Assembly (NCBI GenBank): GCA_964250695.1
Contig: CAXUGY010000013.1
Coordinates: 5,291 to 69,290, forward strand
Reading direction: 5' to 3'
Source of the DNA: an uncultured Chthoniobacterales bacterium
Lineage (GTDB): Bacteria > Verrucomicrobiota > Verrucomicrobiia > Chthoniobacterales > SZAS-18
DNA length: 64,000 nt
Position numbers and translations under genes: made by a program. This document shows positions 1 to 64,000 of this stretch, piece after piece. A model generated the notes under the pieces. The model did no database searches. It was not told the origin of the DNA and saw only the letters and a list, made by a program, of their open reading frames with translations. Each line of letters opens with the position of its first letter. The stretch's first letter is position 1.

Positions 1-3
1 CGC

Positions 4-696
4 ATGAACACGCCTTCGTTTGCCCCGCAGGATTATCTCGACCTGGATCATACCGCCCACCGGATGCTCTTCGAGAACACGGCGAACGTGTGGGGCGCGC
101 TGGAAAAAATCGCCACTTATCTCCAGTTCAGCCTGAAACCGGGGTTTGCCGGGGAACTGGTGGGCAAGCCGTTCATCGGGCCGGACGTTTTCATCGGCGA
201 AGGCACCATCGTCGAGCACGGCGCCATGATCAAAGGCCCGGCGTGGATCGGCGCGAACTGCCACGTGCGCAACGGGTGTTACGTCCGGGAGAACGTCATC
301 GTGGGTGATGACGTGGTGTTGGGAAATTCGTGCGAGTTCAAGAATTGCCTGATTTTCGACGGCGCGCAGGTGCCGCATTTCAATTATGTGGGCGACTCGA
401 TCCTGGGCTACAAGAGTCACCTGGGAGCGGGGGCGATCATTTCCAACGTGCGGCTCGACCACGGGGAAATCGCGGTCGAAACCGGGGATGGCAACCAGAC
501 CGGGACCGGCCTGCGCAAGTTCGGCGCGATCCTGGGCGACCACGCGGAGGTCGGCTGCAACGCGGTGCTCAATCCCGGGTCGATCATCGGGCGGCGGGCG
601 GTGGTTTATCCCGGCGCGCAGTGGCGCGGCGTGCTGGCGGCGGACAGCATCGCCAAGTTCCGCCAGAGTTTCAGCGTGATCGCGCGGCGGGGTTGA
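4..696 (+). CDS. Stand-alone left-handed beta-helix acetyltransferase, GlmU C-terminal domain-like (glucosamine-1-phosphate N-acetyltransferase candidate)
   Basis: Hexapeptide repeats (IGPDVFIGEGTIVEHGAMIKGPAWIG), GlmU-like segments VPHFNYVGDSILG and LGAGAIISN; no N-terminal nucleotidyltransferase domain. Confidence 0.75.
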   Translation: MNTPSFAPQDYLDLDHTAHRMLFENTANVWGALEKIATYLQFSLKPGFAGELVGKPFIGPDVFIGEGTIVEHGAMIKGPAWIGANCHVRNGCYVRENVIVGDDVVLGNSCEFKNCLIFDGAQVPHFNYVGDSILGYKSHLGAGAIISNVRLDHGEIAVETGDGNQTGTGLRKFGAILGDHAEVGCNAVLNPGSIIGRRAVVYPGAQWRGVLAADSIAKFRQSFSVIARRG

Positions 697-714
697 AATC
701 GTTCCAGCGAAACA

Positions 715-1839
715 TCAAATCCTGGCCGGCAACGCCTTGCGGTGAATCCACACGCTCTGCACGATGCCGAGCGCGAACATGATGATCATCACGAACGTGC
801 CGCCGTAGCTGATGATTGGCAGCGGCAGACCGGCAATCGGCACGAGCGAAATCGTCATGCCCGCATTCATGAACACATGGGTGAAAAACAGCGCCATGGT
901 GCCGACCACCAGCAAGAGGCCGAGTTGATCCTGGGATTGGTACGCCACGTAGAGGCCGACCACGATCAACGCCGCAAACGTTCCCAGCAGCACGGCGCCG
1001 CCCACGAACCCGTAAGCCTCGCCGATGACCGAGAAGATAAAATCGGTGTGCGCGATGGTCGGCGGCAGGAGGTTTTGTTCGACGAGAGTGTCGTGCGCCT
1101 TCCACCCCTTGCCGGGCCAGCCGCCCGAGCCGATGGCCGTGAGCGATTGGTTGATCGTCCAGCCCGCGTTGAGCGGATCGGCGTCTGGGTCCAGGAACGT
1201 GGTCAGCCGTTTGTATTGAAAATCCTTGAGGAAGTGCGCGGCCACGGGCATCACGGCGGACACGGCGAGGGTGATCGCCAGAAGGTAGCGGATCGGCAGA
1301 CCGCCGACGAAAAGCATCGCCATCATGACCGGCCCCCACACGATGACGCCGCCAAGCTGCGGTTGGATGGCCACCAGCAGCACCGGCGGGCCGGCGATGA
1401 GCGCGCAGAGGAGCAGCTTGAGCATGGGGTGCATGCTCCGGTACTCGCTCAGCAGCAGCGCGATGATCATGATGCCGCCCAGGATCGCCAACTGAGAGGG
1501 TTGCAAGCTGAAAGAAGTGCCGAACTCGATCCAACTCTTGGCGCCGAAGTGGGTCTTGCCGATGAACTTGCAAGCCACCAGCAAGGCCACGCCGCAGATG
1601 TACACCGGCAACGCCCCCCACTTGATCCAGCGGTAATCCACCAGGCTGGTGACCGCAAAGACGACCAAACTCGCGGCGATGTAGATCGTTTGTTTGCGCG
1701 CCATCTGCGCCAAGTAGGAGGTCGGGTCCCGCATGAACGTCGCGGAATAGATGGCGACCACGCTGAAGACGCACAGCGTCAGCATGAGCGCGACGAGCAC
1801 CCAGTTGAAACGGAAAAGTTTGCGGAGGTAGGGATTCAC
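715..1839 (-). CDS. rodA: SEDS-family peptidoglycan glycosyltransferase (RodA/FtsW)
   Basis: About 10 hydrophobic segments; GAKSWI, SLQPSQ, HTDFIFS, GLPLPIISYGG SEDS motifs; start (GTG 1839 vs GTG 1863) uncertain. Confidence 0.85.
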   Translation of the reverse strand: MNPYLRKLFRFNWVLVALMLTLCVFSVVAIYSATFMRDPTSYLAQMARKQTIYIAASLVVFAVTSLVDYRWIKWGALPVYICGVALLVACKFIGKTHFGAKSWIEFGTSFSLQPSQLAILGGIMIIALLLSEYRSMHPMLKLLLCALIAGPPVLLVAIQPQLGGVIVWGPVMMAMLFVGGLPIRYLLAITLAVSAVMPVAAHFLKDFQYKRLTTFLDPDADPLNAGWTINQSLTAIGSGGWPGKGWKAHDTLVEQNLLPPTIAHTDFIFSVIGEAYGFVGGAVLLGTFAALIVVGLYVAYQSQDQLGLLLVVGTMALFFTHVFMNAGMTISLVPIAGLPLPIISYGGTFVMIIMFALGIVQSVWIHRKALPARI

Positions 1840-1911
1840 GGTGTCAGCCCGGCTTGGCGGCACATTTTAGCCGCGAAACGCGTGCTCCGCAATTCGCCCG
1901 CCGGTTTGGCG

Positions 1912-2682
1912 TCAGGCCACCGCCGCCGCGAGCAGTCGGCGCGTGTACTCGTGCTGCGGGTTTTGGTAGATGGATTCCGCGCTGGCGGATTCCACGATTT
2001 CCCCGTGGTGCATGACGAGCACGTAGTCGCTGACGTGCTCCACGACGGCGAGATCGTGCGCGATGAAAAGGTAGGTCAGGCCGAGCTGGTCCTGAAGGTC
2101 TTGGAGGAGATTGACGATCTGCGCTTGGACACTGACATCCAGCGCGCTGACCGGCTCGTCGCACACGATGAACTTCGGCCGCGCCGCGAGTGCCCGCGCG
2201 ATGCCGATGCGCTGGCGCTGGCCGCCGCTGAACTCGTGGGGATAGCGCGCGGCAGACTCGCGCGGCAGACCCACCTGGGCGAGGAGTTCCCTGACCCGCG
2301 CCCGGCGGTCGGCGCGGGACATTTCCCGGCAGTGGATTTCCAGCGGCTCGGCGATGATCGACTCCACGCGCTGACGCGGGTTCAACGAGTTGAACGGGTC
2401 CTGGAAGATCATCTGGATTTCGCGGCGCAACGGACGAAATCCGCGCTCGGGCATCGCCAGGATTTCCTGGCCCGCGAAACGGACCTCGCCCGTGAGCGTC
2501 GCCGTGGGTGGGGTCAGCTTGAGGAGCGCGCGGCCGATGGTGGTTTTGCCGCTGCCGCTTTCGCCGACGAGGCCGACGGTCGTCCCTTCTTCCACCGCGA
2601 AGCTCGCGTTGTCTACGGCCCGGATGGCACTCCCCGCCACCGGAAAGGCGACGCCGAGATTCTGGACTTCTAAAAGAGCCAC
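1912..2682 (-). CDS. ABC transporter ATP-binding protein, oligo/dipeptide (OppF/DppF-like)
   Basis: Walker A GESGSGKT, signature FSGGQ, Walker B IVCDE, IAHD H-loop, C-terminal PQHEYT; GTG start at 2682 chosen over ORF-track start 2778. Confidence 0.9.
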
Positions 2683-2855
2683 GAGAGGAAGTGAACCACA
2701 CCTTTGACCGCCAGAATGCCGCCGCCCACCAGCCAAACGATGGCTTCGAGGCTGCCGTAGAAATCCAAAACGTTCCAAACTTTGCGGGTGCTGCCCTCAA
2801 GCTTTCGGCGGCTGATTTTTCGGAGCACGCCGTCATCGCTGGTTGAGTTTGTCAT
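2670..2855 (-). CDS. Small hypothetical membrane protein (61 aa)
   Basis: ATG one base after the thiG stop; stop overlaps start of the ABC ATPase; basic N-terminus plus C-terminal hydrophobic helix. Confidence 0.45.
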
Positions 2856-2856
2856 T

Positions 2857-3651
2857 TCAACTCCGGTTCAAAAAGCCGGTCAAGGGACTGGTCGCGCTGG
2901 CCGTTTCCCGCCGCGCGCCGAGGCCGATTTCGTAGGCATCGCGCCCGGCCTCGACCGCCAGGCGGAAGGCGCGGGCCATGCGGACCGGGTCATCCGCCAC
3001 GGCGATGGCCGTGTTGACGAGCACGGCGTCCGCGCCCATCTCCAACGCAAACGCGGCCTGGCTCGGCGCGCCGATGCCCGCGTCCACCACGACGGGCACG
3101 GTTGCTTGCTCGATGATGATGGCAATCTGCGCGCGGGTTTCCAGACCGCGGTTGCTGCCGATGGGTGCGCCGAGGGGCATCACCGTGGCCGTGCCGATGT
3201 CCTGGAGCCGCTTCGCCAGCACGGGGTCGGCGTTGATGTAGGGCAGGACGACGAAACCTTCCTTTACCAGTTGTTCGGCGGCGAGAAACGTCTCGACCGG
3301 ATCGGGCAACAGATAACGCGGATCGGGATGGATCTCGAGTTTGACCCAGTTGGGCAGCCCGGCCGCACGCGCCAGCCGCGCCAGGCGCACCGCCTCGGCG
3401 GCGTTCATCGCGCCGCTGGTGTTGGGCAGGAGCAGATACCTGGCAGGGTCGATAAATTCGAGAATGTTGGCGAAAGGGTCTTTCTTACCGCTCAGGTCCG
3501 CGCGCCGCAACGCGACCGTGACCAGGCTCGTGCCGCTGGCTTCGAGCGAGTCGCGCATGGACTCGTTCGAGGAAAATTTGCCCGTGCCCAGCAGCAGGCG
3601 CGAGGAAAATTCGCGTCCCGCGATGGTCAGTCTGGATGGCTTGTCGGACAT
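2857..3651 (-). CDS. thiG: Thiazole synthase ThiG
   Basis: [50 protein letters not shown]. Confidence 0.95.
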
Positions 3652-3785
3652 GGCGAGATGGGTGGATCGACGCCACCACCCTAGCGATTTTCCCCGGGCG
3701 GGCAAGCCGGGTGCCGGGATGACTTGCGCCACCCGCGGTCTTCGGGCACGCTGGACCGCAGTCGCCGTTGCCGTTCCACCTTCCC

Positions 3786-4463
3786 ATGCACTCCCGGAAA
3801 AACGCCTTCACCCTGATGGAACTCCTGGTCGTGATCGCCATCGTGGCCGTGCTGGCCGGTGTGCTCATCCCTGTATTGTTCAAAGTCACGCTCATGTCGC
3901 GCAGCACCAAGTGTCTGAGCAACCTCCGGCAGATCGGCGCGGCTTTGCTCAGCCACGCCGGGGATCACAACGGCCTGCTGCCCACTTCGGGCGCGGACAT
4001 CTCCTACGGGGCCATCTCGCCCGACACCAACCTGCCCGGCTGGACCGAACAACTCGTGCCTTACATCGGCACCGACCGCAAAATCTTTGTCTGTCCCAGC
4101 AGCGGCCCCATCGTGCCCAGCAACGTGCAGTACAGTTATTTTCAAGGCTGCCACGCGGCCCTGGTCGCCAACGGCAGCTTTTCTCCCCTGCGGCTCTCGC
4201 TCGTCGCCGTGCCGAGCATGTACATCCTCGGCGGCGACATCGCCTCCGGCACGATGTTTACCGCGACGGATGCCGACAAAGACGATTATACGCAAAACCC
4301 CGCGTTCGCGCCGATGACCCGCATCTTCCACGGCAAGAAGGTCAACCTCGTCTTCGCGGACGGGCACGTCGGCACCTTCGCCGCGTTCGACCGCCACAGC
4401 ATGACCGTGCGTTATAACCTCCGCCCGGACGGCACGGGTTACGACTATTCCGACCCGGACTGA
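3786..4463 (+). CDS. Prepilin-type N-terminal cleavage/methylation protein with H-X9-DG C-terminal motif
   Basis: [23 protein letters not shown] pilin leader; CLSNLRQIG; [13 protein letters not shown] is an exact H-X9-DG motif. Confidence 0.85.
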
Positions 4464-4493
4464 CACCCCGGTCGCCACCGAACGCCGCCCGCC

Positions 4494-5489
4494 GTGGAAA
4501 ACAGTCTGCATTGCGGCGATAATCTCGCCGTGCTCGCGGCGCACGTCGCCGAGCATAGCGTCGATCTGTGCTGCATCGACCCGCCCTTTTTTTCGCGGCG
4601 CGATTATCGTCATGCGGGTGCGCCGGCGTTCACCGACCGCTGGTCGTGGGATGCCACCGCCACGAGCGACTACGGCGTCATCACCGCCGGTTCCGAGGTC
4701 GGCGCGACCCCCCAGACGGCAGCCTTGTTCGGCGGTTTGCACGGCGCGTTGGGAGAAGGACCGCTGCTGGCGTACCTCGTCCACCTTGCCCGCCGCATCG
4801 CCGCGCTCTGGCGGGTGCTCAAACCGACCGGGACGTTTTATCTGCACGGCGACCCCACGGCGTCGCATTACCTCAAGCTGGTGTGCGACAGCGTGTTCTG
4901 CCCCCGGGGAGGCGAGTGCCGCAACGAGATCATCTGGAGCTACGAAACCGGCGGGCGGGGCGGGCGGGATTTTGCTTGGAAACACGACACCATCCTGCGT
5001 TACGCCAAGTCGAAGACCTGGACGTTCGATGCGACGGCAGTCCTCCTGCCCCGCGCGCAGGTGCGCCGCAACCATCTGAAACGCGGCCAGGACGCCGACG
5101 GCCGTGCTTATACGTCGATCACGTCCGCCGGAAAGACCTATCGCTATTACGAAGACGAAGGCGTGGTGCCATCCGACGTGTGGACCGACGTGAGCCACCT
5201 GCACCAGCGGGACCCCGAGCGCACCGGCTATCCCACGCAAAAACCTGCCGCCCTGCTCGAACGCCTCGTCCGGGCCAGCAGCCGCGAGGGCGACCTCGTG
5301 CTGGATGCGTACTGCGGCAGCGGCACGACGCTCGCCGCCGCGCAGAAACTTGGCCGCCGCTGGGTCGGCATCGACCTTTCCCCGGCGGCGATCACGCTGG
5401 CCCGCGCCCGGCTGGGTCTCCCGCCGCCGCCGTCCCCGGATGCTCCGCCTGCCGCGCCAGCAGCCACAGCAGGTCCGACGCCCGGTTGA
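4494..5489 (+). CDS. Site-specific DNA methyltransferase, beta class (N6-A/N4-C)
   Basis: GDNL, motif IV DPPF near N-terminus, YPTQKP, motif I DAYCGSGTT near C-terminus (beta order). Confidence 0.9.
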   Translation: MENSLHCGDNLAVLAAHVAEHSVDLCCIDPPFFSRRDYRHAGAPAFTDRWSWDATATSDYGVITAGSEVGATPQTAALFGGLHGALGEGPLLAYLVHLARRIAALWRVLKPTGTFYLHGDPTASHYLKLVCDSVFCPRGGECRNEIIWSYETGGRGGRDFAWKHDTILRYAKSKTWTFDATAVLLPRAQVRRNHLKRGQDADGRAYTSITSAGKTYRYYEDEGVVPSDVWTDVSHLHQRDPERTGYPTQKPAALLERLVRASSREGDLVLDAYCGSGTTLAAAQKLGRRWVGIDLSPAAITLARARLGLPPPPSPDAPPAAPAATAGPTPG

Positions 5490-5970
5490 CGTATTGCAAC
5501 AACAGTTCCCGCACGACGCCCCCCCCTTCCCGCATCGCCACCAGATGCCGTTCCGCGCGCCGCGCCGCCACCCGCGCCAGATCGAGCGCCGCCGCCGGGA
5601 CCGTCCCGCCGGGGGTGGCCCAGCCGTCGAACCGCAACGGGGGCTCGCCGTTTTCCAGCGCGCTCACCGCCGCGTCGATGCGCTCCAGCGCCCCGGGTTC
5701 CAACGCGCCGAAACGGCTGGCGAGATAACGCTCCTGGTCGGAGTCGTCCGCCGCCAGTTCGCCCATGATGATCACGAGGTCCTTCTGGATCGCCTGCAAC
5801 TGCGCGCGCACTTCGGCGGCGTCGTTGACCGCCTTCGCCTGCCCGAGCGCGGCGTTGAGTTCGTCCAGGCGTCCGACCGCTTCGACGCGCGGATGGCACT
5901 TCGGGACGCGCTGTCCGAAAATCAGTCCGGTCGTGCCGTCGTCGCCGGTGCGGGTTGCGATGGATGCCAT
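5392..5970 (-). CDS. pduO: PduO-type cob(I)alamin adenosyltransferase
   Basis: IATRTGDDGTT, GRLDELNAALG, ARVAARRAER, VNRASDLLWLLAR. Confidence 0.85.
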   Translation of the reverse strand: MASIATRTGDDGTTGLIFGQRVPKCHPRVEAVGRLDELNAALGQAKAVNDAAEVRAQLQAIQKDLVIIMGELAADDSDQERYLASRFGALEPGALERIDAAVSALENGEPPLRFDGWATPGGTVPAAALDLARVAARRAERHLVAMREGGGVVRELLLQYVNRASDLLWLLARQAEHPGTAAAGDPAGRGPA

Positions 5971-6076
5971 ATTTTTCGTTCAGGAAGCAATATCGCCGAC
6001 TGCAATCCACAAGGAACCGCTCCCCCGTTGCTCCACGATTCCAATGCAGTCTCTCAAACTCAAATCATCTGCGCTC

Positions 6077-7111
6077 ATGGAATTTAGACAACTCGGCGGT
6101 TCGGGCTTCAAGGTCCCGGTTCTCAGCTTCGGCACCGGCACCTTCGGCGGTAGCGGGGAGTTTTTCAAGGCTTGGGGCGCCAGCGGGGTCGAGGAGGCCG
6201 CGCGCCTCGTCGATGTCTGCCTGGATGCCGGGCTGAACATGTTCGACTCGGCGGATGTTTACTCGAAAGGGCTCGCGGAAGAAATTCTCGGCAAAGCGAT
6301 TAAAGGCCGCCGCGACAAGGTCATCATCAGCACGAAGGCGACTTTCCCCATGAGCGACGAGCCAAACGACATGGGCAGTTCGCGCCATCACCTGACGCTC
6401 GCCGTGGACAACGCGTTGCGCCGCCTAGGCACCGATTACATCGACCTGTTCCAGACGCACGGTTTCGACGCCGTCACGCCCGTCGAGGAAACCATGACCA
6501 CGCTCGACGACCTCGTGCGGGCCGGGAAGATCCGTTACCTCGGGTGCTCGAATTATTCCGGCTGGCATCTGATGAAGTTCCTTGCTTACGCCGAGAAATT
6601 CAATCTGACCCGTTTCGTGGCGCATCAGGCGTATTATTCCCTGATCGGGCGCGAGTACGAGTGGGAACTCATGCCGCTCGGTCTGGACCAGAAGGTCGGC
6701 GCGGTGGTGTGGAGTCCGCTCGGCTGGGGGCGGCTGACCGGCAAAATCCGCCGGGGCCAACCGCTGCCCGAGAACAGCCGCCTGCAATCGAGCATGGTCA
6801 CGGAAAACGGCCCACCCGTGCAAGACGATTATCTTTACAAGGTGGTCGATGCGCTCGACGAGGTGGCCGCCGAAACCGGCAAGACGGTCCCGCAAATTTC
6901 GATCAACTGGCTTTTGCAGCGTCCCACGGTGGCTAACGTGATCATCGGGGCGCGCAACGAAGAACAATTGAAACAAAACCTGGGCGCGGTCGGCTGGAAC
7001 CTCACGCCTGCGCAGGTCGCCAAGCTCGACGCGGCCAGCGCGCAGACGAAAACCTACCCCTACTGGCATCAGGTCGGCTTTGCCCAGCGCAACCCGTTTC
7101 CCACCGCCTGA
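6077..7111 (+). CDS. Aldo/keto reductase
   Basis: LGGSGFKVPVLSFGT, FDSADVYSKG, ISTKA, RRLGTDYIDLFQTH, GKIRYLGCSN. Confidence 0.92.
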   Translation: MEFRQLGGSGFKVPVLSFGTGTFGGSGEFFKAWGASGVEEAARLVDVCLDAGLNMFDSADVYSKGLAEEILGKAIKGRRDKVIISTKATFPMSDEPNDMGSSRHHLTLAVDNALRRLGTDYIDLFQTHGFDAVTPVEETMTTLDDLVRAGKIRYLGCSNYSGWHLMKFLAYAEKFNLTRFVAHQAYYSLIGREYEWELMPLGLDQKVGAVVWSPLGWGRLTGKIRRGQPLPENSRLQSSMVTENGPPVQDDYLYKVVDALDEVAAETGKTVPQISINWLLQRPTVANVIIGARNEEQLKQNLGAVGWNLTPAQVAKLDAASAQTKTYPYWHQVGFAQRNPFPTA

Positions 7112-7121
7112 GCGCGCGGGA

Positions 7122-8000
7122 TCAAGCGACCGGTTGAGCGCGAAACCGCCGCCGCCATACCAACACACCCGCGCCCAGCAGTGAGATCGACAGCCATGCG
7201 GTGGTCGTTGGCTCGGGCACCGCGAACGGATTCGCCGCGATAGCCTGCGCTTGGTCAGGGGTGAGCACGCCATTCCACACGCGCGCCAGAGCCACCGACC
7301 CAGCGGACCATTCCCCCTGTCCACCAGCCACGACGTTATCGACGAAGAGTCCGAGCAAACGGTCAGGATTGCTGGTCGGATCGAAGTCCAGATTCATTTC
7401 CGACGTGAGGCTGGTGAACTGTGAAATGCCGTCCAGATAAACCACGACCTGGGTGCCGTCATCGGTGAGCACCACGTGGTGATAAACGTTGTTGGTCCAG
7501 GCAGCGGTGGACCCACTGACCGGGTAGATGTCGAGGTTGTTGGAAGGGTCAACGTAGAACCCGTTGTCGGATTGTCGGTTCTGCACGTCAACGATCCGCC
7601 GCCAAGCGCCGTCCCTCATGGTAAATTTGCAGACCAGGTCCAGCGAATAGTCTTCGGGCGCAATCAGGTTCGTTGTATTGAGCGTCAGCCCCGCTTGCTG
7701 ATCCGTGGGCACGTTGGCTCCGTTGAAGGCCCAGACCGTCCGCGTTTGGCCGAAGACGGAATCCGTCTGGAAGGCGCTGGAGCTTTGTGGGTCAACCGGC
7801 GTCAAGGCCGGGGCGCCGGCTTCGTTGGCGATGAACCCGCCGTTGAAGTCGTAGGTCGCCGCCACCGTGGCCGCCGTGGCGCTGGACGGTGATGTCCCGC
7901 CTTGCAGAGCAATCCAGGCGGCTGCCATTCCCGCGACTGCCTTGGTGTTGTTCATGCTAAATCGGGACAGATAACCCAAAATAGAAGTGGATATTTTCAT
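7122..8000 (-). CDS. PEP-CTERM exported protein with LamG-like jelly-roll domain
   Basis: C-terminal VPEPTTTAWLSISLLGAGVLVWRRR; YHHVVLTDDGTQVVVYLDG and ARVWNGVLT LamG-like motifs; start 8000 or 7955. Confidence 0.85.
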   Translation of the reverse strand: MKISTSILGYLSRFSMNNTKAVAGMAAAWIALQGGTSPSSATAATVAATYDFNGGFIANEAGAPALTPVDPQSSSAFQTDSVFGQTRTVWAFNGANVPTDQQAGLTLNTTNLIAPEDYSLDLVCKFTMRDGAWRRIVDVQNRQSDNGFYVDPSNNLDIYPVSGSTAAWTNNVYHHVVLTDDGTQVVVYLDGISQFTSLTSEMNLDFDPTSNPDRLLGLFVDNVVAGGQGEWSAGSVALARVWNGVLTPDQAQAIAANPFAVPEPTTTAWLSISLLGAGVLVWRRRFRAQPVA

Positions 8001-8182
8001 GCGATTGTGTTTTGTGCGCGCATGGTACCAGCAGAACGGCCGGAGGTGCAATCTTTATTTGTAGTATCAATCTGTCCGAGATTCCTTTACGAAGCCCATG
8101 GTCCTACCTTACACAGGCAGGACCGGGCAAAACACGCCCGGGAGTTTACTTTCCCACCCGCGCTCTTACGTTGCTGGCTCTC

Positions 8183-8728
8183 ATGCGCGTCCTCGCCGTT
8201 GACCCCTCTCTCCGTGGCACCGGGTTTGCCGTGCTCGAAGCCGCCTCCCCGGCGGCGAACGGACGCTCTTCCGCCCTGGGGTCCATGCCGCTCAAAGCCC
8301 GTGCGTGCGAGTACGGCACGATCAAAAACAAGGCGGACCTGCTGCCGAGTTCCTGCCTCGTCGCCATCCACGACCGGTTGGCGGAAATCATTCACCAGCA
8401 CGAGCCGGATTGCTGCGCCATCGAAGGGGTGATCTTCGTCCAGAGCCATCGCACGGCCATCACGCTCGGAGCGGCCCGGGGCGCGGCGATCCTGGCTGCC
8501 GCCGAGCGAGGCATCCCCGTGTTTGAGTATTCGCCGCGCGAGGTCAAGCAGGCGGTCGTCGGTCGGGGCAGCGCGGAAAAAACGCAGGTCGCCTTCATGG
8601 TCCGTGCGTTGCTCGGTCTTACCGAAACGCCTACCCCCGATGCCGCTGACGCGCTCGCCATCGGCCTGACCCACCTGCGCGAACTGGCGAGCCCTCTGCG
8701 CAAAGTCACGGCGCTCTCGCGGATATGA
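8183..8728 (+). CDS. ruvC: Holliday junction resolvase RuvC
   Basis: MRVLAVDPS, AIEGVIF, EYSPREVKQAVVGRG, DAADALAIG. Confidence 0.95.
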   Translation: MRVLAVDPSLRGTGFAVLEAASPAANGRSSALGSMPLKARACEYGTIKNKADLLPSSCLVAIHDRLAEIIHQHEPDCCAIEGVIFVQSHRTAITLGAARGAAILAAAERGIPVFEYSPREVKQAVVGRGSAEKTQVAFMVRALLGLTETPTPDAADALAIGLTHLRELASPLRKVTALSRI

Positions 8729-9390
8729 ACGCCGCCGGTTCCGAGCTGCGCGTCGAGTGGCTCGGACGCCTCGCCTACGGTCACGCCCTCGCCCGGCAGG
8801 AATTCCTGGTCGAAGGAAAAATCGCCGCGCCCGAGACGGTGCCCGATACCCTCCTGTTGCTGGAACACGATGCCGTTTACACGATGGGCCGCTCGCGCGA
8901 CCGGTCCAGTTTGCAGGGGGCTTCCGCGCTTCCCTACCCGGTCGAAACGGTCGGGCGCGGCGGGCAGGCCACGTTCCACGGCCCGGGGCAACTGGTCGGG
9001 TATCCGATCCTCGACCTGGGTCGGCGCGGGCGGGATTTGCACCTCTACCTGCGAACCATCGAGGAAATTCTCATCGAAGCCCTCGCCGCCTTCGGCATCG
9101 CCGGGCAAAGCCGCGACGGCCTGACCGGCGTGTGGGTGGGTCCGCGCAAGATCGCGTCCATCGGCGTGGGGGTCCGGCGTTGGGTGAGCCTGCACGGTTT
9201 TGCGATCAACGTCGTGGGCGGCGAGGCCCTCGCGCCGTTCCGGGCCATCACGCCCTGCGGACTGGCCGGGGTCGAGATGACCGCCGTGGAAACGGAATGC
9301 CGGCGGCAGGTCGGCGTCGAAGCTTTTGCGCGCCCCGTCGGCGAACTTTTCGTGCGCCGTTTAAACCAACGCCTGCCCCGGCGGGATTAA
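8725..9390 (+). CDS. lipB: Lipoyl(octanoyl) transferase LipB
   Basis: LLLEHDAVYTMGR, GRGGQATFHGPGQLVGYP, KIASIG, HGFAIN, ITPCGL; ATGA overlap with ruvC. Confidence 0.93.
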   Translation: MNAAGSELRVEWLGRLAYGHALARQEFLVEGKIAAPETVPDTLLLLEHDAVYTMGRSRDRSSLQGASALPYPVETVGRGGQATFHGPGQLVGYPILDLGRRGRDLHLYLRTIEEILIEALAAFGIAGQSRDGLTGVWVGPRKIASIGVGVRRWVSLHGFAINVVGGEALAPFRAITPCGLAGVEMTAVETECRRQVGVEAFARPVGELFVRRLNQRLPRRD

Positions 9391-10550
9391 ATGCACCCGC
9401 GCACCACCGCCACCGCCCGGGCCAGGTCTTCCTCCGTGTTGTAAAAGTGCGGCGACCAGCGCAGATGCGCACGCCTCTGGCGGTCGAGCCGGATCGACGC
9501 CGTGATCTTTTCGTCCTGTAATTTCTGGAACAACGCCGTCATGTCTGCCCGCGGATGGGTCACCGCCAAGATGCCGCTGGCATTCGCGCCCTCCACCGGC
9601 CCCGCTGGCTCGAACCCCAGGGCCACGAGCGACCCCGCCAGGCTCCGCACCAACGACGCGATCCGCCCGGCCACCTGCTCCTTGCCCACCTCCAGAAGCA
9701 GCTCCAGCGACGCGGCCATCGCCAGGGTCGGTCCGAGGTTCAGCACGCCCGGCTCGTAGCGGGCCGCCGTGTCGGTAAAGACGATTTCTCCCTGCGAGAT
9801 GAAATCGGGCGAGCGCACGTTCGACGCGCCGAGCAGAATCGGCCGCAGCCGCGCGAAATGCTCTTTTTTCACGTAAACGATGCCCGCCGCCAGCGGACCC
9901 AGCATCCACTTGTGCGCGTCCGCCGCCAGAAAATCGACGTGCCGCACCGACAGCGGAAACGCGCCCAGCGTCTGGATGGCGTCCACGGAAAACAACACGC
10001 CCCGCGCGTGCAGCATCTGGCCGATGGCGTCCACGTCGATGCGATACCCGGTCAGGAAATACGCCGACGCCAACGCGACGAGCCGGGTGCGCGGCGTGAG
10101 GGCGGCGGCGACGACTTCGGGCGTGATTTCGCCGGGCCGTCCGGGCTGCAAGGCACGCGGGATCACGCCGCGCCGGGCGAGGTCGAGCCACGGATAAACG
10201 TTCGCCGGATAATCGTCCTCGTGGTAAACGACCTCGTCGCCGGGCGCCCAGTCCAACCCGCCCGCGAACAGGCTCAATCCCAGCGAGGTCGGGCCGAGCA
10301 GCGCGATTTCCTCCGGCGTGGCGTCGATGAGCCGGGCACACGTTTCCCGGGCAGCGCGAATCTGTTTGAGCGCGCGCACGTAATCATCCGGCCCGCTGAA
10401 CATCGCCTCCTCGGCGTGGGTCTTCAGCGTATCCGCCGCCACGCGCGGCAGGGGGCAGACCGCCGCGTGAGCCAGAAAAGTCTTCCGCTCGCAAATCGGG
10501 AACGCCCACCGCCGCGCCGCCTCGTCATTTAGCAAACTCGCCATCTCCAT
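9387..10550 (-). CDS. PLP-dependent aminotransferase class V (cysteine desulfurase-like)
   Basis: FSVDAIQ and ADAHKW (PLP lysine), SPHFYN. Confidence 0.88.
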   Translation of the reverse strand: MEMASLLNDEAARRWAFPICERKTFLAHAAVCPLPRVAADTLKTHAEEAMFSGPDDYVRALKQIRAARETCARLIDATPEEIALLGPTSLGLSLFAGGLDWAPGDEVVYHEDDYPANVYPWLDLARRGVIPRALQPGRPGEITPEVVAAALTPRTRLVALASAYFLTGYRIDVDAIGQMLHARGVLFSVDAIQTLGAFPLSVRHVDFLAADAHKWMLGPLAAGIVYVKKEHFARLRPILLGASNVRSPDFISQGEIVFTDTAARYEPGVLNLGPTLAMAASLELLLEVGKEQVAGRIASLVRSLAGSLVALGFEPAGPVEGANASGILAVTHPRADMTALFQKLQDEKITASIRLDRQRRAHLRWSPHFYNTEEDLARAVAVVRGCI

Positions 10551-10560
10551 AAAATCAGTC

Positions 10561-10620
10561 CTCCTCCGTCCTCTCTGCGTTCCTCCTGTCTTTTCTCCGC
10601 GTCCTCCGCGTTAAAATTCC
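10561..10620. repeat. Dispersed CTCTGCG/CTCCGCG-unit intergenic repeat (copy 1)
   Basis: Aligns with 21661-21718, both ending (C)GCGTTAAAATTCC; contains the stop of the symporter gene. Confidence 0.65.
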
Positions 10621-11882
10621 GGCTCCCCGTCGAGCGCCAGCGCGGCAGCGGGCACCGGCAGCGAAAGCAAGGCGCGCTCGCCCTCGGAATGCGCGATGAC
10701 CGCCGCCGCGCACGTCTGGCTGAACACGCTGACCGCGCCCCCGCCCATCGCCAGCAGCCGTTCCAGGATCAACCCGAGCGCCATCCCTTCGCCGCCCGAC
10801 CAGCCGGACAATCCGAGGAACGCGGTGGCCGTCAGCCCCGGCGCACCCAGGGTCAGCGCGCCCGCGCCGCAGCCCGCGAGCCAGGCGGTCGCCAGGATGC
10901 CCGCGAGCGTTGCCAGATCGATGCTCGTGCCCGCGTGCCGGCTGAGCGACACCGCCACCGCCGCCCACCCCAGCGCGAGGCCGTCGCGGTGCAGCGCGGC
11001 GCAGAGCGGCAGCGTCACGCTGGCGATCCGGTTGGGCACGCCGCCCTGCCGCCGGACGGCGTCGAGCGTCAAGGGCAACGCTCCTTCCACCGAACGACCG
11101 GCCAGCGCCGTGAGCATCGCCGGAACCATCGTGCCCAGGAACGTCAGCGGGTTGATCCGCGTGAGCCCCCACAGCACCCCCGGCAGGAACACCAGGCCGT
11201 AAACGGCCCAGCCGACCAACGGCGCGGCGAGCAACCGCCAGTACGTGCCGACGGTGGATTGCCAGGCGAACAACGCCTGCGAGGTGGTTTCCGAAGCCAG
11301 CAGCGCGAAGACGCCGAGCGGCAGAACCCGCCGCGTCCGGGCCAGCATGGGCTCGAGCGTTTCCTCCAGTCCTTGGCAGAAGCGTCCCAGCAGCCGGGCG
11401 TGGCCCTCCTCGATCTGGTTGCGGTAGTAACCGATCCCCAGGCACAGCCCGACGAGGCCCAGCCAGCCCCAGTTCAACACCGCCGCGAGCCGGGCGTCGC
11501 GCGCCACGCCGCTGAAATCCGCCGCCCGCGTGAACACCTCCGCCGGGAAACGCGTGCTGACCCCGAGCGCCACCCACATGGCCACGACCACCGCCAGCAA
11601 AGTGCTCGCCGCCATCCACGCGGCGGTTTTGCCGAGCAGGCGTTTGAGACCGCGCATCGTTTCCAGCCCGCCCAGGCCGAGCACGATCCCCGACACCACC
11701 GACACCACCGCGAGCGCGCGCATCCACGCCGTGAACACCGCGCCCGTCAGCGCGCAGACCTCCCTGCCCGCCAACGCGAGCGGTCCCGCGCCGGGCCGTG
11801 CCAACGCCAGGCCCGCGCCGACCCCCAACGCACCGGCCAGCAGCGTTTGCCAGGTCAAAAGAAAGTGCGGACGGGGGGACAT
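10611..11882 (-). CDS. Dicarboxylate/amino acid:cation symporter (GltP/DctA family), divergent
   Basis: Multi-pass hydrophobic protein; RSVEGALP, LPLCAALHRDG (variant of LPLGATINMDG), LILERLLAMGGGAVSVFS. Confidence 0.75.
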   Translation of the reverse strand: MSPRPHFLLTWQTLLAGALGVGAGLALARPGAGPLALAGREVCALTGAVFTAWMRALAVVSVVSGIVLGLGGLETMRGLKRLLGKTAAWMAASTLLAVVVAMWVALGVSTRFPAEVFTRAADFSGVARDARLAAVLNWGWLGLVGLCLGIGYYRNQIEEGHARLLGRFCQGLEETLEPMLARTRRVLPLGVFALLASETTSQALFAWQSTVGTYWRLLAAPLVGWAVYGLVFLPGVLWGLTRINPLTFLGTMVPAMLTALAGRSVEGALPLTLDAVRRQGGVPNRIASVTLPLCAALHRDGLALGWAAVAVSLSRHAGTSIDLATLAGILATAWLAGCGAGALTLGAPGLTATAFLGLSGWSGGEGMALGLILERLLAMGGGAVSVFSQTCAAAVIAHSEGERALLSLPVPAAALALDGEPEF

Positions 11883-12001
11883 CGAAACGTGAAAATAAGG
11901 CAGGCGGCCCCCAGAGCAAGCGCCGCCGCCACAAAGACGGAATTGCGCGGGGCCGGTTTCTGTTCCAAGATGATCCTCCCGATGACCCCGGTTTCCGCAC
12001 T

Positions 12002-13354
12002 ATGAGCACTCCCGTCCGCGTCCGTTTCGCCCCCTCGCCCACCGGCTTTCTGCACGTCGGCGGGGCGCGCACCGCGTTGTTCAACTGGCTGTACGCCAGG
12101 CACACCGGCGGCCGGTTCGTCCTGCGCATCGAGGACACCGACAAGGCGCGCAACACGGTCGAGGCCGTGCAGGTCATCTACGACGGCCTGAAGTGGCTCG
12201 GCCTGGACTGGGACGAAGGCCCCGGCAAGGGCGGCGGCCACGGTCCCTACTTCCAGAGCGAGCGCGACGCCATCTACGAGACTTACCTCGGCAAGCTGCA
12301 AGCCGCCGGAGCCGTTTACATCGACGACAAGGGGGCCACGCGTTTCAAACTGCCGCGCCAGTTGATCGTCATGGACGACCTCGTGTGCGGACACGTCGAG
12401 GTGGACCGCGCCAAGCCGATCAATCCGCTCGGCGACCTGGAGCCGGACATGACCATTCGCCGCCCCGACGGCTCGTGGATCTTCCACTTCGTGAACGTCG
12501 TGGATGACATCGAGATGGGCATCACGCACGTCATCCGCGGCGAGGACCATCTTTCCAACACGCCCAAGCACATCGAGCTTTATCAGGCGTTGGGCGTGAC
12601 CCCGCCGCAGTTCGCGCACATCCCGCTGATCCTCAACCGCGAGGGCGGCAAGATGAGCAAGCGCGACCAGGGTGCCAGCGTGCAGAGCTACATCGACCAG
12701 GGCTACGTCCCCGAGGCGGTCGCCAATTACCTGTGCCTGCTCGGTTGGTCGCCCAAGGACAACCGGGAGAAACTCTCGCTCGACGAGGTCGCCGGATTGT
12801 TCGAGTTGGACAAGGTCAACCGCCGCAACGCCGCGTTCGATCCCGACAAATGCTTCTGGCTCAACGGGCAATACATCGCGCAGATGAGCCTGGAGCGGTT
12901 CCGCGAGTTGTGCCTGCCGGTATTGCTGGACGCCGGTTTGCCGGTCGGGCAATTTTCCAACGCCTACGTGGACGGCGTGCTGGCGTCGGTCAAGGAGAAG
13001 ATCAAGCTGCTCAAGGACGTGCCCGCGTGGTCGGCGTATTTCTTCACCGACGATTTCGCGTTCGACGAGGAGGCCGTGACGAAAACGTTGCGCGCGCCCG
13101 GCGCGACTGAACGCCTGGAACAACTGGCGGCGCGGTTGGAAACGCTTTCCCCGGCAGCGTGGACGCACGACGATCTGGAAGCAGCGTTCAAGACGCTGGC
13201 GGCGGAGGCGGGCGTCAAGACGGCGGCGTTCATCCACCCGGCGCGCGTGGCCGCCAGCGGTCGCGCGGTCGGTCCGAGTTTGTACCACCTGCTCGCGCTG
13301 TTGGGGAAAGAAAAGGTCGTCGCCCGGTTGCAAAGCGCGGCCCGCCCGCACTGA
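12002..13354 (+). CDS. gltX: Glutamate--tRNA ligase
   Basis: VRVRFAPSPTGFLHVGG, LRIEDTD, HVIRGEDHLSNT, KMSKR. Confidence 0.95.
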   Translation: MSTPVRVRFAPSPTGFLHVGGARTALFNWLYARHTGGRFVLRIEDTDKARNTVEAVQVIYDGLKWLGLDWDEGPGKGGGHGPYFQSERDAIYETYLGKLQAAGAVYIDDKGATRFKLPRQLIVMDDLVCGHVEVDRAKPINPLGDLEPDMTIRRPDGSWIFHFVNVVDDIEMGITHVIRGEDHLSNTPKHIELYQALGVTPPQFAHIPLILNREGGKMSKRDQGASVQSYIDQGYVPEAVANYLCLLGWSPKDNREKLSLDEVAGLFELDKVNRRNAAFDPDKCFWLNGQYIAQMSLERFRELCLPVLLDAGLPVGQFSNAYVDGVLASVKEKIKLLKDVPAWSAYFFTDDFAFDEEAVTKTLRAPGATERLEQLAARLETLSPAAWTHDDLEAAFKTLAAEAGVKTAAFIHPARVAASGRAVGPSLYHLLALLGKEKVVARLQSAARPH

Positions 13355-13361
13355 CGAACCC

Positions 13362-14303
13362 GTGGCCGCCGACGAGGAAAACGCCGGGCGGGCAGTCTAC
13401 ACGCTGGCCGACCTGCGCGACTGGCCGCACGCCACCGCGCAGGTAAAAACGCCCCTGCGGCTCGCGGTGCTGGGCGACCCGGTGGCGCATTCCGCGTCGC
13501 CCCCGATGCACAACGCCGCGCTGGCGGCCGGCGGCATCGACGCGCGCTACACACGCCTGCACATCCGGGCCGACGAACTCCCGGAAGCCCTCCGGCTGGT
13601 TGTCCGCGCCGGGTTCATCGGCGTCAACCTGACTCTCCCGCACAAGGTCGCGGCGTTGTCGCTGCTCGACGAGGTGGACCCGCACGCCGCCGCCCTGGGC
13701 GCGGTCAACACGGTGCGCCTGCACGGGGACGGTCGGCTGCACGGGTTCAACACGGACGGCCCGGGATTCGTCCAGGCCATCCGCGCGGACTTCGGCGTGG
13801 ACCTGCGCGATTTGCGCGTGTTGATCCTCGGCGCGGGCGGCGGAGCGGGCCGCGCATTGGCGACCCAGTGCGCACTGGCCGGTTGCCCGCGTCTGGCGCT
13901 CGTGAACCGCACCCCCGAAAAAATCCGCGCGCTGGCCGAATCCTTGCGGGACCTGCGGGCGACCGGCACGGAAATCTCGACCCTCGCCTGGGAAACAGCC
14001 GTCCTGTCAACGGCTTTGCAGGAAACAGACCTCGTGGTCAACGCGTCTTCCGTCGGCTTGAGACCCGGTGACGCGTCGCCGTTGGCCGGGGTCCCCGTCC
14101 CGCCCCGGCTGCTGGTGTTCGACACGGTGTACCGGGCGGATGGCCGTTCGACGCCGCTCGTCGCTGCCGCGCGTGCCGACGGCGCCAGCGCGGTCGGCGG
14201 GATGTCCATGCTCCTGCACCAGGGCGCGCTGGCCTTCGAGCGTTGGTTTGCGCGCCCGGCCCCGCTGGCCATCATGCAACGGGCGCTCGAACCTGCCCGT
14301 TGA
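13362..14303 (+). CDS. aroE: Shikimate dehydrogenase
   Basis: GDPVAHSASP, NLTLPHK, GAVNT, NTDGPG, LGAGGGAG, MLLHQGA. Confidence 0.93.
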   Translation: MAADEENAGRAVYTLADLRDWPHATAQVKTPLRLAVLGDPVAHSASPPMHNAALAAGGIDARYTRLHIRADELPEALRLVVRAGFIGVNLTLPHKVAALSLLDEVDPHAAALGAVNTVRLHGDGRLHGFNTDGPGFVQAIRADFGVDLRDLRVLILGAGGGAGRALATQCALAGCPRLALVNRTPEKIRALAESLRDLRATGTEISTLAWETAVLSTALQETDLVVNASSVGLRPGDASPLAGVPVPPRLLVFDTVYRADGRSTPLVAAARADGASAVGGMSMLLHQGALAFERWFARPAPLAIMQRALEPAR

Positions 14304-14311
14304 AAACCGGC

Positions 14312-14557
14312 CTACCAATAAGGCAGGGACGGGCCGTGCTTGAAGGTCTGCGAGTCGTTGTCCAGCACGTAGGTTTTGCCGCTCCGGGTGTCGAGCAGGG
14401 AGCCGCCCGCGCCCCAGGGAACGTACCGCCCGTTGACCTCGCTCGTGCCCCGGCCACCGAAATAAGTCCCGATCAAAAAGGCGATCACCGCCGTGCCGAT
14501 CAGCTTGGTGCGCACGCTCAGCCGGTCGAGAAAAGCTTTCAGAAGACTCAGATTCAT
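14312..14557 (-). CDS. Hypothetical 81-aa protein with one N-terminal hydrophobic helix
   Basis: C-terminal part of ORF 14312..15043 (MNLSLLKAFLDRLSVRTKLIGTAVIAFLIGTYFGG...) fills the gap between convergent aroE and the divergent GGCT gene. Confidence 0.5.
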   Translation of the reverse strand: MNLSLLKAFLDRLSVRTKLIGTAVIAFLIGTYFGGRGTSEVNGRYVPWGAGGSLLDTRSGKTYVLDNDSQTFKHGPSLPYW

Positions 14558-14632
14558 CGTGGCGCACTCTAGTCCGCGCCGACGAAGGTTCAAGTCCCTT
14601 GAAGCCCGGTCTCCCCGCCGCCAACCTTTGCC

Positions 14633-15055
14633 ATGCACCTCTTCGTTTACGGCACCTTGCGACGGTCGGCCGCCCACCCGATGCACCGCCTGCTCCTCCC
14701 GGCGGCGTTCGTCGGTCCGGGCCGATTCCAGGGCAAGCTCTACGATCTGGGCCGTTACCCCGCCGCCGTTGCTTCCGCCGACCCCGCCGACACGGTCCAC
14801 GGCGAGGTTTACCTGCTGCACGCACCCGCCGCAACCCTCGCCGCGCTGGACCGTTACGAAGGCTGCTCGCCCGACGAGCCCGCGCCGCACGAATATGTCC
14901 GCGCCGCCGCCGCGATCCGGTTGGACACCGACTCCCGGCTCGTCGCCGCCCAGATTTACCTCTACAACCGGCCGACGGCCCACCTCACACGGATCGAGCC
15001 GGGCGACTATCTGGCGTTCCTGACGCCACGGCCTTCCCCGCAAGCCGAGGCGTGA
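14633..15055 (+). CDS. Gamma-glutamylcyclotransferase (AIG2-like) family protein
   Basis: LFVYGTLRR, VHGEVY, LDRYEG. Confidence 0.9.
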   Translation: MHLFVYGTLRRSAAHPMHRLLLPAAFVGPGRFQGKLYDLGRYPAAVASADPADTVHGEVYLLHAPAATLAALDRYEGCSPDEPAPHEYVRAAAAIRLDTDSRLVAAQIYLYNRPTAHLTRIEPGDYLAFLTPRPSPQAEA

Positions 15056-15170
15056 AAAAAAGGAACGCTCCCGGCAAACTCCACCACCATTTCAGGCTGA
15101 AACCCGCCGCGCCGATTCTCCGTTTCCACGCCGCCGCCATGGCAAACGGCTGTCCCAGCCAACCGCAGGC

Positions 15171-15818
15171 TCACGTGAGCCGCCCGGCATACCCGAGCAC
15201 CGCCACGAGGTGACACGCGCTCCCGGCCAACACGAAACCGTGCCAATAACAGTGGGAATAATGCAGCCGTTCCCACGCGAAGAAGATCACGCCCACGCTG
15301 TAGCACAGCCCGCCCGCGAGCACCCAAAAGAAACCGCCCAGACCGATCTGCGCCACCAACGGACGGATGACGATCAACACCATCCAACCCATCAGCAGGT
15401 AAACCGTCGTCGAAAGGCGCGGGTAGCGAAAGCCGACTTTCAGCTTCAACGTCACCCCCATCGCCGCCAGCGTCCACACGGCCACCAGCAGGCTCCAGCC
15501 CCACGGGCCGCGCAACGCCCCCAGCGCAAACGGCGTGTACGTGCCCGCGATCAACAAATAAATCGCCGCGTGGTCGAGCAGACGGCAAAACACCTTGGCC
15601 CGCCCGGCAGGCAGCAGGTGGTAAAGCGTCGAAGCTCCGTAGAGCAGGACCAGCGAGACGCCGAAAACGATCCCGCCGACCAGTTGCCAGTGATCGTGCC
15701 GGCGCAAGGCCGAACCGATCAGCAACGGCAAGGCCACGAGGCCCGCCAGCAGAAAACCCACGCCGTGGCTCAGGGTGTTGGCCAGTTCTTCACCGCGAGT
15801 AAGAGGACGTTCGGTCAT
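15171..15818 (-). CDS. Hemolysin III/PAQR family membrane protein
   Basis: EELANTLSHG, STLYH, LDHAAIYLLIAGTYTP, WHGFVLAGSACH. Confidence 0.92.
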   Translation of the reverse strand: MTERPLTRGEELANTLSHGVGFLLAGLVALPLLIGSALRRHDHWQLVGGIVFGVSLVLLYGASTLYHLLPAGRAKVFCRLLDHAAIYLLIAGTYTPFALGALRGPWGWSLLVAVWTLAAMGVTLKLKVGFRYPRLSTTVYLLMGWMVLIVIRPLVAQIGLGGFFWVLAGGLCYSVGVIFFAWERLHYSHCYWHGFVLAGSACHLVAVLGYAGRLT

Positions 15819-15928
15819 GATGGTTTGACAGCCCAAGCTGAACCTGATTCATCGCAACAAACTACCCTGTCATCCGCCCTTTGTCGATGCCGCCGGGCAC
15901 CACGCGCACGAAACGCCCGGCCGGCCGG

Positions 15929-18475
15929 TCACGGCGAGCCTCCTTCGGAAAACCAGCCGAAGCTCGGCGTCGATTCGTCCTCCCGGGTGCGGGGCTTGCC
16001 TTTGCGCGCGTGCGCGGTCGTGGACGGCACGTCGAAGACTTCCGCCTTCGTGCCGCCCGTTTCCAACCGTCCCAGGATTTCCTTCGCCCGGTCGATGATT
16101 TCCGCCGGTAACCCGGCCAGCCGCGCGACCTGAATCCCGTAGGAACGGTCCGCCGCGCCGGGGATGATCCGGTGCAAAAACACGATCTCGTCGTTCCACT
16201 CGCGCACGGCCACCGTGAAGTTTTTTGCCGCCGGGTGCGTGACGGCCAGCTCGGTCAACTCGTGGTAATGCGTGGCGAAGAGCGTCAGCGCGCCCGTCCG
16301 GTCGTGCAGGTGTTCGGCCACGCTCCAGGCGATGGAGAGGCCGTCGTAGGTCGAGGTTCCGCGCCCGATTTCGTCGAGGATCACGAGGCTCTGCGCCGTC
16401 GCGTGATGGATGATGTTCGCCGTCTCGTTCATCTCCACGAGAAACGTGCTCTGGCCCTTCGACAAGTCGTCGTTGGCCCCGACGCGGGTAAAGATGCGAT
16501 CCACCAACCCGATCTCCGCCTCCGCGGCCGGGACGTAACTCCCGGTCTGCGCCATCAGCACGAGCAACGCCGTCTGGCGCAGGTAGGTCGATTTGCCCGC
16601 CATGTTCGGCCCGGTCAACACGATGAGCCGATTCTCCGCCCGGTCGAGCGCCACGTCGTTGGGCACGAATTTCTCCCCGGCCAACTGCTGGTCCAACACC
16701 GGGTGCCGTCCGTCCCGGATGCGGATCGCTCCGGGCTCCGCCAGCCGGGGCCGGCAGTAGTTGAACTGCCGCGCCGTTTCCGCCAGCCCGGCCAACGCGT
16801 CGAACGCCGCTATCGCCGCCGCCGTTTTTTGCAACGACGCGGTTTCCTGCAAAACCTCCTGCCGCAGCTCGATGAAAAGTTGCGTCTCCAACTGGTGCGC
16901 GCGTTCCTCCGCCCCGAGAATCCGGCTTTCCATTTCTTTCAATTCGGGCGTGACGAACCGTTCGCCGCCCGCCGTCGTCTGTTTACGCTGGTAACGCTCC
17001 GGCACGCTGCCGAGGTTGCTCTTGGTGATTTCGATGTAGTAGCCGAACACCGAGTTGTACCGGATCTTGAGCGACTTGATCCCGGTGGTCTCGATCTCGC
17101 GTTCCTGCAAGGCGGCGATCCAGTCACGGCCCTCGGTCGTGGCGCGGCGCAGTGCGTCCAGTTCCGCGTGGTAGCCGTCGCGGAACATGCCGCCTTCCTT
17201 CACCCCGGCGGGCGGTTCGGGGGCGAGCGCCTGTTCCAGCCGGGCGGCGAGAAGCGGTAGCGGGTGCATCTGGCGTTCGACCCGCGCGGGCAGGCCGTCC
17301 CCCGGCGCACCGGCGGCGACCAACGATTGCAAAATCCGCTTCAATTCGGGCACCACCGCCAGCGACGCGCCCAACGCCGACAGGTCGCGCGCGTTGCCGT
17401 TGGCCTGGCTGAGCCGCCCGACGGTGCGTTCGAGATCGCGCACCTCGCGCAAGGTTTCCCGCGCCTGCCGCAAGCAATCCGGCGCGGCCAGCAGGTCGGC
17501 GATGAATTGCTGCCGGGCTTCCAACGCCGCCACGTCGCGCAACGGATAGAGCAGCCACTGCCGCAACTGCCGCGCGCCGAGCGGCGTCACCGTGCGGTCC
17601 AACGCCGCCAGCAAACTCGTGCCGCCCTCCGCGCGCGGCTTGACGATTTCCAGGTGCGCCTGCGAAACCTGGTCCAGCACCAGAAACGCCTCCGCCCGGT
17701 AGCTCCGCAGCGTCAGCACGTGGTCCAGCGACCGGCGCATCTGGTGTTGGAGATAATGAAAAATCGCTCCCGCCGCGCTCACCCCCCGGGGCAGGTTCGC
17801 GCAGCCGAAACCGTCGAGCGACTGCACGCGAAAATGCTCCCGCAGCGTGAAATCCGCCTGCTCGAAGATGAACGCGTGGGCGTCGTAAGGCTGCGTCCCG
17901 GTGAAATCCTGGAACGCCTGCGCCTGCGCCGGTTCGTCGCTGACGATGAACTCCGCCGGGGACACCCGCGCCAGTTCGTCGAGCAACGCCGCGCCGTCCG
18001 GCAGTTCCGTGACGCGGAAACTCCCCGTCGTCAGATCGAGGTAGGCGAACCCGTAACCCCCCTTGCGGAAACACGCGGCGGCGAGGTAATGATTGCGCCC
18101 GGCGTCGAGGAGTTGTGTGTTGTTGACCGTGCCCGCGCTGAGCACTTGCGTCACTTCCCGCTCGACCAGTTTGCCGGGCAGCACGTCGCCCTTTTGCTCG
18201 CAGATGGCGACGCGCTTGCCCGCCTTGATGAGCTTGGAGATGTACAGTTCCGCCGCGTGAAAAGGCACGCCGCACATCGGCGTCTCCTGACGGCGCGTGA
18301 GCGTGACGTTGAGGATCGGGCTGGCGGTCTTGGCGTCCTCGTTGAACAACTCGTAGAAATCACCCAACCGGAAAAACAGCAGCACGTCGGCGGGCAGGCT
18401 CGCCCGGATGCGCTGGTATTGGCGCATCATCGGCGTGGTCGCGGCGGGCAATTCGTCTGGAGGGCCGGAAGACAA
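15929..18475 (-). CDS. mutS: DNA mismatch repair protein MutS
   Basis: TPMMRQY, FFRLGDFYELF, TGPNMAGKST, STFLVEM, LDEIGRGTST, FATHYHEL, SYGIQVARLAGLP. Confidence 0.97.
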   Translation of the reverse strand: MSSGPPDELPAATTPMMRQYQRIRASLPADVLLFFRLGDFYELFNEDAKTASPILNVTLTRRQETPMCGVPFHAAELYISKLIKAGKRVAICEQKGDVLPGKLVEREVTQVLSAGTVNNTQLLDAGRNHYLAAACFRKGGYGFAYLDLTTGSFRVTELPDGAALLDELARVSPAEFIVSDEPAQAQAFQDFTGTQPYDAHAFIFEQADFTLREHFRVQSLDGFGCANLPRGVSAAGAIFHYLQHQMRRSLDHVLTLRSYRAEAFLVLDQVSQAHLEIVKPRAEGGTSLLAALDRTVTPLGARQLRQWLLYPLRDVAALEARQQFIADLLAAPDCLRQARETLREVRDLERTVGRLSQANGNARDLSALGASLAVVPELKRILQSLVAAGAPGDGLPARVERQMHPLPLLAARLEQALAPEPPAGVKEGGMFRDGYHAELDALRRATTEGRDWIAALQEREIETTGIKSLKIRYNSVFGYYIEITKSNLGSVPERYQRKQTTAGGERFVTPELKEMESRILGAEERAHQLETQLFIELRQEVLQETASLQKTAAAIAAFDALAGLAETARQFNYCRPRLAEPGAIRIRDGRHPVLDQQLAGEKFVPNDVALDRAENRLIVLTGPNMAGKSTYLRQTALLVLMAQTGSYVPAAEAEIGLVDRIFTRVGANDDLSKGQSTFLVEMNETANIIHHATAQSLVILDEIGRGTSTYDGLSIAWSVAEHLHDRTGALTLFATHYHELTELAVTHPAAKNFTVAVREWNDEIVFLHRIIPGAADRSYGIQVARLAGLPAEIIDRAKEILGRLETGGTKAEVFDVPSTTAHARKGKPRTREDESTPSFGWFSEGGSP

Positions 18476-18533
18476 GCCGTCAGATTATCCGCGCCCTTCC
18501 GGCGCCGCAAGGCCCGGTTGCGGCGCGGACAGA

Positions 18534-19280
18534 CTAACCGCTCCCGTGGTCCGTGTACCGCCGCACCACCGCCCCGGTGTGCGCGTTCACGTCGATGTTC
18601 CTGACTTGGACGACCGGCCCGTCCCCCGGCAGCGCCTGCTCGAAATGCCAGACGATCCGCGCATGTTTCTCGTCGTAGGCGATGTTCACCGTGGTCGCCC
18701 TGGCGTCGATCATCCCTCTGGAAATCAGCCCTGCCGTCACCCCGGCCAGCGGCGCGATTTTGAGTTTCCCCGGCTCGGCGGCAAACGGCGGCAGATCGAT
18801 CTCCCGCACGACGCTGCCGTCGCGCCGCGCCGCTATCGACGCCGTGTAAACCCGGATGCCCACCTCCGGCATCTCGAACTCGAACCACAACAAATAAGTC
18901 GGCACCTCCGGCCGGAATTTCCGCGAGGCGGGCAACACCCGGTGCAACTCGGCGAGGTTCACCGCTTCGCCCCCGGCGAACTTCAGCCGGTCATAAAATT
19001 CCTCGCCTAGGCGCGCCTTCAAATGCGCGGCCACGGTCTCACGCGCCTCGCTCGACACGTCGGTCCAGGCTTTCAGCTCCCTCGGCTCGTAGGGATAATA
19101 GGCCGTCGGTTCCTTGCTAGGCGGTCCGATGGCGGTCTGGTCGCCGACCGGCGTGAAGAGGCTGCCATGAAACGGCGGCGCGGCGGACGCCCGGGTGAGC
19201 ATCCACGGCGCCAGCCAGGCCATGGTCAGGACGGCACACGCCAACCCTCGGGAGTATCGGCGAAGAACGTGGGTGGGCAT
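18534..19280 (-). CDS. Hypothetical exported protein, C-terminal PepSY-like segment
   Basis: Signal-like N-terminus (RRYSRGLACAVLTMAWLAPWMLTRASA); C-terminal IDVNAHTGAVV resembles PepSY. Confidence 0.6.
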   Translation of the reverse strand: MPTHVLRRYSRGLACAVLTMAWLAPWMLTRASAAPPFHGSLFTPVGDQTAIGPPSKEPTAYYPYEPRELKAWTDVSSEARETVAAHLKARLGEEFYDRLKFAGGEAVNLAELHRVLPASRKFRPEVPTYLLWFEFEMPEVGIRVYTASIAARRDGSVVREIDLPPFAAEPGKLKIAPLAGVTAGLISRGMIDARATTVNIAYDEKHARIVWHFEQALPGDGPVVQVRNIDVNAHTGAVVRRYTDHGSG

Positions 19281-19302
19281 CGGGGGAACCGTCAAACGGC
19301 AT

Positions 19303-19331
19303 CATTGATAATCCACTTTGTTTTATCAATG
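19303..19331. promoter_or_regulatory. Perfect AT-rich inverted repeat CATTGATAA-N11-TTATCAATG (candidate operator)
   Basis: 9-bp arms read directly from the sequence, in the divergent intergenic region upstream of aas. Confidence 0.4.
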
Positions 19332-19395
19332 CACGAATTGATCTAGAATCAGGGATCATGTTCTCATGCCATCTGCTAGATTCTCATCCCCCGCC

Positions 19396-21630
19396 ATGAA
19401 CGACGACCACTCCCCCGCCCCCACGACCCATCGCTTGCGCGAAGGCGTGGCCAAGTTCCTGCGCGTCGTCTTCGGCGCGGTCGTCCGGTGCATTTACCGG
19501 GTCAAGGTGCTCGACGGCCAAAACCTCCCGGCGACCGGCGGCGTGCTGCTCCTGCCCAACCACATCACCTGGGTGGACGCCGTGCTGCTCCAACTCGTCT
19601 GCCCGCGCCCGGTCCGCTTCCTCATCTACGAGGCCATCTACCGCCACCCGCTGCTCAACCCCTGGTTCCGGCTGGTCGGCGCGATCCCCATCGCCCCGGG
19701 CCGCGCGAAGGAAGGTCTCCACGCCGCCAGCGAACGGCTGCGCGCCGGGGAAATCGTCTGCATCTTCCCCGAGGGCGAACTCAGCCGCACCGGGACGCTC
19801 CTGCGCATCAAGAAGGGCTACGAACTCATCGCCCGGCGCGGCGGCGTGCCGGTGGTGCCCGTGTGGTTGGACCAACTCTGGGGTTCCATCTTCTCGTTCG
19901 AGGGCGGCCGATATTTCAGCAAGCTGCCCCGGCGCGTTCCCTACCCCGTGACCGTCGCGTTCGGCACGCCGCTCACCCCCGAGCAGGCCGACGTGGCCAC
20001 CGTCCGCGAGAAGATGCTCGAACTCGGCGAGAAATGCTACGAGGACCGTCCCATGCTCCGCCGCCACCTCGGCGAAGCCTGTATCCGGGGACTCAAAAAG
20101 CACCCGTCCCACCTCGCGGTCATCGACGGCACCGACCACTCGACGCTCACCCGGGGCATGCTCCTGGCCGCCGCCGCCGCCCTTTCCCGGCGGCTCAAAA
20201 AGGAAATCCCCGGCCAGCGGGTCGGCATCGTCCTGCCGCCGAGCAAAGGGGCCGTGCTCGCCAACCTGGCCGTGCTGCTCGCGGGCAAGGTGCCGGTCAG
20301 CCTGAATTTTACCGCCGGACGCGACGCGCTCGAATCCGCCATGCGCAAGGCCGGGATCACGACGGTCATCACCGCCACGGTCGTCGAGCGCAAGATGGAG
20401 ACGTTCCCCTGGCCCGCGAACATCCTGCGCCTGAACGAAATCCTGCCGCCGATGAAAAAAACCGTTGGTCTCTGGCGGGCGGCGGTGGCCGTGCTGCCCT
20501 GGTTCGCCCTGACGCGCCTCCTCGGCCTCCCCAAACGTGGCGAGCACGACGAAGCGGTCCTCCTCTTCACCAGCGGGAGTTCGGGCGAGCCGAAGGGCGT
20601 CGTCCTCAGCCACCGCAACATCCTGGCGAACATCTCGCAATTCCGGCTGATGGTGAACCTCGAACCGGACGACGCGATCCTCGCCTCGCTGCCCTTTTTC
20701 CACAGCTTCGGCTGCACGGTCACGCTCTGGTTCCCGCTGATCGAGGGTTTGCGCGCCGTCACGTACCCGAACCCGCTCGACGTGGTCAAGAACGCCGAAC
20801 TCGTCCAGAAGTACGGCTGCTCGATGTTCCTGGCGACCCCGACCTTCCTGCGCGCCTACCTGCGCAAGGCCGACAAGGAACAACTCGCCAGCCTGCGCCT
20901 GATGATCACCGGCGCGGAAAAACTGCCCCGCGCCATCGCCGACGCCGTGCAGGAGAAGTTCGGCAAACAGGTCCTCGAAGGCTACGGGCTGACGGAAACC
21001 GCCCCCGTGCTGAGTTGCAACCTGCCCGACGTGAGCCTCAACGACGCGGGCCACACCGTCCAGCACGCGTACCGCGCGGGGTCGGTCGGCAAGCTCGCCC
21101 CGGGCATCGCCGCGCAGATTCGCGACCCCGACACCGGCGCGCACCTGAGCCTGCACGACACCGGCATGCTCTGGGTGCGCGGCGCGAACGTCTTCCGGGG
21201 TTATCTCGGCGAGCCGGACCTGACGGCGGAAGTGCTGCACGACGGCTGGTTCCGCACGGGCGACCTGGGGCGTTTCGACGAGGACGGTTTCCTCTACATC
21301 GAAGGCCGTCTCTCGCGGTTTTCCAAGATCGCGGGCGAGATGGTGCCGCACGAAACCGTCGAGGCGAAAATCTCCGAGGCGTTGGCATTGCCGCCGGGCG
21401 AACGGCTCTTCATGGTCGTCGGCGTGCCCGACGAAGCGAAAGGCGAGGCCCTCGTCCTCCTGTCCACGGTGGACATGGTCCAGAGCGACCTGCGGGCCAA
21501 GCTTTGCGCGCTGGGCGTGGCGAACCTCTGGGTGCCGCGCACCATCAGACGCGTCGATACCCTACCCGTGCTCGGCTCCGGCAAGCTGGACCTCAAAGGC
21601 TGCAAGGATCTGGCGCTGGCGAAGGAGTAG
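19396..21630 (+). CDS. aas: Bifunctional acyltransferase (PlsC)/acyl-ACP synthetase, Aas-like
   Basis: PNHITWVD and IFPEG acyltransferase motifs; LFTSGSSGEPKGV, EGYGLTET, WFRTGDLG, GRLSRFSKIAGEMV AMP-binding motifs. Confidence 0.88.
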   Translation: MNDDHSPAPTTHRLREGVAKFLRVVFGAVVRCIYRVKVLDGQNLPATGGVLLLPNHITWVDAVLLQLVCPRPVRFLIYEAIYRHPLLNPWFRLVGAIPIAPGRAKEGLHAASERLRAGEIVCIFPEGELSRTGTLLRIKKGYELIARRGGVPVVPVWLDQLWGSIFSFEGGRYFSKLPRRVPYPVTVAFGTPLTPEQADVATVREKMLELGEKCYEDRPMLRRHLGEACIRGLKKHPSHLAVIDGTDHSTLTRGMLLAAAAALSRRLKKEIPGQRVGIVLPPSKGAVLANLAVLLAGKVPVSLNFTAGRDALESAMRKAGITTVITATVVERKMETFPWPANILRLNEILPPMKKTVGLWRAAVAVLPWFALTRLLGLPKRGEHDEAVLLFTSGSSGEPKGVVLSHRNILANISQFRLMVNLEPDDAILASLPFFHSFGCTVTLWFPLIEGLRAVTYPNPLDVVKNAELVQKYGCSMFLATPTFLRAYLRKADKEQLASLRLMITGAEKLPRAIADAVQEKFGKQVLEGYGLTETAPVLSCNLPDVSLNDAGHTVQHAYRAGSVGKLAPGIAAQIRDPDTGAHLSLHDTGMLWVRGANVFRGYLGEPDLTAEVLHDGWFRTGDLGRFDEDGFLYIEGRLSRFSKIAGEMVPHETVEAKISEALALPPGERLFMVVGVPDEAKGEALVLLSTVDMVQSDLRAKLCALGVANLWVPRTIRRVDTLPVLGSGKLDLKGCKDLALAKE

Positions 21631-21660
21631 CGCGCTGATGAGGGAAAGCGGCTCCTATTC

Positions 21661-21718
21661 CACCCTCCTCTTCTCTGCGTACCTCCTCCCCTCCCTGCGT
21701 TCTCTGCGTTAAAATTCC
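21661..21718. repeat. Dispersed CTCTGCG-unit intergenic repeat (copy 2)
   Basis: Aligns with 10561-10620. Confidence 0.65.
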
Positions 21719-21791
21719 GCGCCCTCTTTCCCGCGTCGAGCGTTGACTTTGCACACGAAATGCTGCTAGAACACGCATCAATCCCCATCCC

Positions 21792-22607
21792 ATGTCTCGC
21801 CTGACCCGCCGGAGCTTTCCGGTTCTGCTCGCCCTGCTCTGCGTTTCAGGCATTGCCGGTCTGCGTGCGGAAGTCACCGTCTGCGATCTGGAGCAACCGG
21901 CGCGTTTCGCTGCCCCCACGCCGGAATTCTTCGCCGCTGCCGTCACGGGTAACCTCGTCCAACTGCAACGATCCCTGGACGAAGGGATCTCTGTGGACGC
22001 CCCGGTGCCCGTTCCCCTGCCGCCGGAAATGGCGGCCCTCTTCACCCCCCGTTCGCGCGGCGGGTTACTGCTCAACGATCCCGGCGCCACGGCGTTGATG
22101 CTGGCCACGGCTGTCGGCCGCACTGAGGCCATCACCGCGCTCCTCGACGCCAGGGCCAACCGCGAAGCCCGCACGAAATCGGGCATCCGCCCGCTCGACA
22201 TCGCCGCCGAACGCAGCGACACCGGGACGATGCAGCTCCTGCTCGGCGTCACCCCGGCCAGCGAGGCCGCCCACCTCTCGATTTCGGTCGATCTCGCCAC
22301 CCAGCGCGCCACGCTCTCGCGGGACGGGCAACCCGTGCTCGCAACCAGGGTTTCCAGCGGCAAGAAGGAAAAACCCACGCCGCCCGGCAAATACGTCGTG
22401 ACCCAGAAGTACCCCGAGTGGCACTCGTCGCTCTATCACAACGCCTCGATGCCGTTTTTCCTGCGGCTGTCGTGTTCGCCGGTCGGCCTGCACGCCGGGG
22501 TCGTCGTGGATCATCCGGCGTCGCACGGTTGCGTCCGGCTCCCGGCGGAAATCGCCCGCAAGTTTTACGAGATCGTGCCGAAGGGAACCCTGGTCGTCAT
22601 CCAATAG
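21792..22607 (+). CDS. Exported ankyrin-repeat / L,D-transpeptidase (YkuD) fusion protein
   Basis: Signal peptide; GATALMLATAVGRTEAITALLDARAN and GIRPLDIAAERS ankyrin repeats; LHAGVVVDHPASHGCVRL YkuD active site. Confidence 0.85.
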   Translation: MSRLTRRSFPVLLALLCVSGIAGLRAEVTVCDLEQPARFAAPTPEFFAAAVTGNLVQLQRSLDEGISVDAPVPVPLPPEMAALFTPRSRGGLLLNDPGATALMLATAVGRTEAITALLDARANREARTKSGIRPLDIAAERSDTGTMQLLLGVTPASEAAHLSISVDLATQRATLSRDGQPVLATRVSSGKKEKPTPPGKYVVTQKYPEWHSSLYHNASMPFFLRLSCSPVGLHAGVVVDHPASHGCVRLPAEIARKFYEIVPKGTLVVIQ

Positions 22608-22627
22608 ACAATAGACCACCCGCGAGC

Positions 22628-23380
22628 ATGGCCACGTCCAAGCTGTATCTCCAGCTCCACAGTCTGCGCCACGAAGCCGCCGCCGACGCGGAAGGCACGT
22701 TGCTGCGGGTGCCCGGCCTGGGTTTCGACGGCGTCGAACTCGTCGGAACCTACGGGTGGCCGGTGGACGAGTGGCGCGCGCGGCTCGCCGAAACGGGTTT
22801 GTCGGTGATCGCCGCCCACGTCGGCCTGGAAACCCTGGAGACCGACCTCGGGGCAACCGTGGCGTTTTACCGCGCGCTCGGCGCCCGGCGGCTCGTCGTG
22901 ACCGCCCTGCCGAGAGCGCCGCAATCCCTGGCCCGCTACCACGACGGGGCGCGCCGCCTCAACGCCGCCGGACGCCGCCTGGCAGCCGAAGGTTTCCGCC
23001 TCGTTTACCATCACCATTCCTACGAGTTCGACCTCCTCTCCGAGACGGACGCCGCCGTCTGCGGGATGGACCTGTTGCTGGCGGAAACCGACCCGGCGAT
23101 CGTCCACTTCGAATTCGACACTTTCTGGCTCGAATTCGTGGGCCACGACGCCGTGGCGTTCGTCCGGCAGCACGCCGCCCGGGTCGCCCAGATTCACGCC
23201 AAGGACCTGCGCAAACGCGACCGCGAAGACGTGCCTGCCGGACAGGGTGACGTGGATTTCCCCGCGCTCGTGCCGCTCTGCTCGGCCCACGACTGGCCGG
23301 TCGTCCTCGAATACGAAGGCGGCCACGCCATCGAGGCCGTCCGGCAAGGCGCGCTCTACCTGCGCGGGCTGCTTCGTTGA
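22628..23380 (+). CDS. Sugar phosphate isomerase/epimerase (AP endonuclease 2 TIM barrel)
   Basis: GFDGVE, LVYHHH, FEFDTFW, IHAKD, GQGDVDF, VLEYE. Confidence 0.88.
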   Translation: MATSKLYLQLHSLRHEAAADAEGTLLRVPGLGFDGVELVGTYGWPVDEWRARLAETGLSVIAAHVGLETLETDLGATVAFYRALGARRLVVTALPRAPQSLARYHDGARRLNAAGRRLAAEGFRLVYHHHSYEFDLLSETDAAVCGMDLLLAETDPAIVHFEFDTFWLEFVGHDAVAFVRQHAARVAQIHAKDLRKRDREDVPAGQGDVDFPALVPLCSAHDWPVVLEYEGGHAIEAVRQGALYLRGLLR

Positions 23381-23438
23381 AGCGGTGCTTCTCACCCCGG
23401 AGAGGTGACAGAAACCATTCAGCGAACCAGAACAGGTC

Positions 23439-24701
23439 TCACACCAACTCCGCCGCGTTCACGCCCCGGAACGCAAACAGCCGCTTGATCGTCTCTTCGA
23501 TGAGGTGGTTCGGACAGGACGCGCCCGCCGTCACGCCGACCACGATGTCACCGCCGGGCAGCCAGCCATCGGTCGAGACTTCCTGGCCCACGTGCAGGTC
23601 AAAATGCGTGATGCGGCGGTCGTCCTCCAGGCGGCTGGCATCGCGGATAAAGTAAGTCGGCAACTGCGCGTTGCCCATTTCCGCGAGGTGCGACGTGTTC
23701 GAGCTGTTATACCCGCCGACGACCAGCAAGAGATTCATCGGCAACAGCAGCATCTCGCGCAGCGCATCCTGCCGCTCCTGCGTCGCCCCGCAGATCGTGT
23801 CGAAAAACCGGAAGTTTTTGACGCCTTCCACCGGGCCGTCGCGGTCGAGAATCGCCTGCCGGATGCGCCGTTGCACTTCCTCGGTTTCGCCGCGCAGCAT
23901 GGTCGTCTGGTTGGCCACGCCGACCGTCCGCAGGTGCAACTCGGGGTCGAAACCATCCGAATGGGCATCGTGCCCGAACTTTTGCAGGAACGCCTCGCGG
24001 TCGCCGCCCTGCCGGATGTAGTTGCAGACGTAGTCGGTTTCTTCCAGCGTGAGGACGATCAGGTAATGTCCGCGTCCGGCCTTGGAGCGCGCCTGCGACG
24101 CCGTCGCTTTGGTTTCCTCGTGCGTCGCCTTGCCGTGGATGATGCTCGTGACCTCGTCCGCCGCGTAGGACCGCACCCGCCGCCAGACGCTCATCACGTC
24201 GCCGCAGGTCGTATCGACGATGTAGCAGCCCAGCGACTTGATCTTGTCCACGATGCCGACTTCCGCCCCGAAAGCCGGGACGATGACCACGTCTTCCGCC
24301 GTCAGGTCGTCGATTTCCGCCTCGCGCCGCGGTCCGATGAGATTCTTGATGCCCAGCGCCGCGATCTGCGCGTTGACCTCGGGATTGTGGATGATCTCCC
24401 CGAGGATAAAGAGCCGTTTGCCCTCGAATTCCTTGCTCGTCCGCGCCGCGTAGGCCAAGTCGATGGCGCGTTCCACCCCGTAGCAAAATCCGAATTGTTT
24501 CGCCAGCCGCACGGTCAATCCCGCCGCCGAGATGATCCCGCCCCGGGCGCGCATTTTCTCGACCAGTTCGCTGCGGTAATGGCTTTCCACCTGCGCCTGC
24601 ACGGACGCCATGATGTCCGGCGTGCGCAGGTTGATGCGCTTGCGGGCCTCCGGTGCGGCGGCGGGTTTGGCGGGCGTTTCGACGGGGCTGGGAGTGCTCA
24701 T
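23439..24701 (-). CDS. ispH: 4-hydroxy-3-methylbut-2-enyl diphosphate reductase IspH
   Basis: GFCYGVERAI, IIHN, DTTCG, TICGATQERQ, VVGGYNSSNT, TAGASCP. Confidence 0.93.
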   Translation of the reverse strand: MSTPSPVETPAKPAAAPEARKRINLRTPDIMASVQAQVESHYRSELVEKMRARGGIISAAGLTVRLAKQFGFCYGVERAIDLAYAARTSKEFEGKRLFILGEIIHNPEVNAQIAALGIKNLIGPRREAEIDDLTAEDVVIVPAFGAEVGIVDKIKSLGCYIVDTTCGDVMSVWRRVRSYAADEVTSIIHGKATHEETKATASQARSKAGRGHYLIVLTLEETDYVCNYIRQGGDREAFLQKFGHDAHSDGFDPELHLRTVGVANQTTMLRGETEEVQRRIRQAILDRDGPVEGVKNFRFFDTICGATQERQDALREMLLLPMNLLLVVGGYNSSNTSHLAEMGNAQLPTYFIRDASRLEDDRRITHFDLHVGQEVSTDGWLPGGDIVVGVTAGASCPNHLIEETIKRLFAFRGVNAAELV

Positions 24702-24805
24702 GCAAATAAAACTTGCCCGCAGCCTAGCACGAAAACCGGCCTCGTTGAACAACAAAGGACCGGGGCGTCCCCGGTCCTTTGCAAATTCCTCTGCTTGGAA
24801 GCTGG

Positions 24806-25483
24806 TCAATAAGGGGTCAGCCCACCGCCGGGAGGCGAGTCGAATACCCGGTCGGATGCCGAATACGAAGGAGCCGGATCAGGGTCGTTGTAATCGGTCG
24901 GGCGTTGCACGTTGGCGCCGATGGTGGCGTCTTCGGGTTGTGTCTGGGCAATGTTGACCGGTGTCCCCTCGTGGACGAGCGCAAAAAACTTCGGGGCGAC
25001 GTTGTGGTGGAGGCGCAGGCAGCCGTGCGAGCGCGGCACCGGCCAGACGTAACCTTGGTGAAAGCCGAACTGCGACTTGAATTCGCACCAGAACGCCATC
25101 GGATAGCCAATGTACTCACCGGAACCATGTCCGTTTTCCGCCGCTGTCACCACGCCGTTTTTGCGGTAGAAACCGTAAGTTCCGCTGCGTTTCTTGCGCT
25201 CTTTTCGATAGATCGTGAAATTGCCCGACGGAGTGACGTGGCCTGGAATGCCGACGTTCGTCGCCGCCACCAGCAACGGCTTGCTGCCTTCAAACACGTA
25301 GACCACCTGTTTGCTGAGCGAGACTTTGACGCGCACGGCGTTCGGGTTGTGCGGTTTGTAGGCGACCGGGTTGTAGGACGTACTGCCGCCGCCGACGCCG
25401 GTGGAGGTCTCGCAGCCGGTCAGAAAAGTCAGCGCGCCCGCCGTGGCGACGAGGGCGAGGAGCGAAAGGAAACGGGGCTTCAT
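24806..25483 (-). CDS. L,D-transpeptidase (YkuD) family lipoprotein
   Basis: Lipobox LTGC; GFHQGYVWPVPRSHGCLRL active-site motif. Confidence 0.88.
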   Translation of the reverse strand: MKPRFLSLLALVATAGALTFLTGCETSTGVGGGSTSYNPVAYKPHNPNAVRVKVSLSKQVVYVFEGSKPLLVAATNVGIPGHVTPSGNFTIYRKERKKRSGTYGFYRKNGVVTAAENGHGSGEYIGYPMAFWCEFKSQFGFHQGYVWPVPRSHGCLRLHHNVAPKFFALVHEGTPVNIAQTQPEDATIGANVQRPTDYNDPDPAPSYSASDRVFDSPPGGGLTPY

Positions 25484-25590
25484 GCTTGGGAGTTGGAATA
25501 GAAAGGGACGCAAGGATGAGAGCAGAAAACGGCGTGCCGCGCAAAGCCGATTTTCGGTCGCTGCCCTTTCCCGGCCCATCCGGCTGGCGG

Positions 25591-26937
25591 TCAATTTCTT
25601 GCGACGGCCAACCGTTTGAGCGTCAGGGCAAAGGTCGCTCCCTCGCCCAGCTTGCTGCGGCATTCCAACCGGCCGTTCATCGCCTCCGCCAGCCGCTTGA
25701 CGATGGACAATCCCAGGCCGCTCGACGATTCGCCCCCCGTCGGGCGCGCGCTCAGACGCACGAATTTGCCGTACAGGTTGCGTTGATCCTCCGCGCTCAG
25801 CCCCGGTCCCGCGTCCTGCACTTCGACCGAGGCGTGGTCCGCGCTGCCGTTGCTCGACACCACCCGCAGCGTCACGGGCCGGCCCAACGGCGAAAACTTG
25901 ATCGCGTTCGAGAGCAGGTTGTCCAGGATCTGGATCGTGGCGTTGGCGTCGGCTTCGACGGTGACCGGCCCGTCGCAAGGCTTGAACACCAGGACGATGC
26001 TCTTGGCGGAAGCGGTCGGACGGTGGTTTTCGAGGATGGTGCCCGCGAGCGCGACGAGGTCACATTCTTCGAGCTTCAGGCGCAACTTGCCGTCTTCGAT
26101 GGCCTGCACGCTCAACAACCGGTCCAGCAAATCGCGCATCTGCGCACCCGATGAGTGGATGCGCGCCAGCGAATCGCGCTGCATTTCGTCCCCCGGCGCG
26201 CCGAAATCCTGCAACAACCGGGCGAACCCCATGATGGAATTCAACGGGCTGCGCAGGTCGTGCGCGGCCATGCCCAGGAACGCGCGGCGTTCGCGGTCGA
26301 GTTCGTTGAGCCGCCCGTTGGCGTCGGAAAGAGCATCCAGCGCGTGGTTGAGTTTTTGCAGCGACACCCGGCGGCCCCGCTCGAAAAAAATGCCCACCGT
26401 GGACATGAACAGCGCCAGGCTGAGGTAACCCGCCGCCGTGATCGTGTTTTCCCACTGGTGCGGATACAGCCGGGGCAACCGCACCCCGGCAAATTCCAGC
26501 GCGCAGAAAATGCCCATCACCGCCAGGCAAATCCCGCACCACAACCGGCCCATCTGCTGTCCGACGAGGATGCACGCGCACAGGGGCACCACCGCCAGCC
26601 ACGCCACCGCGTGCCCGTAGATTCCGCCCTCGATGGCGGTCAGCGCGGCGAACCCCGCCACGAGCACGAAAGCGTAAACGTTCCCCGCCACTTCCAACCC
26701 CGCCGCCCGCACGATCCACGGCGCGCCCGCCAACGCCAGCGTGCAAACGAGCACGATCAGCGCGCCCCACACGTGGCCGATGGCAAGGTAAAAACCGGCG
26801 AAGAGCAGTCCGAACACCACCCCCTGCAAGCTGAACGCGATGAAAAACAGGGCGCGCCTCCGCACCTCGGCGTCCACTTGCGCCGGCATGAAACGATCCA
26901 AGGCCGCATCCCAGCGGATTTTCCAGGCCGAAAACAT
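25591..26937 (-). CDS. Membrane sensor histidine kinase (orphan)
   Basis: About 6 TM segments; AAHDLRSPL H-box; QILDNLLSNAIKFS, VQDAGPG, GLGLSIV. Confidence 0.92.
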   Translation of the reverse strand: MFSAWKIRWDAALDRFMPAQVDAEVRRRALFFIAFSLQGVVFGLLFAGFYLAIGHVWGALIVLVCTLALAGAPWIVRAAGLEVAGNVYAFVLVAGFAALTAIEGGIYGHAVAWLAVVPLCACILVGQQMGRLWCGICLAVMGIFCALEFAGVRLPRLYPHQWENTITAAGYLSLALFMSTVGIFFERGRRVSLQKLNHALDALSDANGRLNELDRERRAFLGMAAHDLRSPLNSIMGFARLLQDFGAPGDEMQRDSLARIHSSGAQMRDLLDRLLSVQAIEDGKLRLKLEECDLVALAGTILENHRPTASAKSIVLVFKPCDGPVTVEADANATIQILDNLLSNAIKFSPLGRPVTLRVVSSNGSADHASVEVQDAGPGLSAEDQRNLYGKFVRLSARPTGGESSSGLGLSIVKRLAEAMNGRLECRSKLGEGATFALTLKRLAVARN

Positions 26938-27229
26938 GGTCGGTTCTAATAAACCTCGTGCCCGCGCCAACCAGCCAGTGTAAGGCCGGGACCGCAGACA
27001 AGCGATGGGGAGATTACCGGATTTATCCCACGCGGCCCCGGGACTCTCAAGCTCCCTTTGCGAGGCGGCGGATTTCGCGCTCCAAACAAACCACCCCGGA
27101 ACGCTTGCCGAACGTCACGAAATGTTTACCTTTGGCGGCAAGACCGCCCGGCGCGGCGGAGCGTCACTGTCCGGTGCTGTTTCCGCCCTCGCTGCCGCCC
27201 CTCCACTGACCTTTTGCCCTCCCTTTCCC

Positions 27230-28624
27230 ATGCTTGGCAAGCTCCTCCAGCCCGAAGTGCAAAGCCTGATTGCCGCCCGTGATTTCACCCGGCTGCGGGA
27301 AATCTTTGCGGAATGGGTCCCGGCGGACCTGGCGGACGTGGTCGCCGATCTGCCCGAAAAAGATAAGGTCGTGGTTTTCCGGGTGATGCCGCAGGCGCAG
27401 GCGGCGGCGGTCTTTGAATATCTCGATTCCGACGAGCAGGCCGAACTCATCCACAGCATGGGCCGCGAGGACTCGGTGCGCATCCTCAACGAGATGTCGC
27501 CCGACGACCGGACCGCGTTGCTCGAAGAACTGCCCGCCGAAGCGGTGCGCAGCCTCGTGGCGTCGCTGTCGCCGTCCGAACGGGCCGTCGCGCAGCATTT
27601 GCTCGGTTACCCCGAGGGCAGCGTCGGGCGGTTGATGACGCCGGATTTCATCGCCATCCGCTCGGATTGGACCGTCCAGCAGGTGCTCGACGATGTCCGC
27701 ACCCGGGGCCGCGACAGCGAGACGCTCAACGTGCTCTACGTGCTCGACGACCACGGCAAGCTCATCGACGACCTGCGCATCCGCGAGTTTTTGACCCGGC
27801 CGCTGGACACCCGGATCAGCGACCTGATGAACGACCAGTTCGTCACCCTCTCGGTCGCCGACACGCAGGAGAGCGCGGTCGCGTTGTTCCGCAAGTATGA
27901 CCGCACGGTTCTGCCCGTCGTGGACAAGGGCGGGCGGCTGGTGGGCGTGGTCACCGTGGACGACGTGCTCGACGTGGCCGAGGAAGCCGCCACCGCCGAC
28001 GCGCACAAGTTCGGCGGTCTGGAAGCCCCGCTGGACTTGCCGTACATGAGCAGCGGCCTGTGGGAAATGTTCCGCAAGCGCGGCTCGTGCCTGATCATCC
28101 TGTTCGCCAGTGAGTTGCTCACGGCGAACGCCATGCAGTCGTACGCGGACGAAATGAGCAGGGCTCTGTCGTTGTCGTTGTTCATCCCGCTGGTCATGAG
28201 CAGCGGCGGAAATTCGGGTTCGCAGGCTTCGACGCTGGTGATCCGGGCGATGGCGCTGGGCGAGGTTTCGCTGCGGGATTGGTGGCGCGTGGCGGGCCGG
28301 GAGATCGTCAGTGGCCTGTCGCTCGGGGCGCTGTTGGGAGCGGCGGGTTTCCTGCGGATTTCCCTGTGGACTTATCTCGGCTGGGACCACGGCCTTTACA
28401 GCACGCACCCTTACATCCTGGCGGTGGCGGTCGGGATGGCGCTGGTGGGCATCGTCGCCTGGGGGAGCTTGGCGGGGTCGATGCTGCCGTTTTTGCTGCG
28501 GCTTTGCCGGTTCGATCCGGCCACGAGCTCCGCCCCGTTCGTGGCGACGTTGGTCGATGTGACCGGGTTGATCATTTACTTCACGGTGACGGCGCTGATT
28601 TTCCTGCCGTACCTCAAGCACTGA
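27230..28624 (+). CDS. mgtE: Magnesium transporter MgtE
   Basis: N-domain, GYPEGSVGRLMTPDF, tandem CBS domains, SSGGNSGSQAS, DPATSSAPFVATLVDVTG. Confidence 0.95.
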   Translation: MLGKLLQPEVQSLIAARDFTRLREIFAEWVPADLADVVADLPEKDKVVVFRVMPQAQAAAVFEYLDSDEQAELIHSMGREDSVRILNEMSPDDRTALLEELPAEAVRSLVASLSPSERAVAQHLLGYPEGSVGRLMTPDFIAIRSDWTVQQVLDDVRTRGRDSETLNVLYVLDDHGKLIDDLRIREFLTRPLDTRISDLMNDQFVTLSVADTQESAVALFRKYDRTVLPVVDKGGRLVGVVTVDDVLDVAEEAATADAHKFGGLEAPLDLPYMSSGLWEMFRKRGSCLIILFASELLTANAMQSYADEMSRALSLSLFIPLVMSSGGNSGSQASTLVIRAMALGEVSLRDWWRVAGREIVSGLSLGALLGAAGFLRISLWTYLGWDHGLYSTHPYILAVAVGMALVGIVAWGSLAGSMLPFLLRLCRFDPATSSAPFVATLVDVTGLIIYFTVTALIFLPYLKH

Positions 28625-28640
28625 AACGCTTTTGGTCGGC

Positions 28641-29639
28641 TCACGCCGGTAATCCCGCCAACAGCGCGTGGAATGCATCCAGCCCGGCGATCCCGGCAGC
28701 CACCTCGCGCAACGACGCCAATGCCACGGGGATGTGCGCCAGAAATTCCGGCCTTTCCCGCACCAACCCCAAATATCCATACGCGCCCAGCGCCTGCATC
28801 AACCGCTGCAACGCGCACAGGCGATAAATCTCGTCGAACTCCGCCCGCGTTTTCCCCAGGTCGTTCCGTCGGCCCAGCGAGAGGTAGAAATCCAGCAATT
28901 CCGTGCGTTCCGGCCCGCTCAGGCTCACGTAAGGATCATACAATAGCGACGCCAGATCGTAGTGGGCCAACCCCGGGCGCAACCCCTGAAAATCAATGAG
29001 GTGCGCGTGCCCGTCGTGCATCAGGATGTTTTGCGACTGGAAATCCCGGTGGACCAGCACGCGCGGCCACGCGGCCAGTTTCTCCGCGATGGCCTCCCAT
29101 ACCGGCGACGACGCCAACGCCTCGATCTTCGCCAAGTCGCCCAGATGGTCGAAGTAGCGGCCGATCAGGTGGTCGAAGAAATACTTTTGCTCCCAGCGGT
29201 AGAGCGCGGCGTCGAACTCGATTTGCAGCGTGAACGGAAACCGGGAGAGTCCTTCCCAGCCGCGCTCGTGCAGGCGGCAGACCTCTTCCAACGCCGATTG
29301 ATAAGCCGCCCGCCGCACCGGCCAGGGTTCCTCGCGGAAACTCCACAGGTCGCGCTCGCCGAGGTCTTCCATCCAGATCAGACCCTGCGACTCGTCGTGG
29401 AAATAGATTTTCGGCGTCCGCACGCCCAGCGCGTCGAGCACTTCGGCGATCCGCACGTAATGCCGGTTTTCTTCCCGCTGGTCGTTGTACTTGACCAACA
29501 CGAGCGAACGGCTGCCCATGCGCACGCGGTAGAAGCTCCGGCCCGACCCGCCTTTCTCGATGGGCGCGATGCTGATGTCGTCGCCCGGCAAGGCGAACCG
29601 CGTCCGGGTCTGGTCGATGAGAGAATCCTGCGAGAACAT
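28641..29639 (-). CDS. amgK: Anomeric MurNAc/GlcNAc kinase AmgK-like (APH-family phosphotransferase)
   Basis: GGSGRSFYR, LVHRDFQSQNIL, LIDFQG, YDLASLL, LQRLMQALGAYG; TGATG coupling to the upstream nucleotidyltransferase. Confidence 0.75.
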   Translation of the reverse strand: MFSQDSLIDQTRTRFALPGDDISIAPIEKGGSGRSFYRVRMGSRSLVLVKYNDQREENRHYVRIAEVLDALGVRTPKIYFHDESQGLIWMEDLGERDLWSFREEPWPVRRAAYQSALEEVCRLHERGWEGLSRFPFTLQIEFDAALYRWEQKYFFDHLIGRYFDHLGDLAKIEALASSPVWEAIAEKLAAWPRVLVHRDFQSQNILMHDGHAHLIDFQGLRPGLAHYDLASLLYDPYVSLSGPERTELLDFYLSLGRRNDLGKTRAEFDEIYRLCALQRLMQALGAYGYLGLVRERPEFLAHIPVALASLREVAAGIAGLDAFHALLAGLPA

Positions 29640-30619
29640 CAAAAATCCTGGTTTTTCGCCGTGCCCGCGGCCACCTGCGACGACCGGACGATACAACCTT
29701 TCAGCGACGAACCAGAAGCGATTTCCGCGCCCGGCCACAGAATGGTATCGTCAATGACCGCCCCGGCCCCCACCCGCGCACCCGCGCCGACGACGCTCGC
29801 CCCGAGCACCCGGGCGTCCGGGGCCAGCGTGGCGCCGGGGGCGATCCAGTCCAGCCAGCCCGGGTCCGGCGCGCCGTAACGCGGAAACCCCGGCAGCGCA
29901 CCGCCGTGCAGGTCGCGGTGAGCCTGTAGATATTCGCGCCGCGAGCCGAGGTCCCGCCAGATGCCGTCGTCGATGAGAATGCCGCCCAGGCCCTCGCCGC
30001 GCCGGATCATCTCCTGGAAGATCGGGATGACCGAGACCGCCTGCCCCGCCGGAATCCGCTCCAGGAAAGCCGGTTCGACCAGGTACACGCAACTGAACGC
30101 AAACGCTTCCGGCAACCCCGTGCCCAGCCGGTTGCGAATGTCGAGCACCCGCCCGCTCGCCGCGTCCCAGGCGAGGTGTTTCGGCCCGTCCTGCGAGCGC
30201 AAGACCAGCGTGACCTCGTTGCCCGCCGCCCGGTGATGCTCGATGGCCGGACCGATGGGCAGGTCCGTCAGGATGTCCCCGTTGTAAACGAGAAACGTTT
30301 CCGGCTGCGGACCGAGCAGATCAGCGATGTTCTTGATCCCGCCGCCCGTGTCGAGCAGGACCGGTTCGTGGCGGAAATGCAGCGGGCACCCCCGGTACCG
30401 GGCGTCGGGAAACGCCCCGGAAAACGCTTCCGCCCGGTGGTGCGTGTTGACGATGAACTCTTCCACGCCCGCGTCGGCGATCAAATGGTCGAACGCGAAC
30501 GTGATGAGCGGTTTGTGCCCGACCGGGATGAGTGGCTTGGGCAACTGGTCGGTCAGCGGGCGCAGCCGGGTGCCAAGTCCTGCCGCCAGGACAAACGCTT
30601 TTCTGATCTTGGACGACAC
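29639..30619 (-). CDS. murU: Sugar-phosphate nucleotidyltransferase, MurU-like
   Basis: AFVLAAGLGTRLRPLTDQLPKPL, LDTGGGIKN, VYNGDILTD; adjacent to an AmgK-like kinase. Confidence 0.72.
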   Translation of the reverse strand: MSSKIRKAFVLAAGLGTRLRPLTDQLPKPLIPVGHKPLITFAFDHLIADAGVEEFIVNTHHRAEAFSGAFPDARYRGCPLHFRHEPVLLDTGGGIKNIADLLGPQPETFLVYNGDILTDLPIGPAIEHHRAAGNEVTLVLRSQDGPKHLAWDAASGRVLDIRNRLGTGLPEAFAFSCVYLVEPAFLERIPAGQAVSVIPIFQEMIRRGEGLGGILIDDGIWRDLGSRREYLQAHRDLHGGALPGFPRYGAPDPGWLDWIAPGATLAPDARVLGASVVGAGARVGAGAVIDDTILWPGAEIASGSSLKGCIVRSSQVAAGTAKNQDF

Positions 30620-30633
30620 GGCGGAAGCACCCG

Positions 30634-31086
30634 TCAGCGTAGGAACCGTTCCAGGTTTTCATCTTCCCACCGCCGGGCGCGGCGGTAATGGACGAATTCC
30701 TGCTCGCGGCGGGCGAATTCCTCGGTGTGAACTTTCCGGCGGCCCTGCGGCGTCCATTCGTCCCGCACCACCGAGTGCAGCATCTCGTGATAGACGACGT
30801 ATTCGAGGAACCACGTCGGCACGAACGGTGCGTCGAGCCGGGGGTGGATGCGGATGAGCCGGTCCTCCTCCTGGATCGTCCCAAAAACGAAATATTCCTT
30901 GGGCGGGAGCTTACGCAGACGGCCCCAGGTGATGGTGTACCGGCGCAGAGGCTTAGCCTGGAAATACTGCTCGTTGATCTTGTCGAAAATCGCCCGCAAA
31001 TCGAAATACTGCCCCTCGTGGCTGAAGGGCAGGCAACGCTGCATAACCGCCTTGGAGTGAGATATTTTCCGCTTCGCTTTAGCCAT
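30634..31086 (-). CDS. SprT-like/M48-like zinc metalloprotease domain protein
   Basis: YHEMLH (HExxH), IRIHPRLD, HTEEF. Confidence 0.75.
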   Translation of the reverse strand: MAKAKRKISHSKAVMQRCLPFSHEGQYFDLRAIFDKINEQYFQAKPLRRYTITWGRLRKLPPKEYFVFGTIQEEDRLIRIHPRLDAPFVPTWFLEYVVYHEMLHSVVRDEWTPQGRRKVHTEEFARREQEFVHYRRARRWEDENLERFLR

Positions 31087-31225
31087 GGTCGCTGGTGAAT
31101 TTCTCGGCGTGAAACTTGTGAAGCCGCTAGCTTATAAGCGGTCGGTCAGGCTGACAAGCGACATCGCCATTTCCACAAATTTGAGTTGAAAATCTCAAAT
31201 GTGCGGGGGTCTCATCCTCGTCACC

Positions 31226-31255
31226 AAGGTAGGGATGGCTCTCCGAGCCAGTCCC
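31226..31255 (+). repeat. GTAG-type REP element (copy 1)
   Basis: AAGGTAGGGATGGCTCTCCGAGCCAGTCCC; 29/30 identical to the reverse complement of 41055-41084; GTAG followed by an imperfect palindrome. Confidence 0.75.
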
Positions 31256-31265
31256 TGACTTTCTA

Positions 31266-31898
31266 TCAAGACAAATCCCGGTCCGTGAAATGAGGAGGCG
31301 GCAACTGGGCATGTCCGAGGATACGCTCGACGTACTTCGCCAACACGTCGAACTCCAGGTTGACCAGGTCACCCGCTTGCACCGTCTGCAAGTTGGTGTG
31401 TTCCCGGGTGGTCGGGATGATCCAGGCCACCAGACTGTCCGCCGTGACTTCCGCCACGGTCAGGCTGATGCCGTTGATGGCGATGGACCCCTTGAACACC
31501 ACGAGTTGCGCAAATTCCGCCGGCAGCGCGATTTCCAACCGGTAATCGTCGGCCTTTTTCGTCATGCCGACGACCTCGCTGGTGCAATCGACGTGCCCCT
31601 GGACGAAATGCCCGCCCAACCGGCCATCCGCCGCCAGCGCGCGCTCCACGTTCACCCCCATCCCGGGCCGCAGCCGGTGCAGGTTCGTGCGGTCGAGCGT
31701 TTCTTGCAGCAGGTCGAAGGTGATCAGTTCGCCCCGGTGGGCCGAGACCGTCAGGCAGCACCCGTTCAACGCCACGCTGTCGCCCCGGTGCAGCCCGCGC
31801 ATGATGCCCGGGGCCGAAATTTGGATTTGCAGACCGCTCTGGCTGCTGCGCCGCAGCCACGTGACGTGGCCGATTTCTTCGATGATGCCGGTGAACAT
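31266..31898 (-). CDS. ribE: Riboflavin synthase (alpha chain)
   Basis: MFTGIIEE, GDSVALNGCCLTV, GGHFVQGHVD, KGSIAINGISLTV. Confidence 0.95.
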   Translation of the reverse strand: MFTGIIEEIGHVTWLRRSSQSGLQIQISAPGIMRGLHRGDSVALNGCCLTVSAHRGELITFDLLQETLDRTNLHRLRPGMGVNVERALAADGRLGGHFVQGHVDCTSEVVGMTKKADDYRLEIALPAEFAQLVVFKGSIAINGISLTVAEVTADSLVAWIIPTTREHTNLQTVQAGDLVNLEFDVLAKYVERILGHAQLPPPHFTDRDLS

Positions 31899-32039
31899 GG
31901 GAACGGTAATATACGACGCGAAGCGGCGCGACTTCCACCAAAAGCGAAACCGGAGCGCAAAAGATCGCTTTCCCTTCCCGAAGCAGGCCAAATCCCACGG
32001 CGGAGTTGCCGAAAGTCCGCGATGTAGGATGTGTATCCT

Positions 32040-33029
32040 ATGGAAAAACTTGTGATTGTCGGCACCGGTTGCGCCGGGCTGACCGCCGCCATCTACGCGG
32101 CGCGTGGAGGCTTGCAACCGCTCGTGCTCGAAGGCCGCCAGCCCGGTGGCCAGCTTTCGACCACCACCCTGGTGGAAAATTTCCCGGGTTTCCCCGAAGG
32201 CGTGGACGGTCCCGACCTGATCATCCGCATGAAAACCCAGGCCGAGGGATTCGGCGCGCGCTTCAAGTGGGCGGAACTGACCAATTTCGAGCCGAGGGAC
32301 GGCCATCTCTCGCTCCATCTGGACGACGAAGAATGGCTCGACACCCGCACGCTGATCGTCGCCAGCGGAGCCGCAGCCCGTTGGCTCGGGTTGCCGAACG
32401 AGCAAAAACTCATCGGCCACGGGCTGACGAGTTGCGCCACCTGCGACGGCGCGTTCTACCGCAACGTGCCGATTTGCGTGGTCGGCGGGGGCGATTCCGC
32501 CGCCGAGGAAGCCCTTTTCTTGACCCGGTTCGCCTCGAAGGTGTACCTCATCCACCGTCGCGACACCCTGCGCGCCTCCCGGATCATGACCGCCCGGGTG
32601 CTCGCACACCCGAAGATCGAGCCGGTCTGGAATACAACCCTCACCGGGTATTTGACCGATTCGGAGGGCGAAATGCGCGCCGTCCGTCTGCAAAACCTCC
32701 ACACCGGCAACGAAAGCGAACTCGAAGTGCGTTGCGTGTTCGTCGCCATCGGCCACGAGCCGAACACCAAACCTTTCGTCGGCAAGCTGTCGATGGACGA
32801 AGACGGTTACCTCCTCAAAACGCGCGGCACGGCGACCGGCGTCCCGGGTGTTTTCGCCGCCGGCGACGTTTCCGACAAGGTTTACCGGCAGGCCATCTGG
32901 GCCTCGGGAGACGGTTGCGCCGCCGCCCTCGACGCGGAACGTTATCTGACCGAACACGTCCAGGAACCCGCCGAAGCCCCGCCGTCGGCCGCCCATCCCG
33001 CCGCGCCGAGCGAACTGGTGGCCGCTTGA
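32040..33029 (+). CDS. trxB: Thioredoxin-disulfide reductase
   Basis: IVGTGCAGLTAAIY, GGQL, CATCDG, VVGGGDSAAEEA, GVFAAGDV. Confidence 0.95.
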   Translation: MEKLVIVGTGCAGLTAAIYAARGGLQPLVLEGRQPGGQLSTTTLVENFPGFPEGVDGPDLIIRMKTQAEGFGARFKWAELTNFEPRDGHLSLHLDDEEWLDTRTLIVASGAAARWLGLPNEQKLIGHGLTSCATCDGAFYRNVPICVVGGGDSAAEEALFLTRFASKVYLIHRRDTLRASRIMTARVLAHPKIEPVWNTTLTGYLTDSEGEMRAVRLQNLHTGNESELEVRCVFVAIGHEPNTKPFVGKLSMDEDGYLLKTRGTATGVPGVFAAGDVSDKVYRQAIWASGDGCAAALDAERYLTEHVQEPAEAPPSAAHPAAPSELVAA

Positions 33030-34198
33030 AAATCTGCGACCTGACCCAGTTTTACTCTCCGGTCAGCGGCGGGGTGAAGCGTTACCTCGCCGAAAAAACC
33101 GATTATCTACGGAAACACACCGGCGACCGGCACATCCTGATTATTCCCGGCGCCGAGACGGAAAACCACGAAGATGGACCGACCCGCGTTTATACGATCC
33201 GCTCGCCGCTGGTGTCGCGCAAAGCCCGCTACCGCGTCCTGATCAACCTCCAGGCCGTCGAGCGCATCCTCGAAAAAGAGCAGCCGGACATCATCGAATC
33301 CGGCGACCCCTACCAGGTGGCGTGGAAGGCGCTGGCGTCCGGCGCGGCGCTGGGGATTCCGGTGGTCGGGTTTTACCATTCGCACTTTCCCGAGGCGTTT
33401 TTACGCAGCGCGGCCAAACATTTCGGCCAGACCGCCGAGCAGATGGTGATGGACATCGCCAAACGGTACGTCCGGGCGCTGTATTGCCAATTCGCGCGCA
33501 CGCTCGTGCCCAGCGCGCCGTTGGGGGCGGTGCTGACGGACTGGGGGGTGTCCAACGTGGTCGCCGTGGACTTGGGGGTTGACCCGGCGGTCTTTCATCC
33601 GGGCACAACCCCCGCCGACTCCGCCCGCGCCGAGTTGAAGCTGCCGCCGGGCGTAAAGCTCCTCCTCTACGTCGGACGCCTCTCCCCCGAGAAGAACACC
33701 CAGACCCTTTTCGCCGGTTTCCACCGCCTGCATCGCCGCCAGCCGGGACGCTACCATCTGATGATCATCGGCGACGGGCAGCAGCGGAAATTGGTGACGG
33801 CGTTGCAGAAGAAAACCGGCGTCGTCACCTGGTTGCCCTATTGCAGCGACCGCCTCCAGCTCGCCCGGTGGTACCGTGCGGCGGATCTGTTCGTGCATCC
33901 CGGCGTGCAGGAAACGTTCGGCCTCGTCACGCTGGAAAGCCAGGCGTGCGGCACGCCGGTGGTCGGGATTCGCGGCAGCTACATGGACCGCATCGTTTTC
34001 AGCGACCTCGGCCATTGGGCCGCCGGGAACGACCCCGGATCGCTGGCAAACGCCATTGAGACGATGAGCCGTCAGGACCTGCGCGCCATCGGCCAGCGCA
34101 GCAGTGCGCTGGTGGCGGAACGGTACAACTGGCGGCGCGTGTTCGACCGGCTTTTCGGTATTTACCGGGAGGTGGTAGCCGGTTTCGAGCGGAGTTGA
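33026..34198 (+). CDS. Glycosyltransferase family 4 (GT-B)
   Basis: TTG start overlapping the trxB stop; SGGVKRY, YVGRLSPEKN, ETFGLVTLESQACGTPVV. Confidence 0.9.
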   Translation: MKICDLTQFYSPVSGGVKRYLAEKTDYLRKHTGDRHILIIPGAETENHEDGPTRVYTIRSPLVSRKARYRVLINLQAVERILEKEQPDIIESGDPYQVAWKALASGAALGIPVVGFYHSHFPEAFLRSAAKHFGQTAEQMVMDIAKRYVRALYCQFARTLVPSAPLGAVLTDWGVSNVVAVDLGVDPAVFHPGTTPADSARAELKLPPGVKLLLYVGRLSPEKNTQTLFAGFHRLHRRQPGRYHLMIIGDGQQRKLVTALQKKTGVVTWLPYCSDRLQLARWYRAADLFVHPGVQETFGLVTLESQACGTPVVGIRGSYMDRIVFSDLGHWAAGNDPGSLANAIETMSRQDLRAIGQRSSALVAERYNWRRVFDRLFGIYREVVAGFERS

Positions 34199-34315
34199 TT
34201 GACTGCCTTCCTCCCGGAAAACCCATCGGCAGCCCGCGTGTTCCCCTCGCTGCCGAGGCGAGACGCTGCTATGGTTTGCGCCGGGTATGGCCCGTGCCGC
34301 CCGAGCCATTGCGCC

Positions 34316-35041
34316 ATGATCCAAGCCCCTGCCGACAGTGTCCCTCCGACGACTTGCGTCGTCCGAAAATACCGCCCCGATGACCGCGAACGCGTGCGCT
34401 GGCTGTGCTGCGAAACCGGCTTTCTCGGCCAACCCATCGACCCTGTGTTCGAGGACCGCGAACTTTTCGCCAACTTTCTGACGAACTACTACCTCGAAAA
34501 AGAGCCGGAATCCGCCTTCGTCCTCGAACTCGACGGCGAGGTGCGCGGCTATCTGCTGGGTTGCCGGTTCCCGTTGCGGAATCAGTTCCACAATTTCTTC
34601 CAGAACCTGCGCCTGTTTGCTGCCGTCGCGGCCCGCTACCGCCGTTACCATGCCGCCAGCCGCCGGTTCATCTCGTGGATCTTGCTCAACGGGTGGCGCG
34701 AGGTGCCGGCTTCCCCCCGCCGCACGGCGCATTTTCACGTCAACCTGATGCTGGATGCCCGGGGCCTCACCCGTTCGCGCGCCCTGATCGACGCGTTCTT
34801 GCAATACCTCCACGGCAAGGGCGAAAAACGTGTGTACGGGCAGATGGTCAGCGTCGCCGACCGCCGGGGTGAGAAGGTGTTCAAACGGTACGGTTTCCGC
34901 GTGCTGAACCGCATGGAAATCACCAAATACCGGCGTTTGCACCCGGAGCCGGTTTACCTCTGCACCGTGGTCAAGGATTTAGAGCAAAATTCCCAATTAT
35001 ACGAAAGAAATTCACCGGCGGTGAACAACGCGAAAATTTGA
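34316..35041 (+). CDS. GNAT-family N-acetyltransferase
   Basis: VRKYRPDDRERV, FVLELDGEVRGYLLG, AHFHVNL, FKRYGFRVL; start uncertain. Confidence 0.65.
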   Translation: MIQAPADSVPPTTCVVRKYRPDDRERVRWLCCETGFLGQPIDPVFEDRELFANFLTNYYLEKEPESAFVLELDGEVRGYLLGCRFPLRNQFHNFFQNLRLFAAVAARYRRYHAASRRFISWILLNGWREVPASPRRTAHFHVNLMLDARGLTRSRALIDAFLQYLHGKGEKRVYGQMVSVADRRGEKVFKRYGFRVLNRMEITKYRRLHPEPVYLCTVVKDLEQNSQLYERNSPAVNNAKI

Positions 35042-35098
35042 TCGGATAACCCTTTGCCCTCCAGTGGCTTGCAACCCGAGAAAAAACGCGATTTTTTG

Positions 35099-35127
35099 TT
35101 GCTTATTCACCACAGGTCCAGTACAGT
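35099..35127 (+). promoter_or_regulatory. Putative sigma-70 promoter TTGCTT-N17-TACAGT
   Basis: Hexamers and 17-nt spacer read directly; ATG 35135 lies 7 nt after the -10 box. Confidence 0.45.
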
Positions 35128-35134
35128 GTTTTTA

Positions 35135-36175
35135 ATGAAAAACACCACTGCGGTTACCCCCCTCCGTGATGACAAGCTAGTGACCATGACCGTCGATCCG
35201 GCGGCCTCGGCGATGACCGTGCAGCAGGTGCTCGGGCAGGTCGCGTTGATCCAGCAGATCATGGGCGCTGCCATGAAGGACGGTGAGCATTACGGCAAGA
35301 TCCCCGGCTGCGGCGATAAGCCCACCCTTTTGAAGCCGGGTGCCGAGAAACTGTGTCTGACGTTTCGTCTCGCGCCGACCTACGACGTGGACGAGCGCAC
35401 CGTGGACCGGGGCCATCGGGAGTACCGGGTGCAATGCACGCTTTCGTCGATTTTGACCAATGCTTTTATCGGCCAGGGGGTAGGCATCTGCTCGACCATG
35501 GAAGCGAGATATCGTTTCCGTCAGGGCAACGCCGAGCCGACCGACAAACCCGTGCCCCGTGCTTATTGGGACGTGCGTCAGGAAGACCCCGCCAAAGCGC
35601 AGGAGTTGATCGGCGGCAAGGGGTTCGCCGTCAAGAAGGTCGAAGGCAAAGGCTGGATGATCGCCAAGGGCGGCGAGAAGGTCGAGCACGACAATCCGGC
35701 GGATCATTACAACACGGTGCTCAAGATGGCCAAGAAGCGCGCCCTCGTGGACGCCGTGTTGACCGCGACTGCCGCCAGCGACATCTTCACGCAAGACTTG
35801 GAAGACATTACCGCCAACCTCGCGGCCAACGCCCCGGTGCCTGTGCCGGTGGTCGTGGAAACGGTCGCGCCCAGGCCGGTGGCCGCCGCGCCTGCCACGC
35901 ACCTTTCCGACCGTGAAGAAGTTTCGGCGGACGCCGGTGACGATTTCATTGAGCCGGTGGGCAACGATTTCCGCGAGACGCGCGTTCATTTCGGCAAGAA
36001 TCGCGGATTGATGCTCTCGGAACTCACGCCGCAGCAGGTTCACTGGTACGAGACCGACTGGATGCCCAAGAAAGAAGTCAACGGCCCGACCAGCGTGGAA
36101 GACATGGCGCTGATGAACGCCCTCAAGTCTTACCGTGCATGGCGCGGCGTCGGCACGAAGCCCGCGTCGGCGTAA
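35135..36175 (+). CDS. Phage-type single-strand annealing protein (Rad52/Sak-like) with small C-terminal FGK domain
   Basis: KPTLLKPGAEKL, GQGVGICSTME, NTVLKMAKKRALVDAVL...SDIFTQDLED; Pro/Ala linker; HFGKNRGLMLSEL; family recognised from memory. Confidence 0.55.
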   Translation: MKNTTAVTPLRDDKLVTMTVDPAASAMTVQQVLGQVALIQQIMGAAMKDGEHYGKIPGCGDKPTLLKPGAEKLCLTFRLAPTYDVDERTVDRGHREYRVQCTLSSILTNAFIGQGVGICSTMEARYRFRQGNAEPTDKPVPRAYWDVRQEDPAKAQELIGGKGFAVKKVEGKGWMIAKGGEKVEHDNPADHYNTVLKMAKKRALVDAVLTATAASDIFTQDLEDITANLAANAPVPVPVVVETVAPRPVAAAPATHLSDREEVSADAGDDFIEPVGNDFRETRVHFGKNRGLMLSELTPQQVHWYETDWMPKKEVNGPTSVEDMALMNALKSYRAWRGVGTKPASA

Positions 36176-36197
36176 CCGGTTTCCCCCCCGAGTAAAG

Positions 36198-36236
36198 CGC
36201 CTCTCCGGCAGCCAGACACCGGCTGCTGGGGAGGCG
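36198..36236 (+). terminator. Strong GC hairpin after the SSAP-like gene (possible terminator)
   Basis: CGCCTCTCC-GGCAGCC / GGCTGCT-GGGGAGGCG stem; no clean U-tract. Confidence 0.4.
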
Positions 36237-36275
36237 AATGCCCTTTTGGGCGCGGAGAGCGGTGCCCGGTAGCCG

Positions 36276-36446
36276 GAGCGTTTCAAGAAGCATTAGACCT
36301 CTTTCACCCTTCCTGAAACCTCACATACCGGGCTTCAGCCCGGTGCCGAGGGGTCCGGGTCCGCTTAGCCGTTTCAACGACTTGTTCCCCGGCGCGTCCA
36401 CGGTGACGCTTTGATCGAAGGTGCGCTAATGCTTTCGGCAAGCGTC
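36276..36446 (+). ncRNA. Candidate structured ncRNA, possibly 6S RNA (strand uncertain)
   Basis: ~170-nt rod: AAGCATTAG(36288-96)/CTAATGCTT(36426-34) closing stem, internal ACCGGGC-TTCA-GCCCGGT hairpin, GGTCCGCTTAGCC near the apex. Confidence 0.35.
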
Positions 36447-36863
36447 AAGATAAACGAGCGCGACGGAACCACTCAGGAGCAGGTCGCGGCCGATCACCAG
36501 CCATGATCGTAGTGTGGGTGCCAGGGAAGAGCGGGCGTCGCCGAAACAACCGCATTCCACCGGCAGACCCCGGGCCATCGCCGAGGCGAGGGCGAACAGA
36601 AAAACTCCGCAGGCAACCAGACCACAGAAAGCGGCGGTGCGCGTCTTCCATCCGCTGAGAAGCAAAACACCCAGACCGAGTTCAAAAGGCGGCAGTCCGA
36701 GAGCCAGCAGATTGACCAACCGCGCAGGGAGCAGTTGAAACGTGGCGATGCTGTCCGCGAACGCCTGCGGCGACTGGAACTTGATCCATCCGGCGTAACC
36801 GAAAACCAACGCCGCACCCACGCGCAGCCCGAAAACAGCCCCGCCACGCCACACCCGGTTCAA
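36426..36863 (-). CDS. MauE/DoxX family membrane protein
   Basis: YAGWIKF, PQAFADSI, LPPFELGLG, ARGLPVECGCFG; TTG start overlapping the rhodanese stop. Confidence 0.82.
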   Translation of the reverse strand: MNRVWRGGAVFGLRVGAALVFGYAGWIKFQSPQAFADSIATFQLLPARLVNLLALGLPPFELGLGVLLLSGWKTRTAAFCGLVACGVFLFALASAMARGLPVECGCFGDARSSLAPTLRSWLVIGRDLLLSGSVALVYLDACRKH

Positions 36864-37504
36864 AACGGAAATCCCTCCTCCCGGGGCAATCCCGCGCGCG
36901 TCCACTCTTCCCAGCCTGCCTTGTAAACGAAAAGCTGCCGGTACCCCAGACGGCTCAACGCGCCAGCCACGAGTTCGCTGTCCTGGCAGTCTGCTTCGGA
37001 ACAATAAACCACCACCGGCCTCTCTTTTGCCGGTTCCAACACGGCTCGGAGCCCGGTGTAGCCCCGGTCAAAATCCTCGCGTGGCAAGTTGACCGCACCC
37101 GGGACGTGACCCGCCCGGTAGAAGGCCGGAGCGCGGGCGTCGATGCAAAGGGCCTTGCGGGTCGCCACCCACCCCTGAAACTCGTCCAATTCGATAGACT
37201 GCCAATGACCGGAAACGGGCTCTGGTGGATGGACCGTCGGTGAGGCCGCCGCCATGCGCGTGACCGTCTCTCGTAACCTCTCTTGCGGTGACGCGTAAAC
37301 GAGCGGCAGCCGGTGCGGGCGCAAGACGTTGGCCAGCAGCCCGATACACAGCGATGCTGCCGCCAGCAACGCCAGGCCGGACACGTCCCGCCGGAAGGCG
37401 CTCGTCCTTCGCCGCCGTTCTTCCGCGTGGGCGGCGACTGGATCGGTCAAGGCAACAGGTCTGAAATCGCTCCGGTACGGGGTAGAACGGGAACGGCTCG
37501 ACAT
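36860..37504 (-). CDS. Membrane-anchored rhodanese-like domain protein
   Basis: N-terminal TM helix; IDARAP, GHVPGAVNL, VVYCSEADCQDS, GWEEW. Confidence 0.85.
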   Translation of the reverse strand: MSSRSRSTPYRSDFRPVALTDPVAAHAEERRRRTSAFRRDVSGLALLAAASLCIGLLANVLRPHRLPLVYASPQERLRETVTRMAAASPTVHPPEPVSGHWQSIELDEFQGWVATRKALCIDARAPAFYRAGHVPGAVNLPREDFDRGYTGLRAVLEPAKERPVVVYCSEADCQDSELVAGALSRLGYRQLFVYKAGWEEWTRAGLPREEGFPF

Positions 37505-37612
37505 CTCGCCGGAGAATCACTCCTTCCAGCGCGATGCCGAGCCATTCCTGACCGCCTTTCGTGACAAGCTTTCCGCGCTGTGCAGGGACCGCCACCCCGA
37601 CGGTCGAACCCT

Positions 37613-37903
37613 TTATTTAACGTGGCCGGACACCAGCTTGTTCATCTCGAACATGGTGACCTGGGCTTTGCCGTCGAACACCGCCTTGAGCTTGGCGTCC
37701 GCGTTGATGAGGGTCTTTTTCTTTTCATCCTGGAGTTTGTGCTCCTTGATGTAAGCCCACAGTTTGCTGGTCAACTCGGTGCGGGGCAACGGACTAGCGC
37801 CAACCACGGCGGCCAGTTTGTCGTCTGGGGTGACAGGCTTCAGAAAGGCGGCGTTGGCCTTTTTCGGCTCGGACTTGGTAGTAGGTTTTTTGGTAGTGGC
37901 CAT
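37613..37903 (-). CDS. Stand-alone SWIB/MDM2 domain protein
   Basis: Lys-rich tail then LAAVVG...PRTELTSKLWAYIKEHKLQD...INADAKLKAVF...TMFEMNKLVSGH. Confidence 0.92.
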   Translation of the reverse strand: MATTKKPTTKSEPKKANAAFLKPVTPDDKLAAVVGASPLPRTELTSKLWAYIKEHKLQDEKKKTLINADAKLKAVFDGKAQVTMFEMNKLVSGHVK

Positions 37904-38099
37904 AAGCAAGGGGGATTAAAAACTACCTACGCCCGGAAACAATCTTTATTTAGAGCGATGCAGCGAATTTTCGAAAATAGGTCAGCCGGGGGCCTTCTCC
38001 TCGTGAAAATCGGCTAAAAAAGCCGGAATTTCGACTTTCGGAGGGGGAGCAATCTTGTAGGTTCATGCCTTGGCATCACTACTGCTCCCTACGTTTGAG

Positions 38100-39062
38100 A
38101 TGATTTCCACGTTCCGCCAGCATTTTGCGCCCCTTGGCCGCACCGTCCGCCTCCTGTTTGCCAGCGGTTGCTTGTTCACGGGAGCCCTGGTTCCCGCGCC
38201 GACGGCCCACGCCAGCCTCGGACTGCCGATGGACACGGTCTTCCGGGGCCGCGCGACCTTCGACCGGCTCGTAGCCCGCGCCGAACGCGAAAACTGGCGG
38301 GCGTTGCCCATCGGCGAGCGCACCGTGCGCGTCGGACTCGCGCTGGCTGGCACCCCGTATGCGGGTTATACGCTGGAAATCGACAACCGCATCGAAGCGC
38401 CCTCGGTCGATTTCGCCGGTCTGGATTGCTGGACGTTTTTCGAGACCTCGCTCGGCTTCGCCCGGATGCTCCACGCCAAAGGGCCGCCCTACGCGCCGGA
38501 AGATTTGTTGCGCATGGTCGAGCTGGATCGCTACCGCCACGGCCAATGCACCGGGCAATACCTCTCGCGCATCCATTTCCTGGAAGAGCTTTTCTACGAC
38601 AACGAAAAACGCGGCCTCCTGACGAACATCACCCGCCGTCTCGACGGGGCCGAACGCATGGAACACCGCGACATCCGCGAGATGACCGTGATGTGGCGGC
38701 ATTACCGCTACCTGCGCAACAACCCGTCGTTGCTGCCGGGAATGGCGCGCATCCAGGAATACGTTTCCGACCTGCCCGTGTACCACGTTCCCAAGCAGCG
38801 GGTCCCTGCCATCGAGCGCGACCTGCGCGACGGCGACATCATCGCCATCACCAGCCGCGATACCGGCGGGTACACCTCGCACGTCGGGCTGGCCTACCGC
38901 GATCCGAGCGGCGTGCTGCGTTTTCTGCACGCGTCGTCCAAACAGGGGCGCGTGTTGGTCGATGACCGTTTGTCCGTTTATCTGGCGTCGAAACGCGACG
39001 ACGCGGGGATCGTCGTCGCGCGTCCTTCGGACGTGCCCACGGGTTTCCTGGCGGAGCGTTGA
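38100..39062 (+). CDS. DUF1460 / NlpC-P60-like N-acetylmuramoyl-L-alanine amidase
   Basis: Signal peptide; GTPYAGYTLE, GLDCWTFFE, RIHF, SHVGLA, LHASS. Confidence 0.82.
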   Translation: MISTFRQHFAPLGRTVRLLFASGCLFTGALVPAPTAHASLGLPMDTVFRGRATFDRLVARAERENWRALPIGERTVRVGLALAGTPYAGYTLEIDNRIEAPSVDFAGLDCWTFFETSLGFARMLHAKGPPYAPEDLLRMVELDRYRHGQCTGQYLSRIHFLEELFYDNEKRGLLTNITRRLDGAERMEHRDIREMTVMWRHYRYLRNNPSLLPGMARIQEYVSDLPVYHVPKQRVPAIERDLRDGDIIAITSRDTGGYTSHVGLAYRDPSGVLRFLHASSKQGRVLVDDRLSVYLASKRDDAGIVVARPSDVPTGFLAER

Positions 39063-39079
39063 TTTTTTGACGGCTGGGA

Positions 39080-40924
39080 TCAAGCGACGGCTTCCTCCAG
39101 TTCCACCACGAGCCGGTCCATGATGTATGTCCGCCGCTCGGGGGTGTTCTTGCCCATGTAGAAGTCGAGGATGTGCGGCGTGGCCGGGAGATTTTCGACC
39201 GCCACCGGGGTGATCCGCATTTCCGGCCCGACGAACGCCTTGAACTCGCCCGGCGAGATTTCCCCGAGACCTTTGAAGCGCGTGATCTCCGGCCCCGCAA
39301 TGGCTTTGAGCGCCGCCACCCGTTCAGCCTCGTCGTAGCAATACACCGTCTTTTTCTTGTTGCGCACCCGGAACAGCGGCGTTTCCAGAATGTAGAGGTG
39401 GCCGCGCGTGATCAGGTCCGGGAAAAACCGCAGGAAGAACGTGATGAGCAGGTTGCGGATGTGCAGGCCGTCCACGTCGGCGTCGGTGGCCAGGATGACT
39501 TTCTCGTAGCGCAAGCCTTCGATGCTCTCCTCGACGTTGAGAGCACGCATCAGGTTGTAAAGCTCGTCGTTCTTGTAGAGAGCCGCGCGTTTTAGGTCGT
39601 TGACGTTGAGCGGTTTACCTTTCAGCACGAAAATTGCCTGCGTCATCACGTCGCGGCAACTCACCAGCGAACCCGCCGCCGATTGGCCTTCCGTCAGGAA
39701 CACCATCGAGCCGTTGCCCCCGCCCTTTTTTTGGTTGAGGTGCATCTTGCAATCCTTGAGTTGCGGGATGCGCAGGGTGATCGCGCCGCTGCGTTCGCGG
39801 GCCAGTTTTTTCACGCTGGCTAACTCCCGGCGCAACCGGGCGGTGTCTTCCACCTTGGCGACGATTTTTTCGGCCGCTTCGGGATTGCGGTGGAGCAAGT
39901 CACTGACGATGTCCTGCACTTTTTTGACCAGATCGCCCCGAATTTCCGTGTTGCCCAGTTTGTTCTTGGTTTGCGACTCGAACACCGGGTCCTTGAGCCG
40001 GATGGCGAACGCCCCGACCAGGCCCTCGCGCACGTCGTCGCCCTCGTACTTCTTCTTGGTGAAATCGTTGACCGCCTTGAGAATCCCCTCGCGGAAGGCA
40101 CTCAAATGCGTGCCGCCGTCGCTGGTGAACTGGCCGTTGACGAACGAGTAATGCGTCTCGTTGAAACGTTGCGTGTGGGTCAACGCCAATTCGAGGGTTC
40201 TCTCCCGGTGGTGCAACGGGGCGTAGAGGGCGTCCTGCTGGTTGTCGGTGTCCTCGTCGAGCAAATCAAGGAGGCCGTTCTTCGAGTGGTAGAGGGTGCC
40301 GTTGTAGCGGATTTTCAGCCCGGCGTTCAGGTAGGTGTACATCCGCAACCGGCGCGTGACGTGCTCTTCCTTGAACTCGGACCGTTTGAAGATTTCCGGG
40401 TCGGGCGAGAACTCGATCAGCGTGCCGTTGTGCTCGCCAGCTTTATCTGCGCCCTTCTTCTGCGCGAGCAGCACGCCGCGCTCGAAATGGGCCCGGGCGA
40501 ACTGCCCGTCGCGGAAACTGGCCACCGCGAACGACTTCGACAGCGCGTTGACCGCCTTGGTCCCCACGCCGTTCAGACCGACGCTGAACTGGAACACGTC
40601 ATCATTGTACTTCGCGCCGGTGTTGATGCGCGAAACGCACTCGACCACTTTGCCCAGCGGGATACCGCGTCCGTGGTCACGCACGACCACATCCATGCCC
40701 TGGATGGAAACGTGTACCTCGTTGCCGTGGCCCATGATGAACTCGTCGATGGCGTTGTCGATCACCTCCTTGAGCAGCACGTAGACGCCATCGTCGTAAT
40801 GGCTGCCGTCGCCAATCCGCCCGATGTACATGCCGGTGCGGGCGCGGATGTGTTCGAGCGAGGAGAGCGTCTTGATCTTGCTCTCGTCGTAGACGTGCGA
40901 TTGGCTGGAGAAAGGCGCGGGCAT
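39080..40924 (-). CDS. parE: Type IIA topoisomerase subunit B (topoisomerase IV ParE-like)
   Basis: LEHIRARTGMYIG, EVIDNAIDE, GLNGVGTKAVNALS, TEGQSAAG, ATDADVDGLHI, ILETPLF, RFKGLGEI; 614 aa without the GyrB insertion. Confidence 0.85.
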   Translation of the reverse strand: MPAPFSSQSHVYDESKIKTLSSLEHIRARTGMYIGRIGDGSHYDDGVYVLLKEVIDNAIDEFIMGHGNEVHVSIQGMDVVVRDHGRGIPLGKVVECVSRINTGAKYNDDVFQFSVGLNGVGTKAVNALSKSFAVASFRDGQFARAHFERGVLLAQKKGADKAGEHNGTLIEFSPDPEIFKRSEFKEEHVTRRLRMYTYLNAGLKIRYNGTLYHSKNGLLDLLDEDTDNQQDALYAPLHHRERTLELALTHTQRFNETHYSFVNGQFTSDGGTHLSAFREGILKAVNDFTKKKYEGDDVREGLVGAFAIRLKDPVFESQTKNKLGNTEIRGDLVKKVQDIVSDLLHRNPEAAEKIVAKVEDTARLRRELASVKKLARERSGAITLRIPQLKDCKMHLNQKKGGGNGSMVFLTEGQSAAGSLVSCRDVMTQAIFVLKGKPLNVNDLKRAALYKNDELYNLMRALNVEESIEGLRYEKVILATDADVDGLHIRNLLITFFLRFFPDLITRGHLYILETPLFRVRNKKKTVYCYDEAERVAALKAIAGPEITRFKGLGEISPGEFKAFVGPEMRITPVAVENLPATPHILDFYMGKNTPERRTYIMDRLVVELEEAVA

Positions 40925-41054
40925 CGGTTTGTAGTAAATGTAGTATTTTCCGCGCGTTCTGGCAAGAACAATCTGTGGGAGAGCTATCCGATAGTAACCG
41001 GACCGCTTGGCCTGACAACCCGGACGCCACCGCGCACCGCGGCGGTGGGAAATG

Positions 41055-41084
41055 GGGACTGGCTCGGAGAGCGATCCCTACCTT
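41055..41084 (-). repeat. GTAG-type REP element (copy 2)
   Basis: Reverse complement AAGGTAGGGATCGCTCTCCGAGCCAGTCCC, one mismatch to 31226-31255. Confidence 0.75.
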
Positions 41085-41089
41085 GTTTA

Positions 41090-43051
41090 CTACCCGGACG
41101 CCGCGCGCACCGCGTCCGCAGGGGTGGCTTCCAACGCCGGGTTCGGCAGGCAATGAACGAACGGGCAAACTTGCGAAATCGCTGCTCCGAGCGACTCGAC
41201 GACCCAATCGGCATGGACCGTCTGCAAATTTTTGCGCGAACCGACCGCCGGGCGTTTCAAGTCCCACAATCCGATCAAGATTTTCAACTGCGGATAGCGC
41301 GCACGCATCCGCTTGGCGAGGTAACGCGCCTGCATCACGGCAAACGGACGCACCAGCGAAAGGCAGACGACATCGGCCTCGCACGCGGCAAAAGCGTCGA
41401 GCGCCTCGTTGGCCAGCGCCTTGTGCGAGAGCACTTTGCTGCCCACCCCGCCGAGCGTGAGCAAGTGCGAGAGCATCTCGCCCGCCAACTCGTCCGCCGC
41501 GTTTTTCACGGGCAGGATCAGCACGCGCAGAGGCAAATCCTCCGCGTGCGCCACGGTCGCCGGCAGCGCGGAGGCGACCTGATCCGGCGTGGTTTCCACA
41601 CGGTCGGCGGCGGCTTCAACGGCGGACTCGGGGATCAACTCCGCCGAAGGGCGCTCCCGTAATTCATCGACCAAAACGCGCGCGGTCTGAAGAATGAAAT
41701 CCTGCCGGTCCAGCCCGAGGCTGCCCTGTTGCGCATCGGTCTGCGCCTGGTTAAGCGTGGGAATGAGCACGCTGTCGTAAAACTCGGCCACCGGATGTCC
41801 GGCCAGATATTCATCGACCAACTGGGAAATTTCCTCCTGGTCCGCCGCGAGCAAGCGTTGGTACAAGCGCGCGTCCTGCGGCAGCACCGGCTCGTCACCA
41901 AGCAGCGTGTGCAAAAATTCCAGTTGCGGCACGTAGCGTCCCAGCACCACGATGCACACCGTCAGCGGCGTGGACAACAGCAGCCCCATGCCGCCCCAGA
42001 GCCACGTCCAGAACGTCGCCGCCACGACAATCGCCACCGGCGACAGGCCGGTGCTGGTGCCGTAAAGCCACGGTTCGACCGCGTTCCCCGTCACGAGTTC
42101 AAGGGCCACGAACAGCCCGAGCGTCAGCGCCACGGGCCAGGAAGACGCGAAAGCCCCCGTCGCCAACGCCAGCGGCCCCACCGCGCTGATCCACACGCCC
42201 ACGTAGGGCACGAACCGCAGCGAGGCCGCCAGGATTCCCCACAACGGCGCGGCGGGCACCCCGATGAAAAACAAACCGAGCGCGATCCCCGCACCGAACG
42301 TCACGTTGACCGTCACCTGCATCAACAGATACCGGCTCACACGCTGGCCAGCCTCATCCACCGCCTGCGTGGTGATCGGCAAGCGGTCCGGTCCCGTCAG
42401 GTGCAGCAAACGGTCGCGCAGGTCTTCTCGTTGGATCAACATGAAGATCGTAAAAATAACGACCACGAACGCCGTGCCCACCGGGGTCAGCAGGGTGCCG
42501 AACAGGTTGCGCAGAAACTGCGGCGCGGTCACCGACGGCACGACGATCCGCACAGGCAGCGGCGGCTTTTCCGGCTCCGCCACCGGTCGCGCGGAAAGCA
42601 ACGCGGGAATCGAGACCGCGCCCGGGCTGGAAGGGACGGCGGGCGCCTCCGATTTTTTTTCGATGTCGGCCAGCACCGTGGCGGCAGTCTTGATGGCCCC
42701 GCCATGTCCGCGCAAATCCTGGAGCTTGCGTTGGATGTTGTCCTGATAGCCGGGCAGTTTTTCCGCCAGGCCCACGACCTGATGCGCCGTCACCCAACCC
42801 ACCGCCGCGAAAATTCCGAAGAAGGCGGCGGTAACCACCAGAACCGACGGAACCCGCCAGAGACCGATTCGTTCGATCCTGCGGACTACCGGACCGAGCA
42901 AGAAACTGAATAAAATCGCCAGCGCCAGAGGGATTAAAACCTCTCTGGCGAAGTAGAGGACCGCCACGATTCCCACCAGCACCCCATAAGGCAGCGGGCG
43001 GGAATGCGGGGCTGAAAGTGGGGCGCGCACGATCAAAGTGTCGCTTCCCAT
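41090..43051 (-). CDS. AI-2E (PerM) family transporter with soluble C-terminal extension
   Basis: LIPLALAILFSFLL, LRFVPYVG, VEPWLYG, GLLLSTPLTV; C-terminal Rossmann-like segment (DVVCLS...ILIGLW). Confidence 0.85.
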   Translation of the reverse strand: MGSDTLIVRAPLSAPHSRPLPYGVLVGIVAVLYFAREVLIPLALAILFSFLLGPVVRRIERIGLWRVPSVLVVTAAFFGIFAAVGWVTAHQVVGLAEKLPGYQDNIQRKLQDLRGHGGAIKTAATVLADIEKKSEAPAVPSSPGAVSIPALLSARPVAEPEKPPLPVRIVVPSVTAPQFLRNLFGTLLTPVGTAFVVVIFTIFMLIQREDLRDRLLHLTGPDRLPITTQAVDEAGQRVSRYLLMQVTVNVTFGAGIALGLFFIGVPAAPLWGILAASLRFVPYVGVWISAVGPLALATGAFASSWPVALTLGLFVALELVTGNAVEPWLYGTSTGLSPVAIVVAATFWTWLWGGMGLLLSTPLTVCIVVLGRYVPQLEFLHTLLGDEPVLPQDARLYQRLLAADQEEISQLVDEYLAGHPVAEFYDSVLIPTLNQAQTDAQQGSLGLDRQDFILQTARVLVDELRERPSAELIPESAVEAAADRVETTPDQVASALPATVAHAEDLPLRVLILPVKNAADELAGEMLSHLLTLGGVGSKVLSHKALANEALDAFAACEADVVCLSLVRPFAVMQARYLAKRMRARYPQLKILIGLWDLKRPAVGSRKNLQTVHADWVVESLGAAISQVCPFVHCLPNPALEATPADAVRAASG

Positions 43052-43122
43052 TCGCTGCGCAACCGACGCGAACTGGAACGCAGCTCTATCTTTATTGGGT
43101 GAACCACGCCGTCATTTCGTTT

Positions 43123-43230
43123 TTTGTCATCCTGAGCGGAGGCTGGCAGCCGCCGTCGCAGGACCTTCCGGTGTCTGCTGACGACCGGGAGATCCTTCGA
43201 TGCGCTTACGCGCTTGCTCAGGATGACAAA
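43123..43230. mobile_element. Palindromic MITE/RPE-like element (GTCATCCTGAGC family), copy 1
   Basis: Perfect 15-bp terminal inverted repeats TTTGTCATCCTGAGC/GCTCAGGATGACAAA; internal GGACCTTCCG...GATCCTTCGA shared with 53666-53837. Confidence 0.7.
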
Positions 43231-43271
43231 GTTTTGAAAGGACCACGCGGCTGGCCCCATCAGGATGCGCT

Positions 43272-43421
43272 CTAGATCCCGGGACGCCGACCGGTCACCA
43301 GTTGAATGACGAGCACCACGAGCGCGACCACCAGCAAAATGTGAATCAGCCAGCCGACGCTCCCGAGGGTGAAGCCCAACAGCCAGAGAACGAGCAAGAC
43401 GACAATGATGGTCCAGAGCAT
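43272..43421 (-). CDS. lmo0937-like (DUF5670) small membrane protein, 49 aa
   Basis: Translated by hand, absent from ORF track: MLWTIIVVLLVLWLLGFTLGSVGWLIHILLVVALVVLVIQLVTGRRPGI. Confidence 0.85.
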   Translation of the reverse strand: MLWTIIVVLLVLWLLGFTLGSVGWLIHILLVVALVVLVIQLVTGRRPGI

Positions 43422-43599
43422 AAAAACAGAGTGTTTTGAAGTTTACAACCGCCGGTGCAGACAATCGTTGTCCGACCCGGCGTCGTTATACTATCGGACC
43501 CCGGTGGGCGGGAAGACGGCTCAAGCCAAGGAAAATTTTCGGGGCTAAAGTCCTCACCCATCCATTGCCCGTGTTACCGCCGTCGCGCGCCCGGCCCGT

Positions 43600-44253
43600 T
43601 CAATGCGCGTGACACATCTCCTCGCGGAACTGCATCGACTTCTGCGCGAGCTTGCGCAACGCGAGGTCGAGCCGCGTCTTGATCGTGCCCAAGGGAATCC
43701 CGGTGCGGGAGGCGATCTCGCGCTGGCTCATTTCCTTGAAGTAGCTCAGGTGGATCACCCGGCCCTGTTCGACGGGCAGCGTGCCGATCATGCCGGTAAG
43801 AAAATCCCGCAGGTCACGGTTCACGGCCTGATCGTCCTTCGCGGCGACGGCGGTCAGGCCGTTGGACATGGTCCCCTCGCCTTCCTCGCTTTCCAAGCGT
43901 AGTTTTTCGCTGGCTTCCGCCCGGCGGCGGATTTTGCGATAGTGGTCAATCGCGCGGCGGCGGGCCATGCAGATGATCCAACCCAGCGGCTTGCCCTTGC
44001 GGACATCGAAGTTGGCCGCGCGGGTCCAGATTTCCATGAACACGTCCTGGAGGGCTTCCTCCGCGTCCGCTTCGTTCGGCAGGATTTCCATGACGATCTT
44101 GCTGATCAGCGGACGGTAGCGGGCGTAGAGTTGGCCGAGTGCCTTCTGCTCGCGGTTGATGATGTCCTGCATCAACGTTTCGTCGCTGGCCTCGGGTGCG
44201 CCGGTCGCGGTTTCTTCCGTTTGGTTTGACGATGTCTGCATGATGAGGGTCAT
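43600..44253 (-). CDS. ECF-type RNA polymerase sigma-70 factor
   Basis: AEEALQDVFMEIW (region 2), ARRRAID, MSQREIA...IPLGTIKTRL (region 4). Confidence 0.92.
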   Translation of the reverse strand: MTLIMQTSSNQTEETATGAPEASDETLMQDIINREQKALGQLYARYRPLISKIVMEILPNEADAEEALQDVFMEIWTRAANFDVRKGKPLGWIICMARRRAIDHYRKIRRRAEASEKLRLESEEGEGTMSNGLTAVAAKDDQAVNRDLRDFLTGMIGTLPVEQGRVIHLSYFKEMSQREIASRTGIPLGTIKTRLDLALRKLAQKSMQFREEMCHAH

Positions 44254-44618
44254 TTGCTAGGTAGATAGAGACGTGCGTTTATAAAATCATTCCTCGGAGG
44301 GCCGCGCTATCGGGCCGCGCGCTGTAATTACCCTAGTATGGCTGCCTCACCCGGCAATAGGGGAAACCCCCGGTTGCTTCCTAAGAAAGAAGCTTGCGGG
44401 AGACCGGGGTTTACGGCATGGATGGTTTTTGTTCCCGCCATCGGCTTGGAGACTCGATGCCCGCTCATCCAGAGGCGCTCGCCATTTTTCTTTCGCGGCA
44501 GGCGTCATTATGCAGCCGCCGCGCGTTTTCCATCCATGTGCTGATCCCCGACATGCCGCGCACGTGGCTGCCCGGCTGCTGTTGACCGCAGGCGATGCTT
44601 CCCTTTCCTGTGCAATCC

Positions 44619-45341
44619 ATGACTTCCACCTCCGATGCCGTCCCTAAGACGCGCGTTTTCCTGATCGATGATCACCCGATCATGCGGCAGGGTTTGGCGA
44701 ACGTGCTCAACCAGCAGGCCACGCTCTGCGTTTGCGGCGAGGCGAGTGACCCGGCGGAGGCGCTGAGCGCGGTCGAACGCTTGCAGCCGGATCTGGCGCT
44801 GGTGGACCTTTCGTTGCGGAGCGGCGACGGCATCGAACTGCTCAAGGACCTGCGCGTGCGGCAGCCCCGGATGCTCACGCTGGTGCTTTCGATGCACGAC
44901 GAGGCGCTCTACGCCGAGCGGGCGTTGCGCGCTGGGGCGCGGGGGTACGTGATGAAGCAGGAAAAGATTGACCGCTTGTTGCTGGCCATCAGCCGGGTGC
45001 TTTCCGGAGCGATCTACGTCAGCGACCAGGTGGCAGCGCACGCGGTGCAGCGGCTGGCGGTGGGCGGGAACCACAGCGGCACGGCGGCCGGCGCTCCGGC
45101 AGCGACGCAATCGCTCGACACGTATGTCCAGCGGTTGACCGACCGGGAGTTGCAGGTGTTCCGGCTCATCGGACGCGGCCTGGGGACCCGGCTCATCGCC
45201 GAAACGCTGCACCTCAGCCGCAAGACCATCGAGAGCCACCGCGAACACATCAAGACCAAGCTCGCTCTCAAGGACGGCAGCGAGTTGATCCAGCGCGCGA
45301 TCCAGTGGGCCCGGGCGGCGCCGGATTCGGTGGACCTGTAA
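44619..45341 (+). CDS. NarL/LuxR-family response regulator (orphan)
   Basis: LIDDHPIMR, LVDLSL, LSMHDE, GARGYVMK, LTDRELQVF...LSRKTIESHR. Confidence 0.93.
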   Translation: MTSTSDAVPKTRVFLIDDHPIMRQGLANVLNQQATLCVCGEASDPAEALSAVERLQPDLALVDLSLRSGDGIELLKDLRVRQPRMLTLVLSMHDEALYAERALRAGARGYVMKQEKIDRLLLAISRVLSGAIYVSDQVAAHAVQRLAVGGNHSGTAAGAPAATQSLDTYVQRLTDRELQVFRLIGRGLGTRLIAETLHLSRKTIESHREHIKTKLALKDGSELIQRAIQWARAAPDSVDL

Positions 45342-45450
45342 GAATGGTCCGCAGATTTCCGCAGATGAAAGAAGAGAGGACAGAAGAAATCTTTCTTTGT
45401 ACCTGCTTCAATCTGCGGAAATCTGCGTAATCTGCGGACCATTCTTACAG
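45336..45450. repeat. Palindromic CCGCAGAT/ATCTGCGG repeat element, copy 1
   Basis: Perfect 22-bp terminal IR CTGTAAGAATGGTCCGCAGATT / AATCTGCGGACCATTCTTACAG plus a second inner IR. Confidence 0.8.
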
Positions 45451-46599
45451 CATCTTCCGCAACGTCTTCGTGCCCTCGAAACACTCCTCCGCACAGGCGC
45501 GCGCCTGCCGGGACAGCACCGGCCAGTCACGCAACGTGCGCTCGACGGCTTCCCGCGCCTGTTCCAGCGTGCGGATTTCCACGAACCCGCTTTCCGGCGG
45601 GAGGTAACGGCCCACGGCGGCATCCTCCGTGATGACCGGGCGGCCCGTCGCCAGGAACGCCGCCGCGCGGTCGCTCACCCAACCGGTGCGCCACAGGCAG
45701 TCCACGCCCTTGATCGCCGTGAACTCCGCCAGCGCGCCGCGCAGATACCGGCGGTACACGGCGGGCGAGGACGCCACCTCGTGCGGCTCGACGCAATGCC
45801 AGCCGTGCGCTTCCAACCGCACGCGCTCCGGGTTGCCGGGGCCGAGGTTCATGGCCAGTTCCATCCGGGCGGCGGGCACCAGGGAGGGCAGGGTCAAAAA
45901 CGGCTCGAACCGGGCGCGCTTGGACAGGTCGGGGAACGCGCCGTCCACCTCGATGTTGTTCGCCCAATACCACTGGCCGATGGTCGTGAACCGCCCTTGC
46001 GGCGGGCGCGGGGCCGGGCGGTTGAGCGTGGTGTCCACCAACGGGAAAAAGGTTTGCCAGCGGAGACCGTTGTCGGGCAACAGGCAGTCAGGGGCGTGGT
46101 GGTTGAGGCCGATGGTCCAGAACTCGTGGTGGAACGACTGGCCCATCTCGACGCGGGTCATCCAGAAGGAAATCTCGCCGGGGTCCAGGTCGCAAAAGAG
46201 CCGCCGCTCGAAGCGCAGCAGGAACGGCGGGTGGATCGAATAACTCAGGTTGAGGAGGGTGTTCGGACCGGCGAGGCGGTTTTCCAGTTCGGCCTTGCTC
46301 AGGCCGTAGGCGCGCATCACCGGGAGGTCGTGTGCGTCGCCGGCCGGGTCCTGGTAAAGCAGGCAGTAGTGGTTTTCGAGGCCATGCTGCGCGAGGCGTT
46401 CGCGGAACGAGCGGATGCAGGCGCGGTCCTGGGCGGGGTCCTGGCTGGCCGGGAGCAGTTCCAGCCAGACGAAATCGACGCCCAGTTTTTGCAACCCGAG
46501 CGCCCATTGCAGCGGCACGGAAAAGTTCCCGCCTCCGAGCCGGTACTTGGCCGCGAAACCGCTGCCGAGGAAGACGGTGCCTGCGTTGCGTGGTTTCAT
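45445..46599 (-). CDS. Glycosyltransferase-like hypothetical protein (GT-B, CgeB/YkvP-like C-terminus)
   Basis: WVSDRAAAFLATGRPVITED and C-terminal helix pattern resemble GT-B donor-binding domains. Confidence 0.55.
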   Translation of the reverse strand: MKPRNAGTVFLGSGFAAKYRLGGGNFSVPLQWALGLQKLGVDFVWLELLPASQDPAQDRACIRSFRERLAQHGLENHYCLLYQDPAGDAHDLPVMRAYGLSKAELENRLAGPNTLLNLSYSIHPPFLLRFERRLFCDLDPGEISFWMTRVEMGQSFHHEFWTIGLNHHAPDCLLPDNGLRWQTFFPLVDTTLNRPAPRPPQGRFTTIGQWYWANNIEVDGAFPDLSKRARFEPFLTLPSLVPAARMELAMNLGPGNPERVRLEAHGWHCVEPHEVASSPAVYRRYLRGALAEFTAIKGVDCLWRTGWVSDRAAAFLATGRPVITEDAAVGRYLPPESGFVEIRTLEQAREAVERTLRDWPVLSRQARACAEECFEGTKTLRKML

Positions 46600-46771
46600 G
46601 CGTTGGCGTCCAGCAAACCGTTGGGGGCTGCGGCTGGCAAGCACGGACGGAACGGCCCGGATGGAAATTCAACGTCGGGCAGCGGTGGAGTCGCGCCCGC
46701 TGCTTTTCGTCTTGACGCCAACGGGTCCACCAAGAAAAATCACGACCGTCGCAAGTTCGGAGTTCCCATCC

Positions 46772-47146
46772 ATGAAACCCATCCTCCGCTGGTCCGTCAG
46801 CATCCTCGTCGTTGCCTGGGTATTTTTTTCCCTGGCGGACGTTTCCCAAGCCAAAGGCAAACCCAAACCGGCCAAAGTTCCGTACACGGGGATCGTCTCG
46901 GTAGACACGACGGCGATGACGATCACCGTCGAGCCGAAGAACAGCACGGCGACGGGCACCAGGACCTACAAGTTCAGCCCGCTGACCAAGATCACGGTGA
47001 ACGGCCAACCCGGCACGCTCGCCGGTCTGGTCCCGGGCCAGCAGATTCGGATTGGCGCGGGCATGAACCCGGACGTGGCCGCTGAAATCCACGTGACGCC
47101 GCCGCCGCCTGACCCCAAGTACGTGGGGGGCGGGACGACTAAGTAA
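46772..47146 (+). CDS. Small exported beta-rich hypothetical protein (124 aa)
   Basis: Signal peptide ending VSQA; GIVSVD..AMTITV..TKITVNG..LVPGQQIRI OB-fold-like pattern. Confidence 0.65.
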   Translation: MKPILRWSVSILVVAWVFFSLADVSQAKGKPKPAKVPYTGIVSVDTTAMTITVEPKNSTATGTRTYKFSPLTKITVNGQPGTLAGLVPGQQIRIGAGMNPDVAAEIHVTPPPPDPKYVGGGTTK

Positions 47147-49196
47147 TCTTCTGCACCGGACACCGGGGCAGCGCGTTCAAAAACGCCCGTCCGTAGGGTT
47201 TGCGCACGAGTCGGCTGTCGAGGATGGCCACGGTGCCGCGGTCGCCTTTGGTGCGGATGAGCCGCCCGACGCCCTGCCGCAATTTGAGGATGGCTTCGGG
47301 CAGCGAATATTCGCTGAAGGGGTCGCCGCCGCGCTCCTTGATGAGTTCGCAGCGCGCTTCGGTCGCCGGGCTGTCCGGCGGCGCGAAGGGCAACTGGGTG
47401 ATGATGACGTTGCTGAGCGCCTCGCCGGGCACATCGACGCCGCTCCAGAAACTCTCGGTGCCGTAGAGCACGCTGCCGATTTCCGCCTTGAAGGATTCGA
47501 GCATCTTGCGGCGCGAAATCCCCTCGCCCTGCACCAGCAACGGCCAGCCGTTGCGCTCGTAAAAGTCGCGGGTGCGTTGCGCCATCGCCGTCATGAGCCG
47601 GTAATTCGTGAACAGCACGAACGCCCGGCCCTGCGATTCGCCGACGAAATGCTCGATCCACTTGGCGAGCGCGTCCTCGTACCCGGGCGCGCGGGGGGAT
47701 TCGGGCATCGTCGGCGTGAGGTAGAGCTTCATCTGCTGCTCGTAATCGAACGGGCTGCCGATCTGCACGGCGTCGATGCCGGGGCCGTGCGCGCCGATCC
47801 GGTTGCGGAAATAGCCCATCTCGGCGCTGCCGACGGAAAGCGTCGCGCTGGTCATGACGACGCTGCGGTCCTCGCGGAAAAGCATCTGGCCGAGGATTTC
47901 GGACAGGTCGATGGGCGCGGCGTGCAGGCCGAGGTTGCTCTCGGTCTTGCCGGTGCGCTCGACCCAGTAGACCTGGTTGCCGGCGCTCTGGTCGATGAAG
48001 GTGGTGATGCCGTCGCGGGCGGCGGTCAGGCGGCGGCCGATGTCGGCGAGTTCGGCGCGGGTGATCTCGTCGTCCTGCACGCGCAGGGCGGCGTCGCCGA
48101 TGACTCCGCACAGGGTATCCAGACCCGTGCCGAGGGTATCGTGGACCAGGCCCGGCTCGCGGATGCGGCATTCGCGCCCGCCGCGCCCGAAATCGACCCG
48201 GCGGCCCACGCCGTCGAAAAACGCTTCGAGGTCTTCGAGCAGTTCGGTGGTCAGGCGGACGCCTTCGGCGTGGCGCAGCACGGTCCACAGCCCTTTGCGG
48301 GTGCGCGGATGGTAAAGCCGTTGCAGGGCGGCGCGCAGGCCGTACTGCGAAACGCCGAGACCGATCTGTTTCGCGGCCACGGCTTCGACGGTGTGCGCCT
48401 CGTCGAAGATCACGAAATCGTCGTCGAAGAGGTAGCCGCCGTGGGCTTGGTCGTCGGCGTCGGCCTGTTCGTTTTCCACGTCGGCGGCGGCGTTGGCCTG
48501 TTGCTCGGCCATCGCCGCGCCCAGCAGGACGAAAAACAGCGCGTGGTTGAGCACGACGATGTTCGCAGCGGCGACCTGACGGCGCGCGGCCTGATAAAAA
48601 CAGCCGCTGTCGGGGCCGCAGGATTTCGGCGTGCAGATGTGGGCTTCGCTGCACACCTGGGACCAGACGTTGTGCTCGGGTTCGCGCGGCAGGTCGCTGA
48701 GCGAGCCGTCGGCGGTGCGCAGGCTCCAATAGTGGATTTGTTCGAGCGCGCTTTGCTCGGGACCGGTAAAAAGATCGCCCGCCTGCTGCCGGGCGCGCTG
48801 GAGGCGGCGCGGGCAGAGGTAATTTTGCCGCCCCTTGAAAAGCGCGGCCTCGAACGCCTCGGGCAGCAGCTTTTGCAGGATCGGGATGTCCTTGTAGATG
48901 AGTTGTTCCTGGAGGTTGATCGTGTGGGTGGAAACGATGGCCTTCTGCTTGTGTTCCAACGCGTGCATGACCGCCGGGGCGAGGTACGCCAGCGACTTGC
49001 CGACGCCCGTGCCCGCCTCGGCGACGAGGTGGCGGCGGTCGTGCAGCGAGCGCGCCACGGCGACGGCGAGTTGCTGCTGCTCGGGGCGGAACTCGAAGTT
49101 GCGCGCCCGGCCCAACAGGCCACCGGCGGCGAACATTTCTTTCGCGCGGCCCGGGAGGCCGTCTTCGGGGTCAAAATCTTCGCGGAGGGCGATCAT
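47139..49196 (-). CDS. DinG/YoaA-family Fe-S ATP-dependent DNA helicase
   Basis: EAGTGVGKS, KGRQNYLC, CSEAHICTPKSC..C, IFDEAH, MTSATL, VLFTNY, FWSGVDVPG, LRQGVGRLIR; start uncertain. Confidence 0.92.
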   Translation of the reverse strand: MIALREDFDPEDGLPGRAKEMFAAGGLLGRARNFEFRPEQQQLAVAVARSLHDRRHLVAEAGTGVGKSLAYLAPAVMHALEHKQKAIVSTHTINLQEQLIYKDIPILQKLLPEAFEAALFKGRQNYLCPRRLQRARQQAGDLFTGPEQSALEQIHYWSLRTADGSLSDLPREPEHNVWSQVCSEAHICTPKSCGPDSGCFYQAARRQVAAANIVVLNHALFFVLLGAAMAEQQANAAADVENEQADADDQAHGGYLFDDDFVIFDEAHTVEAVAAKQIGLGVSQYGLRAALQRLYHPRTRKGLWTVLRHAEGVRLTTELLEDLEAFFDGVGRRVDFGRGGRECRIREPGLVHDTLGTGLDTLCGVIGDAALRVQDDEITRAELADIGRRLTAARDGITTFIDQSAGNQVYWVERTGKTESNLGLHAAPIDLSEILGQMLFREDRSVVMTSATLSVGSAEMGYFRNRIGAHGPGIDAVQIGSPFDYEQQMKLYLTPTMPESPRAPGYEDALAKWIEHFVGESQGRAFVLFTNYRLMTAMAQRTRDFYERNGWPLLVQGEGISRRKMLESFKAEIGSVLYGTESFWSGVDVPGEALSNVIITQLPFAPPDSPATEARCELIKERGGDPFSEYSLPEAILKLRQGVGRLIRTKGDRGTVAILDSRLVRKPYGRAFLNALPRCPVQKIT

Positions 49197-49398
49197 CGGA
49201 GCGGACGGCCAGCATAGCCGCAAACCGACGCGGCGGACAGAGGAAGAATTTGCTCGGACCACGCCCGCGCGCCGTCCCGCCAGCCGCAGGTCGAGCACGG
49301 CGGGCGCTGCTGCTCCGGTGGGCAACGGCTCCAGGATCATCAGGGCCGGGTAAATGTCATTGGCGTTGCCTTCGATTCTGCGCAAACTTTTCCAGGTC

Positions 49399-50307
49399 AT
49401 GCGAACCAGCGAAAATTCCACGGCGGTCCAACCAACAGAACCGGGCGGCGATTTCACGTTGCCCGGAACCCTTTTGACGGTGAATCGGATGGGCTACGGC
49501 GCCATGCAGCTCGCCGGGCCGGGCGTGTACGGACCGCCGCGCGATCCCGCGGCTGCCGTGGCCGTCTTGCGCGCGGCGTTGGAGGCCGGCGTCAACCACA
49601 TCGACACGAGCGACTTTTACGGCCCGCACGTCACCAACCAGATCATCAAGGAAGCGTTGCACCCTTACGCGGATGGGTTGGTCATCGTCACCAAAGTGGG
49701 TGGGCGGCGCGGCCCGGATAAATCATGGCACCCGGCGGTCTCCCGTCGGGAACTCGTCGATGCCATATACGACAACCTGCGCAACCTCGGACTCGACGCG
49801 CTCGACGTGGTCAACTTCCGGTCGTGGGGCAACGGTCATGGACCGGCGGAAGGTTCGCTCGTGGAACCGCTGACGGTTCTGGCCGAACTCAAGGAACAGG
49901 GGCTGATCCGTCACCTGGGTCTGAGCAACGTCACGCCTGCGCAGGTGAAGGAAGCACAGACCATCGCCCCGGTCGTCTGCGTCCAGAACATGTACAACGT
50001 GGCGCACCGGGAGGATGACGCTTTTATCGACGACCTCGCCTGGCAGGAGATTGCCTACGTGCCGTTCTTTCCGCTGGGCGGGTTCACCCCGTTGCAATCT
50101 TCCACGCTGGAGGACACCGCCAAATCGCTCGGCGCGACGACGATGCAGGTCGCCCTCGCGTGGCTGTTGCAGCGTTCACCGAACATCCTGCTCATTCCCG
50201 GCACGTCGTCGGTGGGACATTTGCACGAGAATTTGAAGGCCGCCGGGTTGTCACTGCCATCGCAAGCAGTGGCCGGGTTGAATGCCATCGGAGCGAAAGC
50301 TTCGTAG
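49399..50307 (+). CDS. Aldo/keto reductase family oxidoreductase
   Basis: RMGYGAMQL, HIDTSDFYG, VTKVG, IRHLGLSN, VQNMYN, IPGTSSVGHL. Confidence 0.9.
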   Translation: MRTSENSTAVQPTEPGGDFTLPGTLLTVNRMGYGAMQLAGPGVYGPPRDPAAAVAVLRAALEAGVNHIDTSDFYGPHVTNQIIKEALHPYADGLVIVTKVGGRRGPDKSWHPAVSRRELVDAIYDNLRNLGLDALDVVNFRSWGNGHGPAEGSLVEPLTVLAELKEQGLIRHLGLSNVTPAQVKEAQTIAPVVCVQNMYNVAHREDDAFIDDLAWQEIAYVPFFPLGGFTPLQSSTLEDTAKSLGATTMQVALAWLLQRSPNILLIPGTSSVGHLHENLKAAGLSLPSQAVAGLNAIGAKAS

Positions 50308-50353
50308 TCGGCGAACTGCAACTCCGCGGAAGTTTGTTACGGAGACGAATGGT

Positions 50354-51121
50354 TTAACTCTCTGCTATCCGGCCGGGGCGAGATGAAGCCGTGGGGGCCG
50401 CCGGTTCGTTTGCCGGGTGGGAACCAGGGCCGCCCAGCCCCTGCTCCATGTGTCGGCGGACTCCCCGCGCCTGTTCCAGACGTTCGCCGAGGCGTTCGCT
50501 GGCGCGGGAAAGCGCGTCGTTCTGCTCGGGCAGGCGCATGGCTTCCGGCACGGGATCGAGCACCACGTCGATGTCCTCGAAGACCCGGCGCAGGGTTTCG
50601 GCAGCTTTGTCGAACTTCGCGGCGGCAGCCCTGGGTAGCTGATCATTCTCGCAGAGCGGCGCGCGTTCCGCCTCGGCGACCATCGTGCGGACCAGATCCG
50701 CGACCATCTCGTTCACCTCTTCTTCATGCGGCGTGATGACCCCATCCGCAAACAGCCGCTTTTCGATGGCGACCTTGATTTCCATCACCTCGCGCAGTTC
50801 GTAAATCAGCCGTTTCGTCGGCAGGTGCGAGAGCTGCCCCGCCAGCCGGGTCAACCGCTGGTAAAGATCGGCGTTTTCCGCCAGCCGGTATTCGTTGAGC
50901 AGCGTGGTGCGCACCTTCCCGGTGAGACGCGGCCACCGCTTTTCCCAGAGCTTGGCGACCACCGCGAAAGCCGCCACCAGCAACGCCAGAAACACCAGCG
51001 CAGGGAGGCCGACGAAAGCATACAACGCCGCCAGCACGGCAAAGGGCAGCCACGTCACCGGATCGGTGATGATCCGGTGCAGGGCGTGGCGGGCCACGTC
51101 CATCTGATCGGGGGCGCTCAT
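50354..51121 (-). CDS. Hypothetical membrane protein (N-terminal TM hairpin, helical C-terminus)
   Basis: PVTWLPFAVLAALYAFVGLPALVFLALLVAAFAVVA then charged helical region; last gene of the operon. Confidence 0.7.
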   Translation of the reverse strand: MSAPDQMDVARHALHRIITDPVTWLPFAVLAALYAFVGLPALVFLALLVAAFAVVAKLWEKRWPRLTGKVRTTLLNEYRLAENADLYQRLTRLAGQLSHLPTKRLIYELREVMEIKVAIEKRLFADGVITPHEEEVNEMVADLVRTMVAEAERAPLCENDQLPRAAAAKFDKAAETLRRVFEDIDVVLDPVPEAMRLPEQNDALSRASERLGERLEQARGVRRHMEQGLGGPGSHPANEPAAPTASSRPGRIAES

Positions 51122-51146
51122 CGAAGGGAATCTTAACGGATTTCGC

Positions 51147-52703
51147 TCATGGGCCGACCAGAAAAATCCGGGCGCGGCGGGCGCTGCGGTTCCACTCGGC
51201 GTCGCTCTCGTTGGGGTAACGTTGCGGCGTTTCCGTCGATCCCTTGCCCCGCGCGAGGACCCGGTCTTCGGGCACCTGACATTCCGTGGCGAGGAACCGC
51301 TTCACCTCCAGCGCGCGTTCATCGGAAAGCGTCTGGTCCGCTTCGGGCGAATCCCCCGGGCTGACGTGCGCCTCGACCACCACCCGGAAGCCCGGATAGT
51401 TCGCCAGCTTCGGCGCGGCGTCGCGGATCGACCCCTGAAAATCCTCGGGAATCTCCGCCCGGCCCGGCGCGAACACGATGGGTTCGTCGATCAACGTGCC
51501 GCGCACCTGCTTGCTCAGATCGTCCCATTGCGCCGGAGTCAGCGGCGGGTAATACGCGCCCAGCCGGTGGCTACCCGCGTTCGGGTTGTCCGCCGCCACA
51601 CCGCCAGCGAGCGCGGGGATGTTGCCGGGATGCGCGGCGACGGCTTGGACCGTGCCCCGGTAGAGGATCGAATACGGGTCGTCGTTCTGCAGGTCGATGC
51701 GCTGCTGATGGTCGCGCAGGATCGTCTGGATCTGCCGGACGCTGCCGACGAGGCGCGCGTCCTGGTCGCGGCTCTGGAGCAGCCAGTCGCTCGTGTTGTC
51801 GGGCAGCGTGGCGAACCGGATGCCGCGCAGCATGGTCTCGGCGTCCCCGGGCAGTTTACTGCTGTCGTGCGCGGCGGCGTCGGTGAAGGCGGCGGCGTGG
51901 TTGAGGTAATCGTGCAACGCCTCGAAATAAGCGTGCGTCACGATCTCGGCGAGCTTGGGGTCATCCGCGATGAGACGGCGGCTGGCCAAGGCGATGTCGA
52001 TGACCAGGCCCTGCGCCTGCTGCGTGTCGATGAGGACGCGCGCGCCCGGGATCTCGGCCTTCGCGCGGCTCACCAGCGGTTCCCAGAGCACGGCGAACTG
52101 CACCCGCCCGTCACGCAGGGCGTTGTACGCGGCATCGACGCTGTCCACGCGCGACGCCTCCAGCCCGGGGCGCAGCCGGTCCAGATGAAAATGGCTGATC
52201 TCCGAACGCAGCAAAAACTCGGACGGCGACAACCCGACGAACGCGCCGCGCGTGCCGGGTTTGTTGAGGTCGTCCAGGCTCTTGACGCCCGGGTCTTTCG
52301 CCAGCACGGCGTCGCCGCCGAAGCTCTCGTCGATGACGAACGCCACCACGCCCGGCCAGCCCGTCGCCTCGCCGTTGGCCAGGTAGCTGTCGAGCGTCAC
52401 GGCGGCGAAATCGCACTTTCCATCGCGCAGACCGGCCAGGCGTTTGGCGAAATCCGGCTCCATCGCCCAGCGCACGCCGACCCCCTGGTCCGCCAGCGCG
52501 CGGGCGAAACGCGGCGAGCGCAGCACGAGGTAGCCCAGCCAGTCGTCGCCCCAGACCGTGATCGTGCGGTCGAAGTGGCGCGTGTCGCTGGTGCGCGCGA
52601 ACAGGTGGTCGCGCCGCCGCGCCTCGCGCCACGAACGGGTCAGACCCCAGCCGATCATCGCCACGGTGGCGAGGACCAACAGGATGGAGAGCGTTTTTTT
52701 CAT
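51147..52703 (-). CDS. Solute-binding protein (NMT1/THI5-like) fused to C-terminal OmpA-like domain
   Basis: N-terminal TM (MKKTLSILLVLATVAMIGWG); DESFGGDAVLA..LDDL; IVFAPG..EAHVS..LSDERALEVKRFL..ARGKG..ARRARIFL. Confidence 0.75.
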   Translation of the reverse strand: MKKTLSILLVLATVAMIGWGLTRSWREARRRDHLFARTSDTRHFDRTITVWGDDWLGYLVLRSPRFARALADQGVGVRWAMEPDFAKRLAGLRDGKCDFAAVTLDSYLANGEATGWPGVVAFVIDESFGGDAVLAKDPGVKSLDDLNKPGTRGAFVGLSPSEFLLRSEISHFHLDRLRPGLEASRVDSVDAAYNALRDGRVQFAVLWEPLVSRAKAEIPGARVLIDTQQAQGLVIDIALASRRLIADDPKLAEIVTHAYFEALHDYLNHAAAFTDAAAHDSSKLPGDAETMLRGIRFATLPDNTSDWLLQSRDQDARLVGSVRQIQTILRDHQQRIDLQNDDPYSILYRGTVQAVAAHPGNIPALAGGVAADNPNAGSHRLGAYYPPLTPAQWDDLSKQVRGTLIDEPIVFAPGRAEIPEDFQGSIRDAAPKLANYPGFRVVVEAHVSPGDSPEADQTLSDERALEVKRFLATECQVPEDRVLARGKGSTETPQRYPNESDAEWNRSARRARIFLVGP

Positions 52704-52717
52704 CGGTTGAGCGCGTG

Positions 52718-53866
52718 CTACCGCCGCCGCCAGATCAACCGCACCAGGACGAACACCCCGACGAGCAGGACGAGTTTCCACGCGGAGGTGGTCCGGTTGT
52801 GTCTCTGGCTGGGGGTCGATTGGTTGCTCGGAACGGGCAAAGGCGAAGGCGATCCGAACGGCGAGAAAGGCCGCGCCGTTTCCACCGGGGTCGGCGCGCC
52901 GACCGGGTTGGAATCATCAACCGGTGCGGCGAAGGCGATCTTGGTCATCGCCGCCGGCAGCGCGGCCTGGGTCATGGCGGCGCGGGTCGCCGCATCCACG
53001 ACCACGTCGGTCGGGTCGCCGATCTCCGAGCCGATCACGTTCAACCCCTTGGCGATGTCTTCCCCGTTTTCGGGCGAGAAAAAATGCGTGGCGCTCCCTT
53101 TCATGTAATCCCCCTCGCCCTGGTAGCCGAACGCGATCACCTCCACGCCGTCCGCCCGCAGACGCCGGATTTCCTGCTGCACCCCGGCGACGCCCCGGTT
53201 GCTGGTGTCCTCGCCGTCGGTCAGGATCACCATGACCTGCCGCTCGTAGGGCGCGCCGGACGCGCGGCGTTGGCGAATGATCTTGCCCACCGCCGCGACC
53301 GTGTCCGCCAGCGGCGTGCCGCCCCCGGCGCGGAGGCGGTCCACGGCGGCGAGCACCTGCCGCTTGTCGTTGCGCGCCAACTGGACGAGCGGACCCGCGT
53401 TGAGCGCGGTCAGTCCGAAGCGGTCGTTGTCCGGCGCGCGTTCCAGCCACGCGTGAAAGGCCTCTTTGGCCATGCCGAGTTTTCGGTTGTCGTTCATGGA
53501 ACCGGAGTCGTCGAAGACGATGGAAACCGCCACGCCAGCCTGGGCGTTGCGTTCCTCGTCGAGCGCGGCCATGCGGGCGGTCCAGGCTGCGTCGCTGGAG
53601 GATGCCGGTGGTTGGGCACCCACCAGAGGCCGCATCGTCAACAAAACCGCCGCGCACCATACAACCTCTGTCACCCTGAGCGGAACGACGAAGGAGCGCG
53701 GTCGAAGGACCTTCCGGCCAGCGGCAGCGAAGCGTGATCGCAAGCACATCACCCTATTCAAGTGGCGGCCCTGCCTACCGGTGGTCGGAAGGTCCTTCGA
53801 CCGCGCTCGCAGACTCGCTCCGCTCAGGATGACAGAGCTTTTTATGCGGCGGTTTTTTGTGATCAT
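52718..53866 (-). CDS. Exported vWA domain protein with C-terminal membrane anchor
   Basis: MIDAS VSIVFDDSGSM, GGTPL, ILTDGED; P/S/T linker; WKLVLLVGVFVLVRLIWRRR tail; start 53866 or GTG 53890. Confidence 0.82.
   Translation of the reverse strand: MITKNRRIKSSVILSGASLRARSKDLPTTGRQGRHLNRVMCLRSRFAAAGRKVLRPRSFVVPLRVTEVVWCAAVLLTMRPLVGAQPPASSSDAAWTARMAALDEERNAQAGVAVSIVFDDSGSMNDNRKLGMAKEAFHAWLERAPDNDRFGLTALNAGPLVQLARNDKRQVLAAVDRLRAGGGTPLADTVAAVGKIIRQRRASGAPYERQVMVILTDGEDTSNRGVAGVQQEIRRLRADGVEVIAFGYQGEGDYMKGSATHFFSPENGEDIAKGLNVIGSEIGDPTDVVVDAATRAAMTQAALPAAMTKIAFAAPVDDSNPVGAPTPVETARPFSPFGSPSPLPVPSNQSTPSQRHNRTTSAWKLVLLVGVFVLVRLIWRRR
53666..53837. mobile_element. Palindromic MITE/RPE-like element (GTCATCCTGAGC family), copy 2, within the vWA reading frame
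   Basis: Terminal IR CTCTGTCACCCTGAGCGGA / TCCGCTCAGGATGACAGAG (1 mismatch); internal CGCGGTCGAAGGACCTTCCG/CGGAAGGTCCTTCGACCGCG IR. Confidence 0.75.
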
Positions 53867-53886
53867 GGCGTCAATAAGTTGAAAGC

Positions 53887-55731
53887 TCACTTCAAATCGT
53901 CCGCGCCGATCTCCGCCGGAATTTCGCTCTCGGCGGCGATGATGACCATTTCCCCGCGCATGTTTTCGGCGCGCTGTTCGGGCGTTTGCGGGTTCTTGAC
54001 GACGGGATTGCCGAGACCCATACCCTTCACGTCGAAGCGCGACAGGTCCACCTCGTCCGGGCCGAGGTGCAAGTTCTCGCGCACGTAGGCCGCGTAGGCC
54101 CGCTTGACCGCGAAGGCGCGCGAATACGACAGCGCGTTGGCGTCGTTGAGAAGTTCCTCCGGTTTGGGCAGCGGCAGGGTCTCGAATTTATCCGTGCCCG
54201 CGACGCGGCGCTGGTAGGTCGTCTGGCCTTGCGCCTGCTTGGCCTGCACAAAATTGTAGAAGAAATTATCCGCGTTACCGCGCAGTTGCACCACCGCGCC
54301 GCCGTAACGGCTGACCGTCTCGTTGATCTTGCTAAACACGTCCGGGTAATCGCTCCACTTGATCTCGCTGACCTGCGCCGGGAATTTGAACGTGTAGCGG
54401 TACATGATGTTCGCACCCGCGCTGTCGGCGGCCTTGCGCACCGCCTGGGTCGAGGCGAACGCGGGCTTCGGCGTTTCCAGGGTGACACCTTTTCCTTTGT
54501 CAAACCCGCCGGGGGTCACACCGGGCGCGGGCCGGTTGTAGGCGATGGTCACCGGGCTTTCGATCAGGCCCAACCCTTGAAAGAATTCCTGGATGCGCGC
54601 CGTCGTCGCCCGGAAGCCGACCGGGCTGGCGTCGTCGAAAAACCGCGCGTTGCCCGCCCGGCCCGCGAGCTGCGAATCGCTGCCGACCCAGATGATGTAA
54701 TCGCTGACGGCGTTCTCATCCTGGTTGAAGATTTTTGCCAGCGGTTTGCACAACGTTTTGAAGTTGTTGACGCGCTTCTTGTCGGCGTCGCGGCCCTTCT
54801 TGACGTTGGCGAGTTCGTCCATGAACATCTCTTGCTGGCGGAGGTGCGCCTCGCGGAACGCCTCGACCAGTTCGGGGTGTTCGCCCAGGAAATCGCGCCG
54901 CACGGCGTAGGTGTCGAAGATGATGCTCGACGCCGTTTTCGTGGTGAAAATCGGGCGAGCGCCTTTGACCGTGCCTTCGAGGCCGGTGCCGGTCGTGCCA
55001 CCGGCAGTCAGGGCCAGGATGTCCGGCGAAATGCACGCCGCCCCGGTGAGCGACGGGTCACGGCGGAAGGCGTTGGCCGGGTCCTCGGCGGGAGCGGACG
55101 GCTTGGAGCCGGGGTCGGCGGTGATCTGCTTGACGAACTTGATCTGGACATCGCCGGGTTGGAGTCCGGCGTCTTTGAGCAGGTTGCCGATCAACGACAG
55201 GTGCGGCCCGTTGAGCTGCGTGACGAGGGTCTTGCCTTTCAGGTCGGCCAGCGTCCCGAGATTCTTGGCCACGAAACCGTCCGCGCCGGTCGAAGTGGAG
55301 AGTTGCAGCACGACCACCGGTTCCAGGTTGGGATCGACGGTTTTCAACGCTTGCGCCACCAGCGCGATCATGTCCGCCGTGCCGCGCAGGAACGGCGATT
55401 TCCCGGAGACGTAATTCTGTACCTGCTGGTCGAAATCGTCGATCACCTCCAGCTTCACCGGACGCCCGAGCGCGCGGGCCAGCGGCGAGTTGGGATTCGG
55501 CTCCAGGCCGCCGTTCGCGCTGACGGTCACGCCGTCCGCCGCCCAAGTGAGGAGCGGAATTTGCAACGCACCCTGCGCGCTGACGACCCCCTTGCGGGTT
55601 GTCTTGAGGAACAGAGACGCGCCGTATGGTTTGGCCGGTTCGACGTAACGCACCCCGGCGGGCGTCTGCGCCGAGGTGGACGCCAGTCCGAGACAGGAAC
55701 AAACTGCCGCCGCAAGCAAGGAACGTTTCAT
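53887..55731 (-). CDS. Exported solute-binding protein (NMT1/THI5-like) with divergent C-terminal OmpA-like domain
   Basis: Sec signal ..STSA-Q; IPLLTWAAD, SGKSPFLRGT, STGADG..LADLKGK; NALSYSRAFAVK..VKGMG..RAENMRGEMVII. Confidence 0.72.
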   Translation of the reverse strand: MKRSLLAAAVCSCLGLASTSAQTPAGVRYVEPAKPYGASLFLKTTRKGVVSAQGALQIPLLTWAADGVTVSANGGLEPNPNSPLARALGRPVKLEVIDDFDQQVQNYVSGKSPFLRGTADMIALVAQALKTVDPNLEPVVVLQLSTSTGADGFVAKNLGTLADLKGKTLVTQLNGPHLSLIGNLLKDAGLQPGDVQIKFVKQITADPGSKPSAPAEDPANAFRRDPSLTGAACISPDILALTAGGTTGTGLEGTVKGARPIFTTKTASSIIFDTYAVRRDFLGEHPELVEAFREAHLRQQEMFMDELANVKKGRDADKKRVNNFKTLCKPLAKIFNQDENAVSDYIIWVGSDSQLAGRAGNARFFDDASPVGFRATTARIQEFFQGLGLIESPVTIAYNRPAPGVTPGGFDKGKGVTLETPKPAFASTQAVRKAADSAGANIMYRYTFKFPAQVSEIKWSDYPDVFSKINETVSRYGGAVVQLRGNADNFFYNFVQAKQAQGQTTYQRRVAGTDKFETLPLPKPEELLNDANALSYSRAFAVKRAYAAYVRENLHLGPDEVDLSRFDVKGMGLGNPVVKNPQTPEQRAENMRGEMVIIAAESEIPAEIGADDLK

Positions 55732-57563
55732 GATTTGGATGGTGGGTGGTTGACGGAAGCTGCGGAGGCCGCCAACGCTTCGAGCAGCGGCACGGCGTGC
55801 TTGGCCAGGGTTTCGTCGAGCGTCCAGAAACTCTGGAGAGGGTCGCGCTCGAAATATTTGACCACGAAGATGATCAGCGTCTGGAAATGCGCCGCGAGGT
55901 GCGGACGCTCTTTTTCCAGTTGTTCGTGGATGATCCCGTTGAGGGTCATGCCGATTTGCAGCAGGTTGAGGAACACCTGGAAAAACGCGTTGATGCGTGG
56001 GCGGCCTTCCGGGTCAACAGCGATTTCCAGCTTGATGCCGAGGTGGGTTTCCTGCACTTCGCTGAAGATGGCCAGCAGGCGTTCGAGGACGATTTTGAGT
56101 TCTGTGTCGAGCGTTTCCACCGACGCCACGGCGGCGAAGTTGCGCCGGTATTTGAGCCGGAACAACAGCCGCGCCCGCTCGACGAACCCGGCTTTGAGTT
56201 CCTCGTCCTTGGCGTAGAGCGTGTTGACGCGTTTGAGCGACTTGACGAAGAACGACAGGTCCGCCCAGGCGAAGTCGATCTTTGCCGGGTGCTGGGAGAA
56301 GAGCGACGAGGAGGGCAAATCCAGCCCCGCCACCCGGCAGGCGGCCCGCGCGCGGTACTCGATCATGTCGGCGGCGAGTTCCGCGATGATCGGCGCGAGC
56401 AACGGTTGAAACCGCTCGTGCATCCAGGCTGCCGCGAACTGGCGGGCGAGCGTTTCGTCGAAGAGGAGAGTGCCGTCGCGCCGCAGGTAAACGAGGTCGA
56501 GGAACGTGCAGAGTTTTTCGCCCACGCGCGCGGTGTCGCTCGGCGCGAGCGGCAGTTGGAGCGACGCCATGCGGTCGTAGAGCGTGCCGAGGCCGGTCAG
56601 GTCCGCCTGCCAGTAATGGCCCCAGCTATCGTGGACGAGGTATTTCTCCAGGTTGTCGCGTTCTTCGACGAACACCGCCGTGTTGAGCAGCACGATCAAC
56701 CCGGCGCGGTCCAGGTCCATCGCCGACGCGAGCCGGTCGAGATGCGCCGGGTCCATTTCGCGCGCCTCGAACGAGGTGAACGCCGGGAAGTGCGAGAAGT
56801 TGTAGAAGTTGAACTTCCGCAGCCGCTCCAGGTAATCGAGCGTGATTTTGCGCGCCGCCTCGTCGCGGGCGAGGAAACCTGCGGTCTTCGCAAAGGCATC
56901 GTTGGAAAGGATGCAAAAATAAATGCAGCTTTCCGTGGCGAGCACTTCCACCTCGCCGGGTTGCAGCGGGTGGTCGGGAAACAACGCGCTGAAGAAGCGG
57001 TGCGCGGCGGCGGAGTCCGGCGGACGAGCCGGAGCGGGCCGCAGTTCCGTGCGCAGCAGCGAAACGAGCTGGCGGCGGCGGGCGAGTTTGGCGGCGGCGG
57101 TCCGGGCCTGCGCTTCGATGAGGTCGCGGTCGGCGGCATTTAATCCCGTGCGTTCGCAGAGCTGGGCGAACACGGCGGCGTGCGTCCCGGGGTCCTCGTG
57201 CGGTGGCCGGACCACCGAGAAACTCGGCGTGGGCAGGGTGGCGATGATCTCGCCCTCGGCACCGACGGTGTCCGGGTACAGGATGGTCAGCCGGTAAGCC
57301 TGCGCGAAGGCCAGGGCGGCGTTTCGATCCGCCGAGGTCCACGGGGTTTCGCTGGCGAGCGCCGGCGGTCGGGCGAGCGCCGTTTGCAGACGGCTTTCGA
57401 GCGCGTGCAGGGTCGTTTCCTGCTCGGGCGAAAGATGGCCCATCTTGGCGTAGGAATCGACGTTGAGCAACTCGACCAACGAGCGGGCGTCGGCGCAGGC
57501 GGTCGCCAGCGAAGGATCGAGCGGACGGGTGAACGGATCGCTGGCGGCATCGAAGAAGTTCAT
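55728..57563 (-). CDS. Hypothetical 611-aa protein
   Basis: Long ORF with coding-like codon usage, ATGA-coupled to the downstream gene; no family recognised; contains HDSWGH. Confidence 0.8.
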   Translation of the reverse strand: MNFFDAASDPFTRPLDPSLATACADARSLVELLNVDSYAKMGHLSPEQETTLHALESRLQTALARPPALASETPWTSADRNAALAFAQAYRLTILYPDTVGAEGEIIATLPTPSFSVVRPPHEDPGTHAAVFAQLCERTGLNAADRDLIEAQARTAAAKLARRRQLVSLLRTELRPAPARPPDSAAAHRFFSALFPDHPLQPGEVEVLATESCIYFCILSNDAFAKTAGFLARDEAARKITLDYLERLRKFNFYNFSHFPAFTSFEAREMDPAHLDRLASAMDLDRAGLIVLLNTAVFVEERDNLEKYLVHDSWGHYWQADLTGLGTLYDRMASLQLPLAPSDTARVGEKLCTFLDLVYLRRDGTLLFDETLARQFAAAWMHERFQPLLAPIIAELAADMIEYRARAACRVAGLDLPSSSLFSQHPAKIDFAWADLSFFVKSLKRVNTLYAKDEELKAGFVERARLLFRLKYRRNFAAVASVETLDTELKIVLERLLAIFSEVQETHLGIKLEIAVDPEGRPRINAFFQVFLNLLQIGMTLNGIIHEQLEKERPHLAAHFQTLIIFVVKYFERDPLQSFWTLDETLAKHAVPLLEALAASAASVNHPPSKS

Positions 57564-58038
57564 GGGGTAGCCCGAATGTAAAGCGTTCTCCGGCCCATGC
57601 CACGGCGGACCGTTGGCCGGACGAAAATGCGGCGGATGCCCCGGCAGCGTTGCCGGAGCGATGACATCGACCTCGCTCCCGCCGCTGAGGCGTTTGCCGG
57701 TCGTCTGGATGTCGTTTTTGATTCTTGGGTCGGCGGCTGTTCTCCCTGCTTACGGAGGCAGCCTTCTGCTCTCTGCCTGAAGAAACCTGCTCCGGCCGGT
57801 CTCTTGATGTGGATGCTGACGAGGTTAGCTGTCGGGCTGGGAGCATCGAGCCTCCCCGGCGTTTGCAAGCAGCGCCGCAAGCCCCGATCCCGCCGCCGCC
57901 ATCGGCTGGCGGGAATTTTTGGGTCCCCCGTTCGCCGGAGTTTTGTCCGACGATTGAGCGTAGCAAAGAACTAACGTCAAACTTCCATCGTTCTTCTAAA
58001 TTGCAAGTCAGGCGTCATCCGCCGTAGGCTGGCGGACC

Positions 58039-58944
58039 GTGTTCGATTCCGCCTTCCTCGCCAAGCTCGAACGGCTGCACCTGCTCTCGCGCCGTACTTT
58101 CGGGGGTCAGGCCCGCGCCGAACGCCGTTCGCACAAACTCGGCTCCAGCCTCGAATTCGCCGATTACCGCCCCTACGTCCCCGGCGACGATCTGCGCTCC
58201 ATCGACTGGAACATCTACGGGCGTTCGGAGAAATTGTTCCTCAAACTCTTCGAGGAAGAGGAAGACCTGCACATCGATCTGCTGGTGGATACCAGTGCCT
58301 CCATGCGCTGGACCGCCCGCGACGCCCGCACCGACGCGCCGCTCCGCCCTTCTAAACTGGACCTCGCGCGGCGGCTCGCCGGGACGCTGGCCTACATCGG
58401 GCTGGCCAATCTGGACCGCGTCAACCTCCATTACTTCTCGGAAGGGCTGGGCGACGATCTCGGCACGGGCCGGGGCAAGAGCCATTTCCACCGCGTGCTC
58501 GCCTTTCTGGAACGTGTCCCCGACGCCGCCGGGCAGACCGATTTAATGCGCACCCTGCGAGGCTTTGATCAACGCGCCCGTCGTCGCGGCCTCGTGCTTA
58601 TTCTGAGTGATTTTTTCGATCCGCTGGGTTACGAGAACGCGCTCAATTTCCTGCGGCATCAGCGGTTCGAGATCCAACTCATCCAAACGCTCGACCCTGC
58701 CGAACTCACCCCGCGTCTGCTGGGCGACCTGCGCCTGACCGACTCGGAAACCAGCGCGGTGTACGAGGTGACGGCCAACGACACGCTGGTCCGCGCCTAC
58801 GAGCGGGAAATCCGCACATTTCTCGCCGGGCTGGAGACGTTCTGCCAGCGGCGGCAGATCGGTTACCGTCGCGCCATCACCGATGCACCGTTCGAGGAGA
58901 TTATCCTCAAAATGCTGCGTGGCGGCGCGGGGCTGGTAAAGTAA
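58039..58944 (+). CDS. DUF58 domain protein (MoxR-associated)
   Basis: SLEFADYRPYVPGDDLRSIDWN, LVDTSASM, LILSDFFD. Confidence 0.9.
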   Translation: MFDSAFLAKLERLHLLSRRTFGGQARAERRSHKLGSSLEFADYRPYVPGDDLRSIDWNIYGRSEKLFLKLFEEEEDLHIDLLVDTSASMRWTARDARTDAPLRPSKLDLARRLAGTLAYIGLANLDRVNLHYFSEGLGDDLGTGRGKSHFHRVLAFLERVPDAAGQTDLMRTLRGFDQRARRRGLVLILSDFFDPLGYENALNFLRHQRFEIQLIQTLDPAELTPRLLGDLRLTDSETSAVYEVTANDTLVRAYEREIRTFLAGLETFCQRRQIGYRRAITDAPFEEIILKMLRGGAGLVK

Positions 58945-58945
58945 A

Positions 58946-59590
58946 TCAAGCCTGCGCCGAACGGCGGCGCACGAGCAAAGCCGCGCCGCCGGTCAATGCC
59001 AGACCGAGCAGAACGGACGCCGAGGGCTCGGGCACAGCGGGCAGCGCCGAGCCGTTCACCTGGAATTCCTGCGGACCGGCCGCCAGACTCCGATAAACCG
59101 TGGTGTTACCCGTCACGAAAAAGGAGGCGCTGGTCGCCGGGAGGCTCGCCCCGAAAGCAGAAGCGTAATCCGTGGAACTGGTGTAGCTCCATTCGACGGT
59201 GCTGCCGCCACCGCTGGTCAGCACAAAATAATACCCGCTGTTGGCCTGCAAGGTAAACGCCCCGCTGACCGTGGCCGTGGTGACAGTGGACGCGCTGTTG
59301 AAGCCCACGGAAAAGCCGGTGAAGAGCGAGGCGCCCAAGGTGCCGTCGGCATTGCGGCTGTACACCGCGACGCTCTCACCGGTACCCAGACCGCCGGTTT
59401 GCAGGAACATCACGCTGGTCAGCGAAATCGGTCGGTTGCCGGTCAACAACGCTTGGCCGATCCGAGTGGCATTCTCCCCGAACGCTGGATTGTCGGGATC
59501 GAGATTGCTGACGACAACCGCCGCGCCTGCTTGCTGCCCGGTCAGACCCAGCAAAGCCAAGCAAAGAAATCCTAATAAATGTTTTTTCAT
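58946..59590 (-). CDS. PEP-CTERM exported protein
   Basis: Signal peptide ..QQAGA-AVVVSNL; C-terminal VPEPSASVLLGLALTGGAALLVRRR. Confidence 0.9.
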   Translation of the reverse strand: MKKHLLGFLCLALLGLTGQQAGAAVVVSNLDPDNPAFGENATRIGQALLTGNRPISLTSVMFLQTGGLGTGESVAVYSRNADGTLGASLFTGFSVGFNSASTVTTATVSGAFTLQANSGYYFVLTSGGGSTVEWSYTSSTDYASAFGASLPATSASFFVTGNTTVYRSLAAGPQEFQVNGSALPAVPEPSASVLLGLALTGGAALLVRRRSAQA

Positions 59591-59856
59591 ATTTCTCAAA
59601 ACAACGCCGCTAGACGATCCCTGCGTGCGGACTATCCCAAAGCCGATGATTTTTTCAAACGGCGCTATCCTATCGATGAGCGAGCGGTTGACAACTAAAA
59701 ACTTGTCTACCCTACAAAAAGTTCTACGCCGCTGCTGCTAGGCCCCTCGGAAAACGCCTCTACTCACCGCTTGACGCCCTTTCCCGCCGCCTCATGTTCT
59801 CCCATGGTCGATTCCCCTGACTCGTGTCCGTCGGTGCGGCAGCCTATCCCTAACTC

Positions 59857-61794
59857 TTGACCCTGCTCAACCCGCTGGCGCTCGCCTTTGCCGCGCTGCT
59901 GCCGCTGATCGTCGTTCTCTACCTGCTCAAGCTGCGGCGGCAGCCCGCGCAGGTCTCGACGCTGATGTTCTGGCAGCGCGTCACGGCGGACAACCGGCGG
60001 CGGGCCTTGTTCCAGCGGTTGCGGCAGATTCTTTCGCTGCTGCTGCACCTTTTGATTTTCGCGCTGCTGGTGTTCGCGCTGGCCCGGCCCGAGCCCCGCG
60101 CGTTCCGGGGCGGCGAGGCGGGTTTATCGACGGTCGTGATCCTCGACGCCCGCGCCCGGATGCAGGCCCGCGCCGGGAACGAAACCCGTTTTGACGAGGC
60201 GCGCCGCGTCGCCGCGAGCTACCTGCGCCGCGCGACGGTCCGGCAGCCGGTGGCGCTCCTGGTCGCCGACGCCGCGCCGCACGTCCCTGCCGGTCTGAGC
60301 GACGACGAAAAATCCCTCCTCGCCGCGCTCGGCGCCGCCCGACCCACCGACGCGGGCGGACGCCTCGAAGACGCCGTGACCCTGGCGGGTGAGTTGCTCG
60401 CCGCTCGACCAGGCGCACACCGGATCGTCCTCGTGACGGACCACGCGCCCGCCCTCCCTCCCGGCGTGCCGCCCGCCGAACTCGAAACCCACCTCGTCGG
60501 CGAACCGGACACCCCGCGCGAGAACGTCGGCTTCACGCGGCTCTCCGCCCGCGCGCTGCCGGGCAGTCCCGAGACGGACGAGGTGTTCGTAGAAATCGAA
60601 AACTTCGGCCCCCACCGGCAAACGGGCCGCGTCGAACTCACCTTCGAGGGCCGCCTGCTCGACGTGAAACCCTACGACCTCGCGCCGGGTGAACGCCGGG
60701 CCGATGTTTACCCCGCGCTGGCCACCCGCACCGGCGTCGCCAACGCCCGCGGCTGGCTGACGGCCCACCTCGACCCCGCCGACAAAACCGCCGACGCCTT
60801 TGCCCTGGACGACGACGCCTATGCCACGGTTCCCCCGCCCCGCCCGGCGCGGGTGCTGCTGGTCACGCGCGGAAACTGGTTTCTGGAAAGCCTGTTCAAA
60901 GCCGACGAGCAAATCGCCTTCGATCAACTCACCCCGGACGTCTTTCAACCCGCGCAAGCCGCCGGATTTGATGCGGTGGTCCTCGACGATTTTCTGCCGC
61001 CTGCTCTCACCGACCTGTCCTCGCTGCCCGGCGGCAACTTCCTCTTTCTGCGCCGCGCGCCGTTGCCCACGGAAGGCGCGGAACTGCCGCATCCACCCGT
61101 CACCGATCTCGACGCCGCCAGCCCGTTGCTGCGGCTGGTCAACCTGCGGGACGTGACCGTGTTGCGTGCGCAGCCGTGGACGTTGCCGGAACCCTCGCAC
61201 GATCCCGGGGGTTGGAGGTTCACCGCCCCGGTGCGTTCGCTGGAACACCCGCTCGTGGTGACGGGTGAGCGTGGCGCGCAACGTTTCGTGGCGCTGGCCT
61301 TCGGCGCGGCGGATTCCGACCTGCCTTTGCGGGTGGCGTTTCCGTTGTTCATCCACGATGCCGTCGGCTGGCTGGCCGGACGGGACCACGCCGCCGCCAC
61401 GCCCGACGCCGTTCGCGCCGGAGACTCCATCGTGCTCGCGCCCGGCGAAACGCTCTGGACCCGGCCCCAGCGCACTTTTCAGCCAGTGGACAACATCCCT
61501 GCTGCTGAAAAGATCAGCGGCCCCGGGGTGTTCCAACCCAGGCGCAACGGTTTTTATCTACGGACGGACCGGGATGGTTCGACGCGCTGGGTCGCGGTGA
61601 ACACCGGCGAGCGCGCCATGTCCGCGTTGAACGCTTTCCCCGGCGGGACCGCTCCGGCGACGCCCGTCGCAACGTTGGAGCCGGGTTACTGGAAAACGGT
61701 CCCCCCCTGGCCTCCCTGGGTCTACCTCGCGCTGGCGGCCTTTGCCTTGTGCGCGCTGGAGTGGTGGAGCTTCCACCGCCGCCGTACCGAATGA
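59857..61794 (+). CDS. BatA N-terminal domain / vWA protein with C-terminal TM
   Basis: MTLLNPLALAFAALLPLIVVLYLLKLRR (BatA), VVILDARARM (degenerate MIDAS), C-terminal WVYLALAAFALCALEWW. Confidence 0.85.
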   Translation: MTLLNPLALAFAALLPLIVVLYLLKLRRQPAQVSTLMFWQRVTADNRRRALFQRLRQILSLLLHLLIFALLVFALARPEPRAFRGGEAGLSTVVILDARARMQARAGNETRFDEARRVAASYLRRATVRQPVALLVADAAPHVPAGLSDDEKSLLAALGAARPTDAGGRLEDAVTLAGELLAARPGAHRIVLVTDHAPALPPGVPPAELETHLVGEPDTPRENVGFTRLSARALPGSPETDEVFVEIENFGPHRQTGRVELTFEGRLLDVKPYDLAPGERRADVYPALATRTGVANARGWLTAHLDPADKTADAFALDDDAYATVPPPRPARVLLVTRGNWFLESLFKADEQIAFDQLTPDVFQPAQAAGFDAVVLDDFLPPALTDLSSLPGGNFLFLRRAPLPTEGAELPHPPVTDLDAASPLLRLVNLRDVTVLRAQPWTLPEPSHDPGGWRFTAPVRSLEHPLVVTGERGAQRFVALAFGAADSDLPLRVAFPLFIHDAVGWLAGRDHAAATPDAVRAGDSIVLAPGETLWTRPQRTFQPVDNIPAAEKISGPGVFQPRRNGFYLRTDRDGSTRWVAVNTGERAMSALNAFPGGTAPATPVATLEPGYWKTVPPWPPWVYLALAAFALCALEWWSFHRRRTE

Positions 61795-61800
61795 GGACTC

Positions 61801-61884
61801 GTCCGCGGATTCCGCAGATCGAGAAAAGGACAGCCGCCAACGGCCTCCTCTCTGCATCTGCGACAAGCTGCGCAATCGGCGGAC
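61801..61884. repeat. Degenerate CCGCAGAT/ATCTGCGG palindromic repeat, copy 2
   Basis: GTCCGCGGATTCCGCAGAT...AGGACAG...ATCTGCGA..AATCGGCGGAC resembles 45336-45450. Confidence 0.6.
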
Positions 61885-61952
61885 AACTTCTGCTCGCCGT
61901 GACTCGCCGAGGCCCTTGACCCCGCCGCGCCCCCGACGCAAGTTCAAGAGCG

Positions 61953-64000
61953 TTGCCCGTCGAACTCACTCATCCCTGGTTCCTGGCACTTGCCGTCGTC
62001 GTTGCGCCGTTGCTCGCCTTGGCGATGCGGCGTTCGCTGGCCGACCTGACCCCGGCCCAACGCCGCGCCTGCGTCCTCGTGCGCACGCTGCTCTTAGGGT
62101 GCATCCTCCTCGCGCTGGCGGGGATGCGTTGGCAGTGGCACGGGGACGATCTGGCGGTCGTTTTCCTCGTCGATGATTCCGCCAGCATTTCGCCCGAGGC
62201 CCGGATCGCCGCGCGCCGTTGGGTCGAGGACAGCGTCAAACATCGCCGCCCGCACGATGCCGTCGGCGTGCTCGGCTTCGCGCAAAACGCCGCCGTCTGG
62301 CAAGCTCCGGTGGAAAGCAATCAACTGGCCGCCCACTGGCCGGACACCCCGGACGCCGCCCGGACCGGCACCGACGTGGGTCGCGCCCTGGCGTTCGCCG
62401 CCGCCGTCCTGCCCCCGCAGACGGCCCGCCGGATCGTGCTGCTCAGCGACGGCAACGACACCGCCGACGCCGGGACCGCTACCGCCGCCCGCCTCGCCGC
62501 CCAAGGCGTCCGGGTGGATACCGTCGCCCTGCGCAACCCGGCGAAGCCCGAGGTGCTCGTCGCCGCCGTCGAGGTGCCCGGCGGTCTGAAATCGGGCGAA
62601 CCGTTCGAGTTGCGCGCTGAAATCGAAAGCAACGTCGCCACGACGACCAGGGTCAACCTGTACCAGAACCAATTCCTCGCCGGACAACAGGACCTCGCCC
62701 TCAAGCCCGGACGCAACGAGGCGCGCTTCTCCAACCGGCGGGCCGCCGACGGCTTCACCAGTTACGAGGTCGAAATCCTGCCCGCCGCCGACACCCGGCT
62801 GGAAAACAACCGCGCCGGGACCACCGTCGCCCTGGGCGGGCGTCCGCGCGTCCTGCTCGTGGCGGGCGACGAGGAGAAAGCCGCGCCGCTGGCCGGGGCC
62901 TTGCGCGACGCCAGGATCGACGTGGAAACGCGCGGTCCCGCCGGGCTGCCGCGCTCGCTGACCGACCTGCAACGCTTCGACCTGTTCGCGCTCGGCGACG
63001 TTTCCGCGCTGCAAATGACCCACGACCAGATGGAGCTTTACCGCACCTGGGTCCAGCAGTTCGGCGGCGGCTTCCTCATGATCGGCGGCGAAAACAGCTT
63101 CGGCGTCGGCGGGTATTTCCGCACCCCGATTGAAACGATGCTGCCCGTGCGCACCGACCACGACGACCGCCAGGAAACCCCCACCGTCGCCATGTACGTC
63201 GTACTCGACAGCTCCGGTTCGATGACCGCGTCCGTCGGCAACGCGACGAAGATCGGGCTGGCGGACCAGGGCGCGGTGCTCGCCCTGAACGTCCTCGGCG
63301 GCAAGGACCTCTTCGGGCTGACGGCGGTCGATACGGTGGTGCATGCCGTGGTCCCGCTCGGCCCGGCGGGAGCGAAGTCGGCCTCCGAGCAGAAAATCCT
63401 GGCCGTCACGGCGGGCGGCGGCGGCATCTACATTTACACCGGCCTGGCCGATGCGTTCCGCGTGATCCGCGCCGCCAACGCCAAGATCAAGCACGTCCTC
63501 GTTTTTTCCGATTCCGCCGACGCCGAGGAAAAGGTTGCGGGCGAGCAGCCCGACGGCGCGAAGGACGGCGGCTCGTCGCTCGATCTCGCCGGCGCGATGC
63601 TGGCCGAGAAGATCACGGTGAGCGTGGTGGGCCTGGGCGGCGAGCACGACAAGGACGTGCCTTTCCTGCGCGCGCTCGCCGAGCGGGGCAACGGGCGTTT
63701 CTACCAGACGGACGACGCGCGCAACCTGCCGCAGATTTTCAGCACGGAGACGATGAAAGTCGCGCAGTCCAGTCTGGTCGAAGAACCGTTCGTGCCCGTG
63801 CCTGCCGCGCCGTCGCCGCTGACGGCGGGCATCGACTGGAAAAACTGTCCGCCGCTCCTCGGGTACAATTCGACCAAGCCCAAGCCCACCGCTGACATCG
63901 CCCTGGCGACCGAGCTCGGCGAGCCGCTGCTGGCGACCTGGCGCTACGGACTCGGGCAAACCGCCGCGTTCACGAGCGACGCCACCGCGCGCTGGGCGGG
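61953..64000 (+). CDS. Double-vWA / class I glutamine amidotransferase-like membrane protein (3' partial; absent from ORF track)
   Basis: Translated by hand from TTG 61953: ELTHPWFLAL.., VFLVDDSASI, MIGGENSFGVGGY, VVLDSSGSM, GEPLLATWRYGLGQTAAFTSD; frame checked at three points. Confidence 0.85.
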   Translation, partial: MPVELTHPWFLALAVVVAPLLALAMRRSLADLTPAQRRACVLVRTLLLGCILLALAGMRWQWHGDDLAVVFLVDDSASISPEARIAARRWVEDSVKHRRPHDAVGVLGFAQNAAVWQAPVESNQLAAHWPDTPDAARTGTDVGRALAFAAAVLPPQTARRIVLLSDGNDTADAGTATAARLAAQGVRVDTVALRNPAKPEVLVAAVEVPGGLKSGEPFELRAEIESNVATTTRVNLYQNQFLAGQQDLALKPGRNEARFSNRRAADGFTSYEVEILPAADTRLENNRAGTTVALGGRPRVLLVAGDEEKAAPLAGALRDARIDVETRGPAGLPRSLTDLQRFDLFALGDVSALQMTHDQMELYRTWVQQFGGGFLMIGGENSFGVGGYFRTPIETMLPVRTDHDDRQETPTVAMYVVLDSSGSMTASVGNATKIGLADQGAVLALNVLGGKDLFGLTAVDTVVHAVVPLGPAGAKSASEQKILAVTAGGGGIYIYTGLADAFRVIRAANAKIKHVLVFSDSADAEEKVAGEQPDGAKDGGSSLDLAGAMLAEKITVSVVGLGGEHDKDVPFLRALAERGNGRFYQTDDARNLPQIFSTETMKVAQSSLVEEPFVPVPAAPSPLTAGIDWKNCPPLLGYNSTKPKPTADIALATELGEPLLATWRYGLGQTAAFTSDATARWA

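Follow-up and report, generated by a model that had tools for sequence, protein, structure and literature searches.

What is the function of an operon that encodes two solute-binding proteins fused to OmpA-like domains, together with an anchored vWA protein and two proteins of obscure type, without a transporter? This question is raised by five genes, here termed g1-g5, in the window, the 64,000-nucleotide stretch of Chthoniobacterales DNA that was analysed. The initial annotation had suggested that the locus may encode a cell-wall-tethered sensing or envelope-stress complex rather than a transporter, and had named it as a candidate for an undescribed system. The operon occupies positions 50354-57563 of the minus strand and comprises five ORFs, all in the same orientation:

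55728-57563, minus strand: g1, 611 aa
53887-55731, minus strand: g2, 614 aa
52718-53890 (ORF; coding part likely 52718-53866), minus strand: g3, probable start ATG at 53866
51147-52703, minus strand: g4, 518 aa; a longer ORF up to 52781 is an upstream extension
50354-51121, minus strand: g5, 255 aa
53666-53837, no strand given: palindromic repeat element inside the 5' part of g3
57564-58038: intergenic region of 475 nt between g1 and a divergent DUF58 gene, presumed promoter by position

The five co-oriented genes agree with the initial annotation, as do the boundaries: a convergent aldo/keto reductase gene (PF00248) bounds the operon downstream, and the upstream gap, estimated at ~470 nt, measures 475 nt and is followed by the divergent DUF58 gene. 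The ATGA overlap described between g1 and g2 is present. A second overlap (GTGA) had been proposed for g2 and g3. Because the homologues of g3 begin at an MITK/MN methionine, g3 probably starts at the ATG at 53866, and this overlap is therefore probably wrong; the g2 stop codon and the probable g3 ATG are 20 nt apart. The gaps had been given as 15-25 nt, which holds for the 25 nt between g4 and g5, while 14 nt were measured between g3 and g4. The operon promoter is presumed from position to lie in the 475-nt intergenic region, where a search for a sigma-70 consensus found none. As had also been claimed, neither a permease nor an ABC ATPase is encoded inside or beside the operon, and the proposed architecture of two SBP-OmpA proteins, an anchored vWA protein and a TM/helical protein was borne out.

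Periplasmic and cytoplasmic components

The g2 protein carries a Sec signal peptide and is thus predicted to be secreted. Its solute-binding fold is TauA/SsuA/NMT1-like, with a Pfam NMT1 score of 21.2 bits (cut-off 20.5) and a profile match to TauA in the PDB (6ssy, E 2.7e-7). The C-terminus is a divergent OmpA-like peptidoglycan-binding domain, split by an insert, which matches the OmpA-like domain of Omp38 (PDB profile search, E 1.6e-7; residues 451-495, plus 539-604). g4 has an N-terminal TM anchor (residues 4-22, inner membrane), a TauA/urea-SBP-like binding fold (TauA 6ssy profile match, E 6e-5) and a canonical OmpA domain (PF00691, E 7e-9; PDB profile matches down to 1e-16). In addition, g2 matches SsuA_fam and the MotB/TssL C-terminal families and g4 matches TIGR03427 (E 1e-10), the SsuA_fam, TauA and TIGR03427 matches of the two proteins all scoring far below the family cut-offs. 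NCBI names the g4 type 'phosphate ABC transporter substrate-binding/OmpA family protein'; a literature search on substrate-binding OmpA family proteins found nothing.

Between these two proteins, g3 encodes an exported vWA protein (PF00092, E 2e-12; PF13519, E 6e-11) with an intact MIDAS site, whose DxSxS motif (D127, S129, S131), T192 and D225 do not vary among 9 homologues. Behind the domain come a Pro-rich linker and, at the C-terminus, a TM anchor (residues 360-378 of the 382-aa form) that ends in RRR. The palindromic repeat element (172 nt, with an imperfect inverted repeat of ~50 nt) lies in frame within the signal-peptide part, just behind the probable start; an alternative start, GTG at 53674, is located past the element. 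It is a dispersed repeat with matches on ~20 other contigs of the same genome. The 88%-identical relative L087 carries an orthologous copy at the same place in g3, also in frame despite indels, and the element is not present in the g3 genes of L088, L005 and L008. We suggest that a periplasmic arm is made up of the g2, g3 and g4 proteins, for which peptidoglycan binding is predicted from the OmpA-like domains.

The g1 protein is mostly helical and has no hydrophobic segment, so that it is predicted to be soluble and cytoplasmic. Neither g1 nor 21 homologues matched a Pfam family, and g1 itself had no match in NCBIfam or PADLOC. Its AF2 model (pLDDT 86, pTM 0.87) yielded no match to PDB folds (best E 0.1, TM 0.1), and its sequence none in the PDB. 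Across 19 sequences down to ~25% identity, the motifs KYLxHDxWGHxWQ (H311, D312, H316), AExxADxxE (E395, D399, E402) and PSSS as well as K428/D430/D435 are invariant. These residues point to a putative metal site, and g1 is probably a metal-dependent enzyme or regulator. The family comprises 234 clusters among 1.84 billion representatives; no description of it was found in the literature searched, and g1 is a member of an undescribed family. An assignment to M49 (DPP III) was rejected: the invariant HDxWGH has Asp replacing the catalytic Glu of HExxGH, AExxAD stands 78 residues downstream as compared to the EExxAE zinc motif, the 21 members have no Pfam match and g1 no PDB sequence match, and no M49 structure is among the best 50 of 254 Foldseek matches (E up to 10). 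Other zincins and HD hydrolases were likewise discarded (no Pfam, NCBIfam or PADLOC match, no PDB sequence or fold match), as was an FtsZ-like identity (no tubulin-family match).

The last protein, g5, is predicted to form a two-helix inner-membrane hairpin (~residues 21-60, hydropathy peak at 37-55), followed by a cytoplasmic helical domain of ~170 residues and a disordered tail. The AF2 model (pLDDT 83, pTM 0.67) contains helices at 21-37 and 41-97 and four more. No Pfam family was found for g5 and its relatives (14 members), and g5 had no match in NCBIfam or PADLOC, none by profile against the PDB and none to PDB folds in Foldseek, where Vipp1 appeared at rank 34 (E 3.3). Comparison of g5 with the linked PspA proteins described below revealed no profile similarity (hhalign, probability 0.3%). 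A PspA/Snf7/ESCRT-III-like, TelA-like or XpaC-like nature of g5 thus received no support from Pfam, hhalign, PDB profile or Foldseek searches. A stator of the Mot/Tol/Zorya type was also set aside: g5 has a single two-helix hairpin and not four TM helices, and, for the Mot/Zorya type, the TM helix of g4 (TLSILLVLATVAMIGWGLT) is devoid of Asp. A protein of Poribacteria, p5, gave a weak full-length match to g5 (hhalign, E 8.6e-4, probability 23%); this weak profile similarity, together with position and topology, suggests that the two are equivalent. We regard g5 as a candidate for the adaptor that would connect the membrane/periplasmic arm to g1/PspA.

Conservation and gene neighbourhood

Neighbourhood comparison showed that the co-occurrence of the five genes is conserved in ~50 loci from two phyla, so that they constitute a genuine module. 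The gene order varies, being g1-g2-g3-g4-g5 in Chthoniobacterales, g2-g3-g4-g5-g1 in Verrucomicrobiales and g2-g3-g4-p5-g1 in ~33 Poribacteria loci. Synteny was based on homology matches and deposited gene calls because greedy ORF calling misled in high-GC loci, where it gave spurious antisense ORFs. L087 shares the five-gene arrangement of the source genome, and all five genes are under purifying selection between the two (dN/dS 0.09-0.14, dS 0.45-0.76). g1 is present in 8/14 genomes of the genus, in 0/16 from the family's other genera and in 0/300 other genomes sampled across the phylum. In all 8 g1-bearing genomes tested, g1, g4 and the AAA homologue are each present exactly once, regardless of how the genes are divided among loci.

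The neighbourhood of the module includes genes for PspA/IM30 and a Cdc48-like AAA+ protein. In all Chthoniobacterales relatives with less than ~80% g1 identity and enough flanking sequence, g5 is followed by this pair: PspA (PF04012) and AAA (PF00004) lie directly 3' of g5 in L003, L004, L005, L008, L009 and L088, and L006 shows PspA only, at the contig end. In ~27 Poribacteria loci the order is p5-PspA(x2-5)-g1-AAA, without the periplasmic arm. In these loci g1 and p5 are embedded between PspA and AAA+ and are therefore tied to these two rather than to the arm. In two distant loci, one being L089 and the other the P0041 contig, PspA and AAA are replaced by TelA (PF05816) and AAA, with TelA immediately behind the g5-like gene. 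The company of Psp and TelA types, to which the initial annotation had compared the operon, is thus borne out.

The source genome itself has a single PspA-AAA+ pair, which is located on contig C6, away from the operon. Its PspA scores 47 bits, above the Pfam cut-off; the adjoining AAA+ protein is Cdc48 D2-like (E 6e-33), with 563 aa and one PF00004 domain at 323-449. Probably, these are the partners of the operon encoded in trans, and the operon here is not self-contained. TelA (PF05816) is absent from this genome, as judged by a search in which control genomes scored positive. In L087, too, PspA-AAA+ is not linked to the five-gene operon, and neither PspA nor AAA lies within 10 kb of the module in the 8 Verrucomicrobiales loci. 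Conversely, the genomes G308, G322, G324 and G328 possess the PspA-AAA+ pair without g1 and g4, and the partnership is therefore not obligatory.

ABC genes are neighbours of the module in some relatives. Of 9 Chthoniobacterales loci, 4 have an adjacent NitT/TauT-type ABC set, consisting of binding protein, permease and ATPase, as do the two TelA-type loci; such sets adjoin the module in L004, L005, L007, L009 (partial), L089 and the P0041 contig. These linked sets bring their own third, untethered binding protein. No ABC genes were found within 10 kb in the 8 Verrucomicrobiales and ~60 Poribacteria loci. Neither the linked permease nor its binding protein has an orthologue in the source genome (93% complete); the best permease candidate, on contig C60, is just 23% identical and lies beside an ORF without evident link to the module, so a cognate ABC transporter elsewhere in the genome was rejected. 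On this point, the initial annotation is supported. Homologous operons routinely containing ABC genes had been named there as evidence against its reading; such evidence exists in part, in the six loci above, and is absent from the Verrucomicrobiales and Poribacteria loci. Its view of an envelope-stress complex and not a transporter is largely right, given the Psp/TelA company, with the qualification that some relatives have an adjacent ABC set. The transporter-type NCBI name is unjustified, because there is no transporter here or in most loci examined.

A proposed membrane-repair reading and its rivals

We propose, with a probability of roughly 60%, that g1-g5 belong to a poorly known, trans-envelope membrane-repair machine, the core of which is a PspA/IM30 (bacterial ESCRT-III) polymer with its own Cdc48-like AAA+ ATPase. 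Most likely, the module represents the wall-anchored outer half, the membrane adaptor and g1, with the other two genes elsewhere in the genome. Via g4, g3 and g5, the wall-tethered arm would report a periplasmic condition across the membrane; it might respond to a small anion or other solute that it has bound, or to altered spacing or integrity between the wall and the inner membrane. The vWA MIDAS site would keep the partners together, and g5 would recruit or position g1 at the cytoplasmic face, where g1 would act jointly with polymerised PspA and its remodeller, the AAA+ protein, so that the inner membrane is stabilised or repaired. ABC solute import would be an optional add-on of some relatives only, absent here. 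A further-reaching proposal, which we put forward tentatively and consider rather doubtful, is that g1 founds a family of metal-dependent enzymes or regulators with a new fold, which is tethered to the inner membrane by g5 and couples a peptidoglycan-anchored sensor, formed by the two PBP-OmpA proteins and the MIDAS vWA protein, to the polymer of PspA (interchangeable with TelA) and the Cdc48-like AAA+ protein.

If this further-reaching proposal is true, g1 would represent a bacterial equivalent of the upstream layer that targets and regulates ESCRT systems, and some bacteria would have an ATP-driven machine for PspA remodelling. According to a 2025 review, a Vps4-like ATPase acting on bacterial ESCRT-III (PspA/Vipp1) still "appears absent in bacteria" (PMC7619361). 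Together with its relatives, the module makes PspA targeting and recycling outside Proteobacteria a testable question. It also supplies a recurrent parts list (wall-anchored arm, membrane adaptor, g1, PspA or TelA, and Cdc48-like AAA+) and a functional context for a widespread NCBI-named class of substrate-binding/OmpA proteins, and the split and fused operon versions among species yield predictions of interacting parts.

An alternative is that the module is a transport accessory serving mainly the uptake of nutrients or osmolytes, in which the wall-tethered g2 and g4 would pick up a solute resembling a sulfonate, taurine or nitrate on behalf of a NitT/TauT importer that is unlinked or lost here. 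The binding folds of both proteins are indeed closest to TauA, SsuA and NMT1, homologous ABC sets adjoin the module in the six loci named above, and an ABC ATPase and permease occur in the operon type of Ravi et al. 2024 (PMC11237479). However, the linked sets already have a separate untethered binding protein, the Verrucomicrobiales and Poribacteria loci are free of ABC genes, and the source genome retains all five genes under purifying selection with no permease closer than the 23% match. We consider this role unlikely; it also leaves g1, g5, the vWA protein and the linkage to PspA/TelA/AAA+ unexplained.

The module could also be an autonomous envelope sensor, adhesion or defence module that responds, for example, to cell-wall damage or phage attack and has g1 as its effector enzyme, the adjacency of PspA-AAA+ in relatives reflecting co-regulation in an envelope-stress island and not a common complex. 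In accordance with this, the five genes stand alone here, in L087 and in the 8 Verrucomicrobiales loci, g1 has the patchy distribution of an accessory gene, and the PspA-AAA+ pair exists without the module. We nevertheless consider autonomy improbable, as g1 and a g5-type protein lie between PspA and AAA+ in the ~27 armless Poribacteria loci and an AAA+ homologue is kept in 8/8 g1-bearing genomes tested. PADLOC gave weak matches to the ZorA tail and ZorB, but at E 7e-4 and 0.047 they fall below a meaningful threshold and involve coiled-coil and OmpA regions, and g5 has 2 TM helices as opposed to 4 in MotA/ZorA; a defence system was rejected on the basis of these sub-threshold matches.

That the operon is a decaying remnant, non-functional after loss of PspA-AAA+ and ABC genes from a longer ancestral operon, would fit the 7 genes (~10 with ABC) of relatives at 65-77% g1 identity (L003-L009, L088) against 5 here and in L087, and the repeat within the g3 5' end, but is very improbable given five intact ORFs, the low dN/dS between the two five-gene genomes, a repeat insertion that preserves the reading frame in both, and the intact catalytic-looking motifs of g1 and MIDAS of g3.

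Relation to known systems

Among known systems, the module is a variant form of the PspA/AAA+/PBPb-OmpA operons of Ravi et al. 2024 (mSystems, PMC11237479). This predicted type consists of PspA, an inactive classical AAA, a classical AAA, a SIG+TM+'Snf7' protein and a SIG+PBPB+OmpA protein, and may include an ABC ATPase and permease, an example being OGG56892.1 from Ca. Handelsmanbacteria; the authors suggest a role of the PBPB domain in nutrient or osmolyte uptake. Their type is a comparative-genomics prediction. Common to both are exported or anchored PBP-OmpA fusions (here g2 and g4), a small membrane-anchored helical protein (g5 matches in size, position and anchor), PspA and a ~560-aa AAA+ protein with one recognisable C-terminal classical AAA in close relatives, and a NitT/TauT ABC importer in some relatives. 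By contrast, the present module has two PBP-OmpA proteins flanking a vWA/MIDAS protein, and g1 in addition; the word vWA is absent from the paper and its supplement, and its accessible description has no g1-like protein. Further differences are that PspA/AAA+ and the ABC genes, linked in the relatives listed above, are missing from the operon here (the ABC genes from the genome as well) and that g5 has no detectable Snf7/PspA similarity. The initial suggestion of an undescribed system therefore needs qualification: the combination of PspA, tandem AAA+ and PBPb-OmpA had been noted, whereas the vWA protein and g1 are not in that description.

As in the classical Psp systems (PspA-PspB-PspC-PspF of Proteobacteria, LiaIH of Firmicutes), small integral membrane partners probably bring PspA/IM30 to the inner membrane under envelope stress. 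However, the five proteins have no PspB, PspC, PspF, LiaI or Toastrack match in Pfam or NCBIfam, and the partners here are PBP-OmpA, vWA, g5, g1 and a Cdc48-like AAA+ protein, whereas PspF is of the NtrC type. Ter clusters contain vWA proteins associated with membrane-stress proteins. The two distant loci with TelA at the PspA position are reminiscent of TelA/Ter systems, but TerD, TerY-kinase/phosphatase and TerC matches are missing from the five proteins, and TelA from the genome. With NitT/TauT binding proteins (TauA, SsuA, NMT1/THI5-like), g2 and g4 share their N-terminal folds, as judged by weak but consistent matches; unlike those, they are fused to peptidoglycan-binding domains, one of them is membrane-anchored, and neither operon nor genome offers a cognate permease/ATPase.

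The FtsZl1-vWA-OmpA operons, a predicted multicomponent membrane-remodelling system (Makarova & Koonin 2010, PMC2875224), likewise bring together vWA proteins, OmpA-family proteins and a component in the cytoplasm. The present module has no FtsZ/tubulin-like protein, GTPase or kinase, and none of the five proteins matched a tubulin or FtsZ family. A link to Bat/MoxR-DUF58-vWA clusters was rejected: DUF58/BatA-type genes lie divergent upstream here and in L087 only, and do not adjoin the module in L088, L001, L089 or the P0041 contig. The divergent Bat-like cluster upstream of g1 encodes DUF58, BatA-N+vWA and vWA+GATase1-like proteins.

Layout of the operon and its encoded proteins

The operon consists of five genes, all on the minus strand, in line with the co-oriented set at 50354–57563 described in the initial annotation.

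Genes of the five-gene module (window coordinates)
55728–57563, minus strand: g1, orphan protein, 611 aa
53887–55731, minus strand: g2, binding-protein/OmpA protein, 614 aa
52718–53890 (ORF), minus strand: g3, vWA protein
51147–52703, minus strand: g4, binding-protein/OmpA protein, 518 aa
50354–51121, minus strand: g5, helical protein with two transmembrane segments, 255 aa

Read from the sequence, g1 and g2 overlap by ATGA, and gaps of 14 nt and 25 nt separate g3 from g4 and g4 from g5, respectively. The GTGA overlap originally assigned to g2/g3 probably does not mark the true start of g3; comparison with homologues places the initiating methionine at the ATG at 53866, 20 nt past the g2 stop. 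The proposed operon boundaries hold, with a convergent aldo/keto reductase gene downstream and a 475-nt gap followed by a divergent DUF58 gene upstream. Immediately behind the ATG at 53866, the 5' signal-peptide region of g3 carries a 172-nt palindromic element in frame (53666–53837), a dispersed repeat with matches on ~20 other contigs of this genome. An orthologous element (about 13740–13960), likewise open in frame, is present in L087, the locus of an 88%-identical relative. The two copies share 69% identity, and their alignment contains 39 gap positions, a number divisible by three. The preservation of an open frame in both genomes suggests that read-through translation of the repeat may be tolerated or selected.

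The proteins g2, g3 and g4 form a periplasmic arm. Sequence predictions give g2 a Sec-type signal peptide and a TauA/SsuA/NMT1-like binding fold, followed by a divergent C-terminal OmpA-like domain that is interrupted by an insert. The binding fold of g4 resembles that of g2 and is preceded by a predicted N-terminal transmembrane anchor, while its OmpA-like domain is canonical (E 1e-16 against solved OmpA-like domains). NCBI names g4-type proteins 'phosphate ABC transporter substrate-binding/OmpA family protein'. In g3, the vWA domain (PF00092, E 2e-12) has MIDAS residues (DxSxS, Thr, Asp) that are invariant across nine homologues and is followed by a predicted Pro-rich linker, C-terminal transmembrane helix and RRR motif.

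Searches of Pfam, NCBIfam and PADLOC returned no family for g5. Its AlphaFold2 model (pLDDT 83) shows a membrane hairpin leading into a 57-residue helix, plus four further cytoplasmic helices; homology of g5 to ESCRT-III/Snf7 was tested and is not supported. For g1, no hydrophobic segment was found and none of 21 members searched matched a family. The g1 model is confident (pLDDT 86, pTM 0.87), and neither a structural search of the PDB (best Foldseek E 0.1, TM about 0.1) nor a PDB sequence search yielded a neighbour. Sequences down to about 25% identity share the invariant motifs KYLxHDxWGHxWQ, AExxADxxE, PSSS and KxD…D, a pattern expected of a putative metal or catalytic site. Assignment to the M49 peptidases was tested and rejected. 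An exhaustive profile search recovered only 234 g1 clusters among 1.84 billion representatives, nearly all about 600 aa long, with cluster lengths that show no evident added domains. g1, and probably g5, represent protein families without a description in the literature found.

Conserved co-occurrence and the probable partners PspA, TelA and AAA+

Homologous loci were retrieved with a g1 profile and then scored with the five window proteins. The five genes co-occur in three lineages, in the order g1-g2-g3-g4-g5 in Chthoniobacterales, g2-g3-g4-g5-g1 in Verrucomicrobiales (eight loci; deposited gene calls) and g2-g3-g4-p5-g1 in Candidatus Poribacteria (about 33 loci). Here p5 is a two-TM helical protein that occupies the place of g5 and resembles it only weakly when full-length profiles are aligned (hhalign E 8.6e-4). 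This constant membership in variable order is good evidence of a functional unit.

In every Chthoniobacterales relative below ~80% g1 identity with enough downstream DNA, g5 is directly followed by a gene for PspA/IM30 (247–251 aa), a bacterial ESCRT-III-type membrane protein, and then by a gene for an AAA ATPase (about 560 aa, PF00004). These loci are L003, L004, L005, L008, L009 and L088; in L006, the contig ends at PspA. Locus L004 stems from a long-read MAG in which apparent indel errors split g2, the AAA gene and an ABC ATPase gene over frames, so that its ORF-based gene counts are unreliable. A second type of Poribacteria locus (about 27 loci) is devoid of g2–g4 and reads p5, PspA-like (two to five copies), g1, AAA. 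Within these type-B loci (L043–L080), the PspA-like copies stand in tandem, with the gene for the two-TM protein on one side and that for the g1 homologue on the other; they have diverged from each other and match PF04012 weakly (E about 1e-6). By analogy, such paralogues are reminiscent of multi-subunit ESCRT-III sets. However the genes are split among loci, all eight genomes searched (four Poribacteria, four Verrucomicrobiales) have exactly one copy each of g1, of a g4 homologue and of an AAA homologue. The arm (g2–g4), an adaptor pair (g5/p5 and g1) and a motor pair (PspA and AAA) have therefore been recombined into different operons by species.

In two distant loci, L089 (10972–13880) and the P0041 contig, TelA (PF05816) takes the place of PspA after a g5-like gene, and an AAA ATPase and a g1 homologue follow or lie nearby. 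The AAA protein of L089 is of a different type, with two P-loop regions and AAA_lid_6. This replacement suggests that PspA and TelA are interchangeable membrane-facing partners.

The genome under study lacks TelA. Its only PspA scores 47 bits, which exceeds the Pfam cut-off, and is encoded directly ahead of a single AAA protein of 563 aa, whose classical domain is closest to the Cdc48/VCP D2 domain (E 6e-33). The pair lies on another contig (C6:94291–96735; L085 8289–10736) and is not linked to the window operon. There it forms a two-gene unit with a divergently oriented sulfotransferase gene as neighbour and, downstream, two kinase genes, one for a histidine kinase and one for a PAS/HK/receiver hybrid. 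The AAA protein is 90% identical to that of congener G308, and this gene, our marker for the pair, occurs in G308, G322, G324 and G328, all without g1 and g4. The five-gene module thus resembles an optional add-on to a PspA-AAA core that is itself more widespread.

Proposed function and alternative readings

The analysis establishes the predicted topology, the domain identities and invariant sites, and the conserved co-occurrence together with the PspA/TelA/AAA linkage. Beyond this, we propose that g2 and g4 would bind peptidoglycan and that, with g3 and g4 anchored in the inner membrane as well, the arm would span from wall to membrane. Its binding folds and MIDAS site could let it respond to a small ligand or keep partners together in a metal-dependent way. 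g5 would relay the connection to the cytoplasmic face and position g1, probably a metal-dependent enzyme or regulator, which may work on or with the PspA polymer and the AAA+ remodeller. We assign this overall picture a probability of about 0.6, and hold any single step with much less confidence. The envelope-stress role with Psp/TelA-like company that was first suggested was largely right in spirit but incomplete, as the PspA-AAA partners are encoded elsewhere.

Ravi et al. (2024, PMC11237479) associated bacterial PspA with a two-domain AAA+ protein whose N-terminal copy is inactive, and also reported a 'divergent Snf7' protein anchored in the membrane. They noted longer operons that additionally encode a SIG+PBPB+OmpA protein along with a permease and an ABC ATPase, and suggested that membrane remodelling is linked to solute transport. 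The system type had accordingly been noted in 2024 and is not wholly undescribed, as initially suggested. The word vWA appears neither in the article nor in its supplement, and neither a g1-like protein nor a second PBP-OmpA protein was seen described there. A 2025 review states that a Vps4-like ATPase appears absent in bacteria (PMC7619361), and our literature search found no experimental work on the present system. The module is a novel form of an operon type so far known from comparative-genomic prediction alone. It differs from the FtsZl1-vWA-OmpA operons (Makarova and Koonin, PMC2875224), since their tubulin-like protein is missing here.

An alternative role as a transport accessory draws on a homologous NitT/TauT-type ABC set that adjoins the module in L004, L005, L007, L009 (partial), L089 and the P0041 contig. 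Besides a permease and an ATPase, this set has an NMT1-like binding protein of its own that is not tethered. No such set lies within 10 kb at the Verrucomicrobiales and Poribacteria loci, and the 93%-complete genome under study has no orthologue of it. The importer thus accompanies the module often but is dispensable, and it brings its own binding protein; we do not regard g2 and g4 as mere transporter binding proteins. We consider the accessory role unlikely; the initial statement that no transporter is present applies to this genome but not to the family overall. An autonomous sensor or defence module, which would match the bare five-gene arrangement common to this genome and L087, is likewise considered unlikely.

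Distribution, selection and genomic neighbourhood

The distribution of the module is patchy. g1 occurs in 8 of 14 species genomes of the same genus, but in none of the 16 examined from the family's other genera and in none of a phylum-wide sample of 300 further genomes. In the comparison with L087, dN/dS is 0.09–0.14 for each of the five genes, which argues that the module is maintained by selection, and a decaying remnant is highly improbable. The module is real, conserved and under selection.

Two verrucomicrobial loci (L011 4598–6442, L020 1261–3126) carry a g1 homologue and no other module gene within the fetched flanks. Congeners G302 and G311 have g4 with an adjacent AAA gene, and g1 is undetected at E≤1e-10. 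The g4 match in G311 is confined to the final ~120 residues of the model; in G302, g4 sits 23 kb into its contig, yet g1 was not detected.

Divergently upstream of the module (58039–63998) lies a Bat-like cluster encoding DUF58, BatA-N+vWA and vWA+vWA+GATase1-like proteins, with a PEP-CTERM protein encoded on the other strand. The module and Bat-like systems may be recurrently linked. In Poribacteria, the gene that immediately precedes g2 encodes a Tat-exported DUF4159 protein (L025 3219–4130); DUF4159 is a GATase1-like-type domain that occurs in Bat-type operons.

Follow-up and report, generated by a model that had tools for sequence, protein, structure and literature searches.

Bacterial MITEs, such as the Correia/NEMIS and ERIC sequences, are short, non-autonomous elements whose terminal inverted repeats recur in a partner that carries a gene; their copies are unevenly spread among close relatives, and they may be co-transcribed and form hairpins as RNA. 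The palindromic repeat family studied here resembles them in that its terminal inverted repeats are common with a GIY-YIG cassette and its copy number varies from 0 to 188 within the genus, and it differs from them in that the only gene-carrying partner is a GIY-YIG nuclease, not a known transposase. The Rickettsia palindromic elements (RPEs), that is RPE-1 and its relatives, and the intragenic REPs are, like the element that we describe in a vWA gene, repeated palindromes found in frame in ORFs, N-termini included, where they add tens of residues; in these systems as in ours the protein is not destroyed and the element is absent from orthologues elsewhere. Protein segments encoded by REPs measure 20–82 aa (Di Nocera et al. 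2013, PMC3733652), and evidence is cited for expression of proteins that are decorated with RPEs at the N-terminus (PMC3733652). The initial annotation had compared the element with RPEs, and this comparison stands for behaviour only. Our element has a Chthoniobacterales host, a length of 126–171 nt and long terminal inverted repeats. It differs from RPEs also in its site, the junction of the n- and h-regions of a signal peptide, and in the maintenance of frame across five orthologous copies of different length.

Two further systems are close in their workings. CGTC-tagged REPs, for which no dedicated transposase has been found (Di Nocera, De Gregorio, Rocco 2013, PMC3733652), have copies that are mainly intergenic and sometimes intragenic, as in our family, and the outer tag of our element, TGTC followed by AT (TGTCATCC..), is an allowed variant of CGTC, with termini CTGTC-AT-CCTGAGCGG. 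The CGTC REP unit has 20–40 bp with a local 8–9 bp stem, a 4–5 nt loop and a tag at one end (PMC3733652), whereas in our element the stem partner of ATCCTGAGCGG lies >100 nt away and both ends are tagged, so that the element is not such a unit. Ssn proteins, GIY-YIG nucleases that act on single strands, are flanked by NTS/SRM hairpin repeats, and their repeat–gene–repeat architecture was likened to IS by the authors (Chenal et al. 2025, PMC11893778). Likewise, a small single-domain GIY-YIG gene lies between inverted copies of a genome-dispersed repeat in our family, and presence of the gene correlates with the number of repeats. The SRM consensus HGTCWYN(0-2)YYVSBRHN(0-5)WNVSBRGN(0-2)RNCYNB, however, has no match in the element or in the GIY-YIG cassette, and its 26 matches genome-wide are at or below the Markov control; SRMs are 30-nt hairpins, whereas our family consists of terminal inverted repeats that are long and of composite palindromes measuring about 170 nt. 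We treat our family as one that works like the Ssn/SRM and CGTC-REP systems without filing it as a member of either, and in kind the present case is a MITE-like family, linked to a GIY-YIG nuclease, that behaves as RPEs do.

The vWA gene and its palindromic element

The vWA gene occupies positions 52718..53866 on the minus strand of the window (the whole 64,000-nt stretch of DNA that was analysed) and has 382 codons from the ancestral ATG, which encode in order a signal peptide with the insert, a VWA domain, a Pro/Ser-rich linker and a C-terminal TM anchor ending in RRR. The ancestral ATG (53866-53864) and the 10-codon basic n-region MITKNRRIKS (53837..53866, minus) start 20 nt past the TGA (53889-53887) of the upstream operon gene, an SBP/OmpA-like gene of 614 aa (53887..55731, minus) that ends in ..ADDLK* and was used as the synteny anchor for orthologous loci. 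Predicted h- and c-regions, VVWCAAVLLTMRPLVGA, lie at 53615..53665 (minus) with predicted cleavage before Q (53614-53612), and are followed by QPPASSSDAAW and then by the VWA domain. Signal-peptide calls were made by sequence inspection and by alignment with 11 empty orthologues, with whose h-regions (e.g. WWLAAVTMALWLGAASA) that of the vWA gene aligns. The predicted features of a Sec-type signal, that is a basic n-region, a hydrophobic h-region and a small-x-small site, are present and conserved in orthologues, the MIDAS motif and the C-terminal anchor are intact, and conservation extends over the rest of the protein. The signal peptide is missing from the public gene call P0001 (284 aa), which begins at MAALDEE (ATG 53572-53570); the same start is used in the public calls of P0003, P0006 and P0008, and the call of P0007 starts at the element's own ATG, giving MTELVWCIAV... 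We consider the public start of P0001, which is located past the signal peptide, to be wrong.

Between MITKNRRIKS and VVWCAAVLLTMRPLVGA-Q lies a palindromic MITE-like element (53666..53836, minus) of 171 nt, or 57 stop-free codons (SVILSGASLRARSKDLPTTGRQGRHLNRVMCLRSRFAAAGRKVLRPRSFVVPLRVTE), placed as the initial annotation had placed it, as was the leader start about 20 nt past the upstream stop. Its symmetric core, CTCTGTCA...TGACAGAG, covers 53666-53837, and complementarity reaches 53663-53840. The element is a long imperfect palindrome, in which the arms 53694-53727/53775-53808 are 91% complementary and a second pair, 53663-53688/53815-53840, is 88% complementary; its RNA fold has −138 kcal/mol (z = −13.4) and none of 200 shuffles folded equally well. 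The exact ends of the element can be placed only to within about 10 nt, because the family consensus runs on into flanks rich in A and in T. The element is genuine and not an assembly artefact: one 2850-nt Logan contig (run X1) spans 53371-54200 with the whole element included, junction contigs from samples X3 and X4 each cross one element edge, and among the Logan contigs of three lichen-metagenome samples none joins both flanks as an empty site. The only Rfam match of the region, to a plant miRNA (32 bits against a gathering score of 100), lies below threshold and was dismissed as one that a long hairpin can give by chance. Within the terminal repeat GGGTGACAGAG there is an in-frame GTG (53672..53674, minus) that is a possible alternative start; the same position (53674-53672) is ATG in the other filled loci and in the family consensus (GGATGACAG), which places MTE or MTA directly before the h-region.

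The two halves of a perfect 11-nt inverted repeat (AAAACCGCCGC / GCGGCGGTTTT) stand on either side of the copy in our vWA gene and lengthen the hairpin, with the left half at 53643..53653 and the right half at 53846..53856, within codons 4–7 of the n-region. On the mRNA, UUUUGUUG follows this repeat, and the chance of such an outer repeat at a random site is 3.8e-4. None of the four other filled loci has the outer repeat or the U-tract, which are specific to the 53666-53836 copy; part of the repeat is ancestral coding sequence (GCGGCGGT, encoding AAV). A place for the element in an intrinsic terminator loop, or in that of a conserved target hairpin, was considered; the outer stem, statistically unusual as it is, is absent in those four loci, and a simple terminator scan found nothing on the vWA-gene strand. 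As a counterpoint to translation, a hairpin of about −120 kcal/mol that begins 30 nt past the start codon could strongly hinder it, and the extra 11-bp outer stem of our copy overlaps codons 4–7. A search for RNA-seq runs came back empty.

Empty and filled orthologues

If the element were simply intergenic, orthologues lacking it would be expected to lack the leader also and to start downstream. Alignment of orthologues gave 11 that are element-free (8 from the same genus, and P0002, P0004 and P0005), and these keep the leader: all have an ordinary signal peptide of 22–37 aa, and their start is 0–25 nt past the upstream stop where the upstream gene is present. In the 8 same-genus orthologues the vWA gene is in the same operon and the signal peptides measure 22–37 aa (e.g. 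MKTAARNGWWLAAVTMALWLGAASAGWSQQ); the same upstream gene (ending ..DDLK*) stands directly before vWA in 7/8 of these genomes, and in the eighth, L005, a different sequence lies just upstream. Closer relatives are empty as well, namely P0002 (84% identity), P0004 (77%) and P0005 (70%), and a scan of metagenome contigs that looked for closer relatives found nothing. The element is thus not simply intergenic, and its position in frame inside a Sec-type signal, as first proposed from our sequence, is borne out by empty orthologues that retain the leader directly past the upstream stop. The N-terminus of P0002, MKKMT.., resembles a deletion footprint that retains the element's last bases ATGAC, and the P0002 start looks like the product of a deletion that left the element terminus.

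A complete family member is present after the same codon (codon 10) in four further orthologous loci, all from other metagenome assemblies, with 65–86% protein identity, which contradicts the initial view of a recent insertion. With one pair of boundaries applied to all copies and codons counted as nt/3, the insert has 57 codons (171 nt) in ours (P0001), 49 codons (147 nt) in L093 (P0003, 86% identity to P0001), 42 codons (126 nt) in L096 (P0007, 65%), and 56 codons (168 nt) in both L097 (P0006, 73%) and L098 (P0008, 73%). In L100 the right end of the element stands directly before the h-region and the contig ends inside the element; filled loci are thus six (ours, L093, L096, L097, L098 and L100), and complete copies are five with L100 excluded. 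Insert length is a multiple of 3 in 5/5 complete copies, which, given the tree described below, are not independent trials. All five use one element frame (SVILS... ...LRMTE) with zero stops, and the next frame has 2–4 stops; in L096, single-base indels inside the arms are compensated further on. As a control, only 2/11 of the other two-ended copies in the genome are both frame-preserving in length and stop-free, and TAA in the frame used by the vWA element is common among these 11. The conserved frame and the absence of stops in five copies against 2/11 controls point to selection for translation through the hairpin.

The sequence around the insert is kept in the same way. The upstream ATG and a 10-codon n-region are present in all five complete copies, and the n-regions of the other four (MITINRLPNY, MKKINRLPKT, MTKVNRYSEI and MSNNSHRREN) are homologous to MITKNRRIKS; the hydrophobic h-region and the small-x-small site before Q are open and in frame in 6/6 filled loci. 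The peptides encoded by the inserts are basic, with a net charge of +6 to +12 (about +12 for ours). Stems are strong in all five orthologous copies (−80 to −125 kcal/mol), with compensatory changes at 10/51 pairs. In a further locus, L099, an unrelated repeat is inserted at the same signal-peptide junction.

The repeat family and a GIY-YIG gene

In its own 4.06-Mb genome the vWA-gene element is matched by 34 blastn loci, and the family counts about 40 loci. The exact terminal 13-mer GTCATCCTGAGCG occurs 49 times in this genome, and at least 2 of these occurrences are ordinary coding sequence; those in the long ORFs C5:11651 and C7:3325 were rejected as elements on this ground. The smallest copies are mini-hairpins of about 48 nt and the largest are palindromes of about 170 nt; the copies have in common the termini CTCTGTCATCCTGAGCGG ... 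CCGCTCAGGATGACAGAG and a sub-terminal GTCGAAGGACC box, and the segment between the terminus and the GTCGAAGGACC box is variable, as is the centre. About half of the copies are centred in a second, outer palindromic repeat. To the left of the copies the sequence is rich in A and to the right it is rich in T, and these flanks may be part of the element itself. A target-site duplication was sought in the family flanks and in 'empty' outer palindromes, and no consistent direct repeat was found there, the repeats being a mosaic of modules. Across genomes of the genus the 13-mer occurs 0 to 188 times, with a reversed control pattern at 0 everywhere, and such a patchy copy number is what proliferation of a mobile element would produce. 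A full-text literature search for the terminal 13-mer returned no relevant paper.

The majority of copies lie between genes, and several stand a short way ahead of a gene start; the second copy in the window (43123..43229) is intergenic and precedes the start of ORF 41090..43051(-) by about 72 nt. The genome-wide count suggested in the initial annotation gave 3 copies within coding sequence among the about 40 loci, the vWA copy being one of them. An in-frame copy in the U32 peptidase ORF C58:16031-18679 is a half element that is read in another element frame than the vWA copy; its insertion site is shared with G010 and G008, and the copy is decayed in G000 and G008 and complete in G010. An in-frame mini-element of 48 nt (C3:~59521-59568) lies inside an ORF of about 870 codons.

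At G000:C3:45383-45819, two inverted family arms flank a small GIY-YIG gene at 45442-45744, of which tblastn found no other copy in the genome. Its protein has a conserved core of roughly 100 residues (Pfam PF01541, E = 2.4e-14), and its best PDB relatives are the UPF0213 proteins 1zg2 and 1ywl; it has no NCBIfam match, and PHROGs gave no name. The arm–gene–arm layout is found also in two same-genus genomes, G003 and G011. Moreover, the exact 13-mer lies within 1 kb in 39/80 loci of GIY-YIG homologues from many phyla (Acidobacteriota, Bacillota, Bacteroidota, Spirochaetota, Saccharibacteria and others), typically as a forward copy and a reverse copy that lie about 50 nt before and after the gene, respectively. 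In a set of 41 related genomes, the GIY-YIG gene is present in 7/10 of those with at least ten 13-mers and in 3/31 of those with fewer (Fisher p = 5e-4). We suggest from these associations that the repeat family is mobilised by the GIY-YIG nuclease.

Probable translation and history of the insertion

We regard it as likely that the element is an in-frame MITE-like insertion between the n-region and the h-region which has been kept as translated coding sequence. A non-autonomous MITE-like palindrome, whose terminal repeats (CTCTGTCATCCTGAGCGG...) are the same as those flanking the small GIY-YIG gene, would have inserted into a Sec-type signal peptide at the point where its basic n-region gives way to the hydrophobic core. 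Initiation would stay at the ancestral ATG, 20 nt past the upstream stop, and the ribosome would then read through the element, so that the n-region of the pre-protein would gain 42–57 mostly basic residues (57 in ours). This extended n-region would remain cytoplasmic, and the unchanged h/c-region and the A-x-A site before Q would still direct export and cleavage, and thus the mature vWA protein would be unaltered. From the sequence comparisons we infer actual translation and export of the extended pre-protein: most likely the element is translated as part of the vWA protein, and the simplest reading appears to be that purifying selection acts on an open frame which begins at the ancestral ATG, crosses the element and continues into the h-region. 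Of the three consequences named in the initial annotation, lengthening of the n-region is favoured because five copies retain the frame, the length modulo 3, the ancestral ATG and freedom from stops, a role as an RNA hairpin is compatible with the element being translated, and a start at the element's own GTG has to be weighed separately.

In that last case initiation would have been taken over by the terminal ATG of the element (GTG here), giving a short signal peptide of MTE or VTE followed by VVWCAAVLLTMRPLVGA, and the upstream ATG, the n-region and the body of the element would form a structured 5′ leader. GGATGACAG provides an in-frame ATG before the h-region in L093, L096, L097, L098 and L100, and GTG stands there in ours; the gene caller picked this ATG for P0007, and a ribosome starting there would escape unwinding most of the hairpin. 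However, such a start leaves the length of the insert, its stops and the upstream ATG unconstrained, and all of these are conserved in five copies against a background of 2/11. The n-region would also be without positive charge, with an acidic residue in 3/6 filled loci, and Sec signals do not usually have an n-region that is uncharged or acidic; moreover, the ATG is part of the conserved terminal repeat, so that its conservation is uninformative on use, and the terminal ATG or GTG would be buried in the hairpin stem. We consider this takeover improbable, and possibly the terminal ATG/GTG serves as a second start of minor use. Loss of export, with the gene starting at MAALDEE or being a pseudogene and the element being intergenic junk, an RNA-level terminator or a processing site, would agree with the public start of P0001, P0003, P0006 and P0008 and with the extended hairpin of our copy followed by UUUUGUUG. 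It is hard to reconcile with an h-region and an A-x-A site before Q that are open, hydrophobic and in frame in 6/6 filled loci, which is unexpected if they are untranslated, with a remaining protein that is conserved and has its MIDAS motif and C-terminal anchor intact, or with a vWA domain whose C-terminal TM anchor would need export. The terminator scan was negative on the vWA strand and the outer stem and U-tract are missing from the other filled loci, and we rate loss of export as very improbable.

The shared position could also reflect repeated independent insertions at a hot spot, with the in-frame state due to a filter that acts at insertion and not to long-term maintenance. In the vWA tree all filled loci fall inside one nine-sequence clade (support 100/99), which also includes the empty P0002, P0004 and P0005, and P0002 joins ours and P0003 (98/90); this topology implies either a single gain with two or more losses, or two or more gains at one codon. 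The latter is what a hot spot would give, and turnover or re-insertion seems favoured by the arms of L097 and L098, which are near-perfect and differ from each other by mirrored changes as in young copies, and by our central module, a type frequent in its own genome and unlike that of the closest relative L093. Because our module differs from that of L093, it was either replaced by recombination or inserted separately, and the unrelated insert at the same junction in L099 would fit a hot spot too. Against this, a single old insertion seems favoured by the n-region of exactly 10 codons in 5/5 complete copies, by the one central module common to L093, L097 and L098 across a host identity range of 73–86%, and by the N-terminus of P0002 with its apparent deletion footprint. 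We hold repeated insertion to be unlikely, though quite conceivable, and probably the insertion took place in the ancestor of a lichen-associated Chthoniobacterales clade. A hot spot would still require translation of the element, so that it changes the history and not the mechanism, and the in-frame state is selected under either history. A bolder proposal is that the hairpin itself is selected at the vWA site, as a translated RNA hairpin that sets the translation rate or operon polarity, and that the GIY-YIG cassette is an autonomous transposon; the TIR–gene–TIR cassette of about 440 bp with its nuclease of roughly 100 aa would then represent a cross-phylum transposon class hitherto unrecognised in bacteria. 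Hints in this direction are the stems of −80 to −125 kcal/mol that have been kept and the decay of the U32-peptidase copy over similar divergence, and the same hairpin data are explained by gene conversion or concerted evolution from other copies, or by repeated insertion; taken jointly, the two parts of this proposal appear doubtful to us.

With the element read as translated coding sequence, the locus corrects a public annotation that begins the vWA protein downstream of its signal peptide. In-frame palindromic insertions have been known since the RPEs of Rickettsia, and their translation has usually been argued from single genomes. The vWA locus is a natural series, with five length variants at one signal-peptide codon, all in frame, and with empty alleles beside them. 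Compared across relatives, these alleles would be evidence that ribosomes read a mobile element which forms a hairpin, and that a Sec signal may tolerate a basic extension of its n-region by 42–57 residues. To the expanding set of links of small GIY-YIG nucleases with dispersed palindromes it adds a family from Verrucomicrobia that lies outside the published SRM motif.

In-frame copies in other genes

Members of the palindromic element family also lie in frame within other genes of this genome. In the U32-peptidase-like ORF of 883 codons on contig C58 (16031-18679, minus strand), the insert near 16900-17000 is a half element (TFCHPEWRVTGSKAESARPPQANLPTAGRLGQ), and the orthologue in the related genome G010 carries a complete element in frame at the same position; the orthologue in G008, another related genome, holds an element remnant. 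A mini-element of 48 nt (CTCTGTCATCCTTCGACTCCGTTACACTCCGCTCAGGATGACAGAG) is likewise in frame at ~59521-59568 of contig C3, and its host ORF of ~870 codons has a GC3 signature of coding type.

Nested repeats and a GIY-YIG cassette

The window holds another family copy, intergenic and with a 107-nt core (43123-43229), which is enclosed by an outer palindromic repeat; the ORF at 41090..43051 (minus strand) starts ~72 nt downstream of it. The genome also has a second family of palindromic repeats (..AGAGCGCATCCCGATTGGGTAAGCC[GT]CG..GGTCCTTGCAAAG..), for example at C6:79370-79490, C12:26570-26810 and C42:8233-8544, and approximately half of the element copies sit at the centre of such a repeat; at least one copy of the repeat looks empty (C6:79398-79459). 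These repeats form a mosaic of modules nested in one another.

Outside the window lies a cassette of ~440 bp (C3:45383-45819) in which two family arms, the second one inverted, flank a GIY-YIG gene whose conserved core is ~100 residues long. A tblastn search of the genome found no second GIY-YIG gene of the cassette type, and the same arrangement, with the exact terminal 13-mer of the family, was seen again at GIY-YIG homologues in many phyla.

The signal-peptide junction of the vWA gene

In this genome only, the vWA element is bracketed by an 11-nt perfect inverted repeat (53643-53653 and 53846-53856), which has a chance expectation of ~4e-4 per site. The public vWA gene call (284 aa, start MAALDEE at 53570-53572) leaves out the signal peptide, and the identical truncated call is found in the element-carrying orthologues P0003, P0006 and P0008 and in the element-free P0004. 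In a more distant orthologue (P0029; L099:441-760), an unrelated insert of ~72 codons that contains a 39-nt tandem repeat occupies the same n/h junction of the signal peptide, and when read from the ancestral ATG (MKTARHGGWC...) it, too, stays in frame. The n/h junction of the vWA signal peptide seems either to tolerate inserts or to attract them.
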